IMG/VR virus record: IMGVR_UViG_2698536552_000004
Direction: 5' to 3' (one strand)
Source of the DNA: a virus
Lineage: Duplodnaviria; Heunggongvirae; Uroviricota; Caudoviricetes
Length of the DNA stretch: 10,259 nt
In this document: positions 1-10,259 of the stretch, in pieces
Layout: every line of letters begins with the position of its first letter
How positions within the stretch are numbered: the first letter of the stretch is position 1
Made by a program: the position numbers and the translations under genes
Notes under the pieces: generated by a model
What the model saw: the letters and a program-made list of their open reading frames with translations, nothing else
What the model was told of the DNA's origin: nothing
Databases searched by the model: none

Positions 1-414
1 GGCGGCTTCAACAGTGAAACAGTACAGGACGTCATGCTGGGAGCGGTGGAACGCCGCTTCGGCAACGAGCTTCCGGCGTCTCCAGTAGAGTGGCTGACGG
101 ATAATGGTTCATGCTACCGGGCTAATGAAACACGGCAGTTTGCCCGGATGTTGGGGCTTGAACCGAAGAGCACGGCGGTGCGGAGTCCGGAGAGTAACGG
201 CATAGCAGAGAGCTTCGTGAAAACGATAAAGCGTGACTACATCAGTGTCATGCCCAAACCAGACGGGTTAACGGCAGCAAAGAACCTTGCAGAGGCGTTC
301 GAGCATTATAACGAATGGCATCCGCATAGTGCACTGGGTTATCGCTCGCCACGGGAATATCTACGGCAGCAAGCCAGTAATGGGTTAAGTGATAACAGGT
401 GTCTGGAAATATAG
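1..414 (+). CDS. insD: IS2 transposase OrfB (rve/DDE integrase core), C-terminal fragment; 5' end outside window
   Basis: Frame 1 is open from position 1 to TAG at 412-414. The translation ...[36 protein letters not shown] matches the C-terminus of IS3-family OrfB, specifically IS2 InsD as I recall it. Confidence 0.85.
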
Positions 415-425
415 GGGCAAATCCA
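1..425 (+). mobile_element. IS2 (IS3 family) insertion sequence, 3' portion including right terminal inverted repeat; left part lies outside the window
   Basis: The window opens inside a transposase ORF that stops at 412-414. The element then ends ...GGTGTCTGGAAATATAGGGGCAAATCCA at 425, which I recognise from memory as the IS2 right end. Sequence character changes to phage replication genes immediately after. Confidence 0.8.
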
Positions 426-533
426 GCGTTCATCAGCCCCCGCATTGCCGACAGGATCACAGACGGGGGGCGCAACTGGTTGTCGTTCAACTGGCCCAGC
501 TACCGTTCTTGTATCAGAGGTGTGGCTGCATGA
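426..533 (+). pseudogene. 3' remnant of the replication-module gene upstream of the helicase (likely initiator or helicase loader), interrupted by IS2
   Basis: The frame is open from the IS2 end to TGA at 531-533 (...NWLSFNWPSYRSCIRGVAA*) with no start codon. Its stop overlaps the helicase ATG as ATGA, the usual coupling between a lambdoid initiator/loader gene and its helicase. The identity of the disrupted gene is inferred, not seen. Confidence 0.35.
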
Positions 534-1921
534 CAACACCAGTCTGGCGTAATGATGACCTGGAAGGCGCTGTCATTGGCGCATTCTTTCTGCGTGGGGC
601 AGATCATGAAGTGATGGATATTCTGATCACACTACCGGCGGACATTTTTTCTGTACGAGCGTATCGGGATATCTACACAGGCATCTGCAGACAGGCCCGT
701 GTTTCAGGAGTGATTGACCCCGTGCTGTTGTGTAATGAGATGCCGGAACTTGCCCCGGTGATTACTGATACCGGGCGTAAAACCTGGGTGAAGTCTTCAC
801 TGGAGCACTATGTTGCAGCGTTGCGGCGCAATGCCGCACTGCGCGATGCAGAAAAAACACTGAATGAGGCGCTGCAGAAATTACGTGATGCGCATACCTG
901 TGAAGCAGCTGAAGATGCCCTGAAGGATGCGCAGAACATGATGGTCACACTGTCGACAGGAAAGGGCGTCATTCAGCCGGTACATATTGATGATGTGCTT
1001 CCGGAAGTGGTTGAGCGTGTTGAATGCCGGAATCAGGGGCTGGAGAAATCCAGGACGTTGATGACCGGTATTGATGAACTGGACGCAAAAACAGGCGGTA
1101 TGGAGCCCGGAGACCTGGTATTCATTGCCGCCCGTCCTTCGATGGGGAAAACCGAACTTGCGCTGGACATCATCGACAAGGTGACTGAGCAGGGGCATGG
1201 TGTGCTTCTGTTCACCATGGAGATGGCGAACATCCAGATTGGTGAACGTATGGTGTCTGCGGCTGGAGGGATGCCAGTATCACGCCTGAAATCTGTGGCT
1301 CACTTTGAAGATGAAGACTGGGCGCGTTTCTCACAAGGGGTGGGGCGGATGACCGGGCGCAATATCTGGATGGTGGACCAGGCGAACCTGACCATTGATG
1401 AGATATGCGCAACAACGAAACACCATCTGATTAAACATCCGGAAACGGCGCTGGTGGTGGTTGATTATCTCGGGCTGATAAAAACCCGAACCACGGGGCG
1501 TCATGACCTTGCCGTGGGTGAAATCTCAAAGGGGCTTAAAGGCCTGGCAAAATCCGGTGGTTTTCCGTTGATTGCGCTGAGCCAGCTCTCCCGCGGTGTG
1601 GAGTCCAGACCCAATAAACGTCCCATGAACTCAGACCTGAAAAATTCCGGAGAAATAGAGGCGGATGCAGACATCATTCTGATGCTTTACAGGGATGAAG
1701 TGTACAACCCGGATACACAGGCTACAGGCATAGCAGAAATTAATATCACGAAACAACGTAACGGTTCTCTGGGGACGATTTACCGGCGTTTTTATAACGG
1801 ACATTTTCTGCCTGTGGACCAGGAAAGCGCACAGGTTCTTTCCACCCCAATGCGGCAGCCCCAGCCGCGCAGATACAGCAATACACGTACCGACAGCAGT
1901 AAGATGGAGCGTTTCTTTTGA
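530..1921 (+). CDS. DnaB-like replicative DNA helicase (phage P22 gp12-type)
   Basis: ATG at 530 is preceded by GAGGTG at 516-521. The N-terminus has a DnaB N-domain-like motif (LEGAVIGAFFL). The C-terminal RecA-like domain carries Walker A (AARPSMGKTELAL), Walker B (ALVVVDYLGL) and the SQLSR motif (IALSQLSRGVESRPNKRP), followed by DADIILMLYRDEVYN. The ORF-track start at 389 lies inside IS2 and is rejected. Confidence 0.9.
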   Translation: MTTPVWRNDDLEGAVIGAFFLRGADHEVMDILITLPADIFSVRAYRDIYTGICRQARVSGVIDPVLLCNEMPELAPVITDTGRKTWVKSSLEHYVAALRRNAALRDAEKTLNEALQKLRDAHTCEAAEDALKDAQNMMVTLSTGKGVIQPVHIDDVLPEVVERVECRNQGLEKSRTLMTGIDELDAKTGGMEPGDLVFIAARPSMGKTELALDIIDKVTEQGHGVLLFTMEMANIQIGERMVSAAGGMPVSRLKSVAHFEDEDWARFSQGVGRMTGRNIWMVDQANLTIDEICATTKHHLIKHPETALVVVDYLGLIKTRTTGRHDLAVGEISKGLKGLAKSGGFPLIALSQLSRGVESRPNKRPMNSDLKNSGEIEADADIILMLYRDEVYNPDTQATGIAEINITKQRNGSLGTIYRRFYNGHFLPVDQESAQVLSTPMRQPQPRRYSNTRTDSSKMERFF

Positions 1922-1932
1922 ACAACCAGACA

Positions 1933-2175
1933 ATGACTTTTACCTCTGAACAATTGCGTAAACACGCGCAGGAAATGTTGCGACAGGCGGAACAACTGGA
2001 AAAAACAGGTGTAACAAAAGATGCCATTCGTCGGGATATGGTGCCAGCGCTCAGGGAACTGATGCAGGCGAAACATCGCGCACAAAAAGCGGTGGATGAG
2101 CTCGTTGATTGTGTGGCAGAGCTGGAAACCAAAGTTGGAAAGTTTGAAAAAATGGTGCAGGAGGTGCTGCGCTGA
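1933..2175 (+). CDS. hypothetical small coiled-coil protein (nin-region ORF)
   Basis: An 80-aa ORF from ATG 1933 (MTFTSEQLRK...), charged and helical with no recognisable catalytic motif. Its stop TGA at 2173-2175 overlaps the rusA ATG. The track start at 1918 is TTG and less likely. Confidence 0.5.
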   Translation: MTFTSEQLRKHAQEMLRQAEQLEKTGVTKDAIRRDMVPALRELMQAKHRAQKAVDELVDCVAELETKVGKFEKMVQEVLR

Positions 2176-2546
2176 TGCGCCATGAGTTTATTTTACCTTA
2201 TCCGCCGACGGTGAATACTTACTGGCGACGTCGTGGCAGCACATATTTTGTATCAAAAGTTGGTGAGCGTTATCGCCGTGATGTGACGCTAATTGTTCGC
2301 CAGCAGCGGCTGAAATTAAACCTGTCCGGAAGGCTGGCGATAAAGATTATTGCAGAGCCACCGGATAAGCGCCGTCGTGACCTGGACAATATCCTGAAAG
2401 CACCACTGGATGCGCTGACGCATGCCGGACTACTCATAGACGACGAGCAGTTTGATGAAATCAATATTGTGCGCGGTCAGCTCGTTCCTGGTGGGCGACT
2501 GGGCGTGAAGATTTATGAAATCACAGGTGATAACGATGGCGCGTGA
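2175..2546 (+). CDS. rusA: RusA-family Holliday junction resolvase
   Basis: [16 protein letters not shown]...YR...[30 protein letters not shown]... aligns along its whole length with E. coli RusA as I recall it, including the catalytic acidic cluster (RRRDLDN, DDEQ). RBS GAGGTG sits at 2161-2166. Confidence 0.9.
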
Positions 2547-2922
2547 TATTCAGCAGGTTATGGAACGGTGGGGGGCTTGGGCTGCAAACACTCATGAAGA
2601 TGTATCCTGGGCGTCGATCGCTGCTGGTTTTAAAGGGTTAATTCCGTCGAAAGTGAAATCACGCCCTCAGTGTTCTGATGATGATGCAATGATAATTTGT
2701 GGCTGTATGGCCCGGTTGAACAAGAAAAATCAGGATTTGCACGATTTGCTGGTGGATTATTACGTAGGTGGAATGACTTTTATGAGTCTGGCACGGAAAC
2801 ATGGGTGTTCGGATACCTGTATTGGCAAGCGCCTGCAGAAAGCGGAAGGGGTTATTGATGGCATGTTGATGATGCTTGATATCCGGCTGGAGATGGACAG
2901 ATACGTAGAACGAATTATGTAG
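2536..2922 (+). CDS. late-gene antiterminator Q (DLP12 QuuD / phage-21-like Q family)
   Basis: [35 protein letters not shown]...[16 protein letters not shown]...[23 protein letters not shown]...[24 protein letters not shown] closely resembles the short Q protein of the DLP12 cryptic prophage, from memory. RBS AGGTGA at 2524-2529 precedes ATG 2536, which overlaps the rusA 3' end. The track start at 2515 is less likely. Confidence 0.8.
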
Positions 2923-2926
2923 GTGC

Positions 2927-2956
2927 TTGACCAGACACATTGTCCGGGGCTATATT
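2927..2956 (+). promoter_or_regulatory. candidate late promoter pR' (sigma70 -35 TTGACC / -10 TATATT) immediately downstream of Q
   Basis: TTGACC at 2927-2932, an 18-nt spacer, then TATATT at 2951-2956. Position directly after the Q stop matches lambdoid pR' architecture. The Q-binding and pause elements cannot be defined without experiment. Confidence 0.5.
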
Positions 2957-3017
2957 CCTCACGCGCCAGCAAAATCTGGCGTCGGGATTGGAACCCCGGA
3001 TAGAGACCGCGACAGAC

Positions 3018-3040
3018 ACACGCCGCGAGCGTGTTTTTTA
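3018..3040 (+). terminator. intrinsic terminator (candidate tR') ending a short 6S-like leader transcript
   Basis: A 6-bp GC-rich stem (ACACGC / GCGTGT) with a 5-nt loop, followed by TTTTTTATT, lies about 55-80 nt downstream of the predicted pR' start site. Confidence 0.55.
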
Positions 3041-3167
3041 TTGTCGTATGCACGCGCACATCTGAATTATGGTGGGGCGCATGGGGGAGCTGAAAAGCTC
3101 GCCGGTCGGTTTCCCGGTAGTTCCAACCCTGTGCGTCTCACCACCCGATGATTGGAACCTGACGGTG

Positions 3168-3196
3168 TTGACAGTTTCAGGTTTGCAGTTTACATT
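3168..3196 (+). promoter_or_regulatory. candidate sigma70 promoter upstream of the ORF6N-like gene
   Basis: Consensus -35 TTGACA at 3168-3173, a 17-nt spacer, then TACATT at 3191-3196. It lies downstream of tR', so it could drive Q-independent expression. Sequence match only. Confidence 0.3.
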
Positions 3197-3402
3197 TCCC
3201 CGCGGTGCTCAAAACACCTCGAAAGCGGTATCCACACCCGATAGCCATGTGGTTTTTTTGTGTCCAGAATTCTTGGTTTATGACCGGGTGTGCGGCTAAT
3301 ACAATACCAGCAATGGAAATACGCCCGCCGACTTTCGACGGTTTTGAGCGCCCGGTCACCCTCTCAAAAGGGGTAAATCAAAATATTCGAAAGGACATGT
3401 CT

Positions 3403-3926
3403 ATGAATCGCACGTCTATTGAAAAACTCCCGTCACTTACGCATAACCATCTTCCTGTCATGACAACAGAGCTGCTGGCTGATTTGTACGGAACAGAGCG
3501 CCAGCGTTTGACAAACAATTTCAATCGAAACAAAGAACGGTTTATAGAAGGTAAACATTTTTTCCTGATAGAAGGTGATGCGTTACGAGAGTTGAAGAAC
3601 GAAAACTCTTTAAGAGTTTCTGTGAAAATTGCCCGTAACGTTCGCTCCCTCATCCTCTGGACAGAACGTGGCGCAGCCCGTCACGCCAAAATGCTCGAAA
3701 CCGATCAGGCGTGGGAAGTGTTCGAAAAACTGGAAGACTGTTATTTCAACCAGAAACAGCCACCAGCGGCACAAAACACATCTATCGAAAATGATGGATG
3801 CGCATTACTGAGCCACTTCGATAAACACGGTCAGGTTGAGTTCACGGAAAAGGTACCCGCCGATGCGATGGTATGTACTCTGGAACGGTTTAAATTTTAT
3901 CTGGAGCAACACGGGTGGATCGTTGC
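3403..3926 (+). CDS. ORF6N-domain (phage antirepressor-like) protein, N-terminal part; 3' end hidden by N-mask
   Basis: RBS AAGGA at 3391-3395 precedes ATG 3403. MNRTSIEKLP...LPVMTTELLADLYGTERQRLTNNFNRNKERFIEGKHFFLIEGDALRELK matches the ORF6N/antirepressor N-domain signature as I recall it. The frame is open into the mask starting at 3927. The track start at 3205 is rejected, as the upstream stretch has no RBS and odd composition. Confidence 0.55.
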
Positions 3927-4159
3927 NNNNNNNNNNNNNNNNNNNNNNNNNNNNNNNNNNNNNNNNNNNNNNNNNNNNNNNNNNNNNNNNNNNNNNNNNN
4001 NNNNNNNNNNNNNNNNNNNNNNNNNNNNNNNNNNNNNNNNNNNNNNNNNNNNNNNNNNNNNNNNNNNNNNNNNNNNNNNNNNNNNNNNNNNNNNNNNNNN
4101 NNNNNNNNNNNNNNNNNNNNNNNNNNNNNNNNNNNNNNNNNNNNNNNNNNNNNNNNNNN

Positions 4160-4235
4160 NNNNNNNNNNNNNNNNNGTCAGAGCGAGCGACTCATAATCG
4201 CCAGGTCGCTGGTTCAAGTCCAGCAAGGGCCACCA
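4160..4235 (+). tRNA. tRNA with CAU anticodon, ileX-like (tRNA-Ile2 or Met); 5' ~17 nt inside the N-mask, start estimated
   Basis: The visible 59 nt (4177-4235) contain anticodon loop CUCAUAA, T-arm GCTGG-TTCAAGT-CCAGC and the acceptor 3' strand plus CCA. They align to the 3' 59 nt of E. coli ileX as I recall it. The start is extrapolated assuming 76 nt. Confidence 0.7.
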
Positions 4236-4236
4236 A

Positions 4237-4313
4237 CCACCACTAGCTCATCCGGATAGAGCATCAACCTTCTAAGTTGACGGTGCGAGGTTCGAGTCCT
4301 CGGTGGTGGGCCA
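4237..4313 (+). tRNA. tRNA-Arg (anticodon UCU)
   Basis: Manual cloverleaf: acceptor CCACCAC/GTGGTGG, D-stem GCTC/GAGC, anticodon stem TCAAC/GTTGA with loop CTTCTAA, T-arm CGAGG-TTCGAGT-CCTCG, discriminator G and encoded CCA. It resembles the argU-type tRNAs carried by lambdoid and Stx phages. Confidence 0.8.
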
Positions 4314-4315
4314 GC

Positions 4316-4391
<76 letters not shown>

Positions 4392-4394
4392 TAT

Positions 4395-4469
<75 letters not shown>

Positions 4470-4893
4470 GCGAGATTTGAGACGAAGGTTGTTATTTGCA
4501 CTGACACAATATTGTGTGGGAATGTCTGACTCCTTACCATCTCCTGTTCTGTGATGTTGTTTTGTTGCAGTTCCAGTGCTCTTTTTTCAGCACCAGNNNN
4601 NNNNNNNNNNNNNNNNNNNNNNNNNNNNNNNNNNNNNNNNNNNNNNNNNNNNNNNNNNNNNNNNNNNNNNNNNNNNNNNNNNNNNNNNNNNNNNNNNNNN
4701 NNNNNNNNNNNNNNNNNNNNNNNNNNNNNNNNNNNNNNNNNNNNNNNNNNNNNNNNNNNNNNNNNNNNNNNNNNNNNNNNNNNNNNNNNNNNNNNNNNNN
4801 NNNNNNNNNNNNNNNNNNNNNNNNNNNNNNNNNNNNNNNNNNNNNNATGGCCTTTTTTCTTTCCGATAGCACAGGTCTGTCGGGGGGCGGGAT

Positions 4894-5109
4894 ATGTATC
4901 AGATGGAAAAAATATCAACAGGCATTGCCTACGGCACCTCCGCCGGCAGTGCCGGCTACTGGTTTTTGCAGTGGTTGGATCAGGTCAGTCCATCACAGTG
5001 GGCTGCGATTGGTGTGCTGGGAAGTCTGCTTCTGGGGCTTCTGACTTATCTGACAAATCTGTATTTCAAAATAAGAGAAGACAAGCGTAAGGCTGCGAGA
5101 GGTGAATAA
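4894..5109 (+). CDS. class II holin/antiholin (phage 21 S21-type pinholin, DLP12 EssD-like) with dual start
   Basis: The 71-aa product [71 protein letters not shown] has two transmembrane segments and a charged C-terminus. Met1 and Met4 form the dual-start motif. Its stop overlaps the endolysin ATG as TAATG. Confidence 0.9.
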
Positions 5110-5606
5110 TGTCGCCATCATTACGCAAGGCTGTTGCAGCTGCTATTGGTGGTGGGGCTGTTGCTATAGCATCTGTGTTAATCACTGGCCCAGGTGGTAA
5201 CGATGGTCTGGAAGGTGTCAGCTACATACCATACAAAGATATCATTGGTGTATGGACTGTATGTCACGGACACACCGGAAAAGACATCATGCTCGGTAAA
5301 ACGTATACCGAAGCAGAATGCAAAGCCCTCCTGAATAAAGACCTTGCCACTGTCGCCAGACAAATTAACCCGTACATCAAAGTCGATATACCGGAAACAA
5401 CGCGCGGCGCTCTTTACTCGTTCGTTTACAACGTGGGCGCTGGCAATTTCAGAACATCGACGCTTCTTCGCAAAATAAACCAGGGCGATATCAAAGGCGC
5501 ATGTGACCAGCTACGTCGCTGGACATATGCTGGCGGTAAGCAATGGAAAGGGCTGATGACCCGTCGTGAGATTGAGCGTGAAGTCTGTTTGTGGGGGCAG
5601 CAATGA
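5109..5606 (+). CDS. SAR endolysin (T4-lysozyme-like muramidase, phage 21 R21 / DLP12 RrrD-like)
   Basis: The N-terminus has a Gly/Ala-rich signal-anchor-release segment ([20 protein letters not shown]). A catalytic Glu-Asp-Thr arrangement follows (LEGVSY...[14 protein letters not shown]). Position directly after the holin. Confidence 0.9.
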
Positions 5607-6067
5607 GCAGAGTCACCGCGATTATCTCCGCTCTGGTTATCTGCATCATCGTCTGCCTGTCATGGGCTGTTAATCATTACCGTGATAACGCCATTACCTA
5701 CAAAGAGCAGCGCGACAAAAACGCAAGAGAACTGAAGCTGGCGAACGCAACCATTACTGACATGCAGCAGAGACAGCGTGATGTTAATGCACTCGATGCT
5801 AAATACACGAAGGAGTTAGCTGATGCGAAAGCTGAAAATGAAACTCTGCGCGCTGATGTTGCCGCTGGTCGTCGTCGGTTGCACATCAAAGCAGTCTGTC
5901 AGTCAGTGCGTGAAGCCACCACCGCCTCCGGCGTGGATAATGCAACCAGCCCCCGACTGGCAGACACCGCTGAACGGGATTATTTCACCCTCAGAGAGCG
6001 GCTGATGACGATGCAGATGCAACTGGAAGGGGCACAGGAGTATATCCGCACTCAGTGCATTAAGTAG
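5603..6067 (+). CDS. Rz i-spanin (inner-membrane spanin subunit)
   Basis: ATG 5603 overlaps the endolysin stop as ATGA. The product has an N-terminal transmembrane segment and a coiled-coil periplasmic domain ([23 protein letters not shown]...). The track GTG start at 5591 is less likely. Confidence 0.85.
5823..6005 (+). CDS. Rz1 o-spanin (outer-membrane lipoprotein) embedded in the +1 frame of Rz
   Basis: [60 protein letters not shown] has a signal peptide with a lipobox (VVGC) and a proline-rich mature domain. RBS AGGAG at 5811-5815. It lies wholly inside Rz, the classic lambda-type arrangement. Confidence 0.85.
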
Positions 6068-6109
6068 CCTTTTTATCGTGGTAAACATTTCGCAGGGTAT
6101 GAGGTATTT

Positions 6110-6416
6110 ATGCCATCACTAATCCCACGTGCCTGCCGTAAGCGTGGATGTGCAGGTACAACCACAGACAGTTCGGGTTACTGCGATAAACATCGCGGTG
6201 AAGGCTGGGTGCAGCACCAGCGCGGACTGAGCCGCCACCAGCGTGGCTATGGCTCAAAATGGACGGTGATTCGTGCCCGTATTCTGAAGCGCGATAAAGG
6301 TCTGTGTCAGTTGTGTCTGCGTGTCGGTGTGGTGAGCGAGGCGAAAACCGTCGACCACATCATCCCGAAAGCGCATGGCGGAACAGACGCAGACAGCAAC
6401 CTGCAGAGTCTGTGCT
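6110..6416 (+). CDS. HNH endonuclease (terminase-associated, HK97 gp74-like); 3' end hidden by N-mask
   Basis: RBS GAGGT precedes ATG 6110. Cys-rich N-terminus (CRKRGCAG...YCDKHR) and HNH core (DHIIPKAHGGTDADSNLQSLC). It sits immediately upstream of the terminase genes. The true stop lies inside 6417-6680. Confidence 0.8.
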
Positions 6417-6680
6417 NNNNNNNNNNNNNNNNNNNNNNNNNNNNNNNNNNNNNNNNNNNNNNNNNNNNNNNNNNNNNNNNNNNNNNNNNNNNNNNNNNNN
6501 NNNNNNNNNNNNNNNNNNNNNNNNNNNNNNNNNNNNNNNNNNNNNNNNNNNNNNNNNNNNNNNNNNNNNNNNNNNNNNNNNNNNNNNNNNNNNNNNNNNN
6601 NNNNNNNNNNNNNNNNNNNNNNNNNNNNNNNNNNNNNNNNNNNNNNNNNNNNNNNNNNNNNNNNNNNNNNNNNNNNNNNN

Positions 6681-7099
6681 AGCGAGCCCTGAACAAAGAT
6701 GAACCTGTTTTTACGCCCATCAAAGGTGTTGAGCCACCAGAGTGGTTCGCTGAAGAAGATCTCCCTCTCGCCACGATCATGTGGCAACTGACAACCAAAG
6801 AACTCTGCGGTCAGGGCCTGCTGTGCGTGACTGACCTGGCGGTACTTGAGCGGTGGTGCGTGGCCTATGAGTTCTGGCGACGTGCCGTGAAAAATATTGC
6901 CATACAGGGCAACACCATCACCGGTGCAATGGGCGGCAGGGTCAAAAATCCGGAGCTGACCGCCAAAAAAGAACAGGAGTCCGAGATGAGCAGCACGGGG
7001 GCAATGCTCGGACTCGACCCCAGCAGCCGCCAGCGTCTGATTGGCCTGGCGGGGCAGAAGAAAGCCACTAACCCGTTTCTGAAAATTATCGAATCATGA
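6681..7099 (+). CDS. terminase small subunit (P27 family); 5' end hidden by N-mask
   Basis: The visible product begins ...[29 protein letters not shown]...WRRAVKNI..., resembling the N-terminal region of P27-family TerS. Its stop TGA at 7097-7099 overlaps the TerL ATG. The real start is probably about 15-20 codons inside the mask. Confidence 0.75.
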
Positions 7100-8829
7100 G
7101 CCGGAAATCTTACCCCAACGTAAATGCTGCAAATCAGTATGCCCGGGATGTCGTGCGCGGAAAGATTGTTGCCTGCCAGTTTGTGATTCAGGCCTGCCAG
7201 CGCCATCTTGATGACCTGATGGCGGAAAAAAGTAAGTCGTTTCGTTACCGCTTCGACAAGGACCTGGCTGAACGGGCCGCGAAATTTATTCAGCTGTTGC
7301 CGCACACCAAGGGGGAGTGGGCATTCAAACGGATGCCCATCACGCTGGAGCCGTGGCAGCTATTTGTGATCTGCTGTGCGTTTGGCTGGGTCAATAAAGG
7401 CACCCGGTTGCGCCGCTTCCGGGAGGTGTACACCGAAATCCCCCGTAAGAACGGCAAATCAGCAATCTCTGCCGGTGTTGCCCTGTATTGTTTTGCCTGT
7501 GATAACGAGTTTGGCGCGGAAGTGTATTCCGGTGCCACGACAGAGAAACAGGCGTGGGAAGTCTTTCGCCCGGCGCGACTGATGTGTAAACGCACACCCA
7601 TGCTGACGGAAGCGTTCGGGATTGAGGTTAACGCCTCAAACATGAACCGTCCGGAGGATGGCGCGCGGTTTGAACCGCTGATCGGCAACCCAGGTGATGG
7701 TTCATCACCCCACTGTGCCGTGGTTGATGAATATCACGAGCATGCCACCGATGCGCTTTATACCACAATGCTTACCGGGATGGGGGCGCGACGTCAGCCA
7801 CTGATGTGGGCCATCACCACCGCCGGGTACAACATTGAGGGGCCGTGCTACGACAAGCGGCGGGAAGTCATCGAGATGCTCAACGGCTCGGTGCCTAACG
7901 ATGAACTGTTCGGGATCATCTATACCGTTGATGAAGGTGACGACTGGACCGGCCCGCAGGTGCTGGAAAAAGCCAATCCAAATATTGGCGTGTCGGTTTA
8001 TCGCGAATTTTTGTTAAGTCAGCAGCAGCGTGCGAAAAATAACGCCCGTCTGGCAAACGTCTTTAAAACAAAACACCTCAATATCTGGGTGTCGGCGCGT
8101 TCGGCGTATTTCAACTTGGTGAGCTGGCAGAGCTGCGAGGATAAATCACTGACCCTTGAGCAGTTCGAGGGGCAGCCGTGCATTCTGGCCTTTGACCTGG
8201 CGCGTAAGCTGGATATGAACAGCATGGCGCGACTTTATACCCGCGAGATTGACGGTAAAACGCATTACTACAGTGTGGCCCCGCGTTTCTGGGTACCGTA
8301 TGACACGGTGTACAGCGTCGAGAAAAATGAAGATCGACGGACAGCCGAACGCTTTCAGAAATGGGTGGAAATGGGCGTTCTGACCGTTACCGATGGTGCG
8401 GAGGTGGATTATCGCTACATCCTCGAGGAGGCCAAAGCGGCGAACAAAATCAGCCCGGTCAGTGAGTCACCCATCGACCCCTTCGGGGCGACCGGGTTGT
8501 CACATGACCTTGCTGATGAAGACCTGAATCCCGTCACTATCGTCCAGAACTTCACCAATATGTCCGATCCGATGAAAGAGCTGGAAGCAGCGATTGAATC
8601 GGGACGTTTTCATCATGACGGCAATCCCATCATGACCTGGTGTATCGGCAACGTGGTCGGCAAAAACATGCCGGGTAACGATGATGTGGTGAAACCCGTC
8701 AAAGAGCAGGCGGAAAACAAAATCGATGGTGCAGTTGCGCTGATTATGGCGGTTGGCAGAGCCATGCTGTACGAGAAAGAAGACACGCTGTCTGACCACA
8801 TTGAGTCCTACGGGATCCGCTCGCTTTAA
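7096..8829 (+). CDS. terminase large subunit (HK97-like TerL, ATPase + nuclease)
   Basis: A 577-aa ORF translationally coupled to TerS. Size, position and the overall ATPase-then-nuclease layout are typical of TerL. No antisense ORF of comparable quality. Confidence 0.9.
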
Positions 8830-8840
8830 CTGAGGTAATT

Positions 8841-9023
8841 ATGATCATGCTGATTCTCGCGCCTCTGGTGGGCGTGCTGGGTGCGCTTTTGCTGGCGTAT
8901 GGTGCCTGGCTGATTTATCCCCCGGCGGGTTTTGTTGTTGCCGGGGCGCTGTGCCTGTTCTGGTCGTGGCTGGTGGCGCGATATCTCGACCGTACACGGC
9001 AGTCTGTCGGCGGAGGTAAATAG
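8841..9023 (+). CDS. small hypothetical membrane protein (two predicted TM helices) between terminase and portal
   Basis: [65 protein letters not shown] at 8832-8836 precedes ATG 8841 (a second ATG lies at 8847). Its stop TAG 9021-9023 abuts the portal GTG. The coding call rests on ORF context only. Confidence 0.45.
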
Positions 9024-10179
9024 TGTTCTTTTCGGGATTATTTCAACGAAAAAGCGATGTGCCGGTGACCACGCCAGCAGAACTGCTGATGCTATCGGGC
9101 TGTCATACGACACCTATACCGGAAAGCGGATCAGTAGCCAGCGGGCCATGCGCCTGACGGCGGTCTATTCTTGCGTCAGGGTGCTGGCAGAGTCTGTTGG
9201 TATGCTGCCCTGCAGTCTCTACAAAATCAGCGGTACCCTGAAAACACGGGCGGTGGATGAACGACTGCATAAGTTGGTTTCGGCAAAACCTAATGGCTAC
9301 ATGACACCGCAGGAATTCTGGGAGCTGGTTATTGTCTGCCTGTGTCTACGGGGGAATTTTTACGCCTACAAGGTAAAGGCACTGGGAGAAGTGGTGGAGC
9401 TTCTTCCGATAGATCCGGGCTGTGTGGAACCGAAGCTGAACAGCCAGTGGCAGCCGGTTTATCAGGTGACGTTTCCGGATGGTTCCGTGGATGTGTTGAC
9501 CCAGAATGAAATCTGGCATGTGCGCACCCTGACGCTGGATGGACTTGTCGGGCTGAATCCCATTGCGTATGCGCGTGAGGCCATTTCACTGGCAGCGGCA
9601 ACCGAGGAGCACGGTGCCAGGTTGTTTAGTAATGGTGCGGTGACATCCGGTGTGTTGCGTACGGAACAAAAGCTCACGCCGGATGCTTACGAGCGTCTGA
9701 AGAAAGATTTTGAGGAGTGTCACACGGGGCTTGGCAATGCTCACCGCCCGATGATTCTGGAAATGGGGCTGGACTGGAAGTCGATGGCGCTGAACGCCGA
9801 GGACAGTCAGTTCCTGGAAACCCGCAAGTTTCAGCTGGAAGAAATCTGTCGTCTGTTCCGGGTGCCGTTGCACATGGTGCAGAACACCGATCGCGCCACC
9901 TTCAACAATATCGAAGAGCTGGGGCTGGGATTTATCAACTATTCACTGGTGCCGTATCTGACCCGCATCGAACAGCGGATCAACACCGGACTGGTACGAA
10001 AAAGTAAGCAGGGCGTTTATTACGCCAAATTTAACGCCGGGGCGTTACTGCGCGGGGATATGAAGTCCCGTTTTGAAGCCTACGCCACCGGGATCAACTG
10101 GGGAATTTACTCTTCCAATGACTGCCGCGACCTGGAAGATATGAATCCGCGTCCCGGTGGTGTAATGCCGATCAGTTAA
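9023..10179 (+). CDS. portal protein (HK97 family); N-terminal ~20-45 codons in a different frame from the body, so apparent frameshift or possible pseudogene
   Basis: GGAGG at 9012-9016 and GTG at 9023 open a frame-2 ORF (MFFSGLFQRKSDVPVTTPAEL...) that stops at about 9160. The long portal body runs in frame 1 to TAA at 10177-10179 (...AVYSCVRVLAESVGMLP...ARLFSNGAVTSGVL...). Frame 1 has no RBS-associated start before ATG 9148. The track start at TTG 8932 translates a Cys/Trp/Arg-rich stretch overlapping the upstream gene and is rejected. Confidence 0.6.
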
Positions 10180-10211
10180 GGATCAGTTGACCGATCCAGT
10201 GGCTGTGTAAG

Positions 10212-10246
10212 AATCCGGAAACGCTCACTTGTTTCCGGATTTTTTT
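10212..10246 (+). terminator. strong rho-independent terminator downstream of the portal gene
   Basis: A perfect 10-bp stem (ATCCGGAAAC / GTTTCCGGAT) with an 8-nt loop, followed by TTTTTT. Confidence 0.6.
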
Positions 10247-10259
10247 ATGCACATTGGAC

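Follow-up and report, generated by a model that had tools for sequence, protein, structure and literature searches.

A complete IS2 forms a chimeric ypjA/helicase-loader junction at the edge of a prophage remnant in Shigella sonnei

The chromosome of Shigella sonnei carries a fixed, complete IS2 that very probably forms a chimeric junction between the chromosomal gene ypjA and a phage helicase-loader gene, beside a dead prophage remnant of about 10 kb that is bounded by IS2 and IS4, and no hybrid promoter has arisen at the junction; we put the probability of this reading at about 0.87. The left end of the element abuts codon 459 of ypjA/ehaD, and its right end the last 108 nt of a phiP27-like loader gene. 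The stretch of DNA analysed here (the window; 10,259 nt, IMG/VR virus record IMGVR_UViG_2698536552_000004) begins inside IS2 and contains the right-hand side of this junction together with the phage genes that follow it (Table 1). A preliminary description of the window had proposed that IS2 inserted into the replication module of a prophage just upstream of the helicase gene. Its interpretation is right in naming IS2, in the kind of gene that was truncated and in the separation of the helicase from its native promoter, whereas a simple insertion and a hybrid promoter are not supported, and the prophage is a dead remnant and not merely impaired in replication.

Table 1. Features of the window at its two bounding IS elements and in the replication genes (window coordinates, nt)
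Feature	Position	Strand	Basis and remarks
IS2, 3' part	1..425	+	Same orientation as the helicase gene; the full IS2 is 1331 bp in S. sonnei genomes
IS2 OrfB/InsD, C-terminal part (transposase catalytic domain)	1..414	+	Stop TAG 412-414; Pfam and ORF listing
IS2 right inverted repeat (IRR), 41 bp	385..425	+	Tip ...GGGGCAAATCCA; read from the sequence
Chimeric ORF, 44 codons	399..533	+	GTG in the IS2 IRR, 9 IS2 codons, then the loader remnant; ORF list and translation
Outward -35 hexamer TGGAAA of the IS2 minicircle-junction promoter (candidate)	404..409	+	Position derived from the 17-nt spacer rule
DnaC/IstB-like helicase loader, 3' remnant	426..533	+	35 codons and stop; alignment with the intact E. 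coli, phiP27 and S. flexneri genes
Shine-Dalgarno-like GAGGTG	517..522	+	7 nt before the helicase ATG, inside the remnant; kept in four aligned homologues
DnaB-like replicative helicase, 463 aa, intact	530..1921	+	Pfam DnaB_C, 7.8e-73
IS4-family element, left end, truncating the portal gene	10164..10259	+	Read from the sequence (start approximate); right boundary of the remnant

The IS2 element and the truncated loader gene

The first 425 bp of the window give a gap-free alignment at 96.2% identity with 907-1331 of the element annotated as 'insertion sequence:IS2A' in Escherichia coli K-12 (IS2A; NC_000913.3 381260-382590; IS3 family), and window position 425 is the final base of IS2, exactly at the tip of the IRR. 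The transposase part of the window (1-414) matches the Pfam domains rve_3 (2e-18) and rve (4.9e-08). The complete element can be read in S. sonnei 53G (locus L005 of the set fetched for this analysis, 8566-9896), where it has the expected length of about 1.33 kb (1331 bp) and is 97.6% identical to IS2A from end to end, again without gaps; to other E. coli copies of IS2, including those on large E. coli plasmids, it is 99.9% identical. Its terminal inverted repeats are imperfect, with an IRL of 42 bp starting with TAGACTGG and an IRR of 41 bp ending with CAAATCCA, and have the same tips as those of IS2A; the IRR tip is identical in the window, in IS2A and in a second IS2 copy of S. sonnei. An IRR of 41 bp and the TGG...TTAA of the IS2 bottom strand have been described before (PMC3299598). 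Gene calling gives two overlapping ORFs, orfA (121 aa) and orfB (301 aa), or a fused product of 409 aa, with the A6G window for -1 frameshifting (slip site AAAAAAG at about 8974-8980 of L005) and the DDE (rve) domain. The S. sonnei copy thus has the length, the IRL and IRR tips, both ORFs, the slip site and the rve domain in common with IS2A, and differs from it in having no 5-bp target duplication and in linking two sequences that are unrelated.

To the right of the element, homology to uninterrupted prophages begins exactly at window position 426 (position 6001 of L001; individual matches start at 426-428), and from there on the window is up to 97.7% identical to E. coli prophages and 93.5% identical to phiP27. 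The first 108 nt encode AFISPRIADRITDGGRNWLSFNWPSYRSCIRGVAA followed by a stop, which corresponds to residues 258-292 of a 292-aa loader and agrees with the protein of E. coli RMDEC465 at 34 of 35 positions; a four-way alignment places the breakpoint between ...GAGTTGTGG and GCGTTCATC, that is, at loader residue 257/258. The TGA of the loader gene overlaps the ATG of the helicase gene (530) as ATGA in all four aligned sequences. The matched gene of intact prophages is annotated as 'ATP-binding protein' or 'DnaC-like helicase loader' (292 aa in RMDEC465, P27p18 in phiP27), and its product carries the Pfam domains IstB_IS21 and Bac_DnaA at residues 112-269. The AAA+ domain (PF01695/PF00308) lies almost entirely upstream of the break and is not found in 426-533, while the C-terminal homology and the stop that overlaps the helicase start are kept; judged by alignment and domain content, 426-533 is a gene fragment and not a loader protein in its own right.

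The preliminary description had named the element IS2 and set its right end at 425, and both statements are upheld by the gap-free alignment, which ends on the last base of IS2A, and by the full-length copy in S. sonnei. It had further taken the truncated upstream gene to be either an initiator or a helicase loader; alignment and domains identify it as the loader (DnaC/IstB-like, AAA+), and the comparison with uninterrupted homologous prophages that it recommended places the break inside the loader ORF. The remnant had been described as 36 codons without a start that end in the ATGA overlap. Remnant and overlap are indeed present, but the remnant is not strictly startless, as a potential start, the GTG at 399, opens the frame and yields the chimeric ORF; in all other respects the observation was confirmed. 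No Shine-Dalgarno motif precedes GTG 399 in the sequence, the second S. sonnei IS2 copy carries an ATG at the corresponding place, and nothing in the sequence suggests that the chimeric ORF is used.

The prophage remnant and its orphan helicase

The genes that follow IS2 are, from left to right, the loader remnant, the helicase gene, an 85-aa ORF, RusA and the Q antiterminator, and then a small-RNA/antirepressor region, a tRNA array, holin, lysozyme, Rz, an HNH endonuclease, TerS, TerL, a 60-aa ORF and the portal gene. The latter (9148-10179, 343 aa, with a full Pfam Phage_portal domain) reads into the IS4-family element and stops there. We take this element, whose neighbouring gene at the boundary encodes a 442-aa Nterm_IS4/DDE_Tnp_1 transposase, to start at about 10164, to judge by its terminal repeat. 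About 96 nt of IS4 are included before the window ends, which fits a short-read contig that runs from IS2 to IS4, and none of the fetched S. sonnei loci has capsid, tail or other phage genes past IS4. The remnant of about 10 kb has no integrase, immunity/repressor region, early promoter, initiator, functional loader, capsid or tail genes at the locus, and 257 loader codons (the 5' 771 nt, corresponding to L001 5230-6000) are absent from it as well. What lies between the truncated ypjA and the yfjF-bamE spacer runs only from the truncated loader gene to the truncated portal gene, which does not amount to an inducible lambdoid prophage. The Stx2e phage phiP27 (P27p18 loader, P27p19 helicase) and related E. 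coli prophages have the same gene order and the same ATGA overlap; S. sonnei differs from them in that only the last 35 loader codons are kept, both arms are missing and the remnant is located between ypjA and bamE and not at yecE. The suggestion that the insertion affects the replication competence of the prophage understated the case: both sides of the prophage are missing from the locus, and what is left is a dead remnant with an orphan helicase, not a prophage that is impaired in replication but otherwise complete.

Downstream of Q, four small-RNA families are matched at the Rfam gathering level (c4-a1b1 at 2950-3002, isrK at 2963-3039, C4 antisense RNA at 3065-3148 and sRNA-Xcc1 at 3282-3365), directly upstream of an ORF6N antirepressor-like gene. 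From these matches, 2950-3365 looks like an immunity/antirepressor cassette of the P1/P7 C4 antisense type, comparable to the isrK locus of Salmonella. The tRNA array (4237-4469), which follows the Q region and precedes the lysis genes, reads Met/Ile(CAT)-Arg(TCT)-Thr(TGT)-Gly(TCC); its CAT-anticodon tRNA, partly masked in the window, lies at 13627-13703 of L005, and the same array is annotated in the prophage of E. coli RMDEC465.

The helicase gene itself is intact. Its DnaB_C match spans positions 2-247 of the 255 in the profile, the N-terminal DnaB domain scores 22.3 bits and so falls just below the cut-off of 23 bits, and annotations of E. coli and phiP27 call the same gene 'replicative DNA helicase'. 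A terminator-like hairpin, GCGCTGTCATTGGCGC with a T-rich tail, is present at 567-582 within the 5' part of the ORF; one such site against a mean of 0.9 in shuffled sequences is probably due to chance.

As had been proposed, the helicase gene is separated from its native promoter: the early promoter of the prophage is no longer at the locus, either for the helicase or for the genes downstream of it. The same description held that an outward-facing -35 element of IS2 might supply a hybrid promoter instead. Such an element is known from the IRR of IS2 (PMC3299598; PMC9330008), the IS2 minicircle-junction promoter Pjunc needs a spacer of exactly 17 nt, made up of 16 nt of the IRR and 1 bp (PMC3299598), and IS2 activates neighbouring genes, with documented hybrid promoters such as that of ampC (PMC9330008). 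The hexamer TGGAAA is indeed present in the window, 16 nt from the IRR tip and facing the neighbouring gene. Jaurin and Normark are said to have reported the activation of ampC by an IS2-generated hybrid promoter in 1983. At the S. sonnei junction the same outward TGGAAA is followed by a flank without a functional -10 at the 17-nt spacing: the candidate hexamers are GCGTTC at a spacer of 16 nt (0/6 consensus matches), CGTTCA at 17 nt (1/6) and GTTCAT at 18 nt (3/6, without the essential A at position 2), and a consensus scan of the + strand found no promoter in window 1-1000. The -35 was thus correctly recognised but the promoter was not borne out; we rejected this candidate, and to judge by these hexamers a hybrid promoter at the junction of IS2 and its flank is unlikely. 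Weak read-through into the helicase gene from PIRL, a weak IS2 promoter repressed by OrfA (PMC3299598), is conceivable, as IS2 is co-oriented with the gene; no strong terminator was found between the transposase stop and the ATG at 530. In our reading the helicase gene, which has its own ribosome-binding site, would be transcribed only by read-through from this promoter or from ypjA.

These features bear on a further reading, in which a hybrid promoter derived from IS2, or read-through, leads to expression of the orphan helicase, possibly with translational coupling to the 44-codon ORF, and the gene has been retained for a function in the host. Several observations speak for such a reading: an intact 463-aa ORF with its own Shine-Dalgarno motif, a co-oriented IS2 without a strong terminator before the helicase start, a chimeric ORF that is in frame and ends in ATGA, and the known capacity of IS2 to activate its neighbours; the identity of the intact ORF across very many assemblies could likewise reflect selection. 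However, spacers of 16-18 nt offer no acceptable -10 and the promoter scan was negative, the chimeric ORF has no Shine-Dalgarno motif before its GTG, the loader that places a DnaB-type helicase on DNA is destroyed, and identity of the helicase would be expected from clonality anyway, as S. sonnei is a young clone. Moreover, the gene has been hit in one S. sonnei strain: CP104423.1 carries a 1263-bp element (L014, 2171-3433) in reverse orientation at about window position 760, inside the helicase gene, which encodes a 272-aa IS3-family OrfB and which we take to be IS600-like. In S. flexneri (L021-L024, 10001-12150) the homologous loader is intact (292 aa; 1148 blocks of the assembly collection contain the exact protein), whereas elements of the IS3 and IS66 families have cut the helicase next to it down to 424 aa; this is an independent decay of the same module and is uninformative for the event in S. 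sonnei. The insertion in CP104423.1 and the IS-truncated helicase of S. flexneri argue that the helicase is dispensable, and we consider its retention for a host function improbable. The narrower proposal that it was captured under the control of IS2, being transcribed by read-through from the IS2 promoter and translated from its own Shine-Dalgarno motif or by coupling to the 44-codon ORF, and kept for a role at the level of the host, for instance interference with the replication of incoming phages or with host DnaB loading, we regard as very improbable. Within the chimeric-junction reading, the helicase gene most likely persists as a passenger without function until it decays.

The left flank and the origin of the junction

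To the left of the IRL, the S. sonnei loci contain an ORF of 459 codons that reads into IS2 and stops in the IRL, and the 5' part of the loader gene is not there. The ORF corresponds to codons 1-459 of ypjA/ehaD, a chromosomal gene for an adhesin-like autotransporter, and its 459-aa product has AIDA repeats. The DNA of this flank is 97.9-99.5% identical to the 5' part of ypjA/ehaD of E. coli and the adjoining fragment of a pinH-like recombinase gene, and farther left follow ypjC, ygaQ and csiD/glaH, the normal E. coli backbone. The pentamers that flank IS2 are GTTGC on the ypjA side and GCGTT on the side of the loader remnant, so that there is no 5-bp target duplication. Two control copies of IS2 do have one, namely IS2A of K-12 (ATTAC/ATTAC) and the second copy of S. 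sonnei (GTGTC/GTGTC). Because the target duplication is missing and the two flanking sequences are unrelated, the element is a chimeric junction and not a simple insertion.

These findings also answer the simple-insertion model of the preliminary description. In that model IS2 would interrupt the loader gene of a prophage that is complete in other respects, and the element would be adjoined on its left by the 5' part of this gene and a 5-bp duplication. The right junction, taken on its own, is of the normal type for IS2 insertion, with a break inside an ORF and an intact IRR tip. Against this, ypjA is on the left in every S. sonnei locus examined, the flanking pentamers differ, and the 5' part of the loader gene is absent within 10 kb on either side of IS2 in the S. 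sonnei loci examined. Extension to the left, which had been put forward as the way to verify the insertion, led to the left end of IS2 and, beyond it, to ypjA instead of the loader gene, with no duplication and no contiguous target. For the S. sonnei genomes examined, a simple insertion is refuted by these observations. The locus is a clean example of how a missing target duplication exposes an IS-mediated rearrangement.

Two routes could have led to the chimeric junction. IS2 may have inserted first, followed by an IS-mediated deletion or inversion, or IS2 may have inserted independently into ypjA and into the loader gene, and the two copies then underwent homologous recombination. A reciprocal inversion or translocation between two IS2 copies would leave another IS2 that is preceded by ...GTGGGCGTT and followed by the continuation of ypjA after GTTGC. 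An abundant N-terminal loader fragment of S. sonnei was not seen in a protein search and cluster sampling with 40 members per cluster; the same sampling found intact loader homologues in E. coli, S. flexneri and S. dysenteriae and one rare full-length variant labelled S. sonnei. We also considered a simple model of adjacent deletion, which would start from related E. coli prophages beside ypjA or ssrA; the closest ones are at yecE or elsewhere and yielded no reconstruction.

Compared to the E. coli backbone (L013, 21967-36969), the S. sonnei locus (L015, 1770-15830) is without about 15 kb, which comprise the 3' part of ypjA, the ssrA island with its integrase, ssrA, smpB, ratA and yfjF. No tmRNA gene was found in the fetched S. 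sonnei loci, and this local absence of ssrA-smpB from the usual position is the sole point that may merit a look at the whole genome. The remnant reads from ypjA towards bamE. Had the prophage been integrated at ssrA, with the integrase adjoining that gene, we would expect the opposite orientation; this points to one inversion or more, and more than one rearrangement has likely taken place at the locus. The right flank of IS4 depends on the strain (L015 from about 15830 onward compared with L017 from about 14500 onward): in some strains IS4 is followed by the yfjF-bamE spacer, bamE, recN, nadK and grpE, in others by raiA-pheL-pheA-tyrA-aroF, which is consistent with an inversion polymorphism mediated by IS4.

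Distribution of the junction and its place among Shigella rearrangements

The junction is fixed in the S. sonnei chromosome and common to all S. sonnei genomes examined. Window 1-3926 is 100% identical in ten S. sonnei loci, among them 53G (HE616528.1), and the same IS2 is in the same place in six further S. sonnei loci that were fetched via the terminase protein (16/16 in total). The exact helicase protein is encoded on S. sonnei chromosomes such as that of 53G and occurs in 3506 indexed blocks of the assembly collection; most contigs with this protein are 2-10 kb long, as expected because the segment is bounded by repeats. A DNA search of 5426 complete E. coli genomes, a set with no S. sonnei chromosome, gave no match that spans the junction of IS2 and the loader remnant, and the exact junction likewise had no match among the GTDB species-representative genomes, in which Shigella is folded into E. 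coli. IS elements are classic points of mis-joining and the window resembles a short-read contig bounded by IS2 and IS4, but an assembly artefact, with contigs collapsed or mis-joined at the repeated IS2, has next to no plausibility given the identical ypjA-IS2-loader arrangement in 15 independently assembled, chromosome-scale S. sonnei records (4.8-5.0 Mb) from different laboratories.

The event is of a known kind, ordinary IS-driven genome decay, and the loader and helicase are ordinary members of phiP27-type lambdoid families. Another study reportedly deals with IS-driven genome reduction and rearrangement in Shigella. The expansion of IS1, IS2, IS4, IS600 and IS911 in Shigella has been described together with pseudogenisation, deletions and rearrangements (Hawkey et al., 2020, PMC7373316). 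The locus shares with IS-mediated genome reduction in Shigella the presence of IS2, IS4 and IS600 at one place, pseudogenisation, loss of DNA and inversion polymorphism; there is no difference in kind, and it is one specific instance that we did not find individually described. The segment is best annotated as a remnant of an S. sonnei prophage between IS2 and IS4, for which a ypjA pseudogene and a loader-gene fragment are to be entered on either side. It shows why short-read contigs of S. sonnei end where they do, and has little import beyond annotation.

A second IS2 is located, in inverted orientation, inside the bounding IS4 of L015 (14190-15520); it is 97.6% identical to the first copy, carries the GTGTC duplication and is found in only some S. 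sonnei strains (L015, also L014, L016, L003, L006, L007, L009 and L011). The only apparent differences between the window and the S. sonnei loci are three runs of N in the window, at 3927-4176, 4597-4846 and 6417-6680 (250, 250 and 264 nt), and we rejected these mismatches as real differences, since the runs are masked sequence. The corresponding stretches of S. sonnei measure 247, 506 and 241 nt, by which the downstream coordinates of the window are shifted relative to the genome, and under the first of these runs the ORF6N gene ends and the tRNA with the CAT anticodon begins.

Follow-up and report, generated by a model that had tools for sequence, protein, structure and literature searches.

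The portal protein gene of a decayed P27/SfIV/ST64B/e14-like prophage in Shigella sonnei has, with a probability that we put at about 94%, been inactivated by a fixed one-base deletion and is a genuine portal pseudogene. It occupies the right-hand end of the window, the whole 10,259-nt stretch of DNA analysed here (IMG/VR record IMGVR_UViG_2698536552_000004), which is itself a fragment of such a prophage. The gene is missing one G at codon 22, between positions 9085 and 9086, and translation from the native GTG at 9023 would therefore leave the portal frame after 21 residues and stop at 9157. IS4 has independently hit the same gene after codon 380, generating a 12-bp target duplication, and IS2 truncates the element at the left. 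In the sequence of events that we propose, a later recombination between IS4 copies separated the 5′ part of the portal gene from its 3′ end and from the head and tail genes. Presumably no functional portal is made, and the element would be unable to form particles. The features of the portal region are as follows.

8841–9023, + strand: ymfR, encoding a 60-aa membrane protein, from the list of open reading frames; its TAG stop and the portal GTG share one base (TAGTG).
9012–9016, + strand: portal Shine–Dalgarno sequence GGAGG, with a 6-nt spacer to GTG 9023, invariant in comparison with three intact homologues.
9023–9085, + strand: portal codons 1–21 in the original frame, MFFSGLFQRKSDVPVTTPAEL.
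9023–9157, + strand: truncated frame of 44 codons, MFFSGLFQRKSDVPVTTPAELLMLSGCHTTPIPESGSVASGPCA, with TGA at 9155–9157 and 23 codons out of frame.
9083–9088, + strand: site of the 1-bp deletion, the G of an ancestral CTG-GCT being lost between 9085 and 9086, in codon 22.
9086–10162, + strand: portal body, codons 22–380, in the -1 frame, with the whole Phage_portal domain; codon 22 lacks its first base.
9148–10179, + strand: open reading frame from the internal Met43, 343 aa, with its stop inside IS4 and its last five residues, VMPIS, derived from IS4.

That the body of this gene belongs to the HK97 portal family is clear from the 343-aa product, which exceeds the curated cut-offs of both PF04860 (E = 1.7e-107, 359.8 bits against a cut-off of 39.1, with the match at residues 5–331 of 343) and TIGR01537, portal_HK97 (258.9 bits against 112.05, over nearly the entire profile). 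The gene context agrees with the order TerL–ymfR–portal upstream, followed in the window by IS4; prohead protease and major capsid genes lie downstream of the portal gene in its relatives and, after IS4, in the scaffold L019. A single uninterrupted portal reading frame of about 413 aa is not present, as it is interrupted by the frameshift at codon 22 and by IS4 after codon 380, and the gene is a pseudogene of the family and not a functional member of it.

The preliminary description of this DNA had proposed that a strong ribosome-binding site and the GTG at 9023 open a portal N-terminus which ends after about 45 codons, the body of the protein continuing in the -1 frame with no start codon of its own before ATG 9148. 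Each of these points holds. GGAGG precedes the GTG, and 20 of the 21 residues encoded before the deletion are identical to the N-termini of intact portals (phiP27, Escherichia coli A36 and SfIV); the frame from the GTG comprises 44 codons; and the body frame, which is open from 8914 to 10179, has before ATG 9148 only three possible start codons, all of them TTGs at 8932–8938, inside ymfR. The interval 9023–9157 is open in both frames, and joining them needs a -1 shift. The product of the 44-codon frame has no Pfam match, and the 44-aa peptide, with either V or M as its first residue, is absent from called-gene records; gene callers evidently skip it.

To locate the lesion, we aligned window positions 8990–9200 with phiP27 (NC_003356), the prophage of E. 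coli A36 and Shigella phage SfIV. The alignment with these three intact relatives contains exactly one gap column. The relatives read GAGCTGGCGGA(G/T)GCT where the window has GAACTG-CTGATGCT, or, in codons, GAG CTG GCG GA(G/T) GCT against GAA CTG -CT GAT GCT; homologues thus have the forms CTG-GCG/GCT-GA and the window CTG-CT-GA. Without the extra G, the window sequence at the deletion is CTGCTGATG. Re-inserting one G yields ELADAIG, the same residues as in SfIV, and a frame of 380 codons, of which 371 (97.6%) encode the same residue as in A36 and 370 the same as in phiP27. The earlier suggestions that a single-base indel would join the two frames and that the missing base lies near 9083–9088 are both borne out, the latter now narrowed to a G between 9085 and 9086. 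A break in the frame by one base relative to intact orthologues is a deterministic sequence difference and not a statistical pattern.

The 21 codons upstream of the gap are themselves informative. Six of them differ from the relatives, five only synonymously, the exception being V13 in place of A13; this predominance of synonymous differences indicates that the 21 N-terminal codons are genuine coding sequence of the family. In addition, a phmmer comparison of the HK97 portal (8cez) with the intact phiP27 portal (E = 1.5e-53) covers phiP27 residues 17–387 and, as it begins at residue 17, places the frameshift inside portal-homologous sequence.

In phiP27, A36 and SfIV alike, a ymfR-like open reading frame is followed by a portal gene of 1242 nt (413 aa) that starts at the homologous GTG, and the ymfR–portal arrangement is likewise annotated in phiP27, E. 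coli A36 and the e14 element of E. coli K-12. A portal homologue occurs in 1384–1387 genomes of the E. coli complete-genome collection; all the matches inspected there, 40 spread across the ranking and the 25 best, are one base longer than the query and annotated as phage portal protein. The phage homologues among the matches are likewise one base longer, except for phi467, which has other indels. Homologous portals that start at ATG 9148 and bear no similarity to the peptide encoded upstream, which the preliminary description had named as evidence that would speak against a frameshift, were not what we found: homologues start at the GTG and share the N-terminal residues.

The closest comparison is with the portal L38 of the Stx2e phage phiP27 (NP_543090.1) and that of A36 (WP_240745495.1, neighbour of WP_240745496). 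Both lie in the same order as in the window (HNH endonuclease, TerS, TerL, ymfR, portal), with the same overlap between the GTG start and the ymfR stop, and both are 93.6–93.7% identical to the window in DNA and 97.4–97.6% identical to the repaired protein over 380 aa. Unlike the window gene, which is one base short at codon 22 and cut by IS4 after codon 380, each is an intact single-frame gene for a 413-aa protein, with prohead protease and capsid genes downstream.

Is the missing base real? A sequencing or assembly error, by which the true genome would have one more base and an intact portal 5′ end, draws some plausibility from the fact that single-base indels are the commonest assembly error, and from the private indels that a few assemblies do have nearby, in the terminase region. 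Against it stands the recurrence of the lesion. Positions 9023–9160 are base-for-base identical in 20 of 20 loci fetched from NCBI assemblies and in 6 of 6 IMG/VR contigs (all those containing the pattern), that is, in all 26 related loci, which were fetched independently, and in most of these the identity is 100% from 6681 to 10259. Three of the assemblies could be traced to S. sonnei strains: CP000038 is Ss046, whose genome of 2004–2005 was presumably obtained by Sanger shotgun sequencing, CP022457 is 2015C-3566, and CP037997 is FC1653, a MinION and Ion Torrent hybrid assembly. None of the assemblies examined has an extra base at the deletion site. The deleted base belongs to a GG dinucleotide and not to a homopolymer, the nearest runs being T4 at 9029–9032 and A5 at 9049–9053.

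At the protein level, at least 1000 contigs encode the 343-aa product under the name 'portal protein [Shigella sonnei]', and the named members of its protein cluster are all from S. sonnei. The exact product occurs in 1695 blocks of the assembly collection, in which the exact TerL product occurs in 4305 blocks. The private indels look different. In the region homologous to window positions 6681–8829, L007 and L011 have three gaps each and L024 has one; these gaps of 1–3 bases, which are probably long-read errors, cause TerS or TerL to be called as two genes. Being private to single loci, they have the pattern of sporadic error, unlike the portal deletion, which is common to all assemblies examined.

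An identical lesion across assemblies, traced S. sonnei strains and a hybrid assembly therefore argues for a real mutation, and we regard an error as exceedingly improbable. The preliminary description had left the choice between an error and an inactivating mutation in a defective prophage; the first branch falls, and the second stands, if anything understated. The deletion is present in every S. sonnei assembly examined and is probably fixed in the lineage. No GTDB species-representative genome matched an exact 43-nt pattern spanning the deletion, which would fit S. sonnei not having a species representative of its own there and has no bearing on the reality of the lesion. The un-frameshifted form of the allele would read CAACGAAAAAGCGATGTGCCGGTGACC followed by CTGGCTGATGC; searches for such a copy with patterns just upstream and downstream of the deletion returned from IMG/VR only the same six frameshifted contigs, and there were no matches in JGI metagenomes.

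A real deletion could still be compatible with a full-length portal if ribosomes changed frame. Programmed -1 frameshifting, or another form of recoding, would find both frames open across 9023–9157 and a required shift of the right sense, -1. However, the 0 frame of 9023–9157 lacks any X XXY YYZ heptamer, and phiP27, SfIV, A36 and every inspected E. coli homologue have the gene in a single frame, which means that a shift is not conserved in the family; moreover, the gene is truncated by IS4 in any case. With no slippery heptamer and no shift in the homologues, we rejected programmed frameshifting, to which we give almost no chance.

A further alternative takes ATG 9148 as the true start, with an N-terminally short portal fragment being expressed, possibly by termination–reinitiation, and retaining some activity. 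In principle, a truncated product with the full Pfam domain could be made from this ATG. The 343-aa product includes the complete PF04860 match and nearly the whole of TIGR01537, gene callers report the open reading frame, and the TGA at 9155–9157 lies 5 nt beyond the ATG (ATGCGCCTGA, 9148–9157), a geometry compatible with translational coupling. This proximity makes some termination–reinitiation conceivable, although no Shine–Dalgarno sequence precedes the ATG. In intact homologues, however, translation always begins at the upstream GTG and residues 1–42 are conserved; of these, residues 17–42 align with the solved HK97 portal. At the other end of the protein, the 33 C-terminal residues are replaced by five from IS4, and the protease, capsid and tail genes whose products would be its partners are not adjacent in complete genomes. 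Nor can conservation of the fragment be taken as a sign of selection, as S. sonnei is too clonal for that. On balance, we consider a retained activity of this kind very unlikely.

We also formulated a more specific and highly speculative version, in which the fragment from Met43 to residue 380, with its five IS4 residues, would be translated by termination–reinitiation and retained as a dominant-negative subunit that poisons the portal rings of superinfecting phages. The portal DNA of SfI, SfII, SfIV and P27-like phages is 88–94% identical, and, if the idea were true, a dominant-negative portal subunit would represent a prophage-remnant defence against these phages. We think it very unlikely.

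The reading that we favour, an inactivated portal pseudogene, gains a second lesion from IS4.

10151–10162, + strand: IS4 target site GTCCCGGTGGTG, the left copy of a 12-bp target duplication.
10163–10259, + strand: left end of IS4, TAATGCCGATCAG..., the last 97 bases of the window, which cuts the portal gene after codon 380 of 413.

Portal homology ends at 10162. From about 10158 to the end of the window, the sequence is 100% identical to IS4 (InsG) in two phage records, and S. sonnei loci have an IS4 transposase (Nterm_IS4, DDE_Tnp_1) annotated a short way downstream. IS4 generates target-site duplications of 11–13 bp. The terminal sequence and a 12-bp repeat within this range are both present, as GTCCCGGTGGTG occurs on both sides of IS4, at 10151–10162 in the window and at 4197–4208 in L019. 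Beyond the right end of IS4, that scaffold continues with GTCCCGGTGGTG, the 3′ end of the portal gene and then the genes for prohead protease, major capsid and tail, from which we conclude that IS4 first entered by simple insertion, duplicating 12 bp of target.

Complete S. sonnei genomes look different on the right-hand side. Beyond the IS4 right end they have one of two host contexts, neither of them with the 12-bp repeat. One is bamE-recN-nadK, where IS4 often contains a further IS2-like element, and the other is raiA-pheL-pheA-tyrA-aroF; the loci compared for this region were L004–L013 and L019–L025. Host genes that follow IS4 with no repeat imply that IS4–IS4 recombination detached the structural module and that the region has been rearranged from strain to strain.

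L019, an IMG/VR scaffold, has oddities of its own. It contains an N at 2819, and its stretch 2433–2818 is duplicated from 4197 onward with three mismatches; the regions concerned are 2433–2860 and 4169–4600, where a copy of the portal gene's 3′ end and the start of the protease gene that is free of IS4 duplicates the copy that follows IS4. The IS4 hairpin loop is also inverted relative to the window, aatccggaaacAAGTGAGCgtttccgg against aatccggaaacGCTCACTTgtttccgg (window 10203–10229). These features probably reflect a mis-join or a second related prophage. Read as a frameshifted copy without IS4, the scaffold would have ordered the two lesions in time; given the N at 2819 and the duplicated stretch, we rejected that use and relied on L019 only for the IS4 right junction and the target duplication.

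The portal gene is the last of a series of phage genes that begins beside another insertion sequence.

1–425, + strand: 3′ end of IS2, marking the left boundary of the prophage fragment; the C-terminus of TnpB/InsD is reached at 414, and the terminus is ...GGGGCAAATCCA.
389–1921: DnaB-family helicase.
4237–4469: tRNA cluster Arg-TCT, Thr-TGT, Gly-TCC.
7096–8829, + strand: terminase large subunit, intact with 577 aa (Pfam TerL_ATPase and TerL_nuclease), immediately upstream as in the intact relatives.

The IS2 TnpB assignment is given by NCBIfam NF006918 (residues 176–301 of 301, E = 3.8e-84), and ...GGGGCAAATCCA is what we take to be the IS2 right terminus. RusA and a Q-like antiterminator lie between the helicase and the tRNA cluster, after which come holin, lysozyme and Rz genes and then those for an HNH endonuclease and the small and large terminase subunits. 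With IS2 on the left and IS4 on the right, the window thus contains a prophage fragment of about 9.7 kb (426–10162) between two insertion sequences. The earlier proposal that the IS2 insertion together with the portal lesion marks a defective prophage is supported, and the list of lesions is now longer, including IS4 in the portal gene, host genes beyond it, and DNA of non-phage origin beyond IS2 on the left.

Several further observations concern the neighbourhood and the quality of the sequence. In L018 (1–4660), the place of phage early genes upstream of a full IS2 is taken by a 502-aa autotransporter/adhesin-like open reading frame that IS2 interrupts, together with a short invertase-like fragment and a second open reading frame, of 298 aa. 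In the window, another tRNA-like 3′ part lies at 4177–4236, with the anticodon region CTCATAA, its 5′ part being hidden by a run of N. The three N runs, at 3927–4176, 4597–4846 and 6417–6680 (250, 250 and 264 nt), do not preserve length, the true sequence between their flanks in otherwise identical S. sonnei loci being 247, 506 and 241 nt. Coordinates and open reading frames that cross these runs are therefore artefacts, an example being the apparent HNH–TerS fusion at 6110–7099. From TerS to IS4, frameshift included, the IMG/VR contigs L014 (1–9006) and L016 (1–1204) match the window at 100% identity; their lysis region is only 98.5% identical, and the upstream arm of L014 is entirely different, which suggests that this dead late region occurs either in a mosaic or in the context of a second lineage.

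Two comparisons help to place the gene. The HK97 portal gp3 (PDB 8cez/8fql), the founder of PF04860 and TIGR01537, belongs to the homologous fold family and is distant in sequence; it makes a functional dodecamer, but no full-length subunit can be encoded by the window gene. Much nearer is the cryptic prophage e14 of E. coli K-12, a member of the same phage family with 86% DNA identity and the same ymfR–portal junction. Like the window, e14 is a defective prophage with a remnant of a portal gene, and its terminase and structural genes are truncated. The e14 portal has an internal deletion, is fused to a baseplate gene and is annotated as 'missing C-terminus'; the lesions in the window are a 1-bp deletion and an IS4 insertion, and not the internal deletion of e14.

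The expansion of insertion sequences in Shigella (IS1, IS2, IS4, IS600 and IS911), along with pseudogenisation and rearrangements mediated by these elements, is well documented (PMC7373316, PMC8072062). Bounded by IS2 and IS4, and with alternative host contexts on its right, the fragment resembles this mode of decay; the portal frameshift differs from it in being a point deletion and not an insertion-sequence event.

The locus entered public databases with the Ss046 genome, but its description there is poor. Its Ss046 annotation, AAZ89394.1 (UniRef100_Q3YYL8), is a 414-aa 'putative portal protein' that spans L025 6840–8084, equivalent to window 8935–10179, and starts in the body frame at a TTG inside ymfR. 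As far as the deletion site, its first 50 or so residues come from reading ymfR and then the start of the portal gene out of frame, and this N-terminus is an annotation artefact of the frameshift. Later public records have a 343-aa or 'partial' portal protein. The records thus mislabel the locus, and none alerts the user to the frameshift and the cut by IS4.

For the biology of S. sonnei, the lesions imply that the element is not an inducible phage. The locus is an instance of ordinary prophage decay in an IS-rich, genome-reducing pathogen and matters little beyond annotation hygiene. As the lesion is found in every S. sonnei assembly examined, it could nonetheless serve as a stable marker of the lineage.

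Follow-up and report, generated by a model that had tools for sequence, protein, structure and literature searches.

The window, which is the whole stretch of viral DNA analyzed here (10,259 nt), is part of a lambdoid-type enterobacterial prophage. At its left side, the C-terminal portion of a transposase of the IS3 family (IS2-like, rve_3 domain; 34..414) abuts a DnaB-like replicative helicase gene (389..1921), a contact suggestive of IS insertion on the left of the replication region of the prophage. The helicase gene is followed by RusA and Q antiterminator genes. Just downstream of the Q gene, and overlapping the start of an ORF6N-domain antirepressor-like ORF (from 3205), Rfam matches above the gathering score were obtained for c4-a1b1 (2950..3002), isrK (2963..3039), C4 antisense RNA (3065..3148) and sRNA-Xcc1 (3282..3365); the region 2950..3365 looks like a P1/P7-type C4 antisense/antirepressor control module. 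Three tRNA genes, Arg(tct), Thr(tgt) and Gly(tcc), are located upstream of the lysis cassette (4237..4469) with 250-nt runs of N on either side (3927..4176 and 4597..4846), and a further run of N (6417..6680) joins an HNH endonuclease and a P27-family small terminase into an apparent ORF of 329 aa (6110..7099). The lysis cassette itself is complete and of the P21 type (4894..6067), and the N-terminus of its lysozyme appears, as judged by eye, hydrophobic and SAR-like.

The gene under study lies between the genes for the large terminase subunit (TerL) and the portal protein (Table 1). It is an ATG-started ORF of 60 codons followed by TAG, as seen in the ORF list of the window and its translation. 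The gap between the TerL stop (8827..8829) and the ymfR start comprises 11 nt and holds the ribosome-binding site that the original prediction had pointed out, a GAGG placed 2 nt past the TerL stop and 5 nt ahead of the ymfR ATG; its position is conserved in diverged relatives (L088-L094). At the other end, the gene abuts the portal start as predicted, with an overlap of 1 nt.

Table 1. Features of the TerL-portal junction and of the lysis cassette in the window
Feature	Coordinates	Strand	Basis or remark
S21-family holin, 71 aa	4894..5109		
Phage lysozyme	5109..5606		
Rz	5591..6067		
Terminase large subunit gene, 577 aa, upstream neighbour	7096..8829	+	Pfam TerL_ATPase and TerL_nuclease; PHROG 9, E 3e-195
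Shine-Dalgarno GAGG of ymfR	8832..8835	+	Read from sequence
ymfR coding sequence	8841..9023	+	PHROG 502 match, PGAP name in homologous loci, dN/dS
Predicted transmembrane helix 1 (~residues 3-25), invariant G11, G14, G21	8847..8915	+	Hydropathy, AF2, alignment columns
Turn W23-x-I-Y-P-P-A-G-F31, most conserved motif, uncharged, predicted periplasmic	8907..8933	+	Alignments A1 and A2, distant relatives
Predicted transmembrane helix 2 (~residues 29-48), invariant G30, G35, C38, W41	8925..8984	+	Alignment columns, AF2, hydropathy
GGAGG Shine-Dalgarno of portal, within the last ymfR codons	9012..9016	+	Sequence; same layout in relatives
Stop/start overlap TAGTG	9021..9025	+	ymfR TAG (9021..9023) and portal GTG (9023..9025) share G
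Portal gene, pseudogene	9023..10162	+	Pfam Phage_portal E 3e-107; alignment to intact L001 portal
End of IS4 element	10163..10259	.	100% identity to insG-bearing IS4 copies in many E. coli genomes

As a correction to the original prediction, the portal gene downstream is broken in the window. A 1-nt deletion between 9085 and 9086 (GAACTG^CTGATG, compared with GA[AG]CTGGC in relatives) shifts the portal frame after 21 codons, and the frame initiated at the GTG, a start inferred from intact relatives, ends at 9157. The long "portal ORF" that overlaps ymfR (8932..10179) is an artefact of this frameshift. Homology to intact portals stops at 10162, where the 3' end of the gene has been lost to IS4. 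The IMG/VR contigs L003-L006 are 100% identical to the window through both the deletion and the IS4 junction, while the missing base is retained in 66 other related loci; a deletion common to four contigs and absent from 66 implies an inherited lesion and not a sequencing error. The prophage is thus defective here and ymfR is intact, as it is in the cryptic prophage e14, although the intactness of a gene of only 183 nt is no evidence of host-level selection.

Coding evidence and spread of the YmfR family

The original prediction had left room for a spurious ORF, i.e., a chance open frame in the TerL-portal spacer. The gene is short, and since the window contains 81 ORFs of at least 40 aa, a length of 60 codons alone is within chance. 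However, an ORF of 59-60 codons is present in 94 of 97 sequences (the window and 96 loci), and comparison of diverged enterobacterial copies over the first 48 codons gave dN/dS values of 0.07-0.35 at dS 0.5-1.8, well below 1, which indicates from sequence comparison that the reading frame is under purifying selection. Frame, length and motif are kept across Escherichia, Yersinia, Klebsiella, Mangrovibacter, an Alcaligenaceae genome bin and many uncultured viral contigs. Loss of the ORF or of its frame from the same junction in relatives had been named as the observation that would speak against a real gene; both ORF and frame were found to be kept in the related junctions examined. The spurious-ORF reading is therefore refuted by conservation and its probability is negligible. 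One copy, in L092 (Shigella flexneri CP182557.1, 4001..4179), gave a ymfR match of 179 nt instead of 180 with no intact ORF recovered, and is probably a frameshifted pseudogene. An RNA element as explanation for the conserved region was dropped, because the predicted folding of the ymfR region was no better than that of shuffled sequences (z 0.36) and an Rfam scan of the region matched zero families.

The product matched PHROG 502, annotated as "membrane protein", with an E-value of 2.8e-28 covering residues 1-55 of 60. Searches of Pfam (E up to 1), NCBIfam and PADLOC returned nothing significant for YmfR or the distant relatives scanned, the PADLOC scan of YmfR and two distant relatives yielding no families. 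By megablast, the TerL-ymfR-portal junction was detected in 1600 of 5426 complete E. coli genomes, in which PGAP annotates "ymfR: protein YmfR" flanked by "terminase large subunit" and "phage portal protein". The YmfR of the window is 97% identical to P0001 and 88% identical to the large E. coli cluster P0009. The proposed tblastn check of conservation and synteny recovered homologues in phages phiP27, ST64B (sb3), SfI, SfII, SfIV and PY54 and in Klebsiella phages. In E. coli K-12 the gene corresponds to ymfR (b1150, "IPR020297 domain-containing protein YmfR") of e14, where it is intact between the terminase pseudogene aaaE and the portal fragment beeE. The genes of e14, phiP27, ST64B, SfI, SfII, SfIV and PY54 are the same gene, coding for a two-TM hairpin of ~60 aa in the TerL-portal slot, with 88-100% identity for close copies from E. 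coli and phages. The window nevertheless represents a different decaying prophage from e14, with a frameshifted portal gene and inserted IS4 and IS2, whereas the flanks of the e14 gene are pseudogene fragments.

More distant relatives were collected with a profile search of 1.8 billion representative proteins (E up to 0.001), which yielded 426 clusters at 50% identity, nearly all of 50-70 aa, with the common core G-A-W-L-[IV]-Y-x-P-A-G-[FY]-I-x-x-G. The window protein shares the features that define this family, namely a full-length profile match, a two-helix-plus-turn architecture of ~60 aa and location in the TerL-portal slot on the same strand. In the RefSeq record of Yersinia phage PY54 (L139), a TerL-portal gap of 190 nt was left unannotated; this gap (2295..2492) encodes a YmfR homologue of 65 aa (PHROG 502, E 1.7e-17) that overlaps both the TerL stop and the portal ATG. 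Depositors have labelled YmfR homologues as "putative integral membrane protein", "membrane protein", "hypothetical protein" or "head-tail joining protein W". A sequence search of the PDB with the family profile found no solved structure containing a relative. The literature found on ymfR consists of e14 deletions, one transcriptome table and use as a neutral integration site, with no functional study found, and our search for terminase, portal and small membrane protein together found nothing relevant. The original prediction had described the function of the ORF as not recognisable from sequence, and this holds; its identity, however, is known, as the gene is real and already catalogued as YmfR (PHROG 502), and the present copy is an ordinary one. 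We regard its identity, together with the anatomy described below, as nearly certain.

A predicted hairpin in the inner membrane

The small two-TM membrane ORF between TerL and portal was borne out by sequence, hydropathy and structure prediction. The protein contains two hydrophobic stretches with Kyte-Doolittle means (15 residues) of up to 2.7 and 2.2, and AlphaFold2 (AF2) predicted helices at residues 2-25 and 27-57, broken at P27-P28, with a mean pLDDT of 71; about 80% of YmfR is hydrophobic helix. In 199 relatives, the mean number of K+R was 0.53 in the N-terminus, 0.06 in the five-residue turn and 1.66 in the C-terminal tail. According to the positive-inside rule, this distribution places both ends in the cytoplasm and the turn in the periplasm, so that the topology check suggested earlier gives an inner-membrane helical hairpin that is predicted to be N-in/C-in. 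A Foldseek comparison of the AF2 model with viral structures returned generic hairpins only, with E-values above 1.

The invariant positions are the helix residues named in Table 1, S42 and the turn, which reads W-x-[IV]-Y-x-P-A-G-[FY] family-wide. They are thus located on helix-packing faces and at the membrane interface and not in the cytoplasmic tail. The tail is variable apart from the final G-G-[EDK], which is conserved because its codons constitute the portal GGAGG Shine-Dalgarno sequence. Some relatives (P0157, P0185, P0200, and P0222) are tandem double hairpins of 100-120 aa with two YmfR-type hairpins each, as would be expected of a protein that works as a dimer or larger assembly. 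The invariant glycines and the tandem relatives together suggest that YmfR oligomerises. From the best 150 profile hits, the 13 longest sequences were read individually; they showed only tandem hairpins and frameshift artefacts, and in none was the hairpin fused to portal or TerL.

The label "head-tail joining protein W", carried by the GenBank records H29, H35, H41 and H42, would make YmfR a head-tail joining protein of the lambda gpW type. In lambda, the W gene is located between the large terminase and portal genes, and YmfR resembles gpW in size class and position. However, Pfam yielded no match to a head-tail joining family with an E-value up to 1, and YmfR is strongly hydrophobic and predicted to be all-helical, in contrast to the soluble alpha/beta protein gpW. 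The gpW-type reading is contradicted by this composition and is highly improbable; the label is wrong for YmfR homologues.

Linkage to the portal gene and expression

The close contact between ymfR and the portal gene is not restricted to the window. In all 28 diverse loci with a located portal start, the stop and start codons overlap, by 1 nt in 26 of them (TGATG, TAATG or TAGTG) and by 4 nt in the remaining 2. Portals encoded behind a YmfR-type ORF start with the conserved hydrophobic motif M-x-[FL]-F (MFFSGLF, MFFPGMF, MFLPNLF, MSLFGS; L001, L088-L140, and others), and gp3 of HK97, which has no such ORF, starts with MEEPKYT.

We examined 47 diverse loci from one-genome-per-species contigs and IMG/VR, one of which (L096) was excluded as a false positive inside a long ORF. 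The small ORF was found between TerL and portal homologues in 44 of the 46 true positives, and in the other 2 one neighbour was too diverged for detection; the ORF was seen at no other position. The gene order TerL-small ORF-portal persists in loci whose identity to the window has fallen to 21-25% in TerL and 28-35% in portal. In a partial Mantel analysis of 19 loci, similarity of the small protein was correlated with that of portal when TerL was held constant (r 0.50, p 0.0002) and not with that of TerL when portal was held constant (r 0.00, p 0.47). As the small protein tracks portal and not TerL, the mosaic breakpoints separate TerL from ymfR, which moves together with portal. Taken together, the sequence data indicate that ymfR is translationally coupled to the portal gene and inherited with it, although the co-inheritance could merely reflect the overlap, which leaves no neutral crossover site. 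YmfR-type genes accompany both contractile Mu-like tails and siphovirus tails. Capsid-only elements (cf-PICIs) were considered as a test case, but in the proteobacterial ones terL ends the operon and there is no comparable junction.

The same arrangement might be explained by a leader ORF, in which translation of a short upstream cistron determines, via termination-reinitiation, the rate at which portal is made, while the peptide as such is of little importance. The universal stop/start overlap and the portal Shine-Dalgarno sequence in the last ymfR codons are in favor of such a device. As a sole role it is nonetheless improbable, since the dN/dS values reveal clear purifying selection on the amino acids, invariant residues and a motif are maintained across the 426 clusters, and a leader peptide has no need of a conserved two-TM hairpin.

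With regard to transcription, a consensus scan of 8300..9500, which constitutes weak evidence, detected neither a promoter-like site within ~500 nt upstream of ymfR nor a plus-strand terminator between ymfR and portal. The GC content of ymfR (0.57-0.59) is similar to that of TerL and portal (0.51-0.59). A moron in the sense of Juhala and Hendrix was rejected on the basis of this architecture, which lacks an own promoter, an own terminator and a GC shift. Judged from its sequence context, ymfR is most probably a late-operon gene that is transcribed with the packaging and head genes. In e14, the ymfR mRNA was increased (log2 4.5) alongside other e14 genes under an SOS-inducing drug (PMC10012262).

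It is possible, though somewhat unlikely, that YmfR is a late-expressed membrane effector unrelated to head assembly, which blocks DNA entry of superinfecting phages in the lytic cycle or modulates membrane potential or lysis timing and occupies its place in the head operon only for reasons of timing and dosage. Conservation is concentrated within the membrane and the periplasmic turn, as would be expected of an intramembrane interaction, PHROG assigns family 502 to the category "moron, auxiliary metabolic gene and host takeover", and many HK97-type phages live without YmfR. The shape is also holin-like: class II holins such as P21 S (PF04971) share small size, two TM helices and a charged C-terminus with YmfR. 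However, no holin model of Pfam matched YmfR, and the window encodes its own S21-type holin, lysozyme and Rz in a cassette away from ymfR; a holin is thus unlikely, and modulation of lysis, one of the roles first suggested, fits poorly. Superinfection exclusion, the other suggestion, agrees poorly with a gene that has the architecture described above, is induced together with the rest of e14 and matches no PADLOC model of known anti-phage defence or exclusion proteins; moreover, deletion or replacement of ymfR in K-12 caused no host phenotype (PMC9145139). Nor would an effector role account for the overlap of 1-4 nt between the gene and the portal start, present in 28 of 28 loci, or for unrelated two-TM ORFs at the same slot in phages of Gram-positive hosts, among them virulent dairy phages. 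Exclusion and lysis roles are therefore possible but less well supported than a portal-linked role.

Positional analogues and a possible role in head assembly

The statement of the original prediction that TerL normally runs directly into portal is in agreement with HK97, in which no ORF lies between the two genes. Records with a homologous portal numbered 2066, and in 10 of 12 phages picked at even intervals along their ranking the slot contained no small TM ORF. One of the 12 carries a MazF toxin gene there, and the only two-TM ORF among them belongs to Vibrio phage K315 and gave a weak match to the YmfR profile (22.7 bits). In Burkholderia phage vB_SBP9, the two small ORFs ahead of portal are soluble and not TM proteins. 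The HK97 head pathway thus needs no such ORF in general. That the ORF is not a standard head component, as had been stated, is hence correct for HK97-type phages at large but not for the YmfR lineage, in which it is a fixed component.

Small hydrophobic proteins occur in the same slot of other HK97-type modules. Streptococcus phage Sfi21 encodes orf59c, a protein of 59 aa with two hydrophobic helices that belongs to DUF1056 (PF06341, PHROG 1142). Phage records with this gene number 237 and include those of DT1 and 7201, two virulent dairy phages. In contrast to ymfR, orf59c is associated with Gram-positive hosts and is separated from portal by a gap of 17 nt instead of an overlap. YmfR did not match the DUF1056 Pfam HMM at E up to 1 (gathering score 22.2 bits), while orf59c as positive control reached 39.5 bits, and hhalign of the YmfR family against DUF1056 gave a probability of 0.2%, with the DUF1056 alignment being shallow (24 sequences, 83-100% identical). 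The only YmfR relative touching PHROG 1142 is the distant P0252 (E 0.006). Membership of YmfR in DUF1056 is accordingly not detectable, and only slot and two-TM architecture agree. In the literature, DUF1056 was found only in a list. Pseudomonas phage D3 likewise encodes in this slot a protein of 54 aa with two hydrophobic helices (orf3, PHROG 4810), whose gene shares 4 nt with the end of TerL and 8 nt with the beginning of portal. It differs from YmfR (hhalign 1.2%) and has its own conserved motif, the C-terminal FIRKGLTSE. Profile-profile comparison of the three families gave probabilities of 0.2-2.6% and no homology, so they are either analogues in position and architecture or relatives too diverged to be recognised as such.

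The DUF1056 analogues (H73-H105) are labelled "head-tail connector protein" or "capsid and scaffold protein". The inconsistent labels of YmfR homologues and DUF1056 analogues appear to derive from gene position only. They would fit a hydrophobic virion or ejection protein that is packaged near portal and aids passage of DNA across the inner membrane at infection, a role to which the position beside the portal gene in the structural operon would also conform. Apart from the labels being guesses, YmfR was not listed in the virion proteomes consulted, and a hydrophobic hairpin obeying the positive-inside rule is expected in the membrane of the producer cell. Tape-measure proteins serve in DNA passage in tailed phages, and both the contractile Mu-like and the siphovirus tails that accompany YmfR already carry them. 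We consider a virion protein very unlikely.

The presence of unrelated two-TM ORFs (54-59 aa) in the same slot of Sfi21- and D3-type phages argues for a job that is tied to the head and packaging module and not to lysogeny. We tentatively propose, as a reading that may well prove wrong, that YmfR serves early head assembly as a membrane accessory linked to portal. The hairpins would form small oligomers in the inner membrane via their glycine-rich helix faces, and the same ribosomes would read ymfR just before the portal gene. YmfR might then act together with portal at the start of head assembly, for instance by holding or nucleating the new portal ring at the inner membrane, as an accessory that was kept by this lineage and dispensed with by other HK97-type phages. 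The position of the gene for gp40 in T4 differs from the ymfR slot. In T4, prohead assembly starts from the membrane-attached gp20 portal and needs the phage protein gp40 (PMC9958956), which offers a functional analogy only, i.e., a membrane-associated phage helper of the portal ring. The main weakness of an assembly role is that conservation is best within the membrane and in the periplasmic turn and not in the cytoplasmic tail, which would be accessible to portal; the tail varies in sequence, and its partial constraint comes only from the portal ribosome-binding site embedded in its codons.

A broader reading, which we consider doubtful, would unite YmfR, DUF1056 and D3 orf3 in one functional class of portal-coupled two-helix membrane microproteins that oligomerise and tether or nucleate the portal ring. 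Such a microprotein would be made in step with portal through termination-reinitiation. If this applied, head assembly would be membrane-started and T4-like in a sizeable branch of HK97-type phages infecting both Gram-negative and Gram-positive hosts.

A hairpin of 60 aa has stayed directly attached to the portal start codon through a divergence that left TerL and portal with 21-35% identity. The tight coupling to portal and the analogous hairpins elsewhere make ymfR a cheap and well-defined target for a knockout. Should the gene be needed for incorporation of portal or for packaging, the labels "head-tail joining protein W", "capsid and scaffold protein" and "moron" would have to be corrected, and a membrane step would be added to the assembly pathway of HK97-type phages.
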